From IMG/VR virus record IMGVR_UViG_3300014204_000145, positions 1-64,000 of that record: a stretch of DNA of 64,000 nt; one strand, 5' to 3'. This DNA comes from a virus (taxonomy: Duplodnaviria; Caudoviricetes). The translations under genes and the position numbers were made by a program. This document shows, one piece after another, positions 1 through 64,000 of the stretch (positions within the stretch are counted from its first letter, which is position 1; the number at the start of each line of letters is the position of its first letter). The notes under the pieces are model-generated. The model saw only the letters and a program-made list of their open reading frames with translations. It did no database searches and was not told where the DNA came from.

Positions 1-2
1 AA

Positions 3-3000
3 GCTCTTGCTACAAATATAAAATCAAGAAAGAAACTTTCTAAAGAAGCTGCAGAGCAAGAAGCTGATGAAATATTAAAACCTTATACTGAACTTAAACA
101 AGATGACGGACAAGGTTGGATAACACCTAAAAGATTTAGAGATATAGCTAGTGGACTTGGTATGTGGACAAGTGAACATGAGAAATTGTTTAATATCTTA
201 ATGCAAGGTCAAGAAGGAAACAACTATCCTAAATATTATGCTGACTTTAATGCTTTAGCTAAGAAATTATATTTCCCTGATGGGCAACCTTACAAAGGTC
301 AGTTCTACGATATGGTAGAAGATGGTTCTCAAATGAGACCTGTTTATTTAAAATACTCACAAGCTGTACTATGGCCAGGTTTAGTAAAAGGCTCTAAATT
401 AGAGAACTTACTTAAAAACATGGAAGCAAGTGGTGTTGATGAGATGGTAGGTACAGAAGCTATTAAAGTAGGTGCTTCAGATATACACAATTCACAAGAG
501 GTATTAGCAGGAGATTTTGCTATTAAGTCTATAGAATTACGTAATTCAGGTTGGAAATTACAAAATGATTTATCAGCTAAATATACTAAGAGTGGTAAAG
601 TAACTACAGGTTCTCAGCTAAGAAAGAACATTTTATGTAACTTAGAAGGTAAAACTTTTACTATAAATGGAGAAAAAGTAGACGGTGTTACTTTAGCTAA
701 GATGATACAAGAGGTAGATAGTAAAATATCAGATGCTACATTAGATAAATTCTCTACACAGTTTGAGAGTGAAACTAGCTACTACGATACTTTCTATGCT
801 AATTTAATAGATAAATTTAAAAAAGACGGTGTATCAACTAACATACTAGAAGCTTTAGAAGCAGGTGTTAATTTAGATACTATAATACAAGGTGGAGATA
901 CATTAGAAGCAGGAATACATTCAGCTTTAAATAAAGCTTCTGTGAGATTAAAAAATCATGGTGGAGCATTTATTCAAATGTCTAACGCAGGTTTTTCTAA
1001 ACTAGAAGGTATATCTACACCTGAGCAATTAATTAAAGATGTAAATAACATAATTTACTTAAAAGACCAATCTGAATTAAGGGGGCCAAGTATTGTAGGT
1101 GGTGTTGTTAAACCTGGTGATATCTTTTTACCTTATAAAGCTATAAAAGATATACCAAATATAAAACAAAGAATAGCAGATGGATTAACTATAGCAGAAT
1201 TAAAGACTCTTATGGGAGATACTTTAAATGTTATAGGTTATCGTATTCCTAATCAAAATATAACTTCTATTGACTCATTAGAAATAGCAGGTATCTTACC
1301 TGAATATTTAGGGGATACTGTAGTTACTTTTACAGAGATTGTAGGTAAGACAGGTTCCGATTTTGATATTGATAAGATGTATATGATGATGCCTAATGTA
1401 CAGTGGGATGCTGCACAAGGTAAACTTGTAAAGATTAATGATGATAGTATTGCAGGATTAGAAAACAAACGTATAGACTTATACAGAACTGTATTAGAAG
1501 ATGCACAAGTGTTCCCAGAGCTTATAACACCTTTAGATTCATCTTTCTTATCACATGATGCATATTATGTAGAATTTTTAAGAGAAATAGGTAAAGATAC
1601 TAAATCAGTATTAAAAGCTGTAGGTGCAAATACTTTACAAGATTTCTTAAGTAATCCTAATAAAAAAGAAATTGCTTATAACTACTTTAAAAATAAAGAG
1701 TTTAAAACTTTAGAGTTTGCAACACCTTCATATCAATTAAGAGTTAAGACTCTTAATATGGCAGGTAAAGCAGGTACAGCACAAACAGCAAATCAATTAG
1801 TACATCACCCTCTTGCTCAATTAGCTAAACTGGCTTTTGATAGAGTATTAACAGATAGAGGTATGAGTGAAGAAGGTAAATCTATTCTTTATTCTCAACT
1901 TAATAAAGACAATAACCTTATAAGTCAAGTTATATCAGCTTGGATTAATGCTTATGTGGATTGTGCTAAAGACCCTTATATAGCTCTTATTAATAATAAT
2001 ACAACCACATCGGGTGTAGTATTTATGTTAATACGTAATGGTGTAAGTCCAGAATGGGTAAATAGATTTACTTCTCAACCTATTATAGAAGAGTATGTAA
2101 AACAAACACAAAATAAAAAGAGTCGTTTCTTTCCTAAGAAAACTCAAGACTTCATGGATATTCTTGTTAACAATTCAGGAGAACTTTATGAAAAAGAAAG
2201 AAAAAACGCTTATATAACTCCTACAGCAGCAACTTTAAGTAAATACATAGAAGGTGTTGATTTTAATCTTAGTGTAAACGAAGATTTAATAGGAGATGTT
2301 AAAAACTTAGAACAACAAATAATTAAATCTGATAATCAAACACAAGTAGAAATATTAAAACAATTCTTAGTATTTCAAACTTATGCATCTAGTTTAACTG
2401 ATGCTGTTAAGACTTGTAAATATGATACTAAAGGTAGTGGAGCTTCTGCAGCAGAGAATATAGCTGCTAAAGAACTATTCAATAAAGCTTCCGAAGATAC
2501 TAAGTTAGTAAATTTTATTAATTTATTTGAAGATACTTACATGGAGACGTGTAGAAAGAACTCTTCAGAAAGAACAGAAGATTTTTATGGTAATAGATTA
2601 ATATCAGAAACACCTGCTATGCAAAAGATGTTACAAGCATTTGCTGCAGACCAAGGAATAGATTTCATGGTAAACCCTGACCTTAATCAAAAACTTATTA
2701 GAGCATACAAATCTTATGTATATTCTCAAGCAGATTTCTTACAAATTACAGATAAAGCTTTAAAAGACATGTTCTATGGAGATTACTCTATGAGTAAGAA
2801 ACTTATGAAGATTAAAAAGCTACTTCCTGATAATGTATTTATACAAGCTTTAGGATTTACTGCTGAGGTAGGTAAACCTTCTTTTATTATATTACCTTCA
2901 ACTAAAGTAAAAGACCCTACAGAAACAGAAGTATTATGGCAACAATGGGAGAAATTGCTTAATAAAGTAGATGAAGGTGCTATACAATTATATGAAGAAG

Positions 3001-3959
3001 TAGACTATTCTGTAGCAGACTTCATGATGGACTTAGTTAAGATGTCTTATTATACTTCAGGGTTTAACAAGAATCCTAACTCTTATCATGACTTAATTCC
3101 TAATACTTTCTTAAGAGGTGTTAATAACCCTTCTAAACAAAACCTTAACTCTTTTATATCAGAGAAATTAAGAGAATTACAAGAACTGAATGTTTTTGAT
3201 GATTTCTTGAACGATATGTACAGAAATGAGTATCAAGAGGATAGTATAGTATCAGGAGCTACTTTTTACAATACAGAAGACTATAGTAATCCTACAGCTC
3301 CTAAAGAACCTAATTATGACTCTTTAAGAAGAAAAGGTTTAGTATTTGATTCTGTACATGATTTAAAATACAAAGGTTTTGTAATGAGTAATGATACTTT
3401 CTACACACCTTTTGCAGCACATATAACTAAATTAGGTGATACTAGTGTTTATACTCCTAAACCTTATATAAAAACAGTAAACGGTTCTACTAAAGAAACC
3501 TCTTTATACAAATATATAGGAGAAAAAGAAGGACTACATTACTTTGAAGCAATAGAAAAATTATCTTATTATAGTAAAGGAAACAAGATATATCAATATG
3601 GTAGCATATCTTCTGTTGTAGAAGAACAAAAATTAATTGTAGGTTTTGGTAAAGAAACTAAACAAAACTTAACATTTAATAATATCTTTGGTAAACGTAA
3701 TGTTGGTATAGGTGCATTTAGAGAAATTGCTCAGGATACTTACAAAGCAGAAGATATGGATGTTACTTTTAAAATAGTACCTGTAGAGAGAAAAGGAAAG
3801 ACTTACTATCAAGGTGTAATATCTACAAGTAATATGAAAGATATAGTAACACATGCAGATTTAGGTTATAATAAAACAGATGCTTTATCTCTTATGAAAC
3901 AAGAGTTAAATGATATGTCTTATGAAAAACTAGTTTTCATTTTAAACAACAAATGTTAA
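3..3959 (+). CDS. Virion-packaged multisubunit-type RNA polymerase of crAss-like phages (5' end outside window)
   Basis: Frame is open from position 3 (…DDGQGWITPKRFRDIASGLGMW…), so the ATG at 162 is internal. Contains the catalytic DxDxD loop TGSDFDIDK preceded by RIPNQ, as in phi14:2 gp66-type enzymes. Confidence 0.9.
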   Translation, partial: ALATNIKSRKKLSKEAAEQEADEILKPYTELKQDDGQGWITPKRFRDIASGLGMWTSEHEKLFNILMQGQEGNNYPKYYADFNALAKKLYFPDGQPYKGQFYDMVEDGSQMRPVYLKYSQAVLWPGLVKGSKLENLLKNMEASGVDEMVGTEAIKVGASDIHNSQEVLAGDFAIKSIELRNSGWKLQNDLSAKYTKSGKVTTGSQLRKNILCNLEGKTFTINGEKVDGVTLAKMIQEVDSKISDATLDKFSTQFESETSYYDTFYANLIDKFKKDGVSTNILEALEAGVNLDTIIQGGDTLEAGIHSALNKASVRLKNHGGAFIQMSNAGFSKLEGISTPEQLIKDVNNIIYLKDQSELRGPSIVGGVVKPGDIFLPYKAIKDIPNIKQRIADGLTIAELKTLMGDTLNVIGYRIPNQNITSIDSLEIAGILPEYLGDTVVTFTEIVGKTGSDFDIDKMYMMMPNVQWDAAQGKLVKINDDSIAGLENKRIDLYRTVLEDAQVFPELITPLDSSFLSHDAYYVEFLREIGKDTKSVLKAVGANTLQDFLSNPNKKEIAYNYFKNKEFKTLEFATPSYQLRVKTLNMAGKAGTAQTANQLVHHPLAQLAKLAFDRVLTDRGMSEEGKSILYSQLNKDNNLISQVISAWINAYVDCAKDPYIALINNNTTTSGVVFMLIRNGVSPEWVNRFTSQPIIEEYVKQTQNKKSRFFPKKTQDFMDILVNNSGELYEKERKNAYITPTAATLSKYIEGVDFNLSVNEDLIGDVKNLEQQIIKSDNQTQVEILKQFLVFQTYASSLTDAVKTCKYDTKGSGASAAENIAAKELFNKASEDTKLVNFINLFEDTYMETCRKNSSERTEDFYGNRLISETPAMQKMLQAFAADQGIDFMVNPDLNQKLIRAYKSYVYSQADFLQITDKALKDMFYGDYSMSKKLMKIKKLLPDNVFIQALGFTAEVGKPSFIILPSTKVKDPTETEVLWQQWEKLLNKVDEGAIQLYEEVDYSVADFMMDLVKMSYYTSGFNKNPNSYHDLIPNTFLRGVNNPSKQNLNSFISEKLRELQELNVFDDFLNDMYRNEYQEDSIVSGATFYNTEDYSNPTAPKEPNYDSLRRKGLVFDSVHDLKYKGFVMSNDTFYTPFAAHITKLGDTSVYTPKPYIKTVNGSTKETSLYKYIGEKEGLHYFEAIEKLSYYSKGNKIYQYGSISSVVEEQKLIVGFGKETKQNLTFNNIFGKRNVGIGAFREIAQDTYKAEDMDVTFKIVPVERKGKTYYQGVISTSNMKDIVTHADLGYNKTDALSLMKQELNDMSYEKLVFILNNKC

Positions 3960-3960
3960 T

Positions 3961-6900
3961 ATGAATTGTCCAAATAGAAACCTACCAGAGTGGAAAGCTT
4001 TGGTAGAACAAGTAGGAAGTTTAGAAGCTATGTATCTTTATATTCAAAATGGATATGAGATACCTACACAAATGCCTCAAATGAAACCTGATAGATATGA
4101 ATGGTCTCCTGAGCTTAAGGAGAATATAGATACTTTAATTAAGATTACAGATATTAGAGAAAATATCTTAATTAACCTTAGTACTAAGCATAACATATAT
4201 AGTAAGGATAAAAAATATTCACAACAACTTGACCGTCTTATTGCAGACTTTGTAGATGCTGATATAGAAAAGAGTGTTCTTACATTCTTACAAAAAGGTA
4301 TTTCAAGTGTTGGAGCCCTAAGAAAGAAATTAGAGGAAAATACAGGAGATTTAACGTATCTTAAAATGCTTAAAGACTTTGCAGAAAGTTTTGCAATAGT
4401 AGAAGATATAGCTAAAGTTGTAGCTACTAAGAAGTATAATAAGTTTAAACGTATTTCTCCTTATGTTAAAGAGTTATTAAAAGAATTAAAAGACTTTGAG
4501 TTAGAATATAATACAACAGCTAAAAAAGCTCTTGCAGATACTTTAGCTAATGCTTCTACTATAAAAACAGCAGAACATAGAGTAAAGTATGCTATAGAAT
4601 TTGCTAGAGAAAATCCTAAGAATAAGTCTACCTTACCTGCTGATAAATATGAACAGGCTAAGAATGAATATATAGAAGATAGTCTTAATGCTAATAGAGG
4701 CAGAATATTCCAAGAAGAAAAAGATTATGTAATACAATTACTAACTACCTCTCCTAAGGATATAGGAAGCGTTGTAGCGAATGTTTCTAGTATGAGACAG
4801 ATAAATGACCATATGATTCAATTAGCTGTTAAAATGCTTGATAAAGCAGATTTTGATGCTAATAGAAAATTTAATTCTCAAAAGAGGGAAGCTATAAAAG
4901 TATGGGAGAAATTTATAAAAGCTTCTCAAGCTAAAGGTATATTGATTACAGACCAAAAGAAACTGTATGACGGTATTATAGAAAAAATAGATGGTAAAGA
5001 AACTAACTATTATGTAAGACCAATGTACTCTACTTTTTATAAAGAGTATAATGAGTTGTTAGGACAGTTATATAATTTAGAAGACGAGTTTAGTGAAGCT
5101 ACTACATTAAAAGAGAAACAAGCTATTGTAGCTAAGAAAGATGAATTAAGAAATGCTTGGAAACTAAAGCATTTTAAAACTCCTCAAGATAGTACAGGTA
5201 AATGGACTAACCTAGATAAATGGAACAAACCTGAATTCTTAAAAGATGAGTTTGTAAACCCTCAATATAAGAAATTAGAACCTGGTACTAAAGGTTATGA
5301 CAGTACTGTAGCTGATATGTATCATTACTTAATTAAGTTTAACGAAGACTCAGATAAGTTATTAACTAGAGGTAAACTAGGCTATAAGTTACCTGCACAA
5401 GATAAAACAACAGGAGAGCAACTTACAGATAATGGTATTAAAAAAGCTGTTTCAAGAGGTTGGAAAGACTCTATAAGCGTAGTATCAAGTGACTCTGAGT
5501 ATGGAGATACTGTAAAAGTTAATACAGGAGTATCAGGTGAGGTAACTAGAGGTATAGCAATACCATTTAGAAGAGACTTAGAGATAGAAAATCAATCATT
5601 TGATTTAATGGGTATGAGTCTTACTAACAGATATGTATCATTAAATTACAATGAAAAAGATAAAATAAAAGTAAACCTTGAAGTCTTAAAAGACATGTTA
5701 TACAGTAGAGATGTTGTAGAGTATTCAGGTAAAAGAAAGATATTAAAAAGCTCAGCTAATTTCTTTGGTAATGTTGGTAAAGAAATAGATGAAATAGAAA
5801 ATACTTTAAAAGGAAGTCAATCTAATTCTTATAAAGTATATAATTCTATTATAGAGGATAGATTATATGGTGTACATGATATAGCAACAGTTATAGGTAA
5901 CATATCCGTAGATAAAATATCTAAGAAATTAATAGGTTTTTCTGCTCATAATATGCTTATATTAAACTTAATGGGTGGTACAGCTAACTTACTTAATGGT
6001 AAAACTATGAACTTCTTAGAAGGAACTAGAAGACAATTTTATACAAGACAAAACTTAAGACAAGCAGAATTAAAGTATTTTGGAGATTCACATAAAATAT
6101 TAGCAGATTTAGAATCTGCAATGCCTAATAGTAAGACTAACTTACTTAGAGAACTATTTTTAGATACTTCAGTAGGTTTTAACACTATGAGCAACCCTTT
6201 AACTAATGACAGTAGATTTAAAAGAGCTGCTAATATAGGAACTTTACACCTTGTAAATAGTTCAGCAGAGCACTATATATCTAGTACACTTATGTACGCT
6301 ATATTAGACAATATTAAAATGCAGAATTCTAAAGGAGAATATATAAATCAAGAGGGTGAAGTTGTAGAAAGAGATAAAGCTATGTCTTTAGATGAAGCTT
6401 ATTCTAGAGCAGAAGATGGAAGTTTATACTTAACCATAGCTAATTCTAAAGCAGAAGGATTTGATAAAGCTGATATGGAGTCTAATATCAGAAATCGTGT
6501 TAAGAATGTTATGATGGACTTACAAGGTCAGTATGACACTACTAACCGTTCTATGATGGAAAGAGAATTTTATGGTAAGTTAATATTCTATTTACGAAAA
6601 TGGATGTTATCAGGTATTCAAAAAAGATGGATGGGTATCAGTACTGCAGGAAAACATTTTGATGGGTTAAAAACACATGAAAAATTCTACTCAGAGTCTT
6701 TACAAGAGTATAAAGAAGGTACTTACACTTCACTAGCTAGGTTTAGTAGAAGTATTTTTAAGGGTTGTAGAGCTTTAAAAGGAGAGATTATTACAGCAGA
6801 TTGGAATAGACTATCTGATATGGAAAAAGGTAACATAAGATTTGCTGTAACTGAATTAGGTATTATGCTAGGTGCTTTAATAGCTTCAGGTATTGTAGCT

Positions 6901-7275
6901 GGATTAGCTAAAGGTGCAGATGATGATGATGAGAAAAAAGCCTTATTTTTTTCTGCGTATTTATTAAGAAGAACTTATAGTGAACTTGCTTTCTATGTAC
7001 CTGTTAATGTACGTGAAGCTTCTCGACTTATGAGAACTCCTACAGCTACTTTATCTACAGTAGAATTATTTACTAATATGAGCCTACAAGTAGGTGAAGA
7101 TATATTTTCTAATGTACCTTTTGGAGACGGTTTTGAATTTTATCAAAGAGGTAAAAATGAAGGTAAGTCTAAGAGTTGGGTTTTATTTAATAAGACTTTT
7201 AACCCTATATATAAGAACTTAATAGCAAGAGATGCTCAAAAGTCTTATGAATTTTTAACTAATACAAACTTTTAA
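3961..7275 (+). CDS. Large alpha-helical virion/ejection protein (1104 aa)
   Basis: Directly follows the vRNAP; helical composition with a hydrophobic segment near the C-terminus (LGIMLGALIASGIVAGLA); position typical of crAss-like injected proteins. Confidence 0.6.
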   Translation: MNCPNRNLPEWKALVEQVGSLEAMYLYIQNGYEIPTQMPQMKPDRYEWSPELKENIDTLIKITDIRENILINLSTKHNIYSKDKKYSQQLDRLIADFVDADIEKSVLTFLQKGISSVGALRKKLEENTGDLTYLKMLKDFAESFAIVEDIAKVVATKKYNKFKRISPYVKELLKELKDFELEYNTTAKKALADTLANASTIKTAEHRVKYAIEFARENPKNKSTLPADKYEQAKNEYIEDSLNANRGRIFQEEKDYVIQLLTTSPKDIGSVVANVSSMRQINDHMIQLAVKMLDKADFDANRKFNSQKREAIKVWEKFIKASQAKGILITDQKKLYDGIIEKIDGKETNYYVRPMYSTFYKEYNELLGQLYNLEDEFSEATTLKEKQAIVAKKDELRNAWKLKHFKTPQDSTGKWTNLDKWNKPEFLKDEFVNPQYKKLEPGTKGYDSTVADMYHYLIKFNEDSDKLLTRGKLGYKLPAQDKTTGEQLTDNGIKKAVSRGWKDSISVVSSDSEYGDTVKVNTGVSGEVTRGIAIPFRRDLEIENQSFDLMGMSLTNRYVSLNYNEKDKIKVNLEVLKDMLYSRDVVEYSGKRKILKSSANFFGNVGKEIDEIENTLKGSQSNSYKVYNSIIEDRLYGVHDIATVIGNISVDKISKKLIGFSAHNMLILNLMGGTANLLNGKTMNFLEGTRRQFYTRQNLRQAELKYFGDSHKILADLESAMPNSKTNLLRELFLDTSVGFNTMSNPLTNDSRFKRAANIGTLHLVNSSAEHYISSTLMYAILDNIKMQNSKGEYINQEGEVVERDKAMSLDEAYSRAEDGSLYLTIANSKAEGFDKADMESNIRNRVKNVMMDLQGQYDTTNRSMMEREFYGKLIFYLRKWMLSGIQKRWMGISTAGKHFDGLKTHEKFYSESLQEYKEGTYTSLARFSRSIFKGCRALKGEIITADWNRLSDMEKGNIRFAVTELGIMLGALIASGIVAGLAKGADDDDEKKALFFSAYLLRRTYSELAFYVPVNVREASRLMRTPTATLSTVELFTNMSLQVGEDIFSNVPFGDGFEFYQRGKNEGKSKSWVLFNKTFNPIYKNLIARDAQKSYEFLTNTNF

Positions 7276-7289
7276 AAGATTAAATATAT

Positions 7290-7297
7290 TATATTTG
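7290..7297 (+). promoter_or_regulatory. Bacteroidota sigma70 -7 element TATATTTG
   Basis: Exact TAnnTTTG in the 39-nt gap, 17 nt before the ATG at 7315. Confidence 0.6.
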
Positions 7298-7314
7298 TAT
7301 AAATTTATAGTAAC

Positions 7315-8676
7315 ATGAAAAAAATAACAACACTCTTAGGCATACTTCTTATAGTAATAAGTTGCCAATCTCAAATTTTAAATGAAAAAATAAGAGTTTC
7401 AGAAGAAACTGTTTTATCAGTACCAGACTCTCTAAGTAGAATAGGTAAAAATTTACCTAAAGGTAAACTGGTCTTAAACAGAGAAAACGGTTTAATCTTT
7501 ATGGTAAATGATTACACTTTATCTAATAAAACATTAGCTTCTTCAAATAAAACTTTAGTATCTTCTAAAGCCTCTTCATTAGGTGAAAGTATTTCACAAA
7601 GTGTATTAAGTTTTAATGCAGGAGAGTTTAATATCATATCTCCACAAATACCTACTACAAAGTATTCCTCTTTTTATCAAAACTTAGATACTTTTAATTT
7701 AAAAACAGTAGGAGCGTATCCTATGGGTGTTCAAAGAACAGCAGGTATATCATCAGAAGCAGGACTTTTATCTCTTTATTTTAACAGAACTGGGGTAGAT
7801 GCCTATATAAATTTATATGATGGGGAAATATCTGTTAAGAGTTCACATGGCATACAATATACACCCATATTATACGAAAATTTAAATACTAATTCTTTAG
7901 TTCCTAAAAGTTATGTAGATTCTGTTGCAGCAGTCTTGTTGGATTCTATAGGTTTAGACACAAGTAATTTAAAAATAGGATATGGTCTAGAGATACTTGG
8001 AGACAGTATAAACTTAAGTCAAGAAGTATTTGATTCCATAGATAATGAAATTAGTAAAATACCTGTTTATACAGGTAGTAATACTATTACTATAGTAGGA
8101 GATAGTATTAATGTTTCACAAGAAATTTATGATACCTTAAACACTAAGATACCTTCTACAGGTTATCTTAATTCTAATATTTACTTAATAGGGAAAGACA
8201 CCTTAAATAATGTAATCTTAGATACGCTAGGACAGTTTTTTACAAGAGCTGTGGACACAGCAAACAATAACTATACAGAATTATCAGTTATGGGGAGTGC
8301 TTTTGATATTAATGTAAATACAGAAGATAATACAATATCATCTTATTTAGCTATAGATACAGATACGATAGACATAGGTTCTTATGGAGCAATAAACTAT
8401 ACCTCTCTAGGACTAGATTCTTTAGATATAGTTGTAGCAGGTGTTGACAGTACTTTTAAAGGTGTGTTGTATGCTGCAGATTATTCTGCAAATTATACTA
8501 ATAGAAGTTTAGTAGATAGAGATAATGCTATGAAGTATACTGTTATTGAGACAGAAGTTCCTGCTAGTGCAACTGCAGAAGGTGTAAAAGGGGCTGTCAT
8601 TATTTCTGTTGGGTACATTTATATTTGTATAGATACAAATACTTGGGTAAGAGTGGCAATTACAACTTGGGAATAA
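7315..8676 (+). CDS. Putative lipoprotein with tail-fibre-like C-terminal motif
   Basis: N-terminal MKK + hydrophobic stretch + ISC lipobox-like; internal repeat GDSINLSQEVFDSI/GDSINVSQEIYDTL; C-terminal GYIYICIDTNTWVRVAITTW resembles a common phage fibre tip motif. Confidence 0.5.
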   Translation: MKKITTLLGILLIVISCQSQILNEKIRVSEETVLSVPDSLSRIGKNLPKGKLVLNRENGLIFMVNDYTLSNKTLASSNKTLVSSKASSLGESISQSVLSFNAGEFNIISPQIPTTKYSSFYQNLDTFNLKTVGAYPMGVQRTAGISSEAGLLSLYFNRTGVDAYINLYDGEISVKSSHGIQYTPILYENLNTNSLVPKSYVDSVAAVLLDSIGLDTSNLKIGYGLEILGDSINLSQEVFDSIDNEISKIPVYTGSNTITIVGDSINVSQEIYDTLNTKIPSTGYLNSNIYLIGKDTLNNVILDTLGQFFTRAVDTANNNYTELSVMGSAFDINVNTEDNTISSYLAIDTDTIDIGSYGAINYTSLGLDSLDIVVAGVDSTFKGVLYAADYSANYTNRSLVDRDNAMKYTVIETEVPASATAEGVKGAVIISVGYIYICIDTNTWVRVAITTWE

Positions 8677-8694
8677 TATTAAAAAACTATTATT

Positions 8695-8889
8695 ATGAAT
8701 ACAGATATTATACTAGAAGAAGAAGAAAAAACAGTTTATATTAATGATAAACTGAAAAAAATCATATTAACACGTTATAATACTGATACCTTTACAATTA
8801 ATTTTACAGAATTAGATGACGAAGGTATTAAGTGTATTGAGCAATTTAAGGAATTCTTAAAAGAACTAAATATTAAAATAGGAAAATAA
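8695..8889 (+). CDS. Hypothetical protein (64 aa)
   Basis: ORF in co-directional gene string with tight spacing. Confidence 0.55.
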   Translation: MNTDIILEEEEKTVYINDKLKKIILTRYNTDTFTINFTELDDEGIKCIEQFKEFLKELNIKIGK

Positions 8890-8890
8890 T

Positions 8891-9238
8891 ATGAGTATAA
8901 ATGATTGGATGACATTAGGTGGAGCTTTATTAACAGGTATAGGAGGTTCTCAATGGTTTAACTACAGAGTAAATAAAAGAAAAGGACAAGCACAAGCTAG
9001 TAATGAAGAAGCCACTTCTTTTTCGAAAGAATTAAAAAATACAGTAGACCTTGTAAAATTTTGGAGAGAAAATTTTGAAGAGTTAAAAACTGAACTTAAA
9101 GATGCATCTAAAGCATTTAATGAACTTATATTAGAAAGTGATAGGTGTAAAATTAATTTAAGTATTGTAAAATCTATCGTAGCCGAAACAACATGTGAAA
9201 CATTACCTTTAACTAAAGAAAAGGTAGCAAAAATATAA
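8891..9238 (+). CDS. Putative holin-like membrane protein
   Basis: Single N-terminal hydrophobic helix (WMTLGGALLTGIGGSQWF) followed by a basic patch and coiled coil; late-gene context. Confidence 0.4.
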   Translation: MSINDWMTLGGALLTGIGGSQWFNYRVNKRKGQAQASNEEATSFSKELKNTVDLVKFWRENFEELKTELKDASKAFNELILESDRCKINLSIVKSIVAETTCETLPLTKEKVAKI

Positions 9239-9242
9239 GGAT

Positions 9243-9575
9243 ATGGCAACAGTAAATAGAGGAAAAGATATAGATTTACTAAGACAAGAAGGAGACGATT
9301 CTGATGTGGTTTTCACTGTTCCTTCAGAAGCTTTGGTCTTAACTGTAAATACTACTGCTATCTTTCAAGTTAAAGATATTAAAAATGTAATACAATTTAC
9401 TAAATCTAGTACAATTAATATTACAGGACAAATAATTACAATACCTTTTGTACCTTCAGATACTAAAAGTAAAAGCGGTAATCACAGATGGGAATTACAA
9501 GTTACCGATGCTAGTTTTGGTATTAAAACTATTGGTGGGGGTATGTTTAGAATACGTAAAGAACTAATAATATGA
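9243..9575 (+). CDS. BppU-N-like Ig-fold tail/baseplate adaptor
   Basis: RQEGDD…ITIPFVPSDT…RWELQVTD…TIGGGMF pattern; immediately upstream of the tail fibre. Confidence 0.55.
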   Translation: MATVNRGKDIDLLRQEGDDSDVVFTVPSEALVLTVNTTAIFQVKDIKNVIQFTKSSTINITGQIITIPFVPSDTKSKSGNHRWELQVTDASFGIKTIGGGMFRIRKELII

Positions 9576-12500
9576 CAGAAACTCCAATTGTATTAGATTT
9601 AATATTAGAATCTCCTATTGAGTTAAGAGCTGTTGAGCAAGGTTATAGTATAGGCTTGCAAGGCCCTATTGGCCCTGCTGGCCCTATTGGGCCAACTGGC
9701 CTTCAAGGCCCAGAAGGAGATTCTGCATATCAAACTTGGTTAGATTTAGGTAATATAGGAACAGAACAAGATTTTTTAAACACTCTTTCTAAAGATGTAA
9801 CTTCAATTATTAATAATACAGGGACTACTTTACTTAAAGGTTCTTTAGTAAGAATAACAGGATATGATAATACCCATTTATACAGTGAAGTATCTTTGTC
9901 TTCAAATACAACAGAAGCCACAGCATATGTAGATGGAATACTTATAGAAGAAATTCTTGATGGTCAAGTTGGACAAATGCTATCAAGAGGCACTGTAACA
10001 GGATTAGTGACATTAGGGGGTACTGAAAATGGTTTGGTTTACCTAGGTACTAGTGGAAATTTCACACCTGATGAGCCTGCTATTACTTCTAAAAATGTCG
10101 TTGTTGGTAAGTATAGTATAATACACGTAACAGAAGGGGAGATACTATTTGATACATCTTCTATAAGACAAGTACCAATATTTAAAGCAGAAGATAATTT
10201 AAATAAATTAAATATAAGTGCAGGGAATGGTGTTATAAGTGGTCTAGTACTATCTATTAACATAGATAATACTTTATTTAATATAGGGTCTGGAAAAGGA
10301 CAATATGTAGTAGGAAGTGGAGATAGTTATAAACTATATGAATTTTCTACAACAGGAGTTGTTGGAGTATCTGTTACAAGTATGATAAGCATAGCAACTT
10401 ATGTAGCAATTGATTATACAAATAGTCTGATAATTCAACAATCTTCGCCTTATACGGACATACAAAGACGGCAGTATATTGTGTTAGGTGCAATTATACA
10501 TTCTAATCATACTACAATTAATGCTATAAATTATGCACCTGATGTTGCAATCAATATTCCAGCACAATTAAATGACCTTGAAGACATATTTAAAATAATT
10601 AATAAATCTGGAAATATTATTAGTGCTAATGGTGCTAATTTAAAGATAAATAAAACTGTAGGAGAATTACATTCTAAAGGAGCAAACTTTGCAAATAATA
10701 CTGCAAGTCCTTCACGTGTTGTAACTTCTGCACTAACTGCACCAGATACATTGCGTTTTAGAACACAGATAGGTACTGAAACATTGGATACTGATACCAT
10801 TGATTGTGGTTATATGGATGTTGCAGGTATTAGAACAGCAATAACAAGTGGTTTTACAATAATGAGAATTGCACTATTCAAATCTAACCTCATTAGAATT
10901 CAGTATGGTCAAGTGAAATATGATTCTATGTCAGAAGCTTTAAATGGTATCAACAGTGAAGCATTTGTAGTAGAGCAGAATATAAGTGATAATGGCATAT
11001 TTAGATGTGCTTTAGTAGTAAGATGGAATACTACTGATTTAACCAATCCTAATCAAGCTTTATTTTTTAATCTTAATAGGTTTGGTGAAGTTGCTCAAAG
11101 TGTTGGGGGGATTGGAGGAACAACAGATTTACAACAAGCATATACAAATTCTGGTGAACCTGAGGTTACGACAGATGCTATAAGAGGTGCCGTAACAAGT
11201 AAAAATGGTATTAATGATGACACCCTAAATGTTTGGGAGACTAAAAATTACGCAGGTTCTGTTACGAATTATGTTAGGGGAGATGGTAGGGTTGGCATCT
11301 CTGATGCGATTGAAGAAAGTGAAGCTGTTACCTTAGGTCAATTAAATGGAAAATCGAGTTATCATGGTTTCTACAACAGAGTAGATTCTACACTACCTTC
11401 TACAATTAATGCAATAAATAGTTTTTCTTTAACAACTGCAACAAGTTACAGCATATATATTAATGGTATTATTTATATAATAAACTCAAGTAAAAGTGTT
11501 TCAATTACAAATACTGTAGGCCAATGGTTTATATGGTATCAAGTAGATACGGGAGTACCAACGCTTCATGCTAGTCAAACCTCGTGGGACATACTAGACT
11601 TAACAAAGATACCTGTTTGTACAATATATTGGGATGGAACAATAGGAGTAGTTTCTGAAGAAAGGCATTCATATAATAGAAATTTACAATTTCATAATGA
11701 AGCCCATCATGCATGGGGAAGTCAGTATATTTCTGGAGGTGTTGGTGCAACATTTGCAAGTGGGGCAACAAATACATTTTCAATACCAGCATGTACAATA
11801 GCAGATGAGGATATTCACAACAGCACCTCTGCAGTTCAAACATATTGCAGGATAGGATATAGAGTTACAGGAGGTTCTAGTATGACTTTTAATACGCCTT
11901 CATTAGAGTTTGCAAAAGTAGTAAGTAGTTTACCACAATACGATAATAATGGTACACTTACTGATTTATCTAATAATAATTATGGTGTGTCATATGTATA
12001 CATGACAAACAGACTTGAAACAAATGGTCAAATTGTATCAATTATAGGGCAAGGAGACTACTCAACACTTCCATTAGCTCAAGCAGCAGCTTTACCCACT
12101 CTTGCAGGATTTAATGTTGCAGAATGGAAGCTTATGTATAAAGTATTCTATAGAAGAATAGGGGGTGCACTATCTTATGTATCAAATGAAGCTGTGTATT
12201 TGCAAAACACAGGATTAGCAGTAAACCCTTCAGCACCTTTAACAATATCAGCGAACAATGTTTCCACTATTGAAAAAAGTATTATAGCAGGACTTACTGT
12301 AGAACAACAATTGCAAGCAATTAATGATATATTAATTGAACTATCTCCTTTAGAATTATCAGGTACAACGGTAACGTTTTCACGAACTCAAATTGATTAC
12401 ACTAAAACAATAACAGAGGCGTGGGCTTTAACATTCGCAAATGTGTTTCAAGGTGCAATAGCATTTGTAAGACCTACAGGAGCGTTTACGATAACACCAA

Positions 12501-12646
12501 CCGCACCAAGCGGATATACAATGGTACATGTAAACAGTGGGGTCGATTATGAAAGTGGTCTTTCTCAATATTGTTTTCGAGTACGTAAAATAACTACAGG
12601 AAGCGACGGTATAATTGAATGGTATATTAATAACGATGTAGCGTAA
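9572..12646 (+). CDS. Tail fibre / receptor-binding protein with collagen-like segment (1024 aa)
   Basis: (G-X-Y)7 followed by the GDSAYQTWLDLGNIGTEQDFLNTL motif; Gly/Ser/Thr/Asn-rich beta-strand composition. Confidence 0.8.
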   Translation: MTETPIVLDLILESPIELRAVEQGYSIGLQGPIGPAGPIGPTGLQGPEGDSAYQTWLDLGNIGTEQDFLNTLSKDVTSIINNTGTTLLKGSLVRITGYDNTHLYSEVSLSSNTTEATAYVDGILIEEILDGQVGQMLSRGTVTGLVTLGGTENGLVYLGTSGNFTPDEPAITSKNVVVGKYSIIHVTEGEILFDTSSIRQVPIFKAEDNLNKLNISAGNGVISGLVLSINIDNTLFNIGSGKGQYVVGSGDSYKLYEFSTTGVVGVSVTSMISIATYVAIDYTNSLIIQQSSPYTDIQRRQYIVLGAIIHSNHTTINAINYAPDVAINIPAQLNDLEDIFKIINKSGNIISANGANLKINKTVGELHSKGANFANNTASPSRVVTSALTAPDTLRFRTQIGTETLDTDTIDCGYMDVAGIRTAITSGFTIMRIALFKSNLIRIQYGQVKYDSMSEALNGINSEAFVVEQNISDNGIFRCALVVRWNTTDLTNPNQALFFNLNRFGEVAQSVGGIGGTTDLQQAYTNSGEPEVTTDAIRGAVTSKNGINDDTLNVWETKNYAGSVTNYVRGDGRVGISDAIEESEAVTLGQLNGKSSYHGFYNRVDSTLPSTINAINSFSLTTATSYSIYINGIIYIINSSKSVSITNTVGQWFIWYQVDTGVPTLHASQTSWDILDLTKIPVCTIYWDGTIGVVSEERHSYNRNLQFHNEAHHAWGSQYISGGVGATFASGATNTFSIPACTIADEDIHNSTSAVQTYCRIGYRVTGGSSMTFNTPSLEFAKVVSSLPQYDNNGTLTDLSNNNYGVSYVYMTNRLETNGQIVSIIGQGDYSTLPLAQAAALPTLAGFNVAEWKLMYKVFYRRIGGALSYVSNEAVYLQNTGLAVNPSAPLTISANNVSTIEKSIIAGLTVEQQLQAINDILIELSPLELSGTTVTFSRTQIDYTKTITEAWALTFANVFQGAIAFVRPTGAFTITPTAPSGYTMVHVNSGVDYESGLSQYCFRVRKITTGSDGIIEWYINNDVA
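9653..9718 (+). repeat. Collagen-like Gly-X-Y repeat (GLQGPIGPAGPIGPTGLQGPEG)
   Basis: Direct translation; ggccct/ggccca repeats in the DNA. Confidence 0.9.
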
Positions 12647-13548
12647 TGGGAAGTGCTTTATTGAGATATTATGAAGGGTTAAAAATAGCTGCAAGTATTG
12701 AAAATCAGTTATTATTCGATGCTTTCGGCATTGGATTGGCGGGTTTTTCGTTTCGTTTATTAAATTCTGCTTATACTGGTTACTGCATCAAAGTTCGTAG
12801 GAGTAGCGACGATGTGACTAGTAATATAGGTTTCATTAATGGATACTTAAACACAGATGATTTATATTTGTTTTTAGGCGAATACAGCGGATATGTAGAG
12901 CGTTGGTATAATCAAGATGGTAGCGGAATAGATTTCATTCAAACAACTACAACGGCACAGCCAAGAATATGGAATGCAGGAACTTTAGATACTGAAAATG
13001 GTAAGGCGTGTTTGGTATTTAGTGGTTCTCAATTTATGAGTGCAGGTGACAACTTCGGAGTGGATATAGGAAGAAATATTGGCGGTCAATACGTAGATGG
13101 ATATTTAAGCACTATTTTAGGCAAAATGAATGCAGGAAGTCAAACGTTCTTTGCAAAAACTGTATACACCTCTGCTTCTAATAGAATAGCATTAGTAGAT
13201 TTTGGAGATACGTATTTGAGCATGCTTACTTATAATAGCGTTACTTTAACAACACCTAATACAACAACTCGTAATTTATATAATTTTAAAAATGAGTATT
13301 ATAACGACCCGTGTAATGAGCTTTATAAAAATGGTAGTATAGCTTCAAGTTCCGCTGCAACATTAATAGGTATAAATTCTTATAGATACTTATTAGGTGC
13401 TTATAATAATGCAACTGATACAGGCGAAATGTTATTTTTAAACGGAACAATTCAAGAACATCATATTTACCGTGTATTTTTAACCGAAGCATTGCCTTCT
13501 GTTGCTGATATTAACACAAATATTAACTCATATTATTCTATGAACTAA
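12646..13548 (+). CDS. ConA/LamG-like (arabinofuranosidase-B-like) carbohydrate-binding tail protein
   Basis: SFRLLNSAYTGYCIKVRRSSD…WYNQDGSG…QPRIWNAG motif typical of this phage tail domain. Confidence 0.65.
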   Translation: MGSALLRYYEGLKIAASIENQLLFDAFGIGLAGFSFRLLNSAYTGYCIKVRRSSDDVTSNIGFINGYLNTDDLYLFLGEYSGYVERWYNQDGSGIDFIQTTTTAQPRIWNAGTLDTENGKACLVFSGSQFMSAGDNFGVDIGRNIGGQYVDGYLSTILGKMNAGSQTFFAKTVYTSASNRIALVDFGDTYLSMLTYNSVTLTTPNTTTRNLYNFKNEYYNDPCNELYKNGSIASSSAATLIGINSYRYLLGAYNNATDTGEMLFLNGTIQEHHIYRVFLTEALPSVADINTNINSYYSMN

Positions 13549-14033
13549 TGCACGCAAGATTAAATAATGGACAAATTCAAATATTTTCAACAAAGTTAAA
13601 ATTATTTGACGCACAAGGAAACCAAATAACAGGATTGCAATATTTTAAAGAAAGCGATTACGCTTCATGTGGTTTTAAGTTAGTAATAGAAGATACAATT
13701 ACCGATAATCAGCATTTAAGTGAAGTCATTGAACGTGATGGGAAATTTTATCGAGATGCTATTGATAACCCTATTCCAGTAATTCCTTTTAACACTAAGG
13801 ATGCTAAAGATAAAATTGATTTACTTTTTGGAACAAAAGTTTCATTGATTCCTTATTATGCTCCAATTATGGATAATTTAAAAGACTATCCAATTTCAAT
13901 GGAAGATAAGAATTTTCATAATTTGAATAAAAAAATTAATGCGTATAAAGCACTAGGATATATTACGAATGATGAATTACTAGCATTTAGAAAGATATTT
14001 TTAGACCAAAATATAGATATAACAACTTACTAA
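13548..14033 (+). CDS. Hypothetical protein, possibly tail-fibre assembly/chaperone
   Basis: Translationally coupled (TAATG) to the preceding tail gene. Confidence 0.45.
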   Translation: MHARLNNGQIQIFSTKLKLFDAQGNQITGLQYFKESDYASCGFKLVIEDTITDNQHLSEVIERDGKFYRDAIDNPIPVIPFNTKDAKDKIDLLFGTKVSLIPYYAPIMDNLKDYPISMEDKNFHNLNKKINAYKALGYITNDELLAFRKIFLDQNIDITTY

Positions 14034-14034
14034 T

Positions 14035-15144
14035 ATGGAAGAGCAAATAAAATATAATACTATGGTTAAAACATTTGGGCATGAGCATTTAATTGTTTAT
14101 GGAGATACAGCAAAACATGTTGTACCTATTTTAAACAGAATAGTAGGTAGAAAATTAGGTAGGTGGATTGTTGTTAAGCTATTATGTATAGCGAATCCAA
14201 GTACACATAAAGATGATATAGAAAGACTTGCTAATCTTATAATGGCAATGAGTAAAACTAGAAAAGAACTTTTTGCTGAATTAGAAGGTTACGGAGGAGA
14301 CAAAGACTTATTTCAAATCCTAACTATAGACCAGTCTTATATGGGAGCAGGAAAAACACCTACTGAATATGAAGACCAAATTATAGAAATTGTAAACCTT
14401 ATAAAAGAAGGAAAAAGGATAAAAATGTATCTGCATATAGATTGTAGAAGAAACTGCTATATAGACTTATTAAATAAGTATAAAAAATATATCAGTGGTT
14501 TAAAGTTTTATAATTATATGGGGACATTTCCTTACGATATTAATTATAATCCTGCATATCATTTTGCTAAAGAAAATAACCTAACCTGTATTTTTCATTG
14601 TAGTAGAGGTAATATTAATTACTATAGAGGAAAAGATATTGATAGAAGACTTAATGACTCTCATTATGCTCTTTATAAGACTAGGAGTACTAATAAAGAA
14701 AAAAGTATGAACTTCTCTAATCCTCAAGGTATGTTAGATGTGGCTAGAGATACAGGTGTTGAAGTTCAAATAGCACATTTGGGTGGTTATGAAGAGTTTG
14801 ATAAATTTATAACAGATAAAGAGTATGAAGTATTGTTTAATAAAACTAAACAAACTAAACCTGATTACATGTACTCGTTTTCTTTTCAAATACTAAAAGG
14901 TTGTATTGAATTAGAAAATGTGTATACAGATACATCTTTTACATGTTATAAGCCTCTTTATCATGAGATGGTAAGACTTCTAATGTTGCATCCTATACTT
15001 AAACATAAAATAAGATTTGGAACTGATTTTCCTGTTAATAAAACTGTAGCAGAGATGAAAAACTATTTAGAGGATTTTAAAAGAGGTATAGGAACCATTA
15101 ATTTTGATTATATAAGTGTGCACAATTTTAAAAAGAAAAAATGA
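14035..15144 (+). CDS. Metal-dependent amidohydrolase (Amidohydro_2-like TIM barrel)
   Basis: N-terminal HEH (HxH), FHCS, IAHLGG, YTDTS and FGTDFP motifs in the expected order. Confidence 0.8.
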   Translation: MEEQIKYNTMVKTFGHEHLIVYGDTAKHVVPILNRIVGRKLGRWIVVKLLCIANPSTHKDDIERLANLIMAMSKTRKELFAELEGYGGDKDLFQILTIDQSYMGAGKTPTEYEDQIIEIVNLIKEGKRIKMYLHIDCRRNCYIDLLNKYKKYISGLKFYNYMGTFPYDINYNPAYHFAKENNLTCIFHCSRGNINYYRGKDIDRRLNDSHYALYKTRSTNKEKSMNFSNPQGMLDVARDTGVEVQIAHLGGYEEFDKFITDKEYEVLFNKTKQTKPDYMYSFSFQILKGCIELENVYTDTSFTCYKPLYHEMVRLLMLHPILKHKIRFGTDFPVNKTVAEMKNYLEDFKRGIGTINFDYISVHNFKKKK

Positions 15145-15608
15145 TAGAAAGAATTAAGATAACAGAAAACTTCTATTTAGATGAATTTTTTGATAAAAAG
15201 ACTTATATGAAGTATGCTAAGGAAGGTACTCTTTGGAAACTTTTATTAAAACTTGATATGAGTTTAATAGAAGGTCTTCAAGTATTAAGAACTATGCTTG
15301 GTGTTTCTTTTACTATAAATAATTGGTATGCTATAGATTATCTAGGTATTAAAGGAACAAGAAGACAGTGGAGTGGATTTAGACCTGCAGGAACTCCTTA
15401 TTGGAGTGAAAATTCTATGCACAGTTTATGTAAAGCTGTAGATTTTGTTTGTGATAAAGATGCTGAAGAGGTTCGTAAATTTATTGAAAGTAATTGGAAA
15501 GTCCTTAGAGGATACTTTACTAGAACAGAAAAAGGAACAACTTGGGTACACTTAGACAGGGCTTTTGTATTAGATAATTCTAAACTAACTTATGTTAACC
15601 CTTCTTAA
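15141..15608 (+). CDS. Endolysin, peptidase M15 family
   Basis: SGFR…SMHSLCKAVDF…WVHLD zinc-binding H/D/H pattern. Confidence 0.8.
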   Translation: MIERIKITENFYLDEFFDKKTYMKYAKEGTLWKLLLKLDMSLIEGLQVLRTMLGVSFTINNWYAIDYLGIKGTRRQWSGFRPAGTPYWSENSMHSLCKAVDFVCDKDAEEVRKFIESNWKVLRGYFTRTEKGTTWVHLDRAFVLDNSKLTYVNPS

Positions 15609-15668
15609 ATATTATGAAAAATAAGTAGTAATACTACACATATTTAACTATTTTTACAAATAAAAACT

Positions 15669-16571
15669 ATGAATACAATAAACTTAGCAATAACAGCAGC
15701 AGGAGAAGTAAATCCTACAGTAGAAGAAGGTATAGATTACTACTTACGTAATCAAACTATTACTATAACACCTACTTACACACTACCTTTAGGGGACATC
15801 TTATCAGATTATACATTACGTTACGTTGTAGCCACACCTTCTAGTATAGAAATGGTTAATATTGACACTACTTTAGATGGGACTTGTGAATTTGATATCA
15901 CAGTTTTAGGTGCATATCAAGTATTTGCTATGGCACTTAACTTAAATACAGGTGTTGTATCTACTGTGAATATGACAATTAACTCTATAAATCCTATAGT
16001 AATTGCTTACGTAGATTGTAATAATTTTACTATTACTAATAATACAGGAGTGACTGTCACTTACACCGTAGTAGAAGTTAATAATAATGCTACAGTAAGT
16101 GAACCTCTTGTTGAAGATGTGGATATTTTAAACGCAGCTTCTGCAACTTTTGAAGCAGATAGTGCAGGAGTATTTTTAGTATATGCTGTATATACCCCTG
16201 TATTAACAGGTGTAGAAACGGAGGAAATCTATATGATAAATAATTTATGCTCCGTAAATGATTGTTTAAGTGCTTACATATTAGATACTCTTTGTGAAGA
16301 TACTAGAGATTGTAAAGAATGTGGTAGTGAATTAGAATTAAATCAACTTTTATTACTTTATTATACTCTTAATATGAAACTTAACCAAGAGTACGGAACA
16401 CAGAATTTTTATACAAATTTAGAACAAAGTGATTTAGATAATTTTGCTTCTATTACAACATTAATAGAAAGAATAACTAAATTCTGTAATAGAAGAAATT
16501 GTAATACAGCAAACAGCACTTCAACTACATATAATTGGAATAACACTGGATGTACTTCATGCAATGGATAA
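15669..16571 (+). CDS. Hypothetical virion-associated protein, Ig-like N-terminus and Cys-rich C-terminus
   Basis: 300-aa ORF in late cluster; Thr/Val-rich beta region; CEDTRDCKEC and CTSCNG motifs. Confidence 0.55.
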   Translation: MNTINLAITAAGEVNPTVEEGIDYYLRNQTITITPTYTLPLGDILSDYTLRYVVATPSSIEMVNIDTTLDGTCEFDITVLGAYQVFAMALNLNTGVVSTVNMTINSINPIVIAYVDCNNFTITNNTGVTVTYTVVEVNNNATVSEPLVEDVDILNAASATFEADSAGVFLVYAVYTPVLTGVETEEIYMINNLCSVNDCLSAYILDTLCEDTRDCKECGSELELNQLLLLYYTLNMKLNQEYGTQNFYTNLEQSDLDNFASITTLIERITKFCNRRNCNTANSTSTTYNWNNTGCTSCNG

Positions 16572-17526
16572 GATAAAAATAACAGGGTTAAGAACCCCTT
16601 CAAAATATAAGGCACAGTTACAAGGTAATGATGCTCTTATTAACTTAGGTTGGGATACAGTTAAAAGCTATATGTCAACAAGTATGGAGCAAGGATTAGT
16701 TTACACTTCTACAGGAATAAAAGATAAGGCTCTTTTAAGACTACAAGGAGCTAATATTTACTTATATCTTATACAATTTATGATAAATATGAGAGAAGAG
16801 TTATATAACTTAAAACTCTCACCTACCTTAGCAAATCTTGAAATAATACGAGATAAATATAATCTAGATTGTGTAGAGGAAAGTTTAACATGTTTAAGTA
16901 AGAAATATGCAACAGACTATTTTAATATTTATAAAAGCTTAAAAACAGCTTATTTTGATATTACTCCTACTCCTTTTATACCACAAGAGCCTACTTTACC
17001 TGGTATAGAAGATTGGTACCTACCTTGTAGAGGAGACATATCATTGGTTTTTACAAATCTGTTTAAAAATAATATAGGTAGTTTCAGTGCTAGTAACTAT
17101 TTAACATCTACTTGGGTTAGTGCTCCTGGAGATGCTCTTGTAGTAGGTTTTGATTATTCTAATCCTGAAGGAACAGCCTCTAATTTACTTAGGAGTACAC
17201 CTTACTTAGTACGTCCAGGTAGAGAGTTTGTATCTGAAGATATATATATACTAGGCGATAGCGGCCCTGCTATGGGTTACATATATAATATAGTAGATAA
17301 TTTAGACGGTTCTTTTACCTATTATGAGATTGCTAATGAAGTATATGAAACAAGTTTACCTTATGGTGCATCTGGTATAGGTTTTGCAAGTTCTTGTGGT
17401 GCAGATGCACCAGGTATTGGTCAATGCCAAACAAACTACATATTAGATGCTCTTACTACAGCAGGAGAGACAGGAAAAGCAGCACAATATTGTAATGAAC
17501 TTTCTGTTGTCGTAATACCTAACTAA
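16564..17526 (+). CDS. Protein with DUF1566/Lcl (C-type-lectin fold) domain, apparently circularly permuted
   Basis: DWYLPCRGDISLVFTNL…VRPGREF precedes YILGDSGPAMGYIY…IGQCQTNYIL…AAQYCNEL, the reverse of the usual order. Confidence 0.6.
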   Translation: MDKIKITGLRTPSKYKAQLQGNDALINLGWDTVKSYMSTSMEQGLVYTSTGIKDKALLRLQGANIYLYLIQFMINMREELYNLKLSPTLANLEIIRDKYNLDCVEESLTCLSKKYATDYFNIYKSLKTAYFDITPTPFIPQEPTLPGIEDWYLPCRGDISLVFTNLFKNNIGSFSASNYLTSTWVSAPGDALVVGFDYSNPEGTASNLLRSTPYLVRPGREFVSEDIYILGDSGPAMGYIYNIVDNLDGSFTYYEIANEVYETSLPYGASGIGFASSCGADAPGIGQCQTNYILDALTTAGETGKAAQYCNELSVVVIPN

Positions 17527-17543
17527 ATCTGATGTGAGAAAGC

Positions 17544-17574
17544 AAAAAGGGGTTGATTACTTAAAATCAACCCC
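17544..17574. terminator. Intrinsic terminator at convergence of late and replication units
   Basis: GGGGTTGATT-ACTTAA-AATCAACCCC perfect 10-bp stem; A5 on the left gives a U-tract on the minus strand. Confidence 0.8.
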
Positions 17575-17639
17575 CTCTAACATAAACAATTCAAAAAAAC
17601 TTTATTAAAACAAATTCATTGCAATATACTGCAATACTT

Positions 17640-18617
17640 TTATAAATCAATATATCCTTTAATAATATGTTCTAAAGGATATGAAAAATCTTGTAAAAGT
17701 TTATGTGTATCCCAATCTTGTAGAATACTTGTTAAATCTCTTAATTGTCCAAAAGATTTACTATTATACTGTTTTCTGAATTTATCCACATTCATCTTAT
17801 AAACGTAAGGGTGTTCAGGTCTAGCAAAAGAATACACTACAAAAATAAACTCATCAGTAATAGTGTAATCACTGTATAATTCATTTCTAAAAGCTTTTAT
17901 AGCTTCTTTATAAATCTCTGCTTGTAAATCATAACGGTACTTAACTACATTTTTTCTAAAAGAAAGCGGAATTTCTTCCATAGTTTTTAAATCACCTGGT
18001 GTTATAGTTTTTAAACTGTGGTCTATCACTACAAAATCAAGCATAGCTTTCATTTTCCAACTAAGGTAAGTAAATTCTATAGGTAATTGAAATAAGATGC
18101 TTATATCACTTCTTTCAGGTGTAAAATAAGAAGATGTATACTTATGTAATTTTAAAGTAGTTACTCCTCGTTTAGTTTTATCTCCCTGTTCTGCAGTTAG
18201 AATAGTCTTATTTCCTGCTTCAATAGAAAAATTAACATAGTCTTTAAATACTTGGTCAAATTTAGATATTATTTTAGTAGTATCTTTTATAGAACCCCAA
18301 AGACCTAATTCTCTTACGCCTTCTAAACACAGCTCTTCATTGAAATGTTCTCCTGAAAGTACTTTAGGAATAATCCATTCCGCTAGTTGAAGTGTGCTTG
18401 CTGTTGGTACAGGGCAAGAGAATACAAAGAACTGCTCATTAAATACATCTAAACCATCAAAGATTAAAGTATCTACTGCAGAACCTGAAGAGAGTGCTGA
18501 AGAAGTTTTAGGCTCCCTATTATAAACAGAACTTGAGTCTGCTTCAAAATCCTTTAATAAGCTACAATTAAGTGCTCCTGATGCGAAGTATTCTTCGCGG
18601 TTATTTAAAATCTGCAT
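17640..18617 (-). CDS. PD-(D/E)XK exonuclease (RecE/ExoVIII, DUF3799-like)
   Basis: LNCSLLKDF, GSAVD, KAMLDF, DLKT, YRYDLQAEIY motifs. Confidence 0.75.
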   Translation of the reverse strand: MQILNNREEYFASGALNCSLLKDFEADSSSVYNREPKTSSALSSGSAVDTLIFDGLDVFNEQFFVFSCPVPTASTLQLAEWIIPKVLSGEHFNEELCLEGVRELGLWGSIKDTTKIISKFDQVFKDYVNFSIEAGNKTILTAEQGDKTKRGVTTLKLHKYTSSYFTPERSDISILFQLPIEFTYLSWKMKAMLDFVVIDHSLKTITPGDLKTMEEIPLSFRKNVVKYRYDLQAEIYKEAIKAFRNELYSDYTITDEFIFVVYSFARPEHPYVYKMNVDKFRKQYNSKSFGQLRDLTSILQDWDTHKLLQDFSYPLEHIIKGYIDL

Positions 18618-19305
18618 CTAAATTTAATTTAAGTTTTTGTAATTCTTCCATAAAACCGACATGATTAAGTATTCTTTCATCTATCTCTTCTTCAATATAG
18701 AAAATTAGTTTTCTATCTTCTTCCTTATCTACAGGTATAAACTTAGGTACAGGAGCTTGTGTAATATATAAAATGTTATCATCAGGTATTACCTGTTTAC
18801 ATTTTAAAATACAGTCTCTACCTTTGTTTCCTGTTAGACAATCTTGAAAAGCTTTGATATAAGGATAACTTCTATTATCTATATCCCATAAACTGTTACC
18901 ACTAGACTCTCTTATCACATCATGTATCTCACAACGTATAGTAATAGGAAATTTAGTAATTTGTTCTAGTTTATTTATATAAGGAATAAAAGAAGCCTTA
19001 ATGGTAGATAATACTTTGTTTCTAGTATGTTGGTTTATCTCTCCGTTATATATTTTTTGTCCATTTATAACTACGTTTCTAGCAGTCCCTGCTGCTAAAG
19101 GATTGGCTATTACCCTTTGTTTTGTTTGTAAGTCTATTAAAAACTTTCTAAGGCCGAAGCCTGGTATTTGTTGATATTCGTATTTCTTAGTATCAGTATA
19201 TTTTTTAGCTTTAGGCATTTTCTTACCTAATTCATAATACTTAACTTGACGAGCTTTAGACAGCTCCACTTTACGAATATATTGTGGTATCTCTACTATT
19301 TGCAT
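18601..19305 (-). CDS. rusA: RusA-like Holliday junction resolvase
   Basis: WDIDN…KAFQDCL…IPDDN acidic catalytic motifs. Confidence 0.65.
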   Translation of the reverse strand: MQIVEIPQYIRKVELSKARQVKYYELGKKMPKAKKYTDTKKYEYQQIPGFGLRKFLIDLQTKQRVIANPLAAGTARNVVINGQKIYNGEINQHTRNKVLSTIKASFIPYINKLEQITKFPITIRCEIHDVIRESSGNSLWDIDNRSYPYIKAFQDCLTGNKGRDCILKCKQVIPDDNILYITQAPVPKFIPVDKEEDRKLIFYIEEEIDERILNHVGFMEELQKLKLNLDADFK

Positions 19306-19340
19306 ATAATAAGGTATTTACAAGATTTCTCTTGTATGTT

Positions 19341-20333
19341 TCAGGGTTTAAAATTCTTAAACCTGTTTATAGTCTTTATGAACTCTTGAGGCCCTTCTTT
19401 TTCTACGAAATCTGAAGGGTCTTTGGAACCATAATTAAAACTGTTGAAACGACCATTAGTTAAAAATAGAGGTTGTATATTATATAATTTTCTCATCTTA
19501 TTGGCTGAGCGTATGCCAGTTAAGTCGAAATCATACATAGAGTAAACATTCTTAAAACGTTTTGAAAAGTCTATATACTGTTCTTCATTGATAATTTGAG
19601 ACTCTGCTTGAGGTGCAACTGCAGCAATACCGAAATTATAAAGTGTCATTACATCTTTATAGGATTTAGTAATAATTAAATTATTACCTTCTTTAGGTAT
19701 TTTATTATAACCTTGTAAGCAAGTTGCTTCACACATAAAACGCATCTTTTTCTTTTCTCTACAAGGAAAGTATATCTTAAACTCTTCTTGATTGAAAACA
19801 TAAACATATGCAAGGTCTAGTTTGTTATTACTATAACATAGACTAGAATCTACCCATATACGTTTTACAGGATAAACTTGAAAATAGGACAATAACTCTT
19901 GGGTAATATAATACTTACTCCAATATTTTAAGTCGTCTTCAGTCCATTCACGTATTTCATAATTTATCGTCTTTTTTCTATTCTTTGTTTTTACTTCTCT
20001 TTCTTCTTTTTTTATAATTTTTACCTCTCGTGTTACATCTAATAGTTTGAAGTCTGTTGCTATAATTTGTAGTGCTTCTTGAAAAGAACAACTATTAATA
20101 AGTTGTACTACATCATAACAATCTCCCCAAAAATGACCTGAGAAATCTTTAAATAAAAGTTTGTCCTTTTTAGAGTAGTAGAACCTACAAGTAGGATTCA
20201 TATCTACTCTAAGTGGGGAACAAATCAAATTACCTAAAGTAACAGGTATATCCAAATAGTAAGAAAAGATTTCCTCTGCGGAAACCCTTTCTTCTATCCA
20301 ATCTTGTGTTACATCAGGTATAAGCTGAAACAT
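19341..20333 (-). CDS. dnaG: DNA primase (zinc-binding + TOPRIM)
   Basis: CSPLRVDMNPTC, FKDFSG…GDC, ITKSYKDVM, YDFDLTG, KDPSDF motifs typical of crAss-like primases. Confidence 0.85.
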   Translation of the reverse strand: MFQLIPDVTQDWIEERVSAEEIFSYYLDIPVTLGNLICSPLRVDMNPTCRFYYSKKDKLLFKDFSGHFWGDCYDVVQLINSCSFQEALQIIATDFKLLDVTREVKIIKKEEREVKTKNRKKTINYEIREWTEDDLKYWSKYYITQELLSYFQVYPVKRIWVDSSLCYSNNKLDLAYVYVFNQEEFKIYFPCREKKKMRFMCEATCLQGYNKIPKEGNNLIITKSYKDVMTLYNFGIAAVAPQAESQIINEEQYIDFSKRFKNVYSMYDFDLTGIRSANKMRKLYNIQPLFLTNGRFNSFNYGSKDPSDFVEKEGPQEFIKTINRFKNFKP

Positions 20334-20342
20334 CTCTTCTAA

Positions 20343-21074
20343 TTAAAAAGGTAAATTATCAGTAGCAGTTTCTGGCGTAGGTGTTGGAGCAATTGCACCT
20401 GAACCTGCTACAGGTTTAGCACCTATCGCAGCGATATCTGCACCAAAGCTGAAATCAGGAGCATCAGGAATAGTTGCTTCAAATTGTGGTAGGGGACTAG
20501 CACCTGCAAAAGCTGTTGTTGAACTTTGTCTTACTGCACTAGGTATAATATTATCATAAGGTTTTTGTGTAGTAGGATTGATTTTAGTATCTAATTTTAA
20601 AACACGATTAGGTGTTAAATCAGTAGTAATAAAATCAGGAAACAAAGGAAATGAATTTTTATCACTATCATTTAAGATAACTTTAATTCTACAAGGAACG
20701 GATTTTGTTAATGTAGGATTTAAAGCTCTCATTAAGATTGTAGCAAAAGCTTTCCAAGTTTCTCCTTTTATTAAAGGTATTTTCTCTGCAGGAATATATG
20801 CTGCTATAATGTGTTTAACTTGTGCTAAAGCTCTTTCTGCTTTCAGAGGAGTATATTTAGCATCTTTAGGGTCGAATTTGTTAGCGTACGCTATAAATGA
20901 AAACTCACCTGTGTTACCTGCATCAGTTCCTGTGAATAGGAATTGAACATTTTCTGTAACATTACCGTCTTTATCTGTATAGAATTCTACTTTAGATAAA
21001 ATTGCATTACTGATACCAGGATTTAAAGATTTCCAAGACGTGTTTTCACTTTGTACTGTTGATAAATCAAACAT
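20343..21074 (-). CDS. Single-stranded DNA-binding protein (putative)
   Basis: Flexible Pro/Ala tail ending DNLPF; lies between primase and ATPase. Confidence 0.6.
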   Translation of the reverse strand: MFDLSTVQSENTSWKSLNPGISNAILSKVEFYTDKDGNVTENVQFLFTGTDAGNTGEFSFIAYANKFDPKDAKYTPLKAERALAQVKHIIAAYIPAEKIPLIKGETWKAFATILMRALNPTLTKSVPCRIKVILNDSDKNSFPLFPDFITTDLTPNRVLKLDTKINPTTQKPYDNIIPSAVRQSSTTAFAGASPLPQFEATIPDAPDFSFGADIAAIGAKPVAGSGAIAPTPTPETATDNLPF

Positions 21075-21103
21075 AATAAATGTATTAAATTGTTAATAAT
21101 TTT

Positions 21104-21134
21104 AAAAGGGGAGTAAAGATAATCCTTTACTCCC
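21104..21134 (-). terminator. Intrinsic terminator/hairpin between ATPase and SSB
   Basis: GGGAGTAAAG-ATAATC-CTTTACTCCC 10-bp stem; AAAA on the left (U-tract on minus strand). Confidence 0.65.
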
Positions 21135-21155
21135 ATAAATAATAATAATATCTTA

Positions 21156-21860
21156 TTAAATATTATAATATTTTCTAATAGTATCATCTACAAGACGTAA
21201 GCTATTAGGTATCTCAAAATCTGCAAACATTCCTATTGGAGTTTTTGCAGTTGAGTTTTGTGCTTTTGTTTGAAAGAAAAATTTATTTCCTCCCATACCA
21301 TCACATTCTATTCTAGTCATAAGAACTAAAGGATAGAAACCTTCAGGCATTTGTTTTTTACTTTTCTTACCTGAAACAGCTAAAACCTTTTTCTCTACAC
21401 CATCTACATCAGTCATAAGCTCTACGTGACCCATAATATAAGCTATTTGGTCAGGACGTAGTAACGTATTGCAAAGGGTGTTTATCTCAAGAAGGTCTTG
21501 AGCTAAGTCCGCCCATTGGTCGTATGTCATGCGTTGCCTGCTATTATACTCTTTATGAGCTAGGTACAAGTTGATAGTATCGAAAGAAATAGACTTTATT
21601 GTAAGTGTTTTAGCACAATGTTGTATACACGCTCTTATATCTGCTATTTCTGAAGTTTCTAGGTAATTGCCTTTTTCTTTAGCCCACATCCCTGCAGGGA
21701 AAGGTAAGGTTTTTCTATCTAAATTTATGATAAAGTGGGAACTTGGATTCATTCCTTTATACCCATCTTTAGTGAACTCGTAAGTTCCATCAGGGTTTAT
21801 TATTGTACTTGTGGTTTTTCCGTCTCCCGACATACCAAAAATACCGCATATTACTGCCAT
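21156..21860 (-). CDS. AAA_24/Sak4-like P-loop ATPase
   Basis: Walker A GMSGDGKTT, Walker B ISFDT, GHVE and AKTPIGMF motifs. Confidence 0.75.
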   Translation of the reverse strand: MAVICGIFGMSGDGKTTSTIINPDGTYEFTKDGYKGMNPSSHFIINLDRKTLPFPAGMWAKEKGNYLETSEIADIRACIQHCAKTLTIKSISFDTINLYLAHKEYNSRQRMTYDQWADLAQDLLEINTLCNTLLRPDQIAYIMGHVELMTDVDGVEKKVLAVSGKKSKKQMPEGFYPLVLMTRIECDGMGGNKFFFQTKAQNSTAKTPIGMFADFEIPNSLRLVDDTIRKYYNI

Positions 21861-21883
21861 AATTATTTTTTATTAAATTTATA

Positions 21884-22936
21884 CTAGTGAGTCTTGTACT
21901 CACATTCTCCAGTTTCTCTAAACTGGGTGACTAATTTTTGAAAGATGTCTAAAGGCATTTCATCAAAATCAAACCTGTGCAAATTATTCCATAAAGGTAT
22001 TGTTAAATCAGAAGGCCCTGAGCGTTGTTTTACAAGTTCAAAATACGCCATTTGCATAACCCTATCTCCAATTTTAATTCTTGTAGGATAACTGTTATTA
22101 GTATAACTACTTAAATTAAGTTTAGCAGGGATATGGCTAAATATACAATAGTCTACACATTGTTCTATGCTTGATGCCCCAAACAAATCGCTTGTGGACG
22201 GTCTGTGCAAATCAGGGTTTTTGATACGGTCTATTGAACGAATATCTCTGTTCATTTGAGATAAAACTATTCCAATAGAATACCCCCCATCTGCAGCAAT
22301 AGCTTTTTTAACATGTACTAAAGCATACATAAGCTCATCTACTCTTTCTTTTTCACTTGCTCCTGAACGACCTTTAGTTAATAAAGCATGGTCTATTTCA
22401 TAAACCAAACCTCTACCAAAAGGTTTACATTCATTTTCATAATAATACATTAAACTGTCAGCTATGTGTTGAGCTGAACTAGGTGTTTCTATAAACCATG
22501 TGTTGTCTCTTGCTGCAAGTTCTTTATAGTAACTCTTTAAAAACTCCATATCAGAATCTGTTAAAGGTTCTTCTACAGAATATAGTTTTTTCAAAGATAT
22601 ACCTGAAGATGAAACTATCGAACGAGCTTGTTGTGCTGAAGCTAGCATTTCAAAATTAAAGATGTACTGATTAAACTTCATTGTAGGGTTTAAAGCATAT
22701 AAAGAATCTCTAAAACACTTACCTAAGGTAGATTTACCACCTCCTGATAAAGCTGATATACATGTTATAGTAGAAGGCTCTATACCACCCAATAAATAAT
22801 TGTCTAACCTTGCAAACTTTGTTTTTAAAGAAGTTATAAGACCTTTACGTCTGTCATCAACATATTTATAACTTTCTATAGCAGCATCTCTTGATGATAC
22901 TTTAGATAGTATACCACTACCCGAGGGAAACATCAC
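21884..22936 (-). CDS. dnaB: DnaB-like replicative helicase
   Basis: Walker A ALSGGGKST, FNFEM, IDH, LSQMNRDI, SDLFGASSIEQ, KQRSG. Confidence 0.85.
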   Translation of the reverse strand: MMFPSGSGILSKVSSRDAAIESYKYVDDRRKGLITSLKTKFARLDNYLLGGIEPSTITCISALSGGGKSTLGKCFRDSLYALNPTMKFNQYIFNFEMLASAQQARSIVSSSGISLKKLYSVEEPLTDSDMEFLKSYYKELAARDNTWFIETPSSAQHIADSLMYYYENECKPFGRGLVYEIDHALLTKGRSGASEKERVDELMYALVHVKKAIAADGGYSIGIVLSQMNRDIRSIDRIKNPDLHRPSTSDLFGASSIEQCVDYCIFSHIPAKLNLSSYTNNSYPTRIKIGDRVMQMAYFELVKQRSGPSDLTIPLWNNLHRFDFDEMPLDIFQKLVTQFRETGECEYKTH

Positions 22937-23507
22937 TAATATTCTTAGGTGTTACTTTTAACCTCAACTGTCGTATATACAACCAATATTTAGTTGCTAT
23001 AAACTGTTTTAAGCCTATTTGTAGAGCTTTATTCTTTACAGCCCATTCGATGTCTGCTAAGACTTCTTCGTGCTCTTCTCTACGCTTTCCTATAGCTTTT
23101 AAATAGTCTTTAGCTATCTCATCTGCCGAAGCATTTTTAGCAAAGAATTTAAAACTAGTAGTTTCTAATTCGTAAGGATAGGCATCAAATATCTCTGAGG
23201 GCATACCTGTAACTTGTAACATAAATTTCTTCTGATATTTTGGATTAATCTCAAAATCAGAATAAAATATTTTACCGCTTTTATCATTCAAATTAATTAT
23301 TATATCCCTAGCCACAAGGTCTAATAATTCTTCTGCCGAGAGAGGGCATAAATGTTGAAACTCTAAACTTATAGCATAACTCTCCCTTTGCCATTCTCTC
23401 TCTTCTCGAGAGTAATCTCTAACCAACATCTTAATAAACATAAGTTGGTTGACATTAACTTTTAAGTCTTTAATAAGACCTAAATCTTCTTTTACTGTAA
23501 ACAGCAT
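22917..23507 (-). CDS. Hypothetical protein, possible helicase loader/replication factor
   Basis: 196 aa; overlaps the DnaB start by 20 nt; function inferred from position only. Confidence 0.5.
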   Translation of the reverse strand: MLFTVKEDLGLIKDLKVNVNQLMFIKMLVRDYSREEREWQRESYAISLEFQHLCPLSAEELLDLVARDIIINLNDKSGKIFYSDFEINPKYQKKFMLQVTGMPSEIFDAYPYELETTSFKFFAKNASADEIAKDYLKAIGKRREEHEEVLADIEWAVKNKALQIGLKQFIATKYWLYIRQLRLKVTPKNISDVSLG

Positions 23508-23647
23508 ACTTTCAATTTTAATTTACTCTCTATTACTTTTATTCAGTATACCTCATCATTTAGGGTTTAATACTATTATAAAATACGTACTTTTGAGTGA
23601 TTCAACATTATTTTATTTATGTTGAACTTTGTAATAAATTTAGTGTT

Positions 23648-25177
23648 CTAATCGTTACCTCCAATAGATAACTTGCTTTTAAAAGAATTGTCTTCTCTGT
23701 CCTTAATTATTTCTCTGAGCATTTCTTTAAGTTCATCCAAATCATTTACCCATATAGGTCTATCTGGATTGTGTTTTTGAGCTTTTCTTAATTTTTGTTC
23801 ATCTCGGGAATTAGGTACGCTCCAATCAGGTACATATAAGTTTACGAACACTTTTGTAACGTGTTTACCATTTTCAAGATAAACTCTTCCTGTTCGCCCA
23901 CTTCGCTGAGACTGCTGTGCAGGGTTTTCAGACCTTGAACTAGTTATACCCAACCTTGCATCAGGAATATCTATACCTTGGTCTAAAGCTTTCGCACAAA
24001 TAAGATTTCGTATCTTACCTTTGATAAATAAATTAAGATTGTCTTTAGCTACCTTAGTACCTGGAAAACCTTTAGGTTCTTGCCAAATTACTGTATAACC
24101 ATTTGAACTTTGTTGATATCTCGCAGGAAAGTCTTTTGAAAGACACTCTTGTCTTTTCTTTTCTGCAGAAGCCTCTCTTTTAAATAATTTTGTCTTTTCA
24201 ACAAATCTTGTTTCTGAAGCAAGGGAAGAGTGATAAACTTTCGTATTATCTCCTAACCTTTTTGCCAACTCATCTGCAAATGCAGTTGATTGAGAAAACG
24301 TGATTGTGCGAACATTAAACTCATTAATAAGTTCATATGCCGCTTTTATCTTATGCTCTGTATTATCTAAGAAATCTTTTCTTCTGTGAATTAAACGAAT
24401 TCCTTGTGTCGCCCATTTGAGGACATCTGTATAGGAGTATTTATCTTCGTCATTCTGTGAACCTTGATTAAGGTAATTAGCATAATTAATAGCGTTTGCT
24501 CTGTTCATACACCGTAGCATGTTATCAAAGTCTCCAAATCTAGACATAAAATATCTAATTTGTTTACCTAATTCTACTTGTGTATTGGCTTCTTCTCTTG
24601 TTATTGGAACTGCTAAATTAAATTCTATAAAATCTGAAATCCAACCGTTTTTAATAGCTTCCTTTTGTGTTATTGTATCTACTGTAGGAGCTATTGCATG
24701 CAGTAAGGCATGTCTTCCATCTAGACGTTCCATTGTACCTGTCAATCCTAAAAACCAACAATACTTAACTCTATCGAATACACGCTGAAATTTATCAGCA
24801 GGAGTTAAATGGACTTCATCTATAATTAATAAATCAACATTTCTTGTAAAGTTATTTTGGAGAGCTACTGTATTAATAACAAGTATTTCTACAGTAGTAT
24901 ATCCTCTTTGAGCTACAAGAGTATCCCATTGCTCTTTTAAAGATATTGTAGGTACTACAATTAATACCTTACCTCCAAAATAAGTCTTTGTTAAGTCTTT
25001 TTTAAAAAACTTGGCTAAAACTAGCATAGCAGCAGAAGTCTTGCCGACCCCTGGTGCATATACTAGAAAACCTTTACCTCGGTTTTTTATCCATTTCACG
25101 ACACCTCTTCTTATTCTATAGTATCTTTTACTATCAAAACTAGGATTTTCAGTGTCAAATCCTGTCATTGTTATCAT
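23648..25177 (-). CDS. Superfamily 2 helicase (DEAH)
   Basis: PGVGKT, IIDEVH, LGLTGT, LDQGIDIPD, QRSGRTGR motifs. Confidence 0.9.
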   Translation of the reverse strand: MITMTGFDTENPSFDSKRYYRIRRGVVKWIKNRGKGFLVYAPGVGKTSAAMLVLAKFFKKDLTKTYFGGKVLIVVPTISLKEQWDTLVAQRGYTTVEILVINTVALQNNFTRNVDLLIIDEVHLTPADKFQRVFDRVKYCWFLGLTGTMERLDGRHALLHAIAPTVDTITQKEAIKNGWISDFIEFNLAVPITREEANTQVELGKQIRYFMSRFGDFDNMLRCMNRANAINYANYLNQGSQNDEDKYSYTDVLKWATQGIRLIHRRKDFLDNTEHKIKAAYELINEFNVRTITFSQSTAFADELAKRLGDNTKVYHSSLASETRFVEKTKLFKREASAEKKRQECLSKDFPARYQQSSNGYTVIWQEPKGFPGTKVAKDNLNLFIKGKIRNLICAKALDQGIDIPDARLGITSSRSENPAQQSQRSGRTGRVYLENGKHVTKVFVNLYVPDWSVPNSRDEQKLRKAQKHNPDRPIWVNDLDELKEMLREIIKDREDNSFKSKLSIGGND

Positions 25178-25186
25178 ATACTTTTT

Positions 25187-25339
25187 TTAATGTACTGAGC
25201 CATAACTACTTCCAAATTCTTTTGAAATAGATATTTCTACGTTTAGTTTAAGTCTATCATTGACAGCTTTAATTGCTTCATCTAATATTTTAGATACTGA
25301 TTCTTTAGTGTGAGGTAAAGAGAAAGTTAGAAGACCTTC
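25187..25339 (-). CDS. polA: DNA polymerase family A, exon 2 (50 aa: EGLLTF…GSSYGSVH*)
   Basis: Not in ORF track; supplies the E of motif C HD^E and the PolA-type C-terminal G..Y...H end; in frame with exon 1 after splicing. Confidence 0.9.
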   Translation of the reverse strand, partial: EGLLTFSLPHTKESVSKILDEAIKAVNDRLKLNVEISISKEFGSSYGSVH

Positions 25340-25426
25340 CAATTTTCTTCACAACTGTTCGCTAAACAATTGCAGTTCTTCTATGAACTTCTTTATTTCT
25401 CAATAAAGGTGGGACTATATCTTGTG

Positions 25427-26131
25427 TTAAACCTCTTTTTTCAAAAGCCTTGAAAAAAGATGAGCATTTCTGCACTCAACACCGTTGCTTTTCAACTTCG
25501 CTTGAAGCTTACTCCATTTCTGGATAGTCTCTGAAGGCCACTGTTTATAAGAAAAACAATCTATTCTATGTCTATTCAAAATTTTTGCTATCTCAAAAGA
25601 TGCCATTCTGTTAAAATATAAATAACTAAAAACTCTACCATCTTTTTTCCTATCTTTTAAAATCTTAGGTTCGTAACCTATATATTCTTTAAAAAAAGGT
25701 AGAAAATATTTTATTTGGTCTTCCTCTGAAAAGGCGTGTGTATTTAAGTTATAAAAACCATTTTTATGATGTAATGAACCGTCGTCATAAAACCATAAAG
25801 CAACACCTAAATCATTTAATAAACTTAGTTTGATATCTGTTTTTACACTTTTTAAAAAGGCTAAGTCCATAGAAGTACTACAACTAAAAGAATGTATATC
25901 TCCTATTTTATAGCCTTTATTGATTCTTGTATTAATACCGCTTTTTCTTACCAAATCCCCTAGCAGTTCTATTTTATATTCTAAAAATTCTTTATGAATA
26001 GAGTTTGTACTAAACTGTGCGTGTCCTGAGAGAGCTGTTTTAAAACAACCATCTCCGAAAAAACCTGAGATTAGTACTTGTAATTGTTTTTCATTAAAAC
26101 CGTAACCCTGCTGATTGTCTATTTTATGCAT
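25427..26131 (-). CDS. Intron-encoded LAGLIDADG homing endonuclease (234 aa from ATG 26131)
   Basis: Two motifs LISGFFGDG and VALWFYDDG (LAGLIDADG_2 type). The track's TTG start at 26173 overlaps a promoter; ATG 26131 is preferred. Confidence 0.85.
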   Translation of the reverse strand: MHKIDNQQGYGFNEKQLQVLISGFFGDGCFKTALSGHAQFSTNSIHKEFLEYKIELLGDLVRKSGINTRINKGYKIGDIHSFSCSTSMDLAFLKSVKTDIKLSLLNDLGVALWFYDDGSLHHKNGFYNLNTHAFSEEDQIKYFLPFFKEYIGYEPKILKDRKKDGRVFSYLYFNRMASFEIAKILNRHRIDCFSYKQWPSETIQKWSKLQAKLKSNGVECRNAHLFSRLLKKEV

Positions 26132-26170
26132 AATATAAATTATTAATATCACGAACGACTCATGATAATG

Positions 26171-26178
26171 CAAATATA
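26171..26178 (-). promoter_or_regulatory. Intron-internal -7 promoter element (TATATTTG) for the homing endonuclease
   Basis: Exact TAnnTTTG, 39 nt upstream of the ATG at 26131. Confidence 0.6.
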
Positions 26179-26283
26179 TAATAATTTTTTAACATTCACA
26201 CCTATTCTTACGAATTATGTTGTAGTATTATTATTTTTAAGAGTTTCCAGCAATTAACAACGTTTATACACGACAAAGTTTCT

Positions 26284-28014
26284 ATCGTGGTATTCTAGAG
26301 CAATCTTTAAACCTCTTCTTTTTACCTCAAGTTGCAGACAATCAAACACATATGAGCCAGAACTCTGGTTTACGCTACTAAATAAGTCCTTCTCATTTTT
26401 AGCATATATCCAAAATTTTGAAATAGGATTAAAAACCCAAAGTTGTCTGTATACAGTTTTTGTTTGAAAAGAATTAGAAGCTTGTTTTACTGCTTTATTT
26501 CGTTGCCAATATAAAGTATGTAATTCTTTAGCTTCTTTAAAAGGTATTTTAGCTGTATCAGATATTTTCTGAGGCCCTGCTCCGTACACAGCCGCGAAGT
26601 TTGTGGTTTTCGCAGTACCTCTGATTTTCTTAATCCTTTTATAATTAATTTCTTCTTCTGTACTAGAAAACTTAAACTCTGTTTTTAACTCTTCTTTTTT
26701 AGCTTCCACATCTTTAAAAAACTGTTCATCTTCTAAAGTTAGTAAGCCACCTAAAACACCTAAATTAATATGAGGGTCAAAGCCAGGTACACGCATCTCT
26801 TGCACGTATTCAGGGTCATAATAATAAATATAATGTTGTTTAGTACTGTCCTCAAGAGCACAAATATCAAAACCACACATAGTAAAATTATTATTCTTAA
26901 CTTTTAAGCAATTCCTAATTTCTTTACCCCAAGGTTTATCTACTCCTACTAAGTTACAAATCGGTTTACGATGTTGCCAACGAAGAGTATTAGTAAAACC
27001 TGATGCTAAAGAATAGACTTTCCAATCTTCATCTACACATTCTATAAAACCTTCTAATAAGCCTAATCTATGTCTTAACATATATAAACTATCTAATTCT
27101 TCTAGAAAAGGATAATCATCAAACATATCCGTAATAGAAGAACAAAGACCTTGACCAAAAGGTAAAGATATTTGAGGTACTTTTTCTCCCTTTTCATTAT
27201 CCTTAAAAGTAATTGGTGTCCAACCTAATGAAAATAACCATTCTTTTAATTGTACTGAAGAGTTAGGATTACCTAAAGTATAAATAGTATCAGAATCTTC
27301 TGATAGACCTAGTAATTTTAGCTCTTGTTGCCATCTTTCACCTACAACAGATAAGCTACCATCTTTCTTATAAAGTACCTTAGGAGCCTTCTTAAGCACC
27401 TTCTTAGGCATTACTTGTGAAAGCTTATTAAATTTACCTTCTAAAAGAGGTGTAATCTTACTTATAGTATCTAAACAAAGATTAATATCTAAGTCTATAC
27501 CTATTTCTTCTCTGTCTCTTAAATTTTCTAATTTAAAGTTGAGGTAATTAATAAGATGTTGGTAGTTTCCTTTATACAACTCATTCAAATAGTCTTTAAA
27601 CTCTATATAAATTGTCTCATTTATTCTGACGTCTTGTTCACATCTATGAATATAGTCTTCTAAAGGAAGTTCTGTCCAACTTGTAATAAGAGGTTTAGGA
27701 ATACCTATTTCCTCTCCCCATTCTTCTAAACCATGTTTAATCTTTTGACAATGGAGATACCAAGATAAACCTATTGTATCTATTATATGCTTAGGTTGTT
27801 CTATTCCATATATTTTCTTTAATAAAGGAAAATCAAAAGGTATAATATAATGACCTATAAAGATTGCATCTTGTTTAAAAAATTCTATAATTTGACTCTT
27901 TTCTGTTAAAGTCCCTCTCTCTGCTGAATTTACAACTCTATATGAAAGACAGTAGATAGTTGAAGCAGATTTCAATAATCCATCTGCTTCAACATCAAAT
28001 ACTATCTCTTTCAT
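26284..28014 (-). CDS. polA: DNA polymerase family A (T7-like, 3'-5' exonuclease + polymerase), exon 1 (577 codons)
   Basis: FDVEADGL (ExoI), GFDICALED (motif A), AKTTNFAAVYGAG (motif B); ends …LEYHD. Spliced product 627 aa. Confidence 0.92.
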
Positions 28015-29141
28015 TATACTTCAATATATTCTGGTGTTTCAGAAAATTCTGCTGTACTTCCGTATATGACTTCTTCATAATCTTCATAAGCTGCATCCAT
28101 TTCGTCTTCTTCAATAACATTAGCTATCCAAAGTTCATATAGAATACTTTCAGCTTCCCAAGGGTCTAATTCTGTCATAATATTATAAAAATCAGAAATA
28201 GACCTTATGTCATAGTCTTTAGCAAGACCTTCTGCTAAGTAAGTCTTATCCACTATTTTATGTTCATCTAAAGATTTTTCAAAAGGAGTTTTTTCTTTTT
28301 TAGAATCCCAACTTGAACCATATCCATAGTCTGAATACCAATCATCTTCATAAAGACCATCATATTTATTGTATTTGGTACTAGTACCAAAAGTAGGTAC
28401 TGCATAAACTGGTTTTATGTAAGTAAAAGGATAAACATCTACTGCTGTTAATGCAATTTCAGTACAAAATTGAAGAGTTTCCTCTAATTCTTTTATACTA
28501 ACCGTTTCCATATTGGTATGAGGATTATAATATCCACAACTCATATTGAAACATGAAACACCTGCTTCTACATTAAATGCATCAGTAAAACCACCTACTA
28601 CCTCTTTTCTACCATGTTTTACTAGGATATCTTGTATAGCATTTAAAAAGTCTGCTGAAACTCTTTTTTGACCTGCGTAACTTGAAGCAAAATCTTTTGC
28701 TCCTTTTCTATCTACAGAACCTATAAAACGACAGTCTGAAAAGAAATTCTCATCAAAGTAACTTGAACCTATTCCACCTGTTTCTTCACAAGAGAAAAAT
28801 ACAACTTTAATTGCAGGAATAGTTTCTAACAACTTGATACACACGTAGATGCCCGATTTGTCATCTCCGCCCACACCTACTTGTTTTCCAAGGTTATCAA
28901 GAGCAAATAAACTATTATCTTTTTCATGAAGATGATACCCATTACAGTAAGTATGTACAGTATCTAAATGACAACAAAACATCGGATATGTTTTACTTTG
29001 TCCTTTAATAACTGAGATATTACCAAAATCATCTATATTATAGGGTAGCCCCATTTTAGTAAGTGTCTCTGTTATAAACAAAGCCATTTTTGTTTCATTA
29101 CCTGTTGAGGCAATTTGAAACACATCTTTCATTTTTATCAT
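28014..29141 (-). CDS. Zinc peptidase, M20/M28 family
   Basis: CHLDTVH, GGDDKSG, CEETG, GYYNPHT motifs; acidic C-terminal tail. Confidence 0.75.
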   Translation of the reverse strand: MIKMKDVFQIASTGNETKMALFITETLTKMGLPYNIDDFGNISVIKGQSKTYPMFCCHLDTVHTYCNGYHLHEKDNSLFALDNLGKQVGVGGDDKSGIYVCIKLLETIPAIKVVFFSCEETGGIGSSYFDENFFSDCRFIGSVDRKGAKDFASSYAGQKRVSADFLNAIQDILVKHGRKEVVGGFTDAFNVEAGVSCFNMSCGYYNPHTNMETVSIKELEETLQFCTEIALTAVDVYPFTYIKPVYAVPTFGTSTKYNKYDGLYEDDWYSDYGYGSSWDSKKEKTPFEKSLDEHKIVDKTYLAEGLAKDYDIRSISDFYNIMTELDPWEAESILYELWIANVIEEDEMDAAYEDYEEVIYGSTAEFSETPEYIEV

Positions 29142-30653
29142 TTATTCTTCTTTTAAAATTAATTCTTCTTTTTCTACTTGTTCTTCTTCTTGTGCAGTAT
29201 AACAACTTGGACATAGAGTAAAGTCTCCTGAGACTTTTTCTGAATTTGTGTACTCTCCACATAAATCGCAAAGTATTAAACCGTCTTTACAATCATCACA
29301 ACATGCTAATCTTTCACCATCTAAAACTATAACTGTTACTTCCCTCTTTTTATGATAAGTATCGCATACGTCACAGTAGAAGTAGTCCTCTTCTAAACAT
29401 TTGTTACATACGTAATCACCTGAAGCTACTTCATTTGAACTTTTAGACCAAGTACCACAATCAACACACTCATAATAACCTGCTCTTTCAGCACATCCAG
29501 AACTGCAATATACATTATTGTCTATATAAATAGAATCTTTTTTATCATGCCATTCATCACACCTATCACAAGTATTAAATCTTTCATCTCTGCACTCAAT
29601 ACAATACCAAGCATCATTTACCCAACAACCGTCGTCTTCATCATAGTAATCTCCACAATCATCGCAACACATTCTATTATCTTCTTCATCTTCACCATGT
29701 ATATTACCACAACATTCATGAAGAATATAACTGTCATAACTATCATCCGTAGTTAAGGTGTCATCATCATTAAAATAATATAAAGTATCTGCATAAGGTA
29801 CACCTGTATTTGTTATAAATTCTGCAGCTTCTTTAGAAAGGTTTTTATAGATATCTTCCCCTATTTTTTCACCTGTTGGAGATAAAACTGAATCTGAAGA
29901 GAAGTTTCTGTGTAACCAACCTTTACTTTTAGCCACTTCTTGTAGTTGTAAATTAACTGTTTCTGTGCCATATATTCTATCTAAGAAAGTAAAGCGTTCT
30001 AAACTTTCATCACCATCATCATAAGTTTTTGTTACATCTTCCCATAATAAAGCTCTAAACAGCAGGTGCCCATTTTCATCAACACCATAAACGATTTTAC
30101 AAAGAAAATCATAAAGGGCAGAATAGTTTCTACATCCATAAGAGCTTTCTTTTCTCATACAAGAATTTTTTAAATATTCTCCTGCTTTATCTGAAGTAGG
30201 TAATGCATATATCTTAGAAGGTGATGTACTTATTTGATATTCTAATTCAGTATTAAGAGCTTGAATTGTATAATTAAAATGTTCTATTAAAGCATTAATC
30301 CAAACTTCTCGTTCAATATCATGCCAATGTGCATCAGAACTACAAAACAATTCTTGTATCAGCATTATAAATTTACCTGCTTTCATAGAAGACCTACCCT
30401 CTCTTACCCACTTACCTTGGTCATTTATAGGTTGTTCTCCTTTTTTAGTGTCCCAATACGTTATATTATTCTGTTTGTTTACACAAAAATAATTAAATTG
30501 TGTATTTATATCAATATTAACAGCATATTCTGTACACTGTGCATCTAAACAAGAAAAGGTATTGTTTAGGTCAATATCTATATGTACTCCTTTAACGATA
30601 AGTCGTATATTTTTAAACATACTGTAAACTTTATGACTTACTACTATTTGCAT
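29142..30653 (-). CDS. Hypothetical protein with C-terminal array of CxxC zinc-finger repeats
   Basis: More than ten CxxC/CCxxC pairs in the last ~180 aa. Confidence 0.7.
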   Translation of the reverse strand: MQIVVSHKVYSMFKNIRLIVKGVHIDIDLNNTFSCLDAQCTEYAVNIDINTQFNYFCVNKQNNITYWDTKKGEQPINDQGKWVREGRSSMKAGKFIMLIQELFCSSDAHWHDIEREVWINALIEHFNYTIQALNTELEYQISTSPSKIYALPTSDKAGEYLKNSCMRKESSYGCRNYSALYDFLCKIVYGVDENGHLLFRALLWEDVTKTYDDGDESLERFTFLDRIYGTETVNLQLQEVAKSKGWLHRNFSSDSVLSPTGEKIGEDIYKNLSKEAAEFITNTGVPYADTLYYFNDDDTLTTDDSYDSYILHECCGNIHGEDEEDNRMCCDDCGDYYDEDDGCWVNDAWYCIECRDERFNTCDRCDEWHDKKDSIYIDNNVYCSSGCAERAGYYECVDCGTWSKSSNEVASGDYVCNKCLEEDYFYCDVCDTYHKKREVTVIVLDGERLACCDDCKDGLILCDLCGEYTNSEKVSGDFTLCPSCYTAQEEEQVEKEELILKEE

Positions 30654-30966
30654 CTTTTAAAATTTTTAATTCTTCAATATTATATACTACTTTAATTCCT
30701 TTTTCTAATGCATGAGCAACTTCTATATCAGCTCCTGCAGATTCACCTGGTAATCTTAATAAAATATCACACATTTCTAACCACTGTAAGTCATATTGCA
30801 TCCATACTTCCCAAGATTTAGGAGATAAAAGATGTTGAAAAGCAACAAGTAGAGGTGCAAAAGGTGTAAATCCCAATTCAAGGATTTCATCAAATGTCGT
30901 CATTTGCGTTCGGACATTATCTATTTGGTCTCCTATGGTATAAGGAGATGCAATATAAACTTTCAT
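30631..30966 (-). CDS. Nucleoside 2-deoxyribosyltransferase-like (DUF4406/DUF1937) protein
   Basis: VYIASPYT…WLEMCDILLRLPGESAGADIEVAHA pattern. Confidence 0.7.
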   Translation of the reverse strand: MKVYIASPYTIGDQIDNVRTQMTTFDEILELGFTPFAPLLVAFQHLLSPKSWEVWMQYDLQWLEMCDILLRLPGESAGADIEVAHALEKGIKVVYNIEELKILKDANSSKS

Positions 30967-30980
30967 AAATTTTTATGTTA

Positions 30981-31268
30981 TTAGTTTTTAAATATGCTTC
31001 GGGGTGAAGCTCCTAAATGGTAATTGTAAGAAATAAACTGTTTATCTAATTTAGATGTGATTTTATATTTCTTATAAACTTCTTGTATAATCTCATCTGC
31101 TATGCTATTATCTAATACATATGCATCATAATCAATATGCTTCATACCTTTATCATCAATAAAAGCTTCTTCTAATAATTTGTCAAAATCAGCAGAAGGG
31201 GTAGCTCTTAAATAAGCTTGTTGAAAAACTTCATGCAAAGCTTTATTCTTTTTATCTAGTTTCTTCAT
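30981..31268 (-). CDS. Hypothetical protein (95 aa)
   Basis: ORF in co-directional string. Confidence 0.6.
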   Translation of the reverse strand: MKKLDKKNKALHEVFQQAYLRATPSADFDKLLEEAFIDDKGMKHIDYDAYVLDNSIADEIIQEVYKKYKITSKLDKQFISYNYHLGASPRSIFKN

Positions 31269-31518
31269 AACCTATTTTATCAATTATTTTATACCATTGT
31301 TGTCTATCACAATCATCACCTAAATTCCCAAACATTCTTTCATGTTCTAATATTTCTCTGCCAATTTGCTTTCGACTATGTGAATCTAAAGTATTCCAAT
31401 TAGACAGAATTTCTGACACAGCATGTGATGCCATATAAGTCTTTCTGCCTAAGGAATATCTAAAAATACACATTAAAGCCAACCATTTATCGCTGATTTT
31501 AATATCATCTCTGTTCAT
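31252..31518 (-). CDS. Hypothetical protein (88 aa)
   Basis: FRYSLGRKTY motif seen in small phage proteins; co-directional string. Confidence 0.6.
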   Translation of the reverse strand: MNRDDIKISDKWLALMCIFRYSLGRKTYMASHAVSEILSNWNTLDSHSRKQIGREILEHERMFGNLGDDCDRQQWYKIIDKIGYEETR

Positions 31519-31524
31519 AATTTG

Positions 31525-32355
31525 TTAAAATAAAATATGATTTACTTTATTACATTTTAATTTTTCATTGTGTGTATCTTCGATAAAATGTAATTCAACT
31601 ATACCTGAAGCTCTATTACCTTTATTAGTTTCAAAATGAAAACCATTACGTTTACCTTGAGTTTCTTGTTTAGCTGCAATATTTTGGATATACCACTTAT
31701 TTCTTTGTTCAAGAGTATTATTTTGACATAATACTTCGTGTCTAACAGGATGGATAAAACCATCATGAGTATGTTCTGTAATCCAAATATCTGCTGATGG
31801 ATATGTAGCTTTTGAAATATCAATACCAAGAGAACCTTTACTTCTAGTTCCCATAGAAAAAGGACTGTGACAAAAATGAATTACAAGTCTTGTTCTTTTA
31901 TTTCTTAATCCTACTGGAGTATTTAAAATAATATAACCTGTATATTCATGTATAGGCACATCTACACCACAAATAAGAGCTAATAAATCTATGTTATGAT
32001 GTTTGACTATAGAATTATCATGATTACCTCTATTCCAACTAATTATTCTATCTTTATAAGGTAAGATTATATCTTTTCTACTGTCTTCTATTACTTTGTT
32101 CGCATAATCGCTGCTATTGAATTTTTCTAATGTAGCCGTTTTACTTCCTCTTTTGTCATTAACAAATTGCATAACATCAATTGAATCTCCTCCTATTACT
32201 ATATAAGCATTGGGGTTGTCATCAAGATATTTTTTTACATGTTTCCACATAGAAAACTCAGAGTCTTTATGTAAATCTGAAATCCAAACTATTGAAAAGT
32301 TCTTCTGTTCAATTTTTACTTCTAAGACTTCATCAGATAATCTTTTTGTTATCAT
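31525..32355 (-). CDS. Calcineurin-like metallophosphoesterase (likely start ATG 32355, 276 aa)
   Basis: ISDLH, GGDSID, RGNHD, HTH motifs; the 35 upstream codons of the track ORF are low-complexity AT-rich leader. Confidence 0.75.
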   Translation of the reverse strand: MITKRLSDEVLEVKIEQKNFSIVWISDLHKDSEFSMWKHVKKYLDDNPNAYIVIGGDSIDVMQFVNDKRGSKTATLEKFNSSDYANKVIEDSRKDIILPYKDRIISWNRGNHDNSIVKHHNIDLLALICGVDVPIHEYTGYIILNTPVGLRNKRTRLVIHFCHSPFSMGTRSKGSLGIDISKATYPSADIWITEHTHDGFIHPVRHEVLCQNNTLEQRNKWYIQNIAAKQETQGKRNGFHFETNKGNRASGIVELHFIEDTHNEKLKCNKVNHILF

Positions 32356-32653
32356 AATTAAAATATTAAAGGTTTTAAAAAGAGTAGTATACTCCCATAA
32401 GAATTTTATTTTCTGTAAAAGTATACTATTTCTTTTTAAAATCAAAATGTTATATGCCAAAACATATAATTTACCTTAAAATCACATTATTATATGTAAA
32501 CACATATAATGCGGACTATTTTGAACATTATGCATAGGTTTTGTGCATTATAATACACATTTTAGTATGATTTCTCATGCATTAAAGCATAAAATAACAC
32601 TTAGTGCATTATATCTCATTCATTTTTAGTTAGTTGTATTGTTTTTGTGGGTA

Positions 32654-32661
32654 CAAATATA
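32654..32661 (-). promoter_or_regulatory. -7 promoter element TATATTTG
   Basis: Exact TAnnTTTG in non-coding DNA upstream of the phosphoesterase operon. Confidence 0.5.
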
Positions 32662-32669
32662 TAACTTAG

Positions 32670-32685
32670 CAACGAGTTAGCAAAT
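32670..32685 (-). other. Truncated attC-like site C (ATTTGCTAAC-TCGTTG)
   Basis: Follows the TAG of the 83-aa gene; ATTTGCTAA is 8/9 complementary to TTAACAAAT at that cassette's start; no partner arm found. Confidence 0.45.
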
Positions 32686-32688
32686 ATA

Positions 32689-32940
32689 CTATAAGACACT
32701 TACGTCTTTGTTTTTCGCTTTTACGTGTTGTTTTATTTTCGTGAATAGTTTTGTATATGCTTTTGATGTTTGAGCATCATTTAAAATATTGTCAAACATT
32801 AATTGAACTATTGCATTTCTCGATTTTTCAAAGTCTTTTACTTTTTCTTTTGAGAAATTTAGTTTTTGGTCTTTAAGTTGTTTCCCTATTGTTGGAGCTA
32901 AACAACTAAAATGTATTCCGAATGTCTTTTTTTGTTCCAT
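32689..32940 (-). CDS. Hypothetical protein (83 aa), cassette-like gene 2
   Basis: ORF bounded by attC-like elements B and C. Confidence 0.65.
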   Translation of the reverse strand: MEQKKTFGIHFSCLAPTIGKQLKDQKLNFSKEKVKDFEKSRNAIVQLMFDNILNDAQTSKAYTKLFTKIKQHVKAKNKDVSVL

Positions 32941-32973
32941 AATATTGTATTTATTAGATTAATTACTAAGTAC

Positions 32974-33068
32974 ATTTGTTAACAATTTGTAAAAAACAAA
33001 GCTGGATAGCTCTATAAAACTTGATAAGTAACGGTTAGCTTCGTTTCTTACAAGTCAACGTTACCTGC
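32974..33068 (-). other. attC-like hairpin site B
   Basis: GCAGGTAAC-N6-TTGTAAGAAACGAAGCT…AGCTTTGTTTTTTACAA-N3-GTTAACAAAT; 17-bp stem with two G·T pairs. Confidence 0.6.
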
Positions 33069-33072
33069 AATG

Positions 33073-33351
33073 CTAATCGACAATGTAGTCGTAAATTTTA
33101 GGATTAGCACATTTACCTTCAAGTAATTCACAGCTTGTAGGCGTGATTATTGCTGTTACGTGCGGGTGTTCATTTTCACACAACCATTTTATCAAAGGTC
33201 TTGCCGCTTTCTCAAAGGGTATTAAATGGTCTTTCTCTTTGTTGTCAATCCCGTTTCCTTCATAAAATTTACAATGAGGATAACCTCTTTCTTTGCAAGA
33301 ATTCATAATTGTGCAAGTTTCTTTTTTCAAGCAATTACTGCATTTTTTCAT
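33073..33351 (-). CDS. Hypothetical Cys-rich protein (92 aa), cassette-like gene 1
   Basis: CSNC…C…C…C motif; bounded by attC-like elements A and B. Confidence 0.65.
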   Translation of the reverse strand: MKKCSNCLKKETCTIMNSCKERGYPHCKFYEGNGIDNKEKDHLIPFEKAARPLIKWLCENEHPHVTAIITPTSCELLEGKCANPKIYDYIVD

Positions 33352-33389
33352 TTTTATATTTGTTTTAAAATTAATACTAATAAAGCCAA

Positions 33390-33456
33390 GCAGGTAATAC
33401 CTTGTATGTAAAATTCCGCTACGTTACACTTTACATACAATCGTTCGTTATATTTC
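33390..33456 (-). other. attC-like hairpin site A
   Basis: GAAATATAAC-N6-TTGTATGTAAAG…TTTTACATACAA-N3-ATTACCTGC; same 6/3 spacing and TTGTA/TACAA arms as site B. Confidence 0.55.
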
Positions 33457-33462
33457 ACACCA

Positions 33463-33491
33463 CTAAGATACAAAACATTTAACAATATCAA
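33463..33491 (-). promoter_or_regulatory. Candidate promoter just upstream of the cassette-like array
   Basis: TTG-N18-TATCTTAG, a one-base variant of TAnnTTTG. Confidence 0.35.
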
Positions 33492-33510
33492 CTATTCTGA
33501 TAACAGTATA

Positions 33511-33765
33511 TTATAACTCATCAATTAGTAAAAATTTCTTTTTACTCCAAACACAATCATAATATCTTCCATTTTTACACATAAAAATCCTATAAAGATT
33601 TTTAGCTACTTTTTCTTGTGATAATACTATATAATCACAAGTGTCAGTATGTAGTGTTCTTGCCTCTTTATTATAATATGTTCCATTATCTTTGATATTT
33701 TGGGACATACTTTGTAAAGAAACTAGCATTAATACTAATATTAATATAATATACTTTTTCATCAA
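33511..33765 (-). CDS. Small secreted protein (signal peptide)
   Basis: MMKKYIILILVLMLVSLQSMSQ N-terminus. Confidence 0.6.
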   Translation of the reverse strand: MMKKYIILILVLMLVSLQSMSQNIKDNGTYYNKEARTLHTDTCDYIVLSQEKVAKNLYRIFMCKNGRYYDCVWSKKKFLLIDEL

Positions 33766-34013
33766 TCAAATTCAGCTAAAGTTTTCTCTCTGTTTTGAAG
33801 GACACAAGCCAGTGCAGATATAACATCACAAGGATAGTTTCTAATCTTACCATTGACAATCATACAAGTATTACAACCCATAGCATCATTAAATTTAGCC
33901 TTAGTCACTTTAGGAAATAACTTTATCAATTGAATTAATTCTTCTTCAGTAAATCCCCATTCAGATTCTCTAGGAAATGCTGAAACTACCTTTTCAATAT
34001 CTATTGTTTGCAT
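33762..34013 (-). CDS. Hypothetical protein (83 aa)
   Basis: Overlap-coupled ORF in string. Confidence 0.6.
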   Translation of the reverse strand: MQTIDIEKVVSAFPRESEWGFTEEELIQLIKLFPKVTKAKFNDAMGCNTCMIVNGKIRNYPCDVISALACVLQNREKTLAEFD

Positions 34014-34198
34014 ACTGTATGTTTATAACGTACACTTCTAATACCTAAAGTAATAATACTTAGGATAATACTAACTACAGAGATTTTAGGAGTTTCTAAA
34101 ACTGTGAAGTTCCCTTTCTTTGTTTTAAGTAATGAAAATCTACTATGAGATTTTTTGTGATAAATAACCTTAAAAGGTTTTTTTGCTATTTTTACCAT
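34001..34198 (-). CDS. Hypothetical protein (65 aa), one hydrophobic segment
   Basis: ORF in string. Confidence 0.45.
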   Translation of the reverse strand: MVKIAKKPFKVIYHKKSHSRFSLLKTKKGNFTVLETPKISVVSIILSIITLGIRSVRYKHTVCKQ

Positions 34199-34587
34199 AA
34201 TTCTATTATTTTTTTAAGTTCTGTTACTTGTTTTTCTATCTTACTATCTGTAATAATAAGATTAACTATACTCTGATAAGCTCTTACTACATAAGATTCT
34301 TTTACCTCTCCTATAATCTCTCCTATTTTATCATCAGTATCATCAGTGTATTCTCTAGCTAAATAAATTAATATCATTCTTTTAGAAGAGATTACTCTAG
34401 ACCTATTCTTCTCTAAGAAAAATTCAGGAGGTTGAGCATAATATTGACAACCTATTTCTAAGATATCTTTAGCCCAAATAGGTTTAGATTTATGTACTTG
34501 AAAAGGTATGTTTAATTTCAGAAATAAATCTAAGATAAAATCTTGTACCTCTCCTTGAGGTAATTTTACTACTGCTGTTAAATCCAT
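34192..34587 (-). CDS. DnaA domain-IV-like HTH DNA-binding protein
   Basis: ILEIGCQYY…KNRSRVISSKRMILIYLAREYT…KIGEIIG…VVRAY..I..LI..D aligns by eye with Bac_DnaA_C. Confidence 0.65.
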   Translation of the reverse strand: MDLTAVVKLPQGEVQDFILDLFLKLNIPFQVHKSKPIWAKDILEIGCQYYAQPPEFFLEKNRSRVISSKRMILIYLAREYTDDTDDKIGEIIGEVKESYVVRAYQSIVNLIITDSKIEKQVTELKKIIELW

Positions 34588-34902
34588 TTAAGCAATTAAC
34601 AAGAAATCTTCCATAGTCATTATACCTTCAGCACCATCATACTCTGTAATTTTAAAAGCCGTACCAACAGTTATCCAACGAATTACTAAATCACAAGCAC
34701 CTCCACAATAGATATCTTCAATTCCTAAGTTTTCTTTTACCCAATCTTCATCAATGTCTTCTTGTCTGTTTTGCTCAACCATTTCTACTAATTTTGGGTT
34801 AAATAGTAGTTCTGGGTACTCTGTATTCCATGAATACCATCCTGCACCAAACCCTTGTGAAATAAGCACAGCTACTTCACCATTTCTAATTACTTTTTCC
34901 AT
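34588..34902 (-). CDS. Conserved phage hypothetical protein
   Basis: VAVLISQGFGAGWYSWN…EYDGAE motif seen in many phages. Confidence 0.7.
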   Translation of the reverse strand: MEKVIRNGEVAVLISQGFGAGWYSWNTEYPELLFNPKLVEMVEQNRQEDIDEDWVKENLGIEDIYCGGACDLVIRWITVGTAFKITEYDGAEGIMTMEDFLLIA

Positions 34903-34903
34903 A

Positions 34904-35062
34904 TTATTTATTTTTCTTTACTTTAGTATAAACTTTAGTTCTTGATTTACAATTTATAAAATCATTCCACCTTTCATTTTTCTTACAAACTCTGTTGAAA
35001 TATTCTGTACCGTCATCAAATTTTGCATTGAATAAATCACCTTCTCTTATAGTGTCATCCAT
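34904..35062 (-). CDS. Small hypothetical protein (52 aa), below track threshold
   Basis: ATG…TAA read manually; fills the gap with tight spacing. Confidence 0.5.
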   Translation of the reverse strand: MDDTIREGDLFNAKFDDGTEYFNRVCKKNERWNDFINCKSRTKVYTKVKKNK

Positions 35063-35065
35063 ATT

Positions 35066-35242
35066 TTAATCTTGAAAATGTTTAATAATAGGTTCATAAT
35101 CATCGTCTTCTTTATTATCTTTCCATCTTGAAAATAACGAAAAATCTTCTTCGTCTTCATCTTCTTTCCAATGTGAAAATATATTTATTGGTTCAAAGTC
35201 GTCTTCTGAATCTTCAAGCCAATTTTTACCAAACATTGCCAT
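35066..35242 (-). CDS. Small highly acidic protein (58 aa), below track threshold
   Basis: MAMFGKNWLEDSEDDFEPINIFSHWKEDEDEEDFSLFSRWKDNKEDDDYEPIIKHFQD; 20/58 residues D/E. Confidence 0.6.
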   Translation of the reverse strand: MAMFGKNWLEDSEDDFEPINIFSHWKEDEDEEDFSLFSRWKDNKEDDDYEPIIKHFQD

Positions 35243-35386
35243 AATTCTATTTTAAATTAAAATACTCACCACACTCATTACATAAAATATCTAAAACAGG
35301 TAAATCAGGTTGAGTGTAATCATAATTAATATGTAAATTTTCTTTTTCACCACATTTAGGGCAAATGATTTCATCTTCTTCCATAG

Positions 35387-36016
35387 CTAAGGTTCTAAAA
35401 ATTTTTGTGTTATAACTGTTTTAACTTCTTCATAAGAATAGGGTGTAGGATTAAAGAAACCATCTTTTGTTCTTGTATCAACTCCAACATCTATTGCATT
35501 CCATGAGGGATGTTTATAAGAATTATGACAGTGTCCATATAGATGAAAACTGCCTCTTTCTTTACCTGCCCATGAAGCCATAGGGAAATGACACATTACA
35601 ATATCTTGTTCTGCACCTTTAGCATCTTCATCATAAACTTTTATCTCTAATATATCACAAGTTTCTAAAGGAGAAGCTTTAGCTGTATTATTTTTAATAA
35701 AACATTTATCATGATTACCTCTTATATGGTATATTTGACCATTAAGTTGGTCTATGATTTGTTGATATTTATGAGGAGAGTCACTCCATATAAAGTCTCC
35801 TAGCATAAATACAGCATCTCCATCACTCACTGCATCATTCCAACATCTTATCATTAAACTATTCATATCTTCAGTTGTAAGGTGTTTAGGCTTTTTAGAA
35901 CCTAAATCCTTATAACTAAAGTATCTCTTAGCATAATCCAAAATATTTGCGTGGTGAAAATGTGGGTCGGACAGAAAAAATATTCTATCTTTATTAAAAG
36001 GTGTTTTTATTCTCAT
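35387..36016 (-). CDS. Calcineurin-like metallophosphoesterase
   Basis: SDPHF, LGDF, RGNHD, HFP, YGHCH motifs. Confidence 0.85.
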   Translation of the reverse strand: MRIKTPFNKDRIFFLSDPHFHHANILDYAKRYFSYKDLGSKKPKHLTTEDMNSLMIRCWNDAVSDGDAVFMLGDFIWSDSPHKYQQIIDQLNGQIYHIRGNHDKCFIKNNTAKASPLETCDILEIKVYDEDAKGAEQDIVMCHFPMASWAGKERGSFHLYGHCHNSYKHPSWNAIDVGVDTRTKDGFFNPTPYSYEEVKTVITQKFLEP

Positions 36017-36407
36017 AATTTTTCAATTTTCTTAGTAAATATTTTGAATTCTTAGACTTACCTAATAGGTTTGTACCTTTAAATAAGTAGTATATAGCAT
36101 CTTTTACATACATCTTATATAAACCATGTTTTTCAAAAAGGTTTATTTGATATCTGTACATTCCTCTTCTAACTATTATAGGAGTTCCAAGTTTAATGTT
36201 TAACTCTAAACCTAACATAGCAAAATCAAAAGATATCATACCATATTGACCTGTATAACATACAATTCTTCTCTCTGAAGATTTGACATAACTTAAACTA
36301 ACTAAGAATTCTTCAAGGTCTTTTTTAGTTAATTTTTTATATTTAACTATCTTATGTTTACCTATTTCCATAAATTCTAATTGTTTTCCAATATCTATCA
36401 AAGCCAT
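35994..36407 (-). CDS. Hypothetical protein
   Basis: ORF in string; true start may be internal. Confidence 0.5.
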   Translation of the reverse strand: MALIDIGKQLEFMEIGKHKIVKYKKLTKKDLEEFLVSLSYVKSSERRIVCYTGQYGMISFDFAMLGLELNIKLGTPIIVRRGMYRYQINLFEKHGLYKMYVKDAIYYLFKGTNLLGKSKNSKYLLRKLKNYENKNTF

Positions 36408-36558
36408 CCATACTTGAATACTCTATAATATATCTCTGTTGTACGTAATAAAATTCTAACCAAATAATAACATTGTTACCAATATTTGTAGGAAATAGTG
36501 CAAAACGTCTTTTAAGTCTTGTATCACCCTCTTTAGGGCTCCTATCTAACCATTTCAT
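36358..36558 (-). CDS. Hypothetical protein (66 aa)
   Basis: RRFALFPT…WLEFY motif common in small phage proteins. Confidence 0.6.
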   Translation of the reverse strand: MKWLDRSPKEGDTRLKRRFALFPTNIGNNVIIWLEFYYVQQRYIIEYSSMDGFDRYWKTIRIYGNR

Positions 36559-36782
36559 TAATCTTGCATTGTTAAAACTTCAATTAAATTATCTAATCTT
36601 TCAATAGTATTAAACATACCTAGAGGTATTTCATCTCCATTAAATCCACAAAGACTTACGTCACCTGTAGAGTATACTACAAGTTGTAGTCCTTCGTACA
36701 ATTCTTTAGTATGTATATCACATACATCTAAATTGATAGTACTAAAATTTCTATCTTTTAATAAATCTTTTGTTATTTGCAT
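36558..36782 (-). CDS. Hypothetical protein (74 aa)
   Basis: Coupled ORF in string. Confidence 0.55.
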   Translation of the reverse strand: MQITKDLLKDRNFSTINLDVCDIHTKELYEGLQLVVYSTGDVSLCGFNGDEIPLGMFNTIERLDNLIEVLTMQD

Positions 36783-37228
36783 GGTATTAGTTTTAAAGCG
36801 TTAAATAAAGCTAGTTCAAGAGCATCTTCATAAGACTTTTTACAAGATATACTACACGCAGCTCCAGTTGTTTTAAAATTATTGTCTGTAACATAAATAT
36901 TACAATCCCAAAGATTTTTTACACCTGAACATGGATAAATTTGGAAATGAAATTTTCTTCCTTGTTTTTCTCTTAACCACTTTTGTAAAACAGATTGTGT
37001 TGGAGCAGTACAAACAAAGTCAGGTTCAAATATTTCTTCTGGATACAATTTTGCTCTTGTTTCTTTTGTTCGTGTATTTCTAGTAAATATCTCAGAATTA
37101 CTTGCAGTAAATTGCCACCAATGATAATGAAAATCTCTTAACTCTTTTTCTGGACTAAAACCTTCTGTACAATCTTCGTCAAACCCTTTTTCTTTAGCTA
37201 ATAGTGCTGTTTTATACGATACATTCAT
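36773..37228 (-). CDS. Bacteroidota-phage hypothetical protein, paralogue of 50630-50989
   Basis: A.LAKEKGFD…APT…KWLREK…EDALE.AL pattern shared with 50630-50989. Confidence 0.7.
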   Translation of the reverse strand: MNVSYKTALLAKEKGFDEDCTEGFSPEKELRDFHYHWWQFTASNSEIFTRNTRTKETRAKLYPEEIFEPDFVCTAPTQSVLQKWLREKQGRKFHFQIYPCSGVKNLWDCNIYVTDNNFKTTGAACSISCKKSYEDALELALFNALKLIPCK

Positions 37229-37229
37229 A

Positions 37230-37499
37230 TCAATCTATTATTAAATATTTATATTGTAAGAATAATACCCCATTTAAGAAATTACTTAAAATAAGCCCTT
37301 CTGAGCTATTAGGAATATTAACTTGTTTAGTTAGGTCTATTATAATTAAACCTTGTTTATTTCGCTTAAAATTGACTTCAAAAGCCTTAAGAACATTAAC
37401 ACCTTCAAAGATGCTATCCAATTTCTCTTTGCAGAGATAAAGGATAGTTCTTTGAGATTGTTCTTCTTGTTGTTTTAAATAATCATTAATACTTATCAT
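37230..37499 (-). CDS. Hypothetical protein (89 aa)
   Basis: ORF in string. Confidence 0.55.
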   Translation of the reverse strand: MISINDYLKQQEEQSQRTILYLCKEKLDSIFEGVNVLKAFEVNFKRNKQGLIIIDLTKQVNIPNSSEGLILSNFLNGVLFLQYKYLIID

Positions 37500-37798
37500 A
37501 AGACATCTTTATAAGTTTTAAAACATTTACAACAATAATTCTTTTCTTCTATAAGATAAGATTTATTACTTCTTTTACCACACCAAAAGCATTTATGAGG
37601 CCTAATAGTTAAACCTAAATTTTCAGATTCTTTATCCCAAAAATCTATTAATCCTTGAATATGTTCTCTAATAGCAAAATGAAAATTTCTTTCCGTAGTT
37701 GTTAAATGTGGGTCATTATAAGGACTAAAAATTGCTATAGCCCCCATCAATCTTCTTTTATGATAGTTTCTTTTCTGTGCTAAAGTCTGTTTATTCAT
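37496..37798 (-). CDS. Hypothetical protein with CxxC…CxxC zinc finger
   Basis: CFWC…CCKC. Confidence 0.6.
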   Translation of the reverse strand: MNKQTLAQKRNYHKRRLMGAIAIFSPYNDPHLTTTERNFHFAIREHIQGLIDFWDKESENLGLTIRPHKCFWCGKRSNKSYLIEEKNYCCKCFKTYKDVL

Positions 37799-37852
37799 AA
37801 TAATAATTTTAAGAATTATAACCTTCTACTTCTTCCCATTTATAATATCTAA

Positions 37853-38092
37853 TCATATACACTGTAATATTTGTTCGTAGTAAAAATCATACCAATAGTT
37901 AAACCTATCTTGGATTTCTTCTGTATAAGTTAGTTCTGTTGCTTCTATATCTAGAAACATATCGTCTTCATTATTACAAATATCTCCGCTTTCATAAAGA
38001 GTTCTTGTATGAGCTAAATTACTTGTGATTTCTACTAGATTGATTTCTGTATCCACTATTTCAGATATTTTTCTTCCATTTGTTTCATCCAA
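37853..38092 (-). CDS. Small acidic hypothetical protein
   Basis: YTEEIQDRFNYWYDFY motif; ORF in string. Confidence 0.55.
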   Translation of the reverse strand: MDETNGRKISEIVDTEINLVEITSNLAHTRTLYESGDICNNEDDMFLDIEATELTYTEEIQDRFNYWYDFYYEQILQCI

Positions 38093-38466
38093 TTTTCTAC
38101 ATCAAAACTTGCATCCATTTGAGATAAAATCAAATCATTTTTAATATCTCTTATGTTAGGCATATGAGGCAATCTACTAACTTCTTCATTGATAAATTTG
38201 CTTGTTTGTCTTTCAACAGCATCATCACCACTATAAAGATATGTATAGATATCTTCTCTTTTACATAAAACTTTTAATTGAGTATCTAATTCTTCTTCTT
38301 GTTTTCTTAATGCAAGATATTTTGTATTCAATTCTAAAATTTTCTTTTGTGCAGCATTAGGTTTAAAATTTTCACGTACTTTCTTTTCTCTGTCAGCACT
38401 GAACTCTTTCATCCTTTGCTCAAACTTATATAGTAGAGCATTTATTTGGTCTTTTGTAATTTTCAT
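38056..38466 (-). CDS. Hypothetical coiled-coil protein
   Basis: ORF in string. Confidence 0.6.
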   Translation of the reverse strand: MKITKDQINALLYKFEQRMKEFSADREKKVRENFKPNAAQKKILELNTKYLALRKQEEELDTQLKVLCKREDIYTYLYSGDDAVERQTSKFINEEVSRLPHMPNIRDIKNDLILSQMDASFDVENWMKQMEEKYLK

Positions 38467-39239
38467 AATATATTGTATTTAATTAATAATTGTTTTACTT
38501 TTTCTATAAGTTCTTCTTTAGAACCTGTATTTTCTATAATTTCATCAAATTGATAATTATCTAAAGCTGTCTCCGATTCATGAAGTGAACCTAAATCTAA
38601 TGGTGATTTAAAGAGTCTATTTATTCTAATAGTTATCCCACCTCTACTTTTAATTGCATCAGCTTCATTGATAAATCTCATATCAGATAATACCCAATCA
38701 TCTCCTTCTTCGTAATTAGCAAATCTAGCTAAGCACCAAATTTGAGGATGTGTCAAATCTCTAAATAAATCGGTTCCAACGATTTGCAAAAATTGGCGAT
38801 ACGTCATGTGAAACTTATCTACAGTAGGGTAATAAACTTCTTCTAAAGAATCTACATATTCTTGAGCTTCTTTTGTTGACAGAAATAGTTTATTAAAGAG
38901 TCCAAATTCTGTTGCATAATTTAATTTATAACAACTAAAAGGTACTAGAGTTTTCTTAAACTCTTGGTCTTCTAATTGCTTCATAGTACAACCTGTTATG
39001 ATACATACTATTTTCTTTAAGGGTTCTGCAAACTTCTTATTCTTCCATTCTGAAAACATTGTTAAATGCTTATCTTTTTGAAAATCTTCAAAAGACATAT
39101 TAGACCAATAACCATCTTTATCTATAGCAGGGTCGATGTTTTTTAATTGTGTTAAATATTGTATAATGCTGGTTACTAGGTCTTTACCCGAACCAGCTCT
39201 ACCGTTTATTCCAATTAGGTGTATTTTATTCTTTTCCAT
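38463..39239 (-). CDS. Deoxynucleoside monophosphate kinase
   Basis: GRAGSGKD, FAEPLK, RQFLQIVGTD, SDMRFINE, HESETALD motifs. Confidence 0.85.
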   Translation of the reverse strand: MEKNKIHLIGINGRAGSGKDLVTSIIQYLTQLKNIDPAIDKDGYWSNMSFEDFQKDKHLTMFSEWKNKKFAEPLKKIVCIITGCTMKQLEDQEFKKTLVPFSCYKLNYATEFGLFNKLFLSTKEAQEYVDSLEEVYYPTVDKFHMTYRQFLQIVGTDLFRDLTHPQIWCLARFANYEEGDDWVLSDMRFINEADAIKSRGGITIRINRLFKSPLDLGSLHESETALDNYQFDEIIENTGSKEELIEKVKQLLIKYNIL

Positions 39240-39243
39240 AAAT

Positions 39244-39516
39244 TTATATATTTACTTCTCTAATTTCTTTACTTGCGATTGTTCTTGAAGATATTTGTGC
39301 AGTATTTCTACTTTTAGTAACTTCTATTTTATAATTAAGCAGAGATAACTCTCTTAATTTCATTAGACAAGGATTTGCCCAATCTATAGTTTTTTCAAAC
39401 TCTTCTTTTTGTTGATTTAATTCTTTTAACTTAAAATCTATTGCTCTTAAGTTCTGTTTACTGCGACCTACTCTTTTACAAAAGTGTGCATCGTGTTGTT
39501 CTAATTTTTTCTTCAT
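39244..39516 (-). CDS. Basic hypothetical protein (90 aa)
   Basis: ORF in string. Confidence 0.5.
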   Translation of the reverse strand: MKKKLEQHDAHFCKRVGRSKQNLRAIDFKLKELNQQKEEFEKTIDWANPCLMKLRELSLLNYKIEVTKSRNTAQISSRTIASKEIREVNI

Positions 39517-39539
39517 GTTACTTATTTATAAGGTTTAAT

Positions 39540-39571
39540 AAAAAGGGTAGAAGGACTTAACCTTCTACCCT
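39540..39571 (-). terminator. Intrinsic terminator
   Basis: AGGGTAGAAGG-ACTTAA-CCTTCTACCCT 11-bp stem with U-tract on minus strand; same loop as the 17549 terminator. Confidence 0.8.
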
Positions 39572-39592
39572 GATTTTATAAATAAGCTTGTA

Positions 39593-40000
39593 TTATTTTT
39601 CTTCTTCTACTACAATAGCTAAAGTACCAAATACACCTAATAATTTTTTAAGGGTATCTACTTCTTCTTTTAAGCCATCAATTTCTGCTTGAGTTTCTGC
39701 TGCAGCATCTTCAATATCAATTAAGGTATTTAGAGCATCTTGTACGTATGTTTCAGCATAAGCTTTACGTTCACCTGATGATTTAATAGCTTCCATATCA
39801 ATTTGTACTAAAGAATCTTGGAAATCGAACATTGATTCTTCTTGAGTTTCTTTTAAAGAAGCTTTTAATTCAGCTATCTTTTTAGTTTTTAACTCGATTT
39901 GTTCTTGTACAATTTTTTCAGCATTGTCTGCGAATAATGATACACTACGTTCGTTTGAACCTTTACGGAAATTTTGAATTTGTTTTGCTAAATTTTTCAT
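39593..40000 (-). CDS. Coiled-coil protein, probable paralogue of 45883-46326
   Basis: Helical; central SLVQIDMEAIKSS…YV vs SYMTINVDSCKTS…YL similarity. Confidence 0.65.
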   Translation of the reverse strand: MKNLAKQIQNFRKGSNERSVSLFADNAEKIVQEQIELKTKKIAELKASLKETQEESMFDFQDSLVQIDMEAIKSSGERKAYAETYVQDALNTLIDIEDAAAETQAEIDGLKEEVDTLKKLLGVFGTLAIVVEEEK

Positions 40001-40093
40001 AAAATATAAAATTTAATTGTTAATAAATAAAAATGATTCTTGTTAATAAATAAAATGTTAATAATAAATTTAAAGGTTGTAAAGATAATAAAA

Positions 40094-43000
40094 TTATTTA
40101 ATCTTCCAATCTTTTTGTTCTTGTGTGAAATTAAATCTTTTCTTAGTAGATTTAACTTCTTTTACAGTAGGTTTAGGTACTGTAATAGTAGGAGCTACAA
40201 CAGATTCCCAAGGAATTTGTGTCTCAACTCTAGGTTTTTGTGTAATAGGTTGTGGTAGTTCTGCCCATGTTATCTGAGAACTTTTCTTAGAATATATAGA
40301 GCAAGGGCCTCCATATTGTAAAAATAATCTTTTCTCATCATAAGTAGCCATTCTGAAGTTAGAGAAATTATCTCCTGTCTCTCCATCAGAAAATCCTACT
40401 TTCTTACCATTAGTATTTGTAATAAAACCACCTTCTTCTAAATTGGTATGATTAGTTTTATAAACAAAATCTTCAAATATAGTAGTACCTTCATTAGTAA
40501 TACATACAACATAATTATCATCATATTCATCTAAATCGTCCCACCAATTTTTAGTTGTTGATTTAGAAGGTTTAGCTTTACCTAAATCTTTAAACCAAGC
40601 AGGCTCTGGAACTTCTGTGTAATAAGAACACTCGCACCACGAACTGTCTGTATAACTGTGTTTTTCAAAAGTACCTGCGTAATCAAAAGGAAAACTTCCT
40701 CTTCCTGTTGATAATCTAGCAACACTATTTGTAGACCATCCCGAACTTGTATACCACTTACCTACTTTACAATCTTCTAATCTTAATTGTTTAGTTTTCA
40801 CTTTTTCTACTTTTTTAAATTTTTCATGATACTTTTCAAAATGTAAAACATACCCACCTTTACAAAGAGCAACTACAAAACCATTAAATTTTTCAAAAGA
40901 TTCAATAGTAAGTTGTTCACCTATTTTCAAATACGATTTTGTATGCTTAGGATGAACAGTTTCATTACCACCTGTATCAAGGGTTTCCACTATATCTCCA
41001 ATATTAAAACCTTTACAAGTAGTAATTGTAGCTACTTTTTCAACAATTTTAGGTATAGGTACATAATCTTGAGGAATTAAAACAAAGTTTGTAATACTAT
41101 CATAAGGGTCTTTAATACTTGTAGCATAACCTCTTCCGTACTCAGGAAACTTTTTAGAATTATGGTGTTCACAACGTAACGATGTAGACTTATTCCACAA
41201 AGTTGCATAACTTTCTTCTATTTCTAAAACACCACTTACATTTTCTGTATAAATAGTAGCTGTATAAGCATCACCTGTTTTAGCTCTACTAAGCATATCA
41301 GATAAAGATTCTGTACTTTTAGTAGATTTTTCTACAACAGTCTTACTTTTACAAATATCTATTTCATCTGCTGTAGCATATCTTAATTTAGCTTCACAAG
41401 TTCCTGTAACTCTTCTAACGCCTTCTTTTGTGTACCATTGGCAGTAAGCTTTATTATAATCTGTTATTCTTAAAACTTCACCGATAGCCAGTTCAGAAGT
41501 TGAGTCATATACCCAATCTCCAATTTTGAAATCTTTTTGTTCCATTTCTTTCATAGTAGTATCAGGTTGAGGTTCAGAAGTTAAATTAAAGAAGAAACCT
41601 GTTTTAGCCTTAGTATGAAAAGCACAGTCAGAGCATAATAAACCAGTACAACCTAAGTCAGAGAGAAAACCTAATTGTCCTATACATCCGCTAAGACTTT
41701 CTCTAGGTATTTTTTCATACCAAGTTTCTAATTCTTGTTTAGATATATTTCTTTTATCTAAAATAAGTTGAGGGTTATTTTTTTCTTGAGCTACCCTAAG
41801 AAGCACATTTTCGTCTATTGTTTCCATTGCTTGTTTAGGAGTACTTTTTCTATAAGCTTTTCCAAATTCACTATCTAAGAATTCTTGAGTACAATCAAAG
41901 TAATTGTTAGGCAATCCATCAGGGCTTTCGTGTATACCATTATCATCTCCAATATAGTAATATTGATTATCATACCCTTCATATTGGTCAAAGCCCTCTG
42001 CTCCTTTATAGCCAAGAAATCTCATTAAATCCTTTCCACAACCATCAATTGTTCTAGGATTCATAGCTCCTTTATAAATTTCTGTTTTCATAAGTTTTAT
42101 ATCTTTTAACATAACTGCTTTACCTGCTTTTTCATAAACTTCTATTTCTTCTTGAGTAGCTAGTCTTAACTTAAGTTTATTACAAGTATTTGATAATTCT
42201 CCAGCTTCCCAACCGTTTTTTATCCCTCTTATATCTTTATAAAACTTCATGTATTTCTTAGAACTGTTTTCTTTTAGTTTGTAGACAGCATCTTGAGGTA
42301 TAGAATTAAACCATTGATTTGTACCATTAGGAGAACTTAGCATAACTACATAAGAGTCTTTAGGAAATACACAATCATCAATTTGAGGTTTAGATTGTTC
42401 TTCAGGTTTAGAAACTATTTCAGCCCATTTTCCTTCTTTATAGATAACTGCTGAATTTATTTCTTTTACAAAAACATTAATTTTATTTTGTCTTATGTCT
42501 GAAAACTTTTCACAAACAGCTTTTATATTAAAAAACATTGTTCTATTCTCAAGAGTACTTACAGAGGTGAAAACAGTACCATTAGTATATCTACTTTTAA
42601 TTTCGATTTCAAAAAGTTCATAGATAGGTTTAAAATCTGTTACTTCTATCCAATCAATAGCTTCACAGAATAAACCTGTTCTGAAATTACCGTCTACAAA
42701 TCCAGTATTATTATTGTCTTTAGCTTTATAAATATATTGGCTTTTACTTTTATTTACATACCAAGTATCTAATTTTAGTTCAATAGATTTATCTTCTTTT
42801 ACTTCAGCTTTATAATCTCTTATAGCATCTACAAATTTAGTAAGGTCTTCTAAGGTTTTGCACATAGGGAAATCTCCGTCTCCACGGTATCCTAATACTT
42901 CTTCTTGAAAATCTGTTTTACTAGTACTAATTTTTGCTTTAGTAAAACAAGCAGAATTATTGTTAGTAGGAGATTGTAAATAATACTCACCCACAGCTAT

Positions 43001-43330
43001 ATCAACTATATACTTTGTACCGTATAAATTAACCTTATCTCCTAATTTCAAAATATCCGTTTTAGAAATTTTCTCTCCAAAAGATAGGATTTCATTTACT
43101 GTGGTTTCTTTTTGGTCAGAGTCTATACCAAGACACCAAGTATTAAAGTACTTACTCTCATCGTTTGCACCTTTAAGTATATTATGAGAGCCTTTAAAAA
43201 CCTTATATTCTGATTCAAGTGTACCTCCAATAGAACTCCAACCGAATTCGTATAGTTTACTCCAAATTTTACTGAATATATCGAAAGTTATACTCTCGTC
43301 ATATTTTAAATATTTTCCTGTTAATGGCAT
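40094..43330 (-). CDS. Large modular protein (1078 aa) built of diverged small beta-barrel-like repeats
   Basis: Recurring F/L-K-[IV]-G-[DK]-W…R-[LYM]-A-T-x-[DE]-E motifs; Pro/Lys/Thr-rich tail. Confidence 0.7.
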   Translation of the reverse strand: MPLTGKYLKYDESITFDIFSKIWSKLYEFGWSSIGGTLESEYKVFKGSHNILKGANDESKYFNTWCLGIDSDQKETTVNEILSFGEKISKTDILKLGDKVNLYGTKYIVDIAVGEYYLQSPTNNNSACFTKAKISTSKTDFQEEVLGYRGDGDFPMCKTLEDLTKFVDAIRDYKAEVKEDKSIELKLDTWYVNKSKSQYIYKAKDNNNTGFVDGNFRTGLFCEAIDWIEVTDFKPIYELFEIEIKSRYTNGTVFTSVSTLENRTMFFNIKAVCEKFSDIRQNKINVFVKEINSAVIYKEGKWAEIVSKPEEQSKPQIDDCVFPKDSYVVMLSSPNGTNQWFNSIPQDAVYKLKENSSKKYMKFYKDIRGIKNGWEAGELSNTCNKLKLRLATQEEIEVYEKAGKAVMLKDIKLMKTEIYKGAMNPRTIDGCGKDLMRFLGYKGAEGFDQYEGYDNQYYYIGDDNGIHESPDGLPNNYFDCTQEFLDSEFGKAYRKSTPKQAMETIDENVLLRVAQEKNNPQLILDKRNISKQELETWYEKIPRESLSGCIGQLGFLSDLGCTGLLCSDCAFHTKAKTGFFFNLTSEPQPDTTMKEMEQKDFKIGDWVYDSTSELAIGEVLRITDYNKAYCQWYTKEGVRRVTGTCEAKLRYATADEIDICKSKTVVEKSTKSTESLSDMLSRAKTGDAYTATIYTENVSGVLEIEESYATLWNKSTSLRCEHHNSKKFPEYGRGYATSIKDPYDSITNFVLIPQDYVPIPKIVEKVATITTCKGFNIGDIVETLDTGGNETVHPKHTKSYLKIGEQLTIESFEKFNGFVVALCKGGYVLHFEKYHEKFKKVEKVKTKQLRLEDCKVGKWYTSSGWSTNSVARLSTGRGSFPFDYAGTFEKHSYTDSSWCECSYYTEVPEPAWFKDLGKAKPSKSTTKNWWDDLDEYDDNYVVCITNEGTTIFEDFVYKTNHTNLEEGGFITNTNGKKVGFSDGETGDNFSNFRMATYDEKRLFLQYGGPCSIYSKKSSQITWAELPQPITQKPRVETQIPWESVVAPTITVPKPTVKEVKSTKKRFNFTQEQKDWKIK

Positions 43331-43334
43331 AATT

Positions 43335-43805
43335 TTAATTTTTAATTATTAATGGTATTGGTTCATTAAAATCCAACGTATCTTCTATTGGAACTAAGAA
43401 ATCTATTCTATTCTTATACCTTTCATTCATCTTATCTTTTACTACCCACTTTCCATTTAAATTAGGATTAGCTGATAATATATTAATAGTATCATTGAAA
43501 TTATAAAAATCAAATAAATCTCTTGATAAAGCTACATATCGTAACTCATAATTATTAAGCTTTACTGCATCTATTTTAGTACCATCTGCAGTATTATTTT
43601 TAGTTAAGTGATACTTAGTACCAATTAAATAAGTATGTTCTATAGACTCAAGAGAATCTATTTCTAGTAGACACTCAAAGATTTGGTCTTTAAGTGATAG
43701 GTTTGTTTCTTTTAACTTTGTATTACTTTTATATTGTTCTGCCATTGTAATAAATGAGAATAAAAAGTATATAGCACATACATAAGTTGAAATTGCTGTT
43801 TTCAT
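43335..43805 (-). CDS. Membrane-anchored 3D-domain (Asp-Asp-Asp) cell-wall protein
   Basis: N-terminal TM, coiled linker, TADGT…VALSRDL…VVKDKM…RIDFL. Confidence 0.7.
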   Translation of the reverse strand: MKTAISTYVCAIYFLFSFITMAEQYKSNTKLKETNLSLKDQIFECLLEIDSLESIEHTYLIGTKYHLTKNNTADGTKIDAVKLNNYELRYVALSRDLFDFYNFNDTINILSANPNLNGKWVVKDKMNERYKNRIDFLVPIEDTLDFNEPIPLIIKN

Positions 43806-43895
43806 AAATAAAGTTTTAAAAACTAGTACTATGTGTATTTCCTCTTAAAAAAGACAAGGCATTATCTTTTAATTAGCCACAGTGCTAGTATATTA

Positions 43896-44042
43896 TTAAA
43901 TAAATTTTAAATTTGTAGCTATAATTAATGCTCCTAGTATAGCACCTACTATAAAAGCAATACCTAGGATAATAGCACCATATAATTCTATCTTAAATCT
44001 TACTGAATCTAATTCAGGTAGTATTTTATTGTTTCTTTTCAT
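43896..44042 (-). CDS. Small membrane protein (48 aa), below track threshold
   Basis: Manual translation; hydrophobic GAIILGIAFIVGAILGALII. Confidence 0.55.
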   Translation of the reverse strand: MKRNNKILPELDSVRFKIELYGAIILGIAFIVGAILGALIIATNLKFI

Positions 44043-44226
44043 GCATTGTCAAATATAAAGTTTTCATTAAGTCCTCATTTAATGTTAATAGTTGTTCTAT
44101 AGACATATGAGCTACTATTTCATAGTCTTCATGTCCAAAAGAGTCATGATACTTAAATAAAGTATCCATAAGTTTAATTCTAATATCTTGTTCATTCATA
44201 TTGGTTAAATATTAATTTGTTAATAG

Positions 44227-44307
44227 AACCCTCTGCAGGACTCGAACCTACATCTCCCACATGTTGTGGTACTCTAGCCAAAGTTGTTAAACTTGAGTTA
44301 AGAGGGT
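44227..44307 (-). tRNA. tRNA-like element, D-loop insertion, anticodon arm reduced to a 3-nt loop
   Basis: ACCCTCT/AGAGGGT acceptor, ACTC/GAGT D-stem, GTAGG-TTCGAGT-CCTGC T-arm; CCACA-ACA-TGTGG anticodon arm; no encoded CCA. Confidence 0.7.
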
Positions 44308-44331
44308 AATTGTTTTTATTTTTTAGCTAAT

Positions 44332-44371
44332 AAAAAAGCTCCTTGAATGTTTTAACTTAGACAAGGAGCTT
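44332..44371 (-). terminator. Intrinsic terminator
   Basis: AAGCTCCTTG…CAAGGAGCTT 10-bp stem followed by U-tract on minus strand. Confidence 0.65.
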
Positions 44372-44535
44372 CCAACTAATATTAACCAAAACTATATTTT
44401 AATTGAGAATTTTATATTTTCTCACTTTTCTACCATAAAATAGTAAACATTTACCTTCTTTAGTAGTTTCTACAGAAGGCCTAAATATTTGTATTAATAT
44501 TAAAAATATTATTAATACAACAAATAATGCTTCCA

Positions 44536-45036
44536 TTATAACTCTATTGTTTGAGTCTTAGTACAAGTTACAGTATAACCTCTTCTACGAAGTTCTGTAA
44601 CTAATTCTTCTGAAGATATAAAATCTACAGCTTTAGATACCTTTTCTTTATGGTCTTCTATAAGACTTTCTAATATCTTTTTAGAAGGTTCTAAGATAGT
44701 AGGTATCCTTTTAGTATACTTTCTCTTAGGTATAATAACAGGGGCTTTCACAATAATCGGCTCAGGGTTTTCAATACCCATTCTATTTGCTACCCACGCT
44801 TTAAAATCTTTTATTAAAGCTTCTCTGTCTCCTACATATACAGCTTGTATCTTATTTCCTTTGTCATCTGCATAGCCTCTATCTTTAAGATAAGTAAAGA
44901 TATAAGAACCATATAAAGGTCTCATAGAAGATAAAAGACTTCTTGGCATAAGTTTAAGATTACAATTGAAGTCTTTAAAAATCTCCATTAAAGCTTCTAT
45001 TTTATTGTTCTTTTTTAATATTGATTCTTTGTTCAT
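44536..45036 (-). CDS. Hypothetical protein, possibly DNA-binding
   Basis: Basic KRKYTKR patch; C-terminal ISSEELVTELRRRGY motif. Confidence 0.6.
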   Translation of the reverse strand: MNKESILKKNNKIEALMEIFKDFNCNLKLMPRSLLSSMRPLYGSYIFTYLKDRGYADDKGNKIQAVYVGDREALIKDFKAWVANRMGIENPEPIIVKAPVIIPKRKYTKRIPTILEPSKKILESLIEDHKEKVSKAVDFISSEELVTELRRRGYTVTCTKTQTIEL

Positions 45037-45040
45037 AATA

Positions 45041-45304
45041 TTATTTTTTAGTTAATTTTTTAATATTTCTATCTAAATATTGAAGTCTAGGTAACAAAGC
45101 ACCCTCTTCATAAAAGTAACCTGTTTTCTTATCATAACAAGCAGGTCTATTTTCTTGTAAATATCTTATAAGTTGAGTATACTCATCTACAGATATTTTA
45201 TTCTTGGTTAAAAGATTAGTTGTTGCATAGCACATACCCCAACCTTCCATGTAAGCATTAAGATTTTCTTTTAATAGTATTAAAAGCTCTAAATCTGTTT
45301 TCAT
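45041..45304 (-). CDS. Hypothetical protein (87 aa)
   Basis: ORF in string. Confidence 0.6.
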   Translation of the reverse strand: MKTDLELLILLKENLNAYMEGWGMCYATTNLLTKNKISVDEYTQLIRYLQENRPACYDKKTGYFYEEGALLPRLQYLDRNIKKLTKK

Positions 45305-45477
45305 AATAAATTTTATTGGTTAGGTTAATAAAAGCCTTTTACACTCATGCTTAGGAGTAGATTGTTATTCTAAATTTGATAATACAAAAAATAAGAAATC
45401 TTTAAGAATTTCATCATTAATTGGTTCAGATACACCCTTACCTTGAGAGTGTACTCTGATAATGCTATTTTCTAACA

Positions 45478-45762
45478 TTATCTTGCTAAGTAATGAAAAA
45501 TTCTTTTAGGTGTTGGTAACAAATTTACTTTTGTTATTTCACCTTTCTTATTTCTTTCATAACTGTGTGTAATAACTTGAATAGCTCTTTCAAACTTACC
45601 CATTTTATTTATAGTTAAATTGATACCTTTAGAATTCTTTCTAAATCTTTGAATAGGCTCTCTACGAGCTTTTCTATTAGGAAACTCGGATACATAACTT
45701 CTAATAATAGGATTAGTAACTTGACCTAATTCATTCATTTGGATAACATAAGGTTGATTCAT
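45478..45762 (-). CDS. Basic hypothetical protein (94 aa)
   Basis: PNRKARR motif; ORF with A-rich leader. Confidence 0.6.
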   Translation of the reverse strand: MNQPYVIQMNELGQVTNPIIRSYVSEFPNRKARREPIQRFRKNSKGINLTINKMGKFERAIQVITHSYERNKKGEITKVNLLPTPKRIFHYLAR

Positions 45763-45805
45763 AATTTTAAGTTTTTGATTTATTAATATTAATTTTAATT
45801 AGTTG

Positions 45806-45876
45806 AAGGGAGAATGGGACTCGAACCCACATATACAACGCCATCATTGCATATTTTACCATTAAACTACCTCCCT
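45806..45876 (-). tRNA. tRNA-like element with non-canonical (6- or 8-nt) anticodon loop
   Basis: AGGGAGG/TCTCCCT acceptor, D-loop AATGGTA, GTGGG-TTCGAGT-CCCAT T-arm; TGCAA-TGATGGCG-TTGTA. Confidence 0.7.
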
Positions 45877-45882
45877 TTATTT

Positions 45883-46326
45883 TTAAGCTTCTACATCTGT
45901 AGATAGAACATTTAGCAAATCTTTATACATATCTGCTGCATCATTCATTGCTTTAATTTCATCATCTTTGATTTTACCTGCATCTTCAATCTGTTTTTCA
46001 AGAGATTTAACATTTGCTATTTTATTAGAAATATTAGGTAAATAAGAAGAATCAATAAAGCTTTCTATAGCATCTGAAGTTTTGCAACTGTCTACATTAA
46101 TAGTCATATAAGACTCTTTTAATGCTGTTTTAGCATCTTCAAGCTTATCTTGTAATTTTTCTACTGTGTTTTTAGTTGTAAATTCAATATTAGCTATTGC
46201 TTGTTCAGCATTTCTAATGTTGTTATTACACTCTTTTGTTGCTCTTACTAGAACTTTAGTAACTACAGATTTGTCATCTGTTTTTAAATACGCTAGACAT
46301 TTGTCTAAGAAACTGATTTTTGCCAT
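45883..46326 (-). CDS. Coiled-coil protein, probable paralogue of 39593-40000
   Basis: See 39593-40000; also follows a repeat-module gene. Confidence 0.65.
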   Translation of the reverse strand: MAKISFLDKCLAYLKTDDKSVVTKVLVRATKECNNNIRNAEQAIANIEFTTKNTVEKLQDKLEDAKTALKESYMTINVDSCKTSDAIESFIDSSYLPNISNKIANVKSLEKQIEDAGKIKDDEIKAMNDAADMYKDLLNVLSTDVEA

Positions 46327-46348
46327 ACTATTGGTTTTAAATTAATTA

Positions 46349-47770
46349 TTAAAAGTTTTTAACTGTTGTTGTTGGAATTGAAATTTTCTTAAATTGTTGT
46401 ATTGTTTTTAAACTGTCTGTAATGCTAGAACAAGCATCTAATTTAGCTTGATATGATTGTGTATCATACTTAGCTGAGATTTTAGGTAGTTTAGGTTTTG
46501 TAATACCAGGAAATAACTCTTCTCCTCCATAGATTTGTTCTAAATCTTGTAAGGTTATTTTTTGATAAGGTCTAGGCTCAGTTATAACATTCCATTTCAT
46601 ACGGAAATGCGAATCAAACCAGCTTTTACCGTATTCATCTAATTTAGGCATACCACATTCTTCTCTAATATAAGCAGCTCTATCTCTACCATCATATACA
46701 TCAGGTTTAGGTTGTAAACCTTGTAAAGGTTCTACAAAAGTTCTAGAAACATGTAAATCATGGCCATCAGCTATTCTAAATTTAAACCCTGCAGAATCAA
46801 AGCTTTTACTTTCCCCTTTACGATATATATTAGGTAATTCAGAGTCTTCTTCTAAAACAAAAAATTCAGGGTTATTAGAGTGTTTAGAAGCTTTGTAACA
46901 TTTGTTTTTTATAAAAGCTTTGTTAGCAGCTTGATTTGCATAAGTACAAATTACATAAAATTCTTTAGGTGTTTCAATAACTTTAGCTTTTTTAAAGTCT
47001 TCTAAAGAACAATATTTACCTTGTTCAATACAATAGTCTAACCAATCTTTTTCTTCTTCTGTGGCTATTCTGCAAGTTCTATCAGAAGCATAAGAGCTTA
47101 TATGACAAAAACTTCCATTTTCTTGCATACCATCTTTATTATTTTTCTCTATACAAAAACTGTGTCTTGCTCTTGTAGGGTCAGCTTCAATCCCAAAATC
47201 ACTAATAATAAGTATAAATTCATTATAACATGCTTTTAAAACTAAATAGTCTCCTATTTTAAAACCTTCTCTTTCTAATGGAGAAACATAAGGAGTTTTT
47301 ACTGTAGGGTCAGGTATTTCATAAGCTCCTATTTCTAAATCATTATTAGCCATAGTATGATTCAAGTAAAGCTTACCTTTATCTTCAAATCTAATATCTG
47401 TGAAACTGTATTTCATACCACTTACCACAACAGCAGAGCTAATTTTACCAAACATACCAGCTCGTTTAGGAAAACAATACCATTTACCTACTTCAAATTT
47501 AGTGAGTTCTTTACCTTCACTATTATAATATTTAATAGGTTTAGGTTTTTCTGATTCTTTTAACCATTGTTCAAATTCTTGTTGGGCATCGTAACAACCC
47601 TCAGGTGTTTCAAATAAGTAGTCTATAGTAGAAGTTTTTTCTCTAATATAGTAGTGTCTTTGATAGTCTCCTTGTCCATCAAAACTTGTTTCTAATGCAC
47701 CTTTACTTTGTAAAAATTCTATTATCTTAGAGTCTTTTCTACTAGAGCCTCTTATAAATCCTTTATACAT
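46349..47770 (-). CDS. Modular repeat protein (473 aa), related to 40094-43330
   Basis: FEVGKWY, FKIGDYL, RIATEEEK motifs and an FLQSKGA…YYI module shared with the 1078-aa protein. Confidence 0.7.
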   Translation of the reverse strand: MYKGFIRGSSRKDSKIIEFLQSKGALETSFDGQGDYQRHYYIREKTSTIDYLFETPEGCYDAQQEFEQWLKESEKPKPIKYYNSEGKELTKFEVGKWYCFPKRAGMFGKISSAVVVSGMKYSFTDIRFEDKGKLYLNHTMANNDLEIGAYEIPDPTVKTPYVSPLEREGFKIGDYLVLKACYNEFILIISDFGIEADPTRARHSFCIEKNNKDGMQENGSFCHISSYASDRTCRIATEEEKDWLDYCIEQGKYCSLEDFKKAKVIETPKEFYVICTYANQAANKAFIKNKCYKASKHSNNPEFFVLEEDSELPNIYRKGESKSFDSAGFKFRIADGHDLHVSRTFVEPLQGLQPKPDVYDGRDRAAYIREECGMPKLDEYGKSWFDSHFRMKWNVITEPRPYQKITLQDLEQIYGGEELFPGITKPKLPKISAKYDTQSYQAKLDACSSITDSLKTIQQFKKISIPTTTVKNF

Positions 47771-47808
47771 AATCTTATTTTTAGTTAATAATTAGTTTAA
47801 TTGTAAAA

Positions 47809-47904
47809 ACTCTCTCCTAGCATTAATGTAGATGTGTAAACACATGAAATTACCGATTTTAATAGAATATAATACTTAATGTATAAGGAAGCGTAGGAGA
47901 GAGT
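47809..47904. ncRNA. Candidate structured RNA closed by an 11-bp perfect stem
   Basis: ACTCTCTCCTA (47809-47819) / TAGGAGAGAGT (47894-47904) in non-coding DNA. Confidence 0.4.
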
Positions 47905-48160
47905 ATGTTGTAAGAAAAAGATTAGTGATACCTATCCTTTGAGGTATAACTCATAAATCGTTTTCTTAAAGTTTTTAATGTTTTGTTTAAAATCCAAGAT
48001 TTAGTCTGATAACCTTGGGAAGAGTTGTTGTAAATTCATGAAGTTTTACTTAAGAAGCTGCACATAGCTCCTGAATAATAAATAGTCTTAATTAAGTTGT
48101 TAGGAAGTTATAATACTTCAGTACTAAGTTAATTTTGCCCATCAAAGGAAAACTATTTAC

Positions 48161-48392
48161 TATTAGATTTTAAAAATAAGTTACTGATGATAAACATCTA
48201 TATAAAACTAATCTTTTCGCACGTAAGTTCACCAAAAGATGGTTGAGTACCCGACAGTGTACTAGGTTCCGATGCGCAGTAATGTGTCTTATCTATCTTG
48301 TTTTATATTAACACCAACCAATATTCTATGCTTCTCAATCAATTGAAGCCATCCTGTTTAAGAACTTGGTTCAGTAACTTATTAGATTTTAA
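48161..48392. repeat. Unit with 13-bp inverted repeats and 13-bp flanking direct repeats
   Basis: IR AATAAGTTACTGA 48175-48187 / 48371-48383; DR TATTAGATTTTAA 48161-48173 / 48380-48392. Confidence 0.55.
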
Positions 48393-48394
48393 TG

Positions 48395-48467
48395 CAGCAA
48401 AGGCTGGACTTGAACCAACAACCTCCTGCAGGCCGTGCAGGTACTCCGCCAATTGAGCTTCTTTGCT
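48395..48467 (-). tRNA. tRNA-like element, nominal anticodon GGC (Ala) in an atypical loop
   Basis: AGCAAAG/CTTTGCT acceptor, GCTC/GAGT D-stem, CCTGC-ACGGCCT-GCAGG, GTTGG-TTCAAGT-CCAGC; lacks U33, purine-37 and G3·U70. Confidence 0.7.
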
Positions 48468-48625
48468 TATCATTTATTTTTATTACGTAATTATTATAAA
48501 TGAACTTAACTTCTTCACAAAGTTAAATGTTTTTAAAAACAGCACTCTTCGACTCCTCTGGTTAATGTAACTACTTTGTGCACTTTCATTACAATGGTTT
48601 GCTAAGTATAGGGTGTTGTTATGTT

Positions 48626-48760
48626 TTAATTTTGTTTAGTTTTATGATATTCAATATCTAAACCACATTCATAACAGTATATACCATCATAAATGCTTTG
48701 ACAATTTGGACATATATGTATAAAATTGCCTTCTATTTGGTCTAATAAATCTTCATCCAT
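48626..48760 (-). CDS. Small zinc-finger protein (44 aa), below track threshold
   Basis: CPNC…CYEC; TAATG-coupled to the upstream ORF. Confidence 0.55.
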   Translation of the reverse strand: MDEDLLDQIEGNFIHICPNCQSIYDGIYCYECGLDIEYHKTKQN

Positions 48761-48933
48761 TATTCTAATTCTATAGGTTCATCTAACCATGTTAATTGTT
48801 TTCCTATAAGTTTTAGTGATGTCCCTTTAGGTACATTTATATGAAAACTCATATCCCATAATCCTGGGCCTCTACGAGGTAAAGTATCATAAATATATTC
48901 ATCACCATCCTCGTCAACTGCTATAAACGACAT
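48760..48933 (-). CDS. Small Bacteroidota-phage protein (57 aa), below track threshold
   Basis: MSFIAVDEDGDEYIY…PKGT…IGKQLTWLDEPIEL pattern. Confidence 0.65.
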   Translation of the reverse strand: MSFIAVDEDGDEYIYDTLPRRGPGLWDMSFHINVPKGTSLKLIGKQLTWLDEPIELE

Positions 48934-48952
48934 AATTTTATGTTTTAATTGA

Positions 48953-49240
48953 TTAATAAATATCTCTTCTATGAGATTTGCTTACTTTTTGCATTCTGTG
49001 TTGAGGCTTATTGTATTTATCAGAACTAAATTCTATTCTTAATTCTGTTTCTGTATCGCACCTAAATACTATTTTACCCACATCACCTTCTCTTATTACA
49101 AATCTACCAAGTTTAGAATGGTGTTGACAATAATGCTTTCCATTAATAATATGTACAGCATCTTTATCACAAGTAAATTTTTCTTTATAGCCAGAGGAAC
49201 AACCATAAGGTGTTATTATTTTACTGAATTCACATTCCAT
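48953..49240 (-). CDS. Hypothetical Cys/His-rich protein (95 aa)
   Basis: C…C…C…YCQHH motif. Confidence 0.6.
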   Translation of the reverse strand: MECEFSKIITPYGCSSGYKEKFTCDKDAVHIINGKHYCQHHSKLGRFVIREGDVGKIVFRCDTETELRIEFSSDKYNKPQHRMQKVSKSHRRDIY

Positions 49241-49348
49241 ATTATTAGTAATTTAATTGATTAATAATAAAATAATTAATAATCTGACTCAACATATGAT
49301 AATGTTGTTACCAGATAGTACCCTTTGACAATTAGTGGGTTAGTATTA

Positions 49349-49493
49349 ATTATTATAAGAAAATAATAAACAGTAATCTTTACCTTTTAGAAAGGGATAG
49401 TCGAGGCCTCGTTTTGAATAAGTATACACTTAAACTTCGAAATTTAGTCGGCTTCTCCAAGAGCTATACTTTACTGTTTATTATTATAAGAAA
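49349..49493. repeat. Second unit with 15-bp inverted repeats and 14-bp flanking direct repeats
   Basis: IR AATAATAAACAGTAA 49362-49376 / 49471-49485; DR ATTATTATAAGAAA 49349-49362 / 49480-49493. Confidence 0.55.
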
Positions 49494-49607
49494 GTAACAA
49501 GTAAGGATATTTTTTTACAGTCTTCCCGAGTAACTGTTTTACATTGGCGGTTAACTCCAAAAACTAACCTTATCAGTGAAAGTACTCACTTGTCACTATA
49601 TTTTAAA

Positions 49608-49702
49608 AATGGTGGTAATAGCTTCAGCACTTCTGCTCTGAACCCTTTTAAGTTTAAAGTGCAGTTCGGGATACTGCATTACAGTTTTTCATTACCACCA
49701 TT
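49608..49702. ncRNA. Candidate structured RNA closed by a 12-bp perfect stem
   Basis: AATGGTGGTAAT / ATTACCACCATT enclosing an internal TGCAGT…ACTGCA hairpin. Confidence 0.45.
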
Positions 49703-49883
49703 ATTGATAAGTACATGTTTGTTTATAAATTCTTCGCATTAATATCTTGCGTGAATAACCAGGAATTGACTTTTGGTAGACTTCCTGAACTTTCTTCTAC
49801 CTACATGGACTATATTTTAAAGGAGCTACTCAACGGAACTTTATACTTATCATAATTCTTATCGCTGTGTTATCTTCACTCCT

Positions 49884-50630
49884 TTATTTCTTTCTATTAT
49901 TTTCAAACCAAGTGTTAAATCTTTTTAACCATTCTGCTTCATTCTCTTCATCATCATTACAAGGTTCATAATAAGTTTCAGGATAAGTTATATCTTTACA
50001 ACATTGCAATAACATCTTTCTAACTTCATCTTCGGTATAAGTAATTTGTTTTTGAGTTATAATAATACCCCTATCTTTAACTAATAAATCTTGTTCTACA
50101 ATTGTTACAAATCCGTTTGTTAGTTTAATTTTACCAACATTATGGTGTTGTAATCCTTTACCACCAATTTGCCCTGTTGGTATAAATCCACCACTAATAA
50201 CAGTTGTATGTTCTCTAGCAACTTCAACATCCTCAAACTTACCACTTGCATTATATTGTTCAATTGCTTTTTGAATATCTTCTGGGGATATTTGGTCTTG
50301 AGTTGCTATGATTTTTTTGAACCTGTTAATGCCTTGAATAGTGTGTACCTTACCATCTATAGGGTTTAAAAATGTTATAGCATCATCGTGAATTTTTTCA
50401 ACAATTATGATATTATTACCAAAATAAAGTTTATCTGCAACTTCAATCTTTTCTTCTGGGGCAAGAGATACGAGTATCAATTCCATTGCTATAGTAGGAG
50501 TCTTGATGTTGGAGTCATAATAACCTATTTTACCGTTTGACACTATAGAGTGTTTTAATATACAAGGATAAGCTCTATCCTCATTATCTTTTGTCTCAAC
50601 CAATATAGGTCTTACTTTAATTGTTTTCAT
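49884..50630 (-). CDS. Bacteroidota-phage hypothetical protein (248 aa)
   Basis: KIIATQD and YTEDEV motifs; ORF in string. Confidence 0.65.
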   Translation of the reverse strand: MKTIKVRPILVETKDNEDRAYPCILKHSIVSNGKIGYYDSNIKTPTIAMELILVSLAPEEKIEVADKLYFGNNIIIVEKIHDDAITFLNPIDGKVHTIQGINRFKKIIATQDQISPEDIQKAIEQYNASGKFEDVEVAREHTTVISGGFIPTGQIGGKGLQHHNVGKIKLTNGFVTIVEQDLLVKDRGIIITQKQITYTEDEVRKMLLQCCKDITYPETYYEPCNDDEENEAEWLKRFNTWFENNRKK

Positions 50631-50989
50631 TAGATTAAATTATTTAAAGTGTATAATATCGCTTCATTGCAGGCTTCTGTTGGTGTGTCTAATTGGGGAT
50701 GTGATTTAGCTAATTGGGTGGTTGAATCAGTTTTTTGGATATCATATTCATATCTTTTAGGGTATAGCATTACTACACTTATCCAAATCCCATGTTTCTC
50801 ATATATCCACATCACAACTTCTGCTATTGTTGGGGCATCGTAATAATCAAAGTATTTTGTGCATTGTAAGGAAGGGAATTCGGAATCGTATCTTAATTCA
50901 CCATCTATATTGTAATAATCACAAGATTCATTATCAAAACCCTTCTCTTTTAATAGTTTTGCTATTTCAAATGTTACTGTTGTATTCAT
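50630..50989 (-). CDS. Hypothetical protein, paralogue of 36773-37228
   Basis: AKLLKEKGFD…APTIAEVVMWIYEKHGI…EACNEAI. Confidence 0.7.
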   Translation of the reverse strand: MNTTVTFEIAKLLKEKGFDNESCDYYNIDGELRYDSEFPSLQCTKYFDYYDAPTIAEVVMWIYEKHGIWISVVMLYPKRYEYDIQKTDSTTQLAKSHPQLDTPTEACNEAILYTLNNLI

Positions 50990-51029
50990 ATTATATAAGT
51001 TTAGTTAATTTAAAGTTAAAAACTCTTAT

Positions 51030-51420
51030 TTTATGTAACTACTCCTTTGGTTGACTACCACTAAGCATTTATAACCTCCATGTGTATTTTGGGTAGCATA
51101 GATGTCAAGTACAATACAGTATTTTCGTGTTAATAAAATAAGAGTTATATTATTACAATATTCTGTCTTCACTTTGGGTTCCTCATCAACGAATGTGATG
51201 TGAGCCTCCATATGGACTACCACCAAAGGATTGAACAGTTTTAATTGTAATGATTATAGTATTATGTGTCTGCTATTAAAGTCGCAGATTCGTTTCAAGC
51301 TATCACATATTTCACTTCGATGACTGGTTACATCTACATTTAATAAGGCATCTCACCTCTTTACACTGACGGTTACAGTCACCTTACATATTTCTACTAA
51401 GGCAGGTTTAAGACTTTTTA
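51030..51420 (-). ncRNA. Candidate large structured ncRNA
   Basis: TCCTTTGGT/ACCAAAGGA (51043-51051, 51222-51230) closes a domain with duplicated GTGGTAGTC and ATGGAGG motifs; further hairpins to ~51420; raised GC. Confidence 0.45.
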
Positions 51421-51543
51421 GTGTGGCTGTTTCATAAAAACTAGCTTAAATATTTTTCTTTATAAATTATTAACAAAAGCACATTAACCGTTATGTTACA
51501 AACTGATAAATGCTGACTCTATATCTTTTTTGTTAATATATCG

Positions 51544-51837
51544 TTAATGTTTATAATAATAAGTTTTACCTGATAATCCTTCTGTTAATGAACTGTCTAT
51601 TAATATTGTATCATTACACCTATTAATTTCATATTCATAGATTTTATTAGTTGGAGCAGGTTTGATGTTAACATCACTATAAACAATATCTGTTAATATT
51701 ATAATTACTATACACAGTATTGTAATTATAATACATAATACTCCAGATAATATTTCTGTGTCCAAAAGTAATAATATTCCAAACATTAGTGTAAAAGCAG
51801 CCCCTAATAATAAGAAGCATATAAAAAATATTTCCAT
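51544..51837 (-). CDS. Two-TM membrane protein
   Basis: Two long hydrophobic N-terminal segments. Confidence 0.65.
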   Translation of the reverse strand: MEIFFICFLLLGAAFTLMFGILLLLDTEILSGVLCIIITILCIVIIILTDIVYSDVNIKPAPTNKIYEYEINRCNDTILIDSSLTEGLSGKTYYYKH

Positions 51838-51841
51838 AATT

Positions 51842-52135
51842 TTATTTATTAGGTATTAATTCTGCACTTGCTGAAGAATATACTGTAGAGTCATTACCAT
51901 ATGTTATTATAGTGATTCTATCTCTAAGCATTTTTTCTTTCTCTTTATCAGTTATATCACATATAACTTCTTTATCAGCTCTTGTATTCCATACTGTTAA
52001 AGTATCATATATTGTAGCACCTACAGTATAAGATTTAGTCTTATACATATTTGTTACTTCATAACAGTTTTTAACAAGGTCTCTTTCACAACTGTATCCT
52101 AATACAATTGTAATGAATAGTAATAATTTCCTCAT
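51842..52135 (-). CDS. Putative lipoprotein
   Basis: MRKLLLFITIVLGYSC lipobox-like signal. Confidence 0.65.
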   Translation of the reverse strand: MRKLLLFITIVLGYSCERDLVKNCYEVTNMYKTKSYTVGATIYDTLTVWNTRADKEVICDITDKEKEKMLRDRITIITYGNDSTVYSSASAELIPNK

Positions 52136-52159
52136 AGTTTTATATTTTAGGTTAATAAT

Positions 52160-52497
52160 TTCTTAGGGAAGCAAGGAGTATTGAGGTTACAAATCTCACT
52201 CCTTGCTATTTGCTACTCACTCAGTAGCCAATGTCTTACTGTACATTAGTTTAAACGTAAACTGTTCTCTGTAAGAGGAGCAACTAACCGTGTAGAAGTC
52301 TATACTGGATTTGAACCAGTATCCACATGCATAGGCATATGTTCTAACCAATTGATATAATAGACTGTATTATTAAGCTTTTCACTTATTTGTGAGCACG
52401 CACTCATTTCCTTACAACTAAGTATGTAACACTGTTCGCCCTAATTTTATTTGTGTGAGTGGGCACGATTAGACATAATGATTTGCTTCTCTAAGAA
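52160..52497. ncRNA. Candidate ~340-nt structured RNA enclosing a tRNA-like element
   Basis: TTCTTAGGGAAGCAA (52160-52174) pairs with TTGCTTCTCTAAGAA (52483-52497), 14/15 Watson-Crick; several internal hairpins. Confidence 0.5.
52296..52366 (-). tRNA. tRNA-like element with 4-nt anticodon loop (CTAT)
   Basis: AGTCTAT/ATAGACT acceptor, ACTGG-TTCAAAT-CCAGT T-arm, TATGC-CTAT-GCATG; weak D-stem. Confidence 0.65.
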
Positions 52498-52556
52498 GAC
52501 TTATTAACATTATTTCTTCATAAAACCTCCTGTTAATTTAATTTGTAATTATGCAG

Positions 52557-52629
52557 TAGTCCATGAAGGAATTGAACCTTCGTTTAATGGTGGAAAACCA
52601 TTTATCCTAACGAACTAGATGAATGGGCC
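52557..52629 (-). tRNA. tRNA-Glu(TTC), diverged
   Basis: GGCCCAT/ATGGACT acceptor (one mismatch), AATGG-TTTTCCA-CCATT anticodon arm, GAAGG-TTCAATT-CCTTC; C at 37 and no D-loop GG. Confidence 0.75.
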
Positions 52630-52717
52630 GTGTTACTACTACTTTATAGTAATAGTAATTTATTAGAAAGACTATAATATCATCTATCCTTTGAGATGCT
52701 TACGTAAATAGTATTTC

Positions 52718-53020
52718 TTATTTTTTAATTAGTATTGTGTCTATTGGTACTATTTCATACTTTACAGAATCTGCAGTATTAATAGGTATTTTCTTATAGA
52801 TGATTTCTATTTGTTGCTTACCATTCATATAATCTTTGATGTTATCAAGCTTTCTGTTATCATCATCAATTATTAAATAAGCTAATAATGCTAATAAGAT
52901 TGTGATAGAGCAAATAGAGATACCATAGACATGAGTATCTTCTTGTATGTATCCATATATATTCATTACTACTAAAAGTGCAAATATTACTATGAGCCAA
53001 ACTATTGCAAATGTTGTCAT
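52718..53020 (-). CDS. Two-TM membrane protein
   Basis: Two hydrophobic N-terminal helices. Confidence 0.65.
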   Translation of the reverse strand: MTTFAIVWLIVIFALLVVMNIYGYIQEDTHVYGISICSITILLALLAYLIIDDDNRKLDNIKDYMNGKQQIEIIYKKIPINTADSVKYEIVPIDTILIKK

Positions 53021-53028
53021 AATTTTAA

Positions 53029-53718
53029 TTATTTAAGTTGTAAAGCAATTTCAGTTATTTGTAATAATGCACCATACTTAGGATTAATAAATCCTGTTAA
53101 CATAGATGTAAAATGATAAATAGATAACAGAGATAAGCTAATACATGCTGCTAAATGAGTATACTTAAATATTAAACTTAATGTATTATTACTAGCATCT
53201 GGAGCTATTTGAGGACATGAATATTCTTCTTCTCCTATTTCAACATTAGGTATAGTAAGTTGTGCTCTAGGATGACTTGGTTCATGTTTAGTATAATAAT
53301 TATCATAAGTAGGATTAAGCCCTTCTCCAAATACAGGTCTTTTAAGTGTAATATAACTTATATTCTTAGGATTAGGTTTTAATCTATTATAGAATAGCCA
53401 CCAATTAAATATTGCAGATAGTGTAAGTATTAAATAACATACAGACCATACTAATTGTTGTTTAATTAATATATCCCATACATTTACTGCAGTAGTTTTA
53501 AGACCATTAGATATTGATATAATAGCTTGTTCTATTTTAGGAGTTAAATCCTTAATATCACTATAAGCTGTTTTAACAATATCTTTAGAGTCATTATATA
53601 CTGTAGATACACCTTCTTCAACTTTAGCTGAATGTTTATCTATTTGTTTTGTTGTTTCATTACTATATACTCCTAAGGAGAATAGTATTAATAAGATTGA
53701 TAATATTGTAGTTTTCAT
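53029..53718 (-). CDS. Signal-peptide-bearing membrane protein
   Basis: N-terminal signal, two further hydrophobic segments. Confidence 0.65.
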   Translation of the reverse strand: MKTTILSILLILFSLGVYSNETTKQIDKHSAKVEEGVSTVYNDSKDIVKTAYSDIKDLTPKIEQAIISISNGLKTTAVNVWDILIKQQLVWSVCYLILTLSAIFNWWLFYNRLKPNPKNISYITLKRPVFGEGLNPTYDNYYTKHEPSHPRAQLTIPNVEIGEEEYSCPQIAPDASNNTLSLIFKYTHLAACISLSLLSIYHFTSMLTGFINPKYGALLQITEIALQLK

Positions 53719-53797
53719 GGTTAATTAGTTATTAGTTAGTTTAGGTAATCAAGAGTATTATAAGTAAGTTAGTTTAGGTAGGAGCTTATCTAAATAA

Positions 53798-53827
53798 AGT
53801 AAAGAGTGATATTACTCACTCTTTACT
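53798..53827 (-). terminator. Hairpin/terminator after 53844-54362
   Basis: AGTAAAGAGTGA-TATTAC-TCACTCTTTACT 12-bp perfect stem. Confidence 0.6.
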
Positions 53828-53843
53828 ATATAGATTTTGTTGA

Positions 53844-54362
53844 TTATGCTTCAAATGGAGCTTTTTCAGCAACAGGTTTAGTTGTTTTTTTATCTGCTGT
53901 GAATTCTACCTCAACTGCAGGTATAGATTCTTCATCATCTGCAAACATTGCATCTGATATTTTAGAACCTGCTGAAATAGGAAGAGGATTGTATGAAGTA
54001 ATTAACAAGGCTGTTTCGCTTGTTTTAGTTGTAACTTCTCCTACTACTATTTCGATAACTTCCCCTTTTGAAGGCATATAATCTTTTGAACGAATACCAA
54101 ACGATAATGAATGGTTGGTTGCACCATTGAAATCTCCTTCTTTACAATGTTGTTTGAACTTTGCAAGGTGGAATGCTGTCATAGCATTAACATTACCTAT
54201 TGATGCTTGAATAGAACCGTCTGAGAGTTCTTTATAAGCTTTACCCGTTAAGGCAAGGTACTGAGTATCGTTTGTAACTTTAACTTGATATTTACCTGGT
54301 TTAGTGATAAATACTCTTGATTTTGCAATGCGTTGAGCTTGCTCTAATGTTTCTACTGCCAT
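53844..54362 (-). CDS. Hypothetical protein, possibly OB-fold nucleic-acid binder
   Basis: First gene of the leftward unit; beta-rich core with acidic/flexible tail ending APFEA. Confidence 0.55.
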   Translation of the reverse strand: MAVETLEQAQRIAKSRVFITKPGKYQVKVTNDTQYLALTGKAYKELSDGSIQASIGNVNAMTAFHLAKFKQHCKEGDFNGATNHSLSFGIRSKDYMPSKGEVIEIVVGEVTTKTSETALLITSYNPLPISAGSKISDAMFADDEESIPAVEVEFTADKKTTKPVAEKAPFEA

Positions 54363-54364
54363 AG

Positions 54365-55300
54365 CTGTAATTGTTTTAATGAATTGTTTTTAATGTTTAC
54401 TAAGATGTTTGATTGTTTGAAGATTATTCTAAGATGTCTTCATCATCTTCTGTGTATATGAATACACATTGTCCATTGATTAATAGATGTTCTGCCATTG
54501 TCTTATATGTATATTAATTATTAATATCTCTATATAATAATAGATAGAGATTGATAAATTGATGATGTTATAATCATAAGATTAGGAGCTGTTGGTAGTC
54601 CACCCCTAGCAACACTAAGCATACAACAATTAACTAAAGATTTAGTAAGAAGTTGTTAACATTCTTATTAACAGTTGATAATATATACAAGTCTCATGAG
54701 AAAAGTGACGGTATACATAAACCACGTAAGTCCTTGGGGGCGTTTTGAGGGGGGTCGTCTCTAATTTTGTCCATGCAGATAAAAATTAAAAATATAATTT
54801 TAACCACTAAAAATAAAAATAAAAATTTTATGACTTTCCTGTCCGTATCTTTAGTCTCACTCTAGGATACAGCAGTATCACTAGACAGTTATGACTTCTT
54901 AGGATTAATAGGTTATTAAGAATATAATATATGTTTAAGGGAGCTTATGTGCCCCCTGTCGATTAAGTTGAGAATAAGTAATACCTGAAGATGTGGATAT
55001 CAGTGGGCACTAGAATCGACTAAGCTGATGCACTCTCTAAAGGATTTAATGTATCTGAACCAACAGTAGTTCTTACTGAAGTTTAGCTAGATTAAGGAGA
55101 CTTTAGCTATCCGTGTGTAGGTATAAAAGAAAATACCCTATAGAAAATATGAAACTGCTTACATCTCACTATCCACCGTTAGGGTATTTCTTGTAGGAGT
55201 TACACTCCAAAATATCTTTAAGAAAGATAATGAAGATGTAAGCACTACAAATATATAAACTTTTAGTATATTTGCAACATAAATCTTAATTATTTTTATA
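54365..55300. other. ~0.9-kb non-coding strand-switch region (promoters, structured RNA, candidate origin)
   Basis: No ORF in track; G-rich patch near 54736-54760, A/T tract 54781-54829, multiple perfect stems. Confidence 0.6.
55248..55274. promoter_or_regulatory. Back-to-back divergent -7 elements
   Basis: CAAATATA (55248-55255, minus-strand TATATTTG) and TATATTTG (55267-55274), 11 bp apart, at the switch in gene orientation. Confidence 0.65.
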
Positions 55301-55301
55301 A

Positions 55302-55514
55302 ATGTTTGAACATTTATTTAAAGACAGACATTCAGGATATACAGCACTAGGGAGAGATAGAAACTGTGCTCTAGCTAAAATACAATATAAATGCTATACA
55401 TCTAATGTTTGTATCCCTAATCCTGAAGATATTATTAATATAACTCCCGAGTGGGCTATACCTGAACCTGTAAATGAACCTGTAAAACTCCCTACTATTT
55501 CTTTCTCAATGTAG
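55302..55514 (+). CDS. Hypothetical protein (70 aa)
   Basis: First ORF after the rightward promoter. Confidence 0.5.
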   Translation: MFEHLFKDRHSGYTALGRDRNCALAKIQYKCYTSNVCIPNPEDIINITPEWAIPEPVNEPVKLPTISFSM

Positions 55515-55597
55515 ATAAATACACTTGCAGGAAAACTTTTTACACTTCTAAGTGAAAATAATACACTTCAAAGTGTACACTTTATATTATATTGTAT

Positions 55598-55605
55598 TAT
55601 ATTTG
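55598..55605 (+). promoter_or_regulatory. -7 promoter element TATATTTG
   Basis: Exact TAnnTTTG 28 nt before ATG 55634. Confidence 0.6.
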
Positions 55606-55633
55606 TACTATATTAATTAAATAAATATACAAT

Positions 55634-56026
55634 ATGACACTAATAGACAGAAAAGAAATACCTAAAGAACTTGATTCAGTTTTCCTTCTTGCAGACACTC
55701 TTCAAGAACTTATCCCAAGACTTAATAGAAGAAAAGTATCTCTTCACTATTTAACAGGGCCTGTTTGTATGCAAGGAAAGAGATGGGCTATGCTAGAATT
55801 AAGATATTCTTATACAGCATATGCAATTGATGGTACCCCTATTAATATAACTGAAACATTACTAGCAAGAGAAGTAATGTTAAGACCTTCTCAATTAGAA
55901 CGTATACAACTTGAGAAACTAAATAAAGATTTTATGCATGATATAATGCAATATATATGTCATGATATACCAACTAACGAAGGTGTGTACTTAAAAACAA
56001 CACCTTTTAAAAATATAATTAATTAA
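55634..56026 (+). CDS. Hypothetical protein (130 aa)
   Basis: ORF with promoter and A-rich leader. Confidence 0.6.
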   Translation: MTLIDRKEIPKELDSVFLLADTLQELIPRLNRRKVSLHYLTGPVCMQGKRWAMLELRYSYTAYAIDGTPINITETLLAREVMLRPSQLERIQLEKLNKDFMHDIMQYICHDIPTNEGVYLKTTPFKNIIN

Positions 56027-56037
56027 ACAGTTATAAT

Positions 56038-56544
56038 ATGGAAACTAAATACTACACCCCTTCAATAGATGAGTTCTGTATCGGATTTGAATATGAATAC
56101 TCTTTGATGGGTCATAGATTTGTAAAGGAAAATAATACTCTAGTAAATCGCACTGAACCAGTGAAACATTGGATAAAAGGTATTGTTGAGGATATAGATA
56201 CACTAAAGATGTTGGAAGTTAATTTTATAAATACAGATAGGTTAAGAGTTAAGTATCTTGATAAAGTTGATATTGAATCTTTAGGATTTGAAGAAGAAGA
56301 TTACTCTGATTTAGACATAGGTAAATTTACAAAAGTCTATGCAACATTTGGTAAGAATAAAGACACCAAACTGTATGGTGCTACACTATTTACAGGGAAC
56401 ATAGTAGACAGTACGTATATAAAAATAGATGGAGCAATTTCTCCAGGGCCTATCATGGGGTATTTAGGGAGAACGATATTCAAAGGTAACATTAAAAATA
56501 AAACAGAGTTAGGAAAACTTCTTAAACAATTAAACATAATATAA
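56038..56544 (+). CDS. Bacteroidota-phage hypothetical protein
   Basis: YYTPSIDEFCIGFEYE…RVKYLDKVDIESLGF…FKGNIKN pattern. Confidence 0.7.
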   Translation: METKYYTPSIDEFCIGFEYEYSLMGHRFVKENNTLVNRTEPVKHWIKGIVEDIDTLKMLEVNFINTDRLRVKYLDKVDIESLGFEEEDYSDLDIGKFTKVYATFGKNKDTKLYGATLFTGNIVDSTYIKIDGAISPGPIMGYLGRTIFKGNIKNKTELGKLLKQLNII

Positions 56545-56858
56545 TGGAGCTTAAATTTCCTAAGAAAATAACCATACTTGGTTATCCGTTTAAAATAACT
56601 TATAGTAAGACACATGGTGGAGGAGCATTTAACTTCTCTACACTATCTTTAGAAATAGGTACAGAATTTATAGAGATAGACCCTATACAAACCCTATTAA
56701 CTATTAATCATGAATTAATGGAGATGATATTAGAAGGCATGTATTTAAGGTATACTGAAGGAGATGCAGCAGCAGGTTGGAGATTCTCTTTTACTCATAA
56801 AGAGTTCTGTACTGCAATGGCAATATTTACAGAGAAACAAAAAGAATTTATAAAATAA
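56544..56858 (+). CDS. Zincin-like small phage protein (degenerate HExxH)
   Basis: KITILGYPF…TLLTINHELMEMIL. Confidence 0.5.
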   Translation: MELKFPKKITILGYPFKITYSKTHGGGAFNFSTLSLEIGTEFIEIDPIQTLLTINHELMEMILEGMYLRYTEGDAAAGWRFSFTHKEFCTAMAIFTEKQKEFIK

Positions 56859-56863
56859 ATAAT

Positions 56864-57208
56864 ATGTGTGGAGAAGGACAAAACCCAACAGCCTACGAGA
56901 GAGTAGATGACCTTTGCTTAGATGTTTTATACGGAATAGCTAAGTATAACAGTAGTTATGATAAGATTGTACACCAAGAAGGGGATGGCTATCCTTTACA
57001 AGTAATCTTAGAGTTTCCTACCGAGACTATTAAAGAGGTGATAAGTGAACTCCTAATGAAATATACATCTTTTACAACAAATGATGACGGCACTATATCA
57101 TTGTTAAATGGTATAAGAATAAGAGAAAACAAAGCATTAAAAGGTAAACAATTTAATATTGCAGAATATGAGTATTCCACAGAATTGGATAGAGAGAGCA
57201 AAGAATAA
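56864..57208 (+). CDS. Hypothetical protein (114 aa)
   Basis: ORF in string. Confidence 0.55.
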   Translation: MCGEGQNPTAYERVDDLCLDVLYGIAKYNSSYDKIVHQEGDGYPLQVILEFPTETIKEVISELLMKYTSFTTNDDGTISLLNGIRIRENKALKGKQFNIAEYEYSTELDRESKE

Positions 57209-57431
57209 GGACTATTTTTATAACAGTTATCTTAACAGGTTTAGAACACCTAAAGAGATTGTAGATAGTTGGTTTGATAGGGCACACACTTTACAGATAG
57301 AAAATCCTGAAGAGTTTGCAAGACTTTGGAAAGAAGCTTTTGAAAAAGCACCTCCAATAGAATGGTTGATACTGCCTGAAGGAGAAGAAGAACTGAAGTT
57401 TAATAATAAGTACATTTGGGAATTAAAATAA
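57159..57431 (+). CDS. Hypothetical protein (90 aa)
   Basis: Overlaps the previous ORF by 50 nt; fills the gap. Confidence 0.45.
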   Translation: MQNMSIPQNWIERAKNKDYFYNSYLNRFRTPKEIVDSWFDRAHTLQIENPEEFARLWKEAFEKAPPIEWLILPEGEEELKFNNKYIWELK

Positions 57432-57452
57432 TTATTAATTAAATAAATAACA

Positions 57453-57785
57453 ATGAAGAAAGAAGAAAAAGAAAGCATCAGATTTAAACCTCACAGAGGG
57501 TATATCGCTATTGCATTACCTGCAGAAGCTTACCCTGTTGAAAACCTAGAGTTCACTTCTAAAGCAGCTTGGATGGCTATAGTAGATGAAAAAGGTAAAG
57601 AGTATGTGAATGGTGAGTTGACGGTTGTTGCCATTGGAGAAGGAGTGGACACAGTAGCAGTAGGAGATAGAATAATTGCAGCTACACACGCTAGACTTCA
57701 GCGTATAGAAATAGAGGTAGGTACTAAGTATCCAAAATTATATTGGGTAATGAGAGAGTCTGAAATTTTAGTTATCATGGTGTAA
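57453..57785 (+). CDS. groES: GroES/Cpn10-like co-chaperonin
   Basis: FKPHRGYI…VVAIGEGVDTVAVGDRI…YWVMRESEIL pattern. Confidence 0.7.
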   Translation: MKKEEKESIRFKPHRGYIAIALPAEAYPVENLEFTSKAAWMAIVDEKGKEYVNGELTVVAIGEGVDTVAVGDRIIAATHARLQRIEIEVGTKYPKLYWVMRESEILVIMV

Positions 57786-58207
57786 TGAAGAACAAGGAGA
57801 GTCTAAATATTGTAACGTTTCGTAAGAATTGTATTGTTAAGAACAATACTCCTGAAGAATTCTTTACAGTATTTTTATCTAATCTTAATACTATCTGTGA
57901 AGTAAATAAACCTGGAGATATTAAAGTCTTAGCATTCTTATGTGCTAAGGCTGATTTAGATGGAAGGGTTCAATTATCTTCTAAGATACGTAAAGAGATT
58001 ACAGAGAAAATTGGATACTCTTCTTCTGCATTCTCTAACTCACTATCAAGACTTAAGATGACAGACACTATCACAGGAGAAGGAGGGGATTATGAAGTTA
58101 ATCCCCAATACTTCTGGGATGGTACAACAGAAGAGAGAAGACAATTATTAAGAGATAGAAATTTTGATTTACTATTAAGGTTTAGAATGAACGATGTCAA
58201 AATATAA
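57785..58207 (+). CDS. Winged-HTH protein (RepL-like)
   Basis: IGYSSSAFSNSLSRL…YEVNPQYFWDG. Confidence 0.6.
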   Translation: MKNKESLNIVTFRKNCIVKNNTPEEFFTVFLSNLNTICEVNKPGDIKVLAFLCAKADLDGRVQLSSKIRKEITEKIGYSSSAFSNSLSRLKMTDTITGEGGDYEVNPQYFWDGTTEERRQLLRDRNFDLLLRFRMNDVKI

Positions 58208-58281
58208 TATAGCACAGCACTGCATTAAGTGCCGAGATGTAAAACCTCACATATCAACTAAAGAAGGTTTAGAGTGTATAT

Positions 58282-58659
58282 GTGGTTATAAAAGCAAATA
58301 TGAAAAACGTACTGAAAGCAAGGCTGAGTAAAGACGACTTTATAGTAGCCTACTTAAAAATATGGAACGGAGGACTTCAACTAACAGATAAGGAATTTTC
58401 TATTGTAGTTGAAATCGTTAAGTTGTATATGGACTACACAGAGCAAGGAGTTAAAGACCCTGCCCTATCTGAATTAGTATTCTCACCAAAGAATATGAAA
58501 AAGGTTAAAGAGGTACTTGATATCTCTAAACAAAACTGGAACAACTATAAGAATAAGCTTATAGAAAAGAAAATAATTTTAGGAGATGAAACAGGGCCTA
58601 CATTAAATCCTCTACTATATCCTAAGAAAGAAATAACATTTGAATTTGAAATAATATAA
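58282..58659 (+). CDS. Putative HTH DNA-binding protein
   Basis: LDISKQNWNNYKNKL…LNPLL pattern. Confidence 0.55.
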   Translation: MVIKANMKNVLKARLSKDDFIVAYLKIWNGGLQLTDKEFSIVVEIVKLYMDYTEQGVKDPALSELVFSPKNMKKVKEVLDISKQNWNNYKNKLIEKKIILGDETGPTLNPLLYPKKEITFEFEII

Positions 58660-59021
58660 TGTATACAGACATAAGTAAAATAGGTAAGAAAGAACGCAAA
58701 GCCGTTCAAGAAAAGCAATCTCAGATTAGATTCTTCAGGAAGACTCTAGATGAGCATTGTGCCAATAAACCTGTTATAGATATGACAGAGACAGACCCAG
58801 AGAAACTACACAACACAACACAAGCTGTAGCAGGTTGGGCTTATAGGAGAGGTAAATTAATAAGAACATTAGATGAATTAGGATATGAGTTTAAAGGAGA
58901 TAATGAAAGGGTTTACAGGGAAAGCCTTGAGCAAGGCAGGGCTTTTAGAGAAATATATGGAGAACAAAGCTTCCCAAAGATTAGCGATATGTCTACAGTG
59001 CCCAATACTATTGAAGACTAG
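58659..59021 (+). CDS. Hypothetical protein (120 aa)
   Basis: TAATG-coupled to the previous gene; 3' part overlaps the next ORF. Confidence 0.5.
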   Translation: MYTDISKIGKKERKAVQEKQSQIRFFRKTLDEHCANKPVIDMTETDPEKLHNTTQAVAGWAYRRGKLIRTLDELGYEFKGDNERVYRESLEQGRAFREIYGEQSFPKISDMSTVPNTIED

Positions 59022-59115
59022 TATGAAGTGTGATAAAAATAAAGGTGGGTGTAATTGCTTCGTAGAAGCTAAAGTTTATTGTAATAGTTGTAAATGTCCT
59101 AAAGGAAAATGGTAA
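58885..59115 (+). CDS. Small Cys-rich zinc-binding protein
   Basis: RLAICLQCP…C…CNC…AK…CPKGKW motif common in crAss-like/Bacteroidota phages. Confidence 0.7.
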   Translation: MSLKEIMKGFTGKALSKAGLLEKYMENKASQRLAICLQCPILLKTSMKCDKNKGGCNCFVEAKVYCNSCKCPKGKW

Positions 59116-59414
59116 TGAATATATTTAATAGAATAAAAAAACTGTTTAAGAAGAATAACACAATAGCATCTAAAGATGATTGCGTAATTCTCAGGTTTCA
59201 AAGAGGTTTTATAGCAGAGAAAACCGTCTTCAGTGAAAGTGAAGCAATAGAATTTTGTCTACGACAAAACTATAAAGCATACACTTCTTTAAAGGGCTTT
59301 ATCATTCAAGACTATAAAGTGTGGATAGGAAGTGCAAAAGATGTTTCTTTGAGAAACTACGGTAAAGACTATACAAATATCCCTGTATACACATACTTAC
59401 AAATATCACATTAA
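59109..59414 (+). CDS. Hypothetical protein (101 aa)
   Basis: ORF in string. Confidence 0.5.
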   Translation: MVMNIFNRIKKLFKKNNTIASKDDCVILRFQRGFIAEKTVFSESEAIEFCLRQNYKAYTSLKGFIIQDYKVWIGSAKDVSLRNYGKDYTNIPVYTYLQISH

Positions 59415-59415
59415 T

Positions 59416-59847
59416 ATGAAAATGGTAATGAAAATGATGAAATACCAAACTCTATCAAGAGTTGTTGAAGGTAAAACACAATATATTAGTGGCTGTATAG
59501 ACTACCCTTCTGTGTGGCGAGATACACACTACAGTTATATGCAATACAAAGCAATAGCTAATGAAAGAGAGTATGCAAAACGTACACACATAAAAGTACT
59601 TGTATCGGTAGGTGGGTACAATGTGGTAGATACAGAAGGAGTCGTAGAATACCTAAACTACAAAAACTTTGATATTAAGTACCCTGAGTATGCAGGAAAA
59701 CACTATGAGTTTTATGAAGGTATTGAAATAAAAGAATCAGGGTATGGCACAGGAGATGCAGGATTCTTTTTCCCTCAAGACCGAATAAGTTCTGTAACAG
59801 GAACTTATAGTATAAGACCTGATGGAACCTTTATAAAAAAATTATGA
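59416..59847 (+). CDS. Hypothetical protein (143 aa)
   Basis: ORF in string. Confidence 0.55.
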   Translation: MKMVMKMMKYQTLSRVVEGKTQYISGCIDYPSVWRDTHYSYMQYKAIANEREYAKRTHIKVLVSVGGYNVVDTEGVVEYLNYKNFDIKYPEYAGKHYEFYEGIEIKESGYGTGDAGFFFPQDRISSVTGTYSIRPDGTFIKKL

Positions 59848-60428
59848 AGATAGTAGAAACATTCAGTCCTGAAGCAAACTTTTGGAAAGAACACAGTCAA
59901 CTAGCAGCAGCAGGGCCTATAAAGAAATTATATGATGAGGATACTTCTAAACAAAAGATGGTATCCTCTAAACTTATGTGGTGTATAGTACTTATATGGG
60001 ATAGAAATTCTTTATTCTATAACTTACCTGAGATAGGTGAAGACAGTAAGATAGTTACGATATTTGAAGATTATTATGGTTCCTTAGAAGCATATGAATC
60101 TAATAAAGCTTTAATAAATGAAATAAAAGATTTCTATCTAAAACTTCAAGAAACTCCTGCAGAAAGAAGTGTAAGGTCTGTTGAGAAGAAGTTAGAAGAA
60201 CGTGCAAAATTCTTAAATGAAACTGATTATACTTTAGGTACACCTACAGAGAAAGGGACTTGGGTAGGAGGTACAGCAGCTATATTAGATGGTATGTTAG
60301 CTAACACTAAGAAGATAACAGACTTATATGAAACAGCTCTTAAAGCTGTAGCTACAGAAGCTTATAAATCTGATGGTATAGCAAAAGGTGGAGGACGTTC
60401 ATCTGCAAGTGATGAAGAAAAGATATAA
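59844..60428 (+). CDS. Hypothetical protein, candidate terminase small subunit
   Basis: Helical; two genes upstream of TerL; flexible AKGGGRSS C-terminus. Confidence 0.4.
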   Translation: MKIVETFSPEANFWKEHSQLAAAGPIKKLYDEDTSKQKMVSSKLMWCIVLIWDRNSLFYNLPEIGEDSKIVTIFEDYYGSLEAYESNKALINEIKDFYLKLQETPAERSVRSVEKKLEERAKFLNETDYTLGTPTEKGTWVGGTAAILDGMLANTKKITDLYETALKAVATEAYKSDGIAKGGGRSSASDEEKI

Positions 60429-60431
60429 ACT

Positions 60432-60674
60432 ATGATAGAACATTGGAGTAAATATAAAGAGATTGCAAAGAAGAGAGGTTTATCTATTGATACAATACAA
60501 AAGATATGTGACTCTCAGTTTGAGTTTGTTCGTAATACTATGATGGAAGGTAATGACCAATCTGTTAGATTACAATATCTAGGAGTGTTTAGAGTGGAAC
60601 CTGGTAAGAGAGAAAAGGTTAAGAGAAGAAATGCTAAGATAGCAGAGATTAAAAGAAAGAAAAGGAATGGCTAA
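60432..60674 (+). CDS. HU/IHF-like DNA-binding protein
   Basis: IAKKRGLS…ICDSQFEFVRNTM…VRLQYLGVFRV. Confidence 0.7.
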   Translation: MIEHWSKYKEIAKKRGLSIDTIQKICDSQFEFVRNTMMEGNDQSVRLQYLGVFRVEPGKREKVKRRNAKIAEIKRKKRNG

Positions 60675-62934
60675 GATTAATAAAAGAAATGATGAAGTTA
60701 ATTACGTTGATGAAAAGAAACATCAAAGGTATGTCTCTAATATTAATTTTATTCATGACATAGAAGAAATCAATCCTCTGTCTATAAAATATCTTAAGTA
60801 TTGGAAAGAGGTTAAACGTAGATGTATAGAAGGTTACTGGTTTGAAGGTAAATGGATGCCAGGTTCTTTATACTTCTATATAAACTTGTGGAAGATACGT
60901 TTAAGTAAAGATAATAATGCTAAGTCTAAGGTTATAGGGAGACCGTTTTTAAGGGACTTAGAATGGGAGAAATCTTATGTATACGCTGAAGCAAAAGGAT
61001 TTTCAGGATTCTTAGAAGACAGTGAAACAACTTGTCATAGACTTATTCCTGTTGTAGAGAAGATGGAGAATTGGAGAGAATTCTACAACTTACCACCTGA
61101 AGTATTTAAACCTAACGGTAGCTTTAAAAAATATATACCTGCTAGAGAATACTTAAGAATGACTCATACAACTGACTTAGGTAAACCCTTATTTCAGAAT
61201 GGTGCAAAGAATGTTATAGACATACAAGCCAGAGGCGGGGGGAAGAGTTATGGTATGAGTGGACTTGTAGGACATAATTTTACTACAGATGGTGCTACAG
61301 ATTACGATGAGTATTTTGAAGGACTTACTAATGGTAATAGAATGGCTTGTGAAACAATGGTTGGTGCTATAGATAGTGCTTACTCTAAAGATTTATTAAC
61401 CAAAGTACAACTAGGTTTTGATGAATTAGTTGGAGAACAGATGTTTCAAAATGAAGCTTATCCAAGTCCTATGAAGAAAGGATACAACGGTTCTTGGTTT
61501 TCAGGAAAACAGTTTATAGAAGCTAAGGTAGATAAGATGATAGGGGGACGTTGGAAACGTGTGGGTTCAGGTTCTATTATATATCATAGAAGTTTTAGAG
61601 ATGACCCATTCTCAGGTAATGGTACACGTTGTTCTCTAATAGTATTAGAGGAGGTCGGTTTCTTTAGTAATTTAAAAGCTACTTTAGGAGCCTTAAAAGA
61701 TACTACATATAACGGCCCTAATAAGTATGGGGTAATATACATGACAGGTACTGGGGGTGATATGGAAGGTGGTTCTTCCGAACAAGCTATGGAAATTTTT
61801 AATAATCCCTCAGGCTTTGATTGTCTTGAGTTTAATGATATATGGGAACAAACAGGTTCTATAGGGTACTTTGTACCTTATGAAGCAACACTTAATGAAT
61901 ATAGAGATTCAGAAGGAAGAACAGATTGGGTTAAAGCTAAGAACTATGTAGATATAAAAAGAGAGAATTTAAGATTAGGTAAATCTAAAAAACCTCTTTA
62001 TGATGAGATGCAGAATAATCCTAGAGTACCTTCAGAAGCATTCCTTACAATGAATTCTAACATATTCCCTGTAGGTGAATTAAAAGAACATCTAGGTTGG
62101 TTAAGGTCTAATCAACATGATGCCTTTGTTAAAGGTCAAAATGGAGAATTAGTATGGGAACAAGGAGAAGGACAAGTTGCACCAAGAGTTAAATGGCTCC
62201 CTGACTTGCATGGTAAACTAACACCTTGTTGGTTTAAGATGAAGAAAGAAGATGATGCTACAGGTTGTATACAAATATGGGAGCATCCTCAAGCAGTAAA
62301 TGGACAAGTGCCTTATGGACTGTATGTAGCTGGTAATGACCCTTATGACCAAGACCAATCAGTACATACAATGTCTTTAGGTTCTACTTTTATATATAAA
62401 ACTTTTAATACAGAAGAAGGAATATATGAATGGCCTGTTGCAGAATATACAGCAAGACCTGCTACAGCAGAACAACATCATGAGAACGTACGTAAGCTAT
62501 TAACTTATTACAATGCTACTTGTCTATACGAAAATGAAAGAAACTCTCTTAAAATGCATTTTTCTAACAAACATTCCTTACATTTGTTAGCGAAAACTCC
62601 AACGATATTAAAATCTACGGAAGGTTCAAAAGTTCAAAGAGGTTATGGTACGCATATGACAGCACAGATAAAGGATGAGCTAGAGATATATACAAGAGAT
62701 TGGTTAATGCAGGATGCAGGGGATGGTAGACTTAATCTTCATAAAATATATTCTATACCTCTATTAGAAGAGTTTATATATTACAATAAAGAGGCTAATT
62801 TTGATAGGATTATCGCAATCATGCTTACCATATGTCATCGTATGATGAACTATCACACTAGAGTTAGTGAGGTAGTAGAAAAGAATAACGACTTTGATAC
62901 TTTTTTTAAGAGGGTTAATAAATTTTATAACTAA
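60667..62934 (+). CDS. terL: Terminase large subunit
   Basis: Walker A ARGGGKSY, Walker B LEEVG, GTGGD, nuclease GNDPYD, YENE, NFDRI. Confidence 0.95.
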   Translation: MAKINKRNDEVNYVDEKKHQRYVSNINFIHDIEEINPLSIKYLKYWKEVKRRCIEGYWFEGKWMPGSLYFYINLWKIRLSKDNNAKSKVIGRPFLRDLEWEKSYVYAEAKGFSGFLEDSETTCHRLIPVVEKMENWREFYNLPPEVFKPNGSFKKYIPAREYLRMTHTTDLGKPLFQNGAKNVIDIQARGGGKSYGMSGLVGHNFTTDGATDYDEYFEGLTNGNRMACETMVGAIDSAYSKDLLTKVQLGFDELVGEQMFQNEAYPSPMKKGYNGSWFSGKQFIEAKVDKMIGGRWKRVGSGSIIYHRSFRDDPFSGNGTRCSLIVLEEVGFFSNLKATLGALKDTTYNGPNKYGVIYMTGTGGDMEGGSSEQAMEIFNNPSGFDCLEFNDIWEQTGSIGYFVPYEATLNEYRDSEGRTDWVKAKNYVDIKRENLRLGKSKKPLYDEMQNNPRVPSEAFLTMNSNIFPVGELKEHLGWLRSNQHDAFVKGQNGELVWEQGEGQVAPRVKWLPDLHGKLTPCWFKMKKEDDATGCIQIWEHPQAVNGQVPYGLYVAGNDPYDQDQSVHTMSLGSTFIYKTFNTEEGIYEWPVAEYTARPATAEQHHENVRKLLTYYNATCLYENERNSLKMHFSNKHSLHLLAKTPTILKSTEGSKVQRGYGTHMTAQIKDELEIYTRDWLMQDAGDGRLNLHKIYSIPLLEEFIYYNKEANFDRIIAIMLTICHRMMNYHTRVSEVVEKNNDFDTFFKRVNKFYN

Positions 62935-62937
62935 AAT

Positions 62938-64000
62938 ATGTCAAACGATTTTTACTCACATCACCTGTATTCAACACTACCTTCACAAATGGTAGGGTTA
63001 AATGCTAAAGATAAGTCTTGGAAAGAACAGTGTGTTTCTGCAATATGTTCTATGGGGAGTGGCCGTATATCTAATGGTCGTTCTAATTGGAACAGAAAAC
63101 AGATTAACTATGATTTAGTTAATTCTATTTTAAATGAAGCAGATTTCAACTATATACTTAATCCATATGGTGTTAAAGAGAAGATAGGTAATCAACCTGC
63201 TAAACTCCGTAACATTAATCTTATAGTTAATAAGTTAAACTTATTAAAAGGTGAAGAGATACAAAGACCTTTCCAATTTCAGGTAATAGCTACTAATGGC
63301 AATGCTATTAATGAGAAAGAGAATCAAAAGAGGGATATGCTTTTACAGGCACTTCAAGCAAGTCTTGCACAAGAACTGGGTATCTCACAAGAACCTACAA
63401 TTGACCCTCAAACAGGTGAAGAGATTCCTCCTAAAACATTTGCTGAAGTTGAACAATATGCTAGATATAATCTTAAAGATATTAGAGAGCAATGGGGTAA
63501 TGATTTACTTCAATACTTAAAACATGAAGAACAAATAGAATTAAAATTTAATGAGGGCTGGGAGCATGGACTCGTTACAGCAGAAGAAATATACTATATA
63601 GGTATAACTAATGGTCAACCGAGATTACGAGTCTGCAACCCCCTTAATTGTGAATTTGATAGAAATCCAGGTAATCCTAACATAGAGGATGGAGACTGGT
63701 TTAAAGAAGACCGTTGGATGACTAAGGGACAAATCTTAGATGAATTCGGTGCTTACTTAACTGTAGAACAAATAGAAAAATTAGACAGAGGAAACTTAGC
63801 TCAAGGATTAACTAATCAAATGTTTCCAGGTTTTGCTTATACAGAATCAGATATAGCAGGATATGAAAAAGGAAATTTTGCTAATAGAAGTAAATCTAGT
63901 TCTACTCACTTTCTAGTATCACATGTTGTATGGAAATCTATGAAAGAGGTAGGATTCTTATCTTACCCTGATGAGAATGGTGTAATGCAAGAAGGTGTAG
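62938..64000 (+). CDS. Portal protein (3' end outside window; absent from ORF track)
   Basis: Manual translation MSNDFYSHH…NPYG…PAKLRNINLI…LKGEEIQRPF…; directly follows TerL as in crAss-like phages. Confidence 0.85.
   Translation, partial: MSNDFYSHHLYSTLPSQMVGLNAKDKSWKEQCVSAICSMGSGRISNGRSNWNRKQINYDLVNSILNEADFNYILNPYGVKEKIGNQPAKLRNINLIVNKLNLLKGEEIQRPFQFQVIATNGNAINEKENQKRDMLLQALQASLAQELGISQEPTIDPQTGEEIPPKTFAEVEQYARYNLKDIREQWGNDLLQYLKHEEQIELKFNEGWEHGLVTAEEIYYIGITNGQPRLRVCNPLNCEFDRNPGNPNIEDGDWFKEDRWMTKGQILDEFGAYLTVEQIEKLDRGNLAQGLTNQMFPGFAYTESDIAGYEKGNFANRSKSSSTHFLVSHVVWKSMKEVGFLSYPDENGVMQEGV

Follow-up and report, generated by a model that had tools for sequence, protein, structure and literature searches.

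The window analysed here, a 64,000-nt stretch of a Caudoviricetes virus (IMG/VR record IMGVR_UViG_3300014204_000145, positions 1 to 64,000), contains between positions 32,670 and 33,491 two small minus-strand genes, which probably form an orphan array of two units, belonging to an integron-like system of gene cassettes that Bacteroidota share with their phages. The two folded sites that accompany these genes, site A and site B, belong to a strand-specific family with a TAAC/GTTA core, whose ends covary and whose members are linked to a recombinase, and gene modules are exchanged between unrelated phages. A preliminary description had read the stretch as gene capture through a tyrosine-recombinase cassette system; the cassette-like units, the attC-like class of sites and the linked recombinase of that reading are retained here, whereas its unit limits and promoter are not supported and its strand assignment is changed.

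Architecture of the two-unit array

Sites A and B share the general form TAAC-N6-stem-loop-stem-N3-(A/G)TTA, and the array is made up of the following features, in order along the minus strand.

33450-33395, minus strand: site A (56 nt), consisting of TAAC (33450-33447), GAACGA, TTGTATGTAAA (33440-33430), a loop, TTTACATACAA (33412-33402), GGT and ATTA (33398-33395)
33397-33390, minus strand: unit 1 left arm, TTACCTGC, at which homology to the gene 1 copy in contig L008 begins
33351-33073, minus strand: gene 1 (92 aa), its N-terminal half rich in Cys and its C-terminal domain of ~47 aa conserved
33068-33060, minus strand: unit 1 right arm, GCAGGTAAC, the complement of the left arm (8/8)
33063-32980, minus strand: site B (84 nt), consisting of TAAC (33063-33060), GTTGAC, arms at 33053-33037 and 33003-32987, ATT and GTTA (32983-32980)
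32982-32974, minus strand: unit 2 left arm, TTAACAAAT
32940-32689, minus strand: gene 2 (83 aa), without a family match
32685-32676, minus strand: unit 2 right arm, ATTTGCTAAC, 8/9 complementary to the left arm

The coordinates of both elements, originally described as AAC-N6-stem-N3-(G/A)TTA, were confirmed, as was the cassette-specific complementarity of the unit ends: gene 1 is bracketed by TTACCTGC (33397-33390) and GCAGGTAA (33068-33061) with 8/8 complementarity, and gene 2 by TTAACAAAT (32982-32974) and ATTTGCTAA(C) (32685-32676) with 8/9. The statement that each gene is followed by such an element holds for gene 1, which is followed by site B, but not beyond it, as site A precedes gene 1 and no canonical hairpin lies 3' of the gene 2 TAAC, where only 5-bp stems and no match to the family model were found. 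Site A, with an 11-bp perfect stem and a 17-nt loop, is a short form of a family site of ~125 nt; it ends in A|TTA rather than G|TTA, and its loop retains CGTAGCGGAAT, which is the upper-stem 5' arm of the L008 homologue. Site B has 17-nt arms that are 88% complementary around a 33-nt loop, both mismatches being G·T at stem positions 7 and 12, the two conserved wobble positions of the family; stem position 7 of site A is a Watson-Crick pair. The 84-nt form of site B is also present in chromosomal arrays. The window sites are thus atypical in the A|TTA end, the truncation of site A, the lack of a hairpin after gene 2 and the loss of one bracket extension.

Gene 1 belongs to phrog_16206 (unknown function) and matches Zn_Tnp_IS91 only below threshold. 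Exact-protein look-ups returned the window's own sequence alone, and no close relatives were found in the phage collection, only ~80-bp matches to Vibrio phages; metallophosphatase relatives L004-L006 are only 66-70% identical, with shuffled gene order. No Rfam 15 family matched in the window region, L008, L078, L009 or L074. The proposed Pc-like promoter finds no support, the Bacteroidota -7 box TAnnTTTG being absent from 33450-33520, upstream of site A. The absence of an integrase extends from the window to the complete 90.8-kb genome of this phage, in which no tyrosine or serine recombinase, no PF00589 match and no recombinase, transposase or invertase gene were found, and the array is therefore an orphan.

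The site family and module exchange between phages

Within this genome alone, the motif AAC-N6-stem (5 bp or more)-N3-RTT occurs 30 times compared with 30.7 in shuffled sequences, with only sites A and B standing out; TTA+N5 brackets number 355 observed and 371 expected, and an 8-bp bracket lies at the 95th percentile of mismatched flank pairs. A single 8-bp bracket is thus at chance level in this AT-rich genome, and the brackets owe their significance to the family context outside it. That bracket and loose motif reach only chance level here is what could favour hairpins arisen by chance, or ordinary terminators, in an early region rich in AT, with coincidental end complementarity, an explanation made extremely unlikely by what follows.

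A covariance model (R1) was built from 11 sites from other contigs, with no window sequence. Compensatory changes occur at 12 of its 16 pairs, and it includes two G·U pairs that are conserved (10/11 and 9/11). With filters off, R1 scores were 45.3 bits (E 1e-7) for site B and 32.2 bits (E 3e-5) for site A, each match being global and on the minus strand only; nothing else matched in the 1.5-kb stretch, where the next best score was 12.4 bits and the opposite (plus) strand reached 7.9 bits. With default filters over the whole window, both sites were missed. End complementarity was assessed over 5 variable nucleotides in 22 consecutive site pairs from five other phage contigs: cognate ends were complementary at 5/5 positions in 11/22 pairs, compared with 1.9% of non-cognate combinations, and at four or more positions in 14/22, compared with 9%. 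GTTA+N4 brackets likewise exceeded expectation in L008 (9 vs 0.65), L009 (3 vs 0.2) and L078 (3 vs 0.35). The independent model matches, the covarying stem pairs, the perfect cognate ends and the compensated L008 arms described below all weigh against coincidence.

The family site has the form X'-TAAC, a 4-6-nt spacer, stem, variable loop, stem, a 2-3-nt spacer and GTTA-X, and measures ~125 nt at full length, with fixed G·T pairs and often a bulged T in the stem. The bases outside GTTA pair across the gene with those outside the next TAAC. The arms share a 4-nt constant core plus CTGG/CTTG, their variable part differing from unit to unit, and every unit is bounded by inverted terminal repeats 8-19 bp long; L074 has a perfect 19-nt repeat that adjoins both the start codon and the stop codon. 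The TAAC/GTTA core, with arms off the RYYY/RRRY consensus, bears out the suggestion of a distinct attC-like class. Counted against the cassette reading is the recurrence of identical arms (GTTACCTGC, GTTAGCGGT) around different cargo.

Comparison of individual units revealed module exchange at these junctions. L008 2791-3118 matches window 33391-33067 with 91.5% identity, and around this gene 1 copy the window arms TTACCTGC/GCAGGTAA are replaced by the compensated pair TTATACGC/GCGTATAA, L008 reading G|TTATACGC at the left arm and, with compensatory changes, GCGTATAAC at the right arm. By contrast, the arms of the window are kept in L078 around a gene with an unrelated N-terminal half. The match to L008 begins at TTA, that to L078 stops 3 nt past the unit 1 TAAC, and a 98% match of L009 1393-1543 to window 32825-32676 ends exactly at the gene 2 TAAC. 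Cassette 1 had been delimited as 32983-33397, with hairpin B behind gene 1; the shared segment runs instead from TTA at 33397 to TAAC at 33060, with neither hairpin inside it. Homology is lost on either side of the hairpins (G|TTA and TAAC|), which a single cross-over point would not produce.

In L082, a cassette block of 31-38% GC lies in surroundings of ~42-51% GC and contains a hairpin 90% identical to one in L078, between different genes; in comparison with its 88% relative L084, an unrelated gene has been replaced at an ordinary gene boundary and not at a canonical junction, so that this comparison yielded no clean empty site. No circle junction, excision product, empty site or precise presence/absence polymorphism was seen, which is also counted against the cassette reading. 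At least 13 sites are present in the complete 56.7-kb phage G001, which showed no duplicated cassettes in a self-similarity comparison and lacks a tyrosine or serine recombinase; the missing enzyme in this phage and in the window phage is a further point against. Its sole protein in common with the window phage is the gene 1 homologue, which rules out a phage-encoded enzyme common to both. Viral scans with two L008 proteins returned no relatives; a gamma-hairpin pattern scan gave one true match (L082) and three chance matches, and an 18-mer scan of bacterial genomes gave 18 matches against ~17 expected by chance, none in site context.

The inverted terminal repeats on every unit, together with arms that change in concert between gene 1 copies, would also be expected of invertible segments (invertons or shufflons) or of small mobile elements bounded by terminal inverted repeats, such as the mycobacteriophage MPMEs, whose ends are kept alike by mutual recombination. 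However, no inverted copy of a unit was seen, genes keep one orientation throughout each phage array, and the phage lacks a transposase or invertase; arms that vary from unit to unit would not be tolerated by the site of such an enzyme, and the hairpin sites between units would be left unexplained, making this origin very unlikely.

Chromosomal arrays, the linked recombinase and the folded strand

The search of Bacteroidota proposed at the outset extended the family to bacterial chromosomes: R1 matched 52 of 151 sampled Bacteroidota genomes and none of 106 genomes outside the phylum (0/101 from the phylum of a Lachnospiraceae genome and 0/5 others). For example, G006:C26 contains at 151-188 kb ~55 single-gene units and 23 brackets, and ~500 bp separate the last site match from the end of a tyrosine recombinase gene beyond it. 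The best homologues of this recombinase in five further genomes (42-52% identity, E 1e-66 to 1e-86) are separated from site clusters by 1.3-16.5 kb in all five, so that arrays are found near one Xer/IntI-like tyrosine recombinase clade in 6/6 genomes examined, as had been anticipated for a host enzyme. In G053 and G077 the recombinase is divergent from the array, and in G009 recombinase remnants lie 1.7 and 1.9 kb from sites. The chromosomal recombinase carries an extra N-terminal part of ~150 aa and scores 192 bits on the integron integrase model TIGR02249 (curated cut-off 265), in a match that falls into two pieces and skips model positions ~180-238.

The strand that folds can be read from the non-Watson-Crick stem pairs in a strand-neutral tally. 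On the site strand of G006 these comprise 14 G·T and 1 A·C, the ORFs being on the other strand, and in phage arrays 15 G·T and 0 A·C on the sense strand. The G·T-bearing strand is thus antisense to nearly all genes in G006, G053 and G077, and sense in the window and all phage arrays, which argues for a structure of the DNA rather than of the mRNA, the fold not being tied to the transcript. The opposite relation of genes to strand in phages and in the three chromosomal arrays also implies that units cannot simply be interchanged between host and phage. The ATG of the next gene lies inside the hairpin loop in about half of the phage sites, and in 11/11 such cases the junction GTT is read, always in one phase, as a Val codon; with the next start codon so often placed in the loop, it is more likely that a hairpin leads its gene.

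These phage features bear on an alternative in which the hairpins and gene-closing stems act as RNA punctuation in early polycistronic mRNA (start presentation, coupling, stability, processing), with modules swapped by ordinary or relaxed homologous recombination at conserved junctions and no site-specific recombinase, for which the PeSL of T4-type phages (Arbiol 2010, Comeau 2014; PMC2839356, PMC4122927) are a precedent. Consistent with this, the wobble pairs of phage arrays are all G·U on the sense strand, the loop ATG and in-phase Val codon recur, the L074 repeat abuts start and stop codons, hairpin A, the gene-closing stem and hairpin B were all recovered in predicted RNA folds, and the array-carrying phages lack a recombinase. 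However, the mRNA of G006, G053 and G077 would carry A·C mismatches, as both site polarity and G·T bias are antisense there; a single recombinase clade accompanies the site clusters in 6/6 genomes; an RNA cut at the junction would sever ORFs that start in the loop; and the stems of sites A and B are AT-rich and lack a T-run, unlike the real terminators of this phage, which have GC-rich stems followed by T-runs. An RNA-only function was dropped on the antisense strand bias of the chromosomal arrays and the recombinase linkage, and the punctuation model as a whole appears unlikely, although given the loop ATGs, the sites may have an added role in RNA or translation.

Proposed mechanism and comparison with known systems

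In the preferred reading, a cassette system, each junction would be a strand-specific folded-DNA site. Because the outer bases pair across the gene, a circularised unit would rebuild a complete site, which would present two duplex arms of ~10 bp flanking an unpaired spacer, the substrate geometry of Xer/IntI-type tyrosine recombinases. A related arrangement is known from the XerCD-mediated integration of CTX-phi, in which a hairpin of one strand provides two recombinase-binding arms around an unpaired centre and the enzyme is a host Xer-type recombinase not encoded by the phage; there, by contrast, the whole phage genome integrates at dif, without arrays, cassettes or unit-specific arms. We infer that the recombinase acts on the sites, that its substrate is single-stranded and where the strand is cut; circular intermediates would integrate at G^TT. 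The two units of the window, which may still be mobile, would either have arrived together in one block or be moved in infected cells by an enzyme of the host.

The family resembles classical integrons in its single-gene units between imperfect palindromic sites with a conserved AAC...GTT core, in outer (R-box) bases that are unit-specific and split between the two ends of the unit, in strand-specific stems with unpaired bases, and in chromosomal arrays with dozens of units next to a Xer/IntI-lineage tyrosine recombinase; orphan arrays without an enzyme correspond to CALINs. Classical integrons have an IntI integrase, with an extra domain specific to IntI, next to the array, and an attI site and a Pc promoter at its head. 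It differs in the extended recombinase that falls below the integron integrase cut-off, and in a TAAC/GTTA core with 9-19-bp outer arms, a fixed T·T/G·T step and a full site of ~125 nt. The folded bottom strand of classical integrons is antisense to the cassette genes, as in G006, G053 and G077, whereas the folded strand in phages is the coding strand and its hairpin often carries the start codon of the next gene. Integrons have moreover been reported as nearly absent from Bacteroidetes (PMC9024848), in contrast to the presence of this family in about a third of the sampled genomes. They are also seen as a device of bacteria.

A CALIN of two ordinary attC sites, found by HattCI/Infernal, was described in the Polaribacter phage P12002L (Qi et al. 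2023, PMC9892861). Its published attC1 primer, TAAC-GGCTAC-GGCTAAACGG...CCGTTTTAGCC-ATT-GTTA, places it in the same family; the array lies between DNA methyltransferase genes with pairing ends GTTAGGCAC/GTGCCTAAC, and P12002L is likewise virulent, infects Bacteroidota and lacks an integrase. No IntI1 recombinant was verified for this canonical TAAC/GTTA site, a point against the cassette reading, whereas one was obtained with a neighbouring site annotated in the opposite orientation, and the paper is silent on covarying long arms, a Bacteroidota-wide distribution and a linked Xer-like recombinase (PMC9892861). The PeSL are also short conserved stem-loops between small non-essential early genes that mark the limits of modules swapped between phages. 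By contrast, they combine a sigma-70 promoter with a terminator, are exchanged by homologous recombination, and lack unit-specific complementary ends, a TAAC/GTTA core and a linked recombinase, while sites A and B have neither a T-run nor an upstream -7 box.

A broader proposition, for and against which we hold the case evenly balanced, is that these sites represent a widespread integron variant of Bacteroidota and their phages that is hardly seen by standard tools. It would use folded-strand TAAC/GTTA sites of ~125 nt with long unit-specific arms and a short Xer-like recombinase in place of IntI. Lytic phages would carry a mirror-image version, in which the site leads the gene, in many cases providing its start codon and first residues. 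A host enzyme would then, in the course of infection, shuffle accessory and anti-defence genes (for methyltransferases, ParB-like and Lar-like proteins) from one unrelated phage to another.

A site model derived from phages matches a third of the sampled Bacteroidota, the arrays adjoin their own recombinase clade, and the same units occur in unrelated lytic phages. The two otherwise anonymous genes of the window would thereby be explained as imported modules of a lytic phage, and the window offers a small array, already decayed in part, in which continued activity of orphan sites could be examined. If the recombinase acts on the sites, genes would have in this system a major path between Bacteroidota and their viruses, and it would explain the swapping of anti-restriction genes by phages and provide a second, independently evolved form of folded-strand cassette recombination for comparison with IntI/attC.

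Hairpin junctions and genes in the window phage

The window covers bases 1 to 64,000 of a 90,833-bp record of a complete virus with direct terminal repeats (100% completeness by CheckV; GC 31%). Within a long run of small minus-strand genes, it carries two hairpin junctions and two genes, each gene lying between the complementary arms of a bracket:

Hairpin junctions and bracketed genes of the window
33450-33395, minus strand: site A, TAAC(33450-33447)-GAACGA-TTGTATGTAAA-17 nt-TTTACATACAA-GGT-ATTA
33063-32980, minus strand: site B, TAAC(33063-33060)-GTTGAC-17-nt arm-33 nt-17-nt arm-ATT-GTTA(32983-32980)
33351-33073, minus strand: gene 1, 92 aa, flanked by TTACCTGC and GCAGGTAA
32940-32689, minus strand: gene 2, 83 aa, flanked by TTAACAAAT and ATTTGCTAA

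Sites A and B thus bear out the preliminary description of two AAC-N6-stem...stem-N3-TTA elements with unit-specific complementary ends. Family searches assigned no function to either protein. The array is small, orphan and in part atypical: it has A|TTA in place of G|TTA and a truncated site A, and gene 2 is followed by the arm and TAAC without a canonical hairpin. On the window genome alone it is not beyond chance: the loose site motif is no commoner than in shuffled sequence (30 vs 30.7), TTA+N5 brackets are not enriched (355 observed vs 371 expected), and an 8-bp bracket reaches only the 95th percentile among mismatched flank pairs. The evidence against chance comes from relatives.

Two neighbouring features were recorded. 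Between unit 2 and a metallophosphatase gene lies a 320-nt non-coding stretch (32356-32675, minus strand) with repeated ATGCA-containing words, a 35-nt direct repeat (83% identical, 32436-32470 and 32476-32510), two TATATTTG boxes (32688-32681 and 32661-32654), and, at 32373-32441, a 9-bp stem nested in an 11-bp stem immediately ahead of the ATG at 32355; the downstream operon may have its promoter/operator region here. Elsewhere (44200-44400, 45763-45882 and 49200-49900), intergenic folds have a tRNA-like look, and a head-to-tail row of units, each with its own closing stem, carries ATAAGAA-type spacers. Because their junction words are not TAAC/GTTA, this row is a system distinct from the cassettes.

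The site family and its linked recombinase

Relative contigs, the window not included, gave 22 consecutive site pairs; in 11 of these the five variable bases following GTTA are a perfect complement of the five that precede the next TAAC, compared with 1.9% of non-cognate pairs; most of the non-perfect pairs contain an intervening hairpin-less TAAC. A full-length site spans ~125 nt from TAAC to GTTA. Past the 9-bp core of the family arms comes a conserved step of T·T plus G·T (left ...C-TGG, right CTT-G...) and then 4-8 more pairs, an extension that the window copy has lost. RNAalifold on 11 well-aligned sites gave 16 pairs, 12 with compensatory changes and two conserved as G·U (in 10/11 and 9/11 sequences). 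These eleven full-length sites, without window sequence, trained the covariance model R1; Rfam holds no matching family. In a 1.5-kb stretch of the window searched with filters off, R1 scored site B at 45.3 bits (E 1e-7) and site A at 32.2 bits (E 3e-5), both on the minus strand, with 7.9 bits on the opposite strand and no other notable match.

A search of Bacteroidota with such a model had been proposed at the outset. R1 was run first on five Bacteroidota MAGs found via chance 18-mer matches, two of which gave matches. It then matched 52/151 genomes evenly sampled from Bacteroidota, 0/101 control genomes from the phylum of a Lachnospiraceae genome, and 0/5 other genomes. In the Chryseolinea MAG G006, contig C26 contains ~55 single-gene units with 23 GTTA+5/TAAC brackets (151-188 kb), and the gene for a 423-aa tyrosine recombinase ends ~500 bp past the last site match. 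This protein has Phage_integrase and SAM_4 domains, scoring under every curated cut-off, and matches the integron-integrase model in two pieces with the middle skipped. Its best homologues in 5/5 further genomes lie 1.3-16.5 kb from R1 clusters, with 42-52% identity, far above other recombinases of the same genome. The suggested link between similar arrays in hosts and a tyrosine recombinase was therefore found in 6/6 genomes examined. In the Bacteroidota genome G009, truncated copies were found at distances of 1.7 and 1.9 kb from sites:

Truncated tyrosine-recombinase frames near cassette sites of G009, contig C17
L163:2167-2760: 197 aa
L162:3023-3415: 130 aa

Both keep the SAM-like N-terminus and the catalytic C-terminal end and lack the middle; they appear to be degraded copies of the array's recombinase.

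Cassette relatives and exchange between phages

The 3.1-kb Logan contig L008 encodes a gene 1 homologue 95% identical to that of the window and has nothing else in common with it. The DNA match (91.5% identity) starts at the left-arm TTA, and the L008 arms (G|TTATACGC ... GCGTATAAC) differ from those of the window by three consecutive bases on both sides, with pairing kept. On this evidence, gene 1 has passed from one phage to an unrelated one with compensating changes at its ends. Contig L009 shares the 3' half of gene 2 (98% identity), the match stopping exactly at TAAC. In L078, the window arms (GTTACCTGC/GCAGGTAAC) enclose a gene with an unrelated N-terminal half, and an additional methyltransferase gene has its own bracket. 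L082 carries a block of three bracketed genes (a ParB-like protein and two methyltransferases) with GC 31-38% in ~42-51% GC surroundings; its entry point is an ordinary gene boundary of that phage, and its first hairpin is 90% identical to an L078 hairpin separating different genes. The complete phage genome G001 (56.7 kb) has at least 13 sites in two clusters.

In these comparisons, the module common to the window and its relatives spans TTA to TAAC, instead of the previously proposed cassette 1 at 32983-33397, and hairpins are exchanged separately, which fits poorly with a single cross-over point. The contigs compared showed no circle, no empty site and no precise indel. At L082:7778-7815, GTTATTATGCGTAAC and GTTTTCATAAC follow the TAAC of cassette III. 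The former is a second copy of cassette II's left arm (GTTATGCGTA at 6575) and is therefore able to pair with that cassette's right arm, spanning the hairpin and cassette III, and the latter pairs with GTTATGAAA at 6614. This arrangement may mark where a unit was inserted into a site that had once been complete.

More distant gene 1 homologues were also recorded. One at L074:200-515 (74% aa identity) is abutted by a perfect 19-nt inverted repeat, AATTAAAAAGCAAAAATTA|TGG ... GAT|TAATTTTTGCTTTTTAATT; at the same position, L001 and L002 have weaker repeats (13/15 and 12/12) without the TAAC/GTTA core. Brackets of differing sequence thus seem to flank gene 1 in all its contexts. The G001 homologue is flanked on both sides by an ~89-nt element (copies 89% identical) with inner stem CGCCAAAG/CTTTGGCG and outer stem ATTATAA/TTATAAT, a junction type other than the TAAC/GTTA sites of that phage:

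Copies of the ~89-nt element
L002:5850-5930 (G001 about 47.4 kb)
L002:6350-6420 (G001 about 47.9 kb)

Gene 1 has a C-terminal domain of ~47 residues (FExAARPLIKWLCENxHPHVTAIITPTSCELLEGKC...) that recurs across 64 metagenome loci (L010-L073), several on human-gut contigs of 100-310 kb, joined to many N-terminal halves or as a standalone 55-61-aa protein; its distant copies lack brackets.

Folded strand, probable mechanism and known systems

An mRNA structure was initially the favoured reading of the hairpins. Every wobble pair in the phage arrays is G·U on the coding strand (15 G·T to 0 A·C in a strand-neutral tally), about half of the phage hairpin loops contain the ATG of the next gene, and the junction GTT is then a Val codon in 11/11. 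In L008, L009, L082 and G001, such loops reach 281 nt and include the first 12-51 codons, their 3' arm encoding a recurring peptide, ...C-T-I/L-H-S/D-V; L008 (790-837) and L009 (65-111) have one and the same leader in front of unrelated gene bodies. Moreover, neither complete phage (the window phage and G001) encodes a tyrosine recombinase, nor the window phage a serine recombinase. However, the same tally in G006 counted 14 G·T and a single A·C on the site strand, with essentially all genes on the opposite strand, an arrangement shared by the Bacteroidota genomes G053 and G077. The bias being antisense to genes in G006 and sense in phages, the fold belongs to one DNA strand irrespective of gene direction. 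This is predicted by a folded-strand recombination site and not by an mRNA element, and on this tally the mRNA reading was dropped.

For such a recombination site, a self-closed unit would pair X'-TAAC with GTTA-X into a 9-19-bp arm, followed by unpaired spacers (4-6 and 2-3 nt) and then a ~10-bp lower hairpin stem, giving a substrate of two duplex arms flanking an unpaired centre. This layout is shared with IntI on attC and with XerCD on folded CTX-phi DNA. If the sites behave like attC bottom strands, cleavage would be expected at TAA|C of the folded strand, which would place the window units at 33447-33061 and 33060-32677, not 32983-33397. The chromosomal arrays have the geometry of integrons, with genes antisense to the folded strand and, in G053 and G077, a recombinase divergent from the array, whereas the phage arrays mirror this geometry, the site leading the gene and often providing its start codon. 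The integron-like reading of the preliminary description is partly supported: it holds for the site class and recombinase link, but not for the cassette limits, strand or Pc-like promoter.

Qi et al. 2023 (PMC9892861) described CALINs in phages, including Polaribacter phage P12002L with two methyltransferase cassettes. The attC1 primer sequence that they published is a TAAC/GTTA site of canonical form, and further sites and brackets were found here in the P12002L genome; the canonical site gave no verified IntI1 recombinant, and a neighbouring site gave one (PMC9892861). For Bacteroidetes, the IntegronFinder 2.0 paper reported only In0 elements and one complete integron, in Salinibacter (PMC9024848). 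The nearest functional analogue for module shuffling is the PeSL elements of T4-type phages (PMC2839356, PMC4122927), which, unlike the cassette sites, are promoter-terminator pairs without matching ends. Together, the window-blind model, the control phylum, the strand-neutral tally and the 6/6 recombinase linkage provide an independent test of the cassette sites, and a further contribution is the evidence for transfer of gene 1 between unrelated phages with compensated ends.

Follow-up and report, generated by a model that had tools for sequence, protein, structure and literature searches.

Five tRNA-shaped elements, here called E1-E5, are located in the window, a stretch of 64,000 nucleotides from the genome of a crAss-like phage, and four of them (E1-E4) are not decaying genes but consist of a tRNA body without a usable anticodon. 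The most likely explanation, which we put forward tentatively, is that E1-E4 are handles for the tRNA-maturation enzymes of the host, similar to the t-elements of plant mitochondria. The fifth element, E5, is an ortholog of tRNA-Glu(UUC) and represents a near-canonical decoder or a young pseudogene, for which decoding may still be possible.

All five elements matched the Rfam tRNA model RF00005 on the minus strand with scores of 35.8-49.8 bits, each higher than the gathering score of 29 bits, and they were the sole tRNA matches across the whole 90,833-bp genome. As judged from the sequences and folds, E1 (44227-44307, 35.8 bits) is non-decoding and retains the GG in its D loop, E2 (48395-48467, 46.1 bits) has an Ala-like anticodon stem and no G3:U70, and E4 (52296-52366, 39.0 bits) has a weak D stem with the GG kept. 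E3 (45806-45876, 43.0 bits), for which a near relative is available, has a Gly-like body. E5 (52557-52629, 49.8 bits) is identified as Glu by ARAGORN and by its alignment with the Glu tRNAs of two related contigs, G012 and G004. All five contain the 7-bp acceptor stem, the 5-bp T stem and the UUCRANY-type T loop of a cloverleaf, with one C.A mismatch in E5, and the exact T-loop motif GGTTCRANYCC has five mismatch-free occurrences in the window, all within E1-E5. None of the elements encodes CCA, as an earlier note on this DNA had stated; its absence is not distinctive, since the canonical tRNAs of related phages are likewise not followed by CCA.

The RF00005 scores, the sequences and constrained folds confirm the central observation of the earlier note, namely that five tRNA-shaped RNAs are present and that all of their anticodon arms are abnormal. 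The arms of E1 and E4 contain 5 bp and close loops of 3 and 4 nt, respectively. The arm of E3 can be read with an 8-nt loop or, better, as 6 bp with a 4-nt loop, and it lacks U33 and R37. The loop of E2 either has 7 nt, including C33 and C37, or is narrowed to 5 nt by a sixth base pair, and E5 has a 7-nt loop with U33, the anticodon UUC and C37. A 7-nt loop with both U33 and a purine at position 37 was found in none of the five. The T stem is paired at 5/5 positions in every element. The 7-bp acceptor stem that had been ascribed to all five is fully paired (7/7) in E1-E4, but only 6/7 pairs are formed in E5, where 3:70 is C.A. There are also departures that the note had not listed: the D loop of E1 is 20 nt long, the D stem of E4 contains two mismatches, E2 has an A at position 8, and E5 lacks G18.

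Taken over E1-E5, 102 of 105 stem pairs are intact, yet every anticodon arm is off the norm. We counted at least 7 events at 35 anticodon-loop positions versus 3 broken pairs at 210 stem positions (Fisher p = 6e-5), a rough count that presumes canonical tRNA ancestors for all five. It had been argued that random decay would not spare the stems in this manner, which holds for E1-E4 but not for E5. In E1-E4, the acceptor and T arms appear to have been spared by selection, with the anticodon arm free to change. For E1, E2 and E4, selection is argued from the intact stems alone, because homologs to these elements were not found in any of the collections searched and a near relative was identified for E3 only. 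A megablast search of the cluster against the phage collection gave no match, nor did a scan of JGI metagenomes with an alignment or a search of IMG/VR with a DNA pattern derived from E3. The 473-aa and 1078-aa neighbor proteins yielded no useful loci as queries, the former being a singleton among 5.8 billion proteins, shorter fragments included, and the 172-aa neighbor identified only a 2.3-kb contig that diverges before E5. Looking up the clusters of 20 small ORFs recovered only the relative of E3 and near-identical copies of the same phage, which are 99.9-100% identical and uninformative on covariation.

E3 was compared with its relative (L033/L034). The flanks are about 97% identical and the flanking ORFs differ by about 2.9%, while 14 of the 71 positions within the element differ. 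All 22 base pairs are kept, with four double and two single compensatory changes and none broken, so that the suggestion that stems would covary while loops vary is borne out for E3. The tetraloop is entirely replaced and the putative anticodon is not conserved. Positions 32:38 and 33:37 of the loop covary as base pairs, and we therefore read this part of E3 as a 6-bp stem with a tetraloop. About half of the positions in the arm differ between the two, which exceeds the expectation for a passive spacer and hints at a role of its own or at short-patch recombination.

A survey of 21 related contigs revealed canonical tRNAs alongside non-decoding forms. The latter include tRNA bodies in which inserts of 20-80 nt replace the anticodon arm, and minihelices of 42-51 nt that consist of the acceptor stem, the T arm and the elbow GG. 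In the minihelices, which are present in seven contigs, all T-stem pairs are formed (100%), two of them covarying, and the elbow GG is retained. Three homologous sets have conserved ends and a variable middle: E3 with its relative L033, a Leu-like set with a middle of 22-80 nt, and the minihelices. A graded series from whole tRNA to minihelix thus exists within a single clade. No tRNA matches were found in the cultured relatives Cellulophaga phage phi14:2 and Flavobacterium phages FpV4 and FPSV-S29.

E1-E4 are placed in a hypervariable region that is transcribed leftward and probably co-transcribed, among non-coding stretches and small ORFs of which almost all are on the minus strand. E3 begins 6 nt past the stop codon that precedes it, and 43 nt separate its end from the next start codon; E4 falls inside an ORF-free stretch of 583 nt. 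A 10-bp hairpin followed by a U run (44336-44371, minus strand) ends 28 nt upstream of E1; it resembles an intrinsic terminator, so E1 may not share a transcript with the preceding gene. Another hairpin, of 11 bp according to the sequence and the minimum-free-energy fold (52633-52658, minus strand), ends 3 nt upstream of E5. Directly 3' of E2 is a structured non-coding domain (48168-48393, minus strand), recognized from blastn blocks and an alignment. It is closed by a 12-bp stem whose two halves come from blocks with near-identical sequence in G012. The blastn comparison with contig L147 gave blocks at 48357-48393 (92.5%) and 48168-48192 (96%). The placement at gene borders amid co-directional ORFs is seen both in the ORF map of the window and in the relatives, where 13 of the 13 elements examined are located between ORFs, nearly all of which are on the same strand as the element. 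An ORF of about 229 aa recurs beside the elements in several genomes but does not represent one family.

Searches of the ORFs flanking the elements against Pfam and PHROGs gave no informative match. Rfam searches at E<=1 over 43.5-53.5 kb identified tRNA only, with no GOLLD, ROOL, Y RNA or tmRNA, and the homologous stretch of G012 also gave tRNA only. No site with a Bacteroidota-type promoter pattern was found near the elements, a sigma-70 scan was at background level, and the elements have neither a leader nor a -1 nucleotide in common. The genome contains no gene for a CCA-adding enzyme, Ro60 (TROVE) or RtcB, and any processing must therefore be performed by the host.

RNase P, RNase Z and the CCA-adding enzyme recognize the 12-bp stack of acceptor and T stems together with the elbow. 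We favor the interpretation of E1-E4 as handles because the conserved module consists of the acceptor stem, the T arm and the elbow that these enzymes read. Their anticodon arm is reduced to a short closed hairpin with a loop of 3-5 nt. Cleavage by RNase P at the 5' edge would leave the upstream RNA ending just past its stop codon or after a protective hairpin. At the 3' edge, cuts by RNase Z or exonucleases would give a defined 5' end to the downstream mRNA or non-coding RNA, and the CCA-adding enzyme may cap the released tRNA-shaped piece. E5 would undergo the same processing, and the 11-bp hairpin would then terminate the upstream RNA once RNase P has cut. We infer that the elements are transcribed, that the two nucleases cleave them and that gene expression is affected. 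Four of the five elements, including E1, E3 and E4, which also have U73, start with an A1-U72 pair; such a start is unusual among bacterial RNase P substrates, albeit not disqualifying. Three functions had been proposed for the elements in the earlier note, and punctuation by RNase P and RNase Z is the best fit among them in view of the conserved module, the placement between ORFs and the position of E2 beside a structured domain, with cleavage as the predicted step.

The main rival, which we regard as a possible but lesser alternative, is that the elements are tRNA-scaffolded small RNAs. The released RNA would then be the product. Processing and stability would come from the tRNA body, and the function from whatever occupies the place of the anticodon arm, which could be a hairpin that binds a protein, an antisense loop or a decoy for host factors that bind the elbow or the acceptor end. 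It is consistent with the slot of the anticodon arm being the fast-changing and size-variable part in the three homologous sets, with the folded inserts of the relatives, one of which is capped by a GNRA-type tetraloop, and with the arm of E3, which evolves far faster than the flanking genes and still pairs. Processing and a function of the released RNA are also mutually compatible. However, the arms in this phage are only 13-17 nt with loops of 3-5 nt, which leaves little room for cargo, the minihelices are conserved despite having no arm, and the flanking ORFs, which lack family matches, point to no partner protein. It is rather doubtful, although conceivable, that the tRNA body is a natural chassis throughout this environmental clade of crAss-like phages, on which interchangeable, fast-evolving arm hairpins of 3 to about 80 nt do the real work, such as binding or titrating a host factor. 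In that case, E1-E4 would constitute one family of small phage RNAs that the tRNA pathway produces, beyond their use as cut sites.

It is improbable that the elements are decaying tRNA pseudogenes that no longer have a function. In favor of this explanation, relatives contain a canonical tRNA-Glu(UUC) at the equivalent place, and E5 differs from these orthologs by three independent and scattered point departures, C37, a C instead of G18 and the C3.A70 mismatch. The earlier note had grouped E5 with the other elements, a grouping that does not stand, as canonical relatives combined with scattered departures, the pattern that the note had named as a refutation, are seen for this one element. In support of decay, G004 contains a tRNA-Glu whose T loop is odd, another copy that has additional bases past the acceptor stem, and a stray 5' fragment, and in the window E4 has its weakened D stem and E2 has lost U8. 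On the other hand, every pair in E3 was kept through four double changes, the intact stem pairs contrast with five altered anticodon arms, and the non-decoding forms recur and covary across the clade.

It is very unlikely that the elements are unusual decoders, with E3 as a four-base (frameshift) tRNA and E2 and E5 as working tRNAs with odd loops. ARAGORN accepts only E3 (with a 4-base anticodon), E2 (Ala GGC) and E5 (Glu UUC), and rejects E1. In the alignment of E5 with the Glu tRNAs of G012 and G004, 11 pairs covary and U33 and the anticodon UUC are invariant in the three orthologs, and E5 alone may well decode. In contrast, E2 lacks U33, R37, U8 and the alanine identity pair G3:U70, and the loops of E1 and E4 have 3 and 4 nt. 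Frameshift-suppressor tRNAs of the sufD and SufB2 type have 8-nt anticodon loops, and E3 is similar to them in the ARAGORN reading of an 8-nt loop with a four-base anticodon. It differs in that U33 and R37 are missing, the positions that flank the loop (32:38 and 33:37) pair, and the anticodon is not conserved. No neighboring gene needs a frameshift, since the neighboring ORFs are intact and the sole ORF overlap is normal, and no Pth2-like gene was found among them. We therefore rejected E3 as a quadruplet decoder.

Least probable of all, and only a slight chance in our estimate, are the other two functions proposed earlier, decoys or resistant mimics against anticodon nucleases and sinks for synthetases or sensors of uncharged tRNA: the fast, structure-preserving change in E3 is compatible with an arms race, but anticodon nucleases recognize the anticodon loop, which E1-E4 do not have to bind or protect, a non-decoding mimic cannot replace a cleaved tRNA, ribosomal sensing of uncharged tRNA requires codon pairing, and identity elements are missing along with the anticodons, with E2 lacking G3:U70 and the Gly-like E3 lacking C2:G71 and C35/C36.

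If E1-E4 are indeed processing handles, Bacteroidota phages punctuate their operons with the tRNA-maturation machinery of the host. Punctuation by tRNAs is textbook knowledge for mitochondria, and known examples also include a few eukaryotic and herpesvirus RNAs, but we found no paper describing it for crAss-like phages. It would explain the odd and pseudo tRNAs that tRNA finders report in such genomes, offer a rule for annotating transcript borders in phages with unknown promoters, and make both minihelices and full bodies available as natural templates for tools to express RNA in Bacteroidota.

Several known RNAs resemble the elements in part. YrlA is a non-decoding RNA that mimics the T arm, the D arm and an acceptor-like stem of a tRNA and occurs in phages, with ends that form a Ro60-binding stem and a function together with Ro60 (Chen et al. 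2014, PMC4201824). E1-E4 are likewise non-decoding RNAs that imitate a tRNA, but we rejected their assignment as YrlA or Y RNA because their ends form the acceptor stem, there is no TROVE/Ro60 gene and no Rfam Y RNA was matched. In engineered bacterial tRNA scaffolds, the anticodon arm is swapped for a hairpin and the body secures processing and stability (PMC3753655). The 20-80-nt inserts of the relatives resemble natural versions of this laboratory design, whereas the arms in this phage are minimal and no natural cargo function is known. The mascRNA and menRNA at the 3' ends of MALAT1 and MEN-beta are tRNA-shaped modules excised by RNase P and RNase Z, which sets the 3' end of the upstream RNA, closed by a protective structure (PMC8457004, PMC11693755). 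The phage elements share the tRNA shape and the reduced, non-decoding anticodon arm with them. However, mascRNA and menRNA belong to eukaryotic nuclear transcripts in which the protective structure is a triple helix, whereas the phage has simple hairpins before E1 and E5 and several elements per operon, with processing that is predicted.

The closest analogs of the proposed scheme are the t-elements of plant mitochondria, which contribute to the formation of both 5' and 3' ends via tRNA-processing enzymes (Forner et al. 2007, PMC1920247). Both are non-decoding, tRNA-like folds at gene borders in long transcripts, in which the acceptor and T part is kept and the rest is free. The phage elements differ in that they belong to a bacterial dsDNA phage rather than an organelle, with cleavage that is so far predicted, and in that they keep the full L-shape including the elbow GG. 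They also belong to a clade that grades from tRNA to minihelix, a series that suggests a route from decoder to processing signal.

The Rfam tRNA model detected five minus-strand elements above threshold in the window, E1 (44227-44307), E3 (45806-45876), E2 (48395-48467), E4 (52296-52366), and E5 (52557-52629), and gave no other match in the whole genome. ARAGORN accepts three of the five. Across the 64 kb, the exact T-loop motif has five occurrences, all of them inside these elements. When they were folded with the outer helices held fixed, 102 of the 105 stem pairs, counted over all five, were standard, while the anticodon arm was off-norm in every element, and the sequence reading and the folds upheld the description of each of the five arms in the earlier note. 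A rough event count of anticodon-loop departures versus broken stem pairs gives a Fisher p of 6e-5. The pair A1-U72 opens E1, E2, E3, and E4, three of which have U73. None of the elements encodes CCA, which is not distinctive since the canonical tRNAs of related phages also lack it.

Most searches for relatives were fruitless, and E1, E2, and E4 had no homologue in the collections searched. The one informative relative, which covers E3 only, was reached through cluster look-ups of small neighboring ORFs and is represented by two Logan contigs (L033 and L034) that span positions 46783-45487 of the window. The two ORFs flanking E3 diverge by ~2.9% in this comparison, but within E3 the two sequences differ at 14 of 71 positions. 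Its cloverleaf has 22 base pairs, each of them standard in both the window and the relative, with none broken. Both partners changed in four pairs, two in the acceptor stem (1:72 and 4:69) and two in the anticodon arm; two further pairs have single-sided compatible changes, and all four bases of the tetraloop are different. Because positions 32:38 and 33:37 of the would-be 8-nt loop change together and remain paired, the anticodon arm is read as a 6-bp stem with a tetraloop rather than as an 8-nt loop. The stems thus covary while the loop varies, the pattern that the earlier note had proposed to look for in an alignment with relatives. The retention of all pairs through compensatory changes around a replaced loop indicates, across the one relative compared, that selection on E3 maintains the tRNA shape, not an anticodon. 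The nearby 473-aa ORF (46349-47770, minus strand) is sharply mosaic: up to 40 of 50 positions differ from L033 within 46400-46650, the sequence on either side of this part is 96-97% identical, and the N-terminal part of its counterpart in L033 is unrelated.

The virus record is 90,833 bp long with direct terminal repeats, and the window, its first 64 kb, has a G+C content of ~30%. The genes encode a family-A DNA polymerase, a helicase, tail-fibre proteins, and a large terminase. Among named phages, the terminase is closest to those of Cellulophaga phage phi14:2, a member of the Crassvirales (34% identity), and of the Flavobacterium FpV4 group (~30%), and on this basis the virus is taken to be an environmental crAss-like phage with a presumed host among the Bacteroidota. 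The terminase match is in two pieces, ~1.1-1.2 kb apart, in two related genomes, G007 (L027 7083-10529) and G012 (L148 2483-5926), which could be due to an insertion of the intron or intein type that the gene in the window lacks.

A terminase alignment led to 80 related IMG/VR loci, and 21 of the larger contigs, searched with the tRNA model, yielded 23 matches. ARAGORN accepts 12 of them, namely 11 ordinary tRNAs (Asn, Phe, Trp, Gln, Lys, Glu, Pro, Thr, and Ser) and one with a 4-base anticodon reading. The 11 rejected matches retain a normal acceptor stem and T arm. The anticodon arm is replaced by a folded insert of 20-80 nt in the contigs G015, G016, G017, G029, and G014, and also in G001, and other rejected matches are minihelices of 42-51 nt in total, with only the acceptor stem, the T arm, and a short linker. 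A pattern search for the minihelix matched seven contigs, and the reversed control pattern matched none. The T stem is paired in all members, with two covarying pairs, and the linker retains the GG-containing motif that, as part of a D loop, forms the tRNA elbow. A Leu-like set has conserved ends and a middle of 22-80 nt. The elements of the relatives are placed between ORFs in all 13 cases examined, and these ORFs are nearly all on the strand of the element. In a marine subclade (L150, L152, L154, and L156), a small hairpin of 5-6 bp with a variable loop is located 4 nt past the discriminator of each minihelix (~5-25 nt after the minihelix) and is followed by a CA-rich tract; some minihelices are also preceded by a hairpin. 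The unit as a whole looks like a conserved intergenic module.

In the window, E3 is placed 6 nt past a stop codon, and the next start codon is 43 nt beyond its end. An 11-bp hairpin followed by 3 nt precedes E5, a 10-bp hairpin with a U run precedes E1, and a non-coding stretch 3' of E2 (48168-48393, minus strand; L147 16490-16713 in G012) starts within about ten bases of E2. The conserved core of the elements is the 12-bp acceptor/T stack with the elbow. In a tRNA, this is the portion that RNase P, RNase Z, and the CCA-adding enzyme recognize, and the anticodon arm is dispensable for all three. Since the conserved part matches what these enzymes recognize, and the placement of E1, E2, E3, and E5 suits cut sites, we favor a role as t-element-like punctuation, in which the elements would be transcribed and would serve as cut sites for host RNase P and RNase Z. 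Such punctuation was one of the options in the earlier note; the stack, the elbow, and the placement argue for it, and cleavage is a presumed step. No CCA-adding enzyme, Ro60, or RtcB was found in the phage genome, and host enzymes would therefore have to act. The nearest known systems are the t-elements of plant mitochondria (PMC1920247) and mascRNA, the tRNA-shaped module of MALAT1 (PMC8457004, PMC11693755). Membership of the YrlA type of bacterial Y RNA-like RNAs (PMC4201824) was tested and rejected. In a large survey of viral structured RNAs, tRNA-like phage candidates are mentioned without an assigned role (PMC10690425), and our literature search turned up no paper treating elements of this kind in crAss-like phages.

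The stretch adjacent to E2 starts with a 29-nt block and closes ~190 nt later with a 25-nt block, both near-identical in G012 with a diverged interior. Pairing of the two blocks gives a closing stem of 12 bp with a U run after it, and the stretch may be either a large terminator or a domain of structured RNA. A 12-nt motif has exactly two copies in the 64 kb (47932-47943 and 52684-52695, minus strand), both in ORF-free stretches near E2 and E5 and followed by a similar U-rich tail. It makes up the loop of a small hairpin together with its 3' side and may be a regulatory or processing site.

Rather than punctuation, the elements may be scaffolded small RNAs in which the slot of the anticodon arm carries the function. 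The fast change of the E3 arm with its pairing preserved and the folded inserts in this slot in the relatives support such a role, which is compatible with processing.

Decay of tRNA genes is a plausible explanation for E5. The closest large relative, G012 (terminase 71% identical), has one canonical tRNA-Glu(UUC), which lies upstream of the terminase gene at a distance of a few kb, as does E5 in the window; the related genome G004 has two Glu-like copies. Because 11 pairs covary in the alignment of E5 with these genes, and U33 and UUC are invariant, E5 is judged to be orthologous to a genuine decoding tRNA, from which it departs at three scattered points (C37, a C replacing G18, and a C.A mismatch at 3:70) that are peculiar to it. 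It may still be a working tRNA, or a young pseudogene. Canonical tRNAs in relatives with scattered decay in this genome, which the earlier note had named as evidence against its reading, are thus seen at E5; for E1-E4, decay is unlikely. The other two suggestions of the earlier note, decoys for anticodon nucleases and sinks for synthetases or uncharged-tRNA sensors, fit poorly because the features that such proteins read are missing from the elements. Quadruplet decoding by E3 is contradicted by the covariation at 32:38 and 33:37, the lack of U33 and R37, and the intact neighboring genes.

In the second Glu-like tRNA of G004 (L022 2487-2670, minus strand), three additional bases are inserted between the acceptor and D stems, and the first 16 nt of a Glu tRNA recur as a stray copy ~100 nt upstream, which suggests that duplication or recombination has taken place inside tRNA genes here. 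Upstream of tRNA-Glu, G004 (L022 4000-4450, minus strand) and G012 (L147 15600-16400, minus strand) have in common ~1 kb of non-coding sequence, not present in the window, with several hairpins that have an identical 9-nt loop motif and with no Rfam match; it may be a large phage non-coding RNA. Just after E5 (52510-52531, minus strand), there is a strong Shine-Dalgarno-like hexamer, and after it a three-codon mini-ORF consists of a start codon and two lysine codons before the stop codon. Hexamers of this kind are absent from the other genes of the phage. Compared with positions 51837-52194 of the window, a relative (L035 1-641) has an additional 88-aa ORF upstream of a 97-aa gene, flanked by two copies of a 39-nt intergenic segment, which suggests that small genes here are gained or lost like cassettes.
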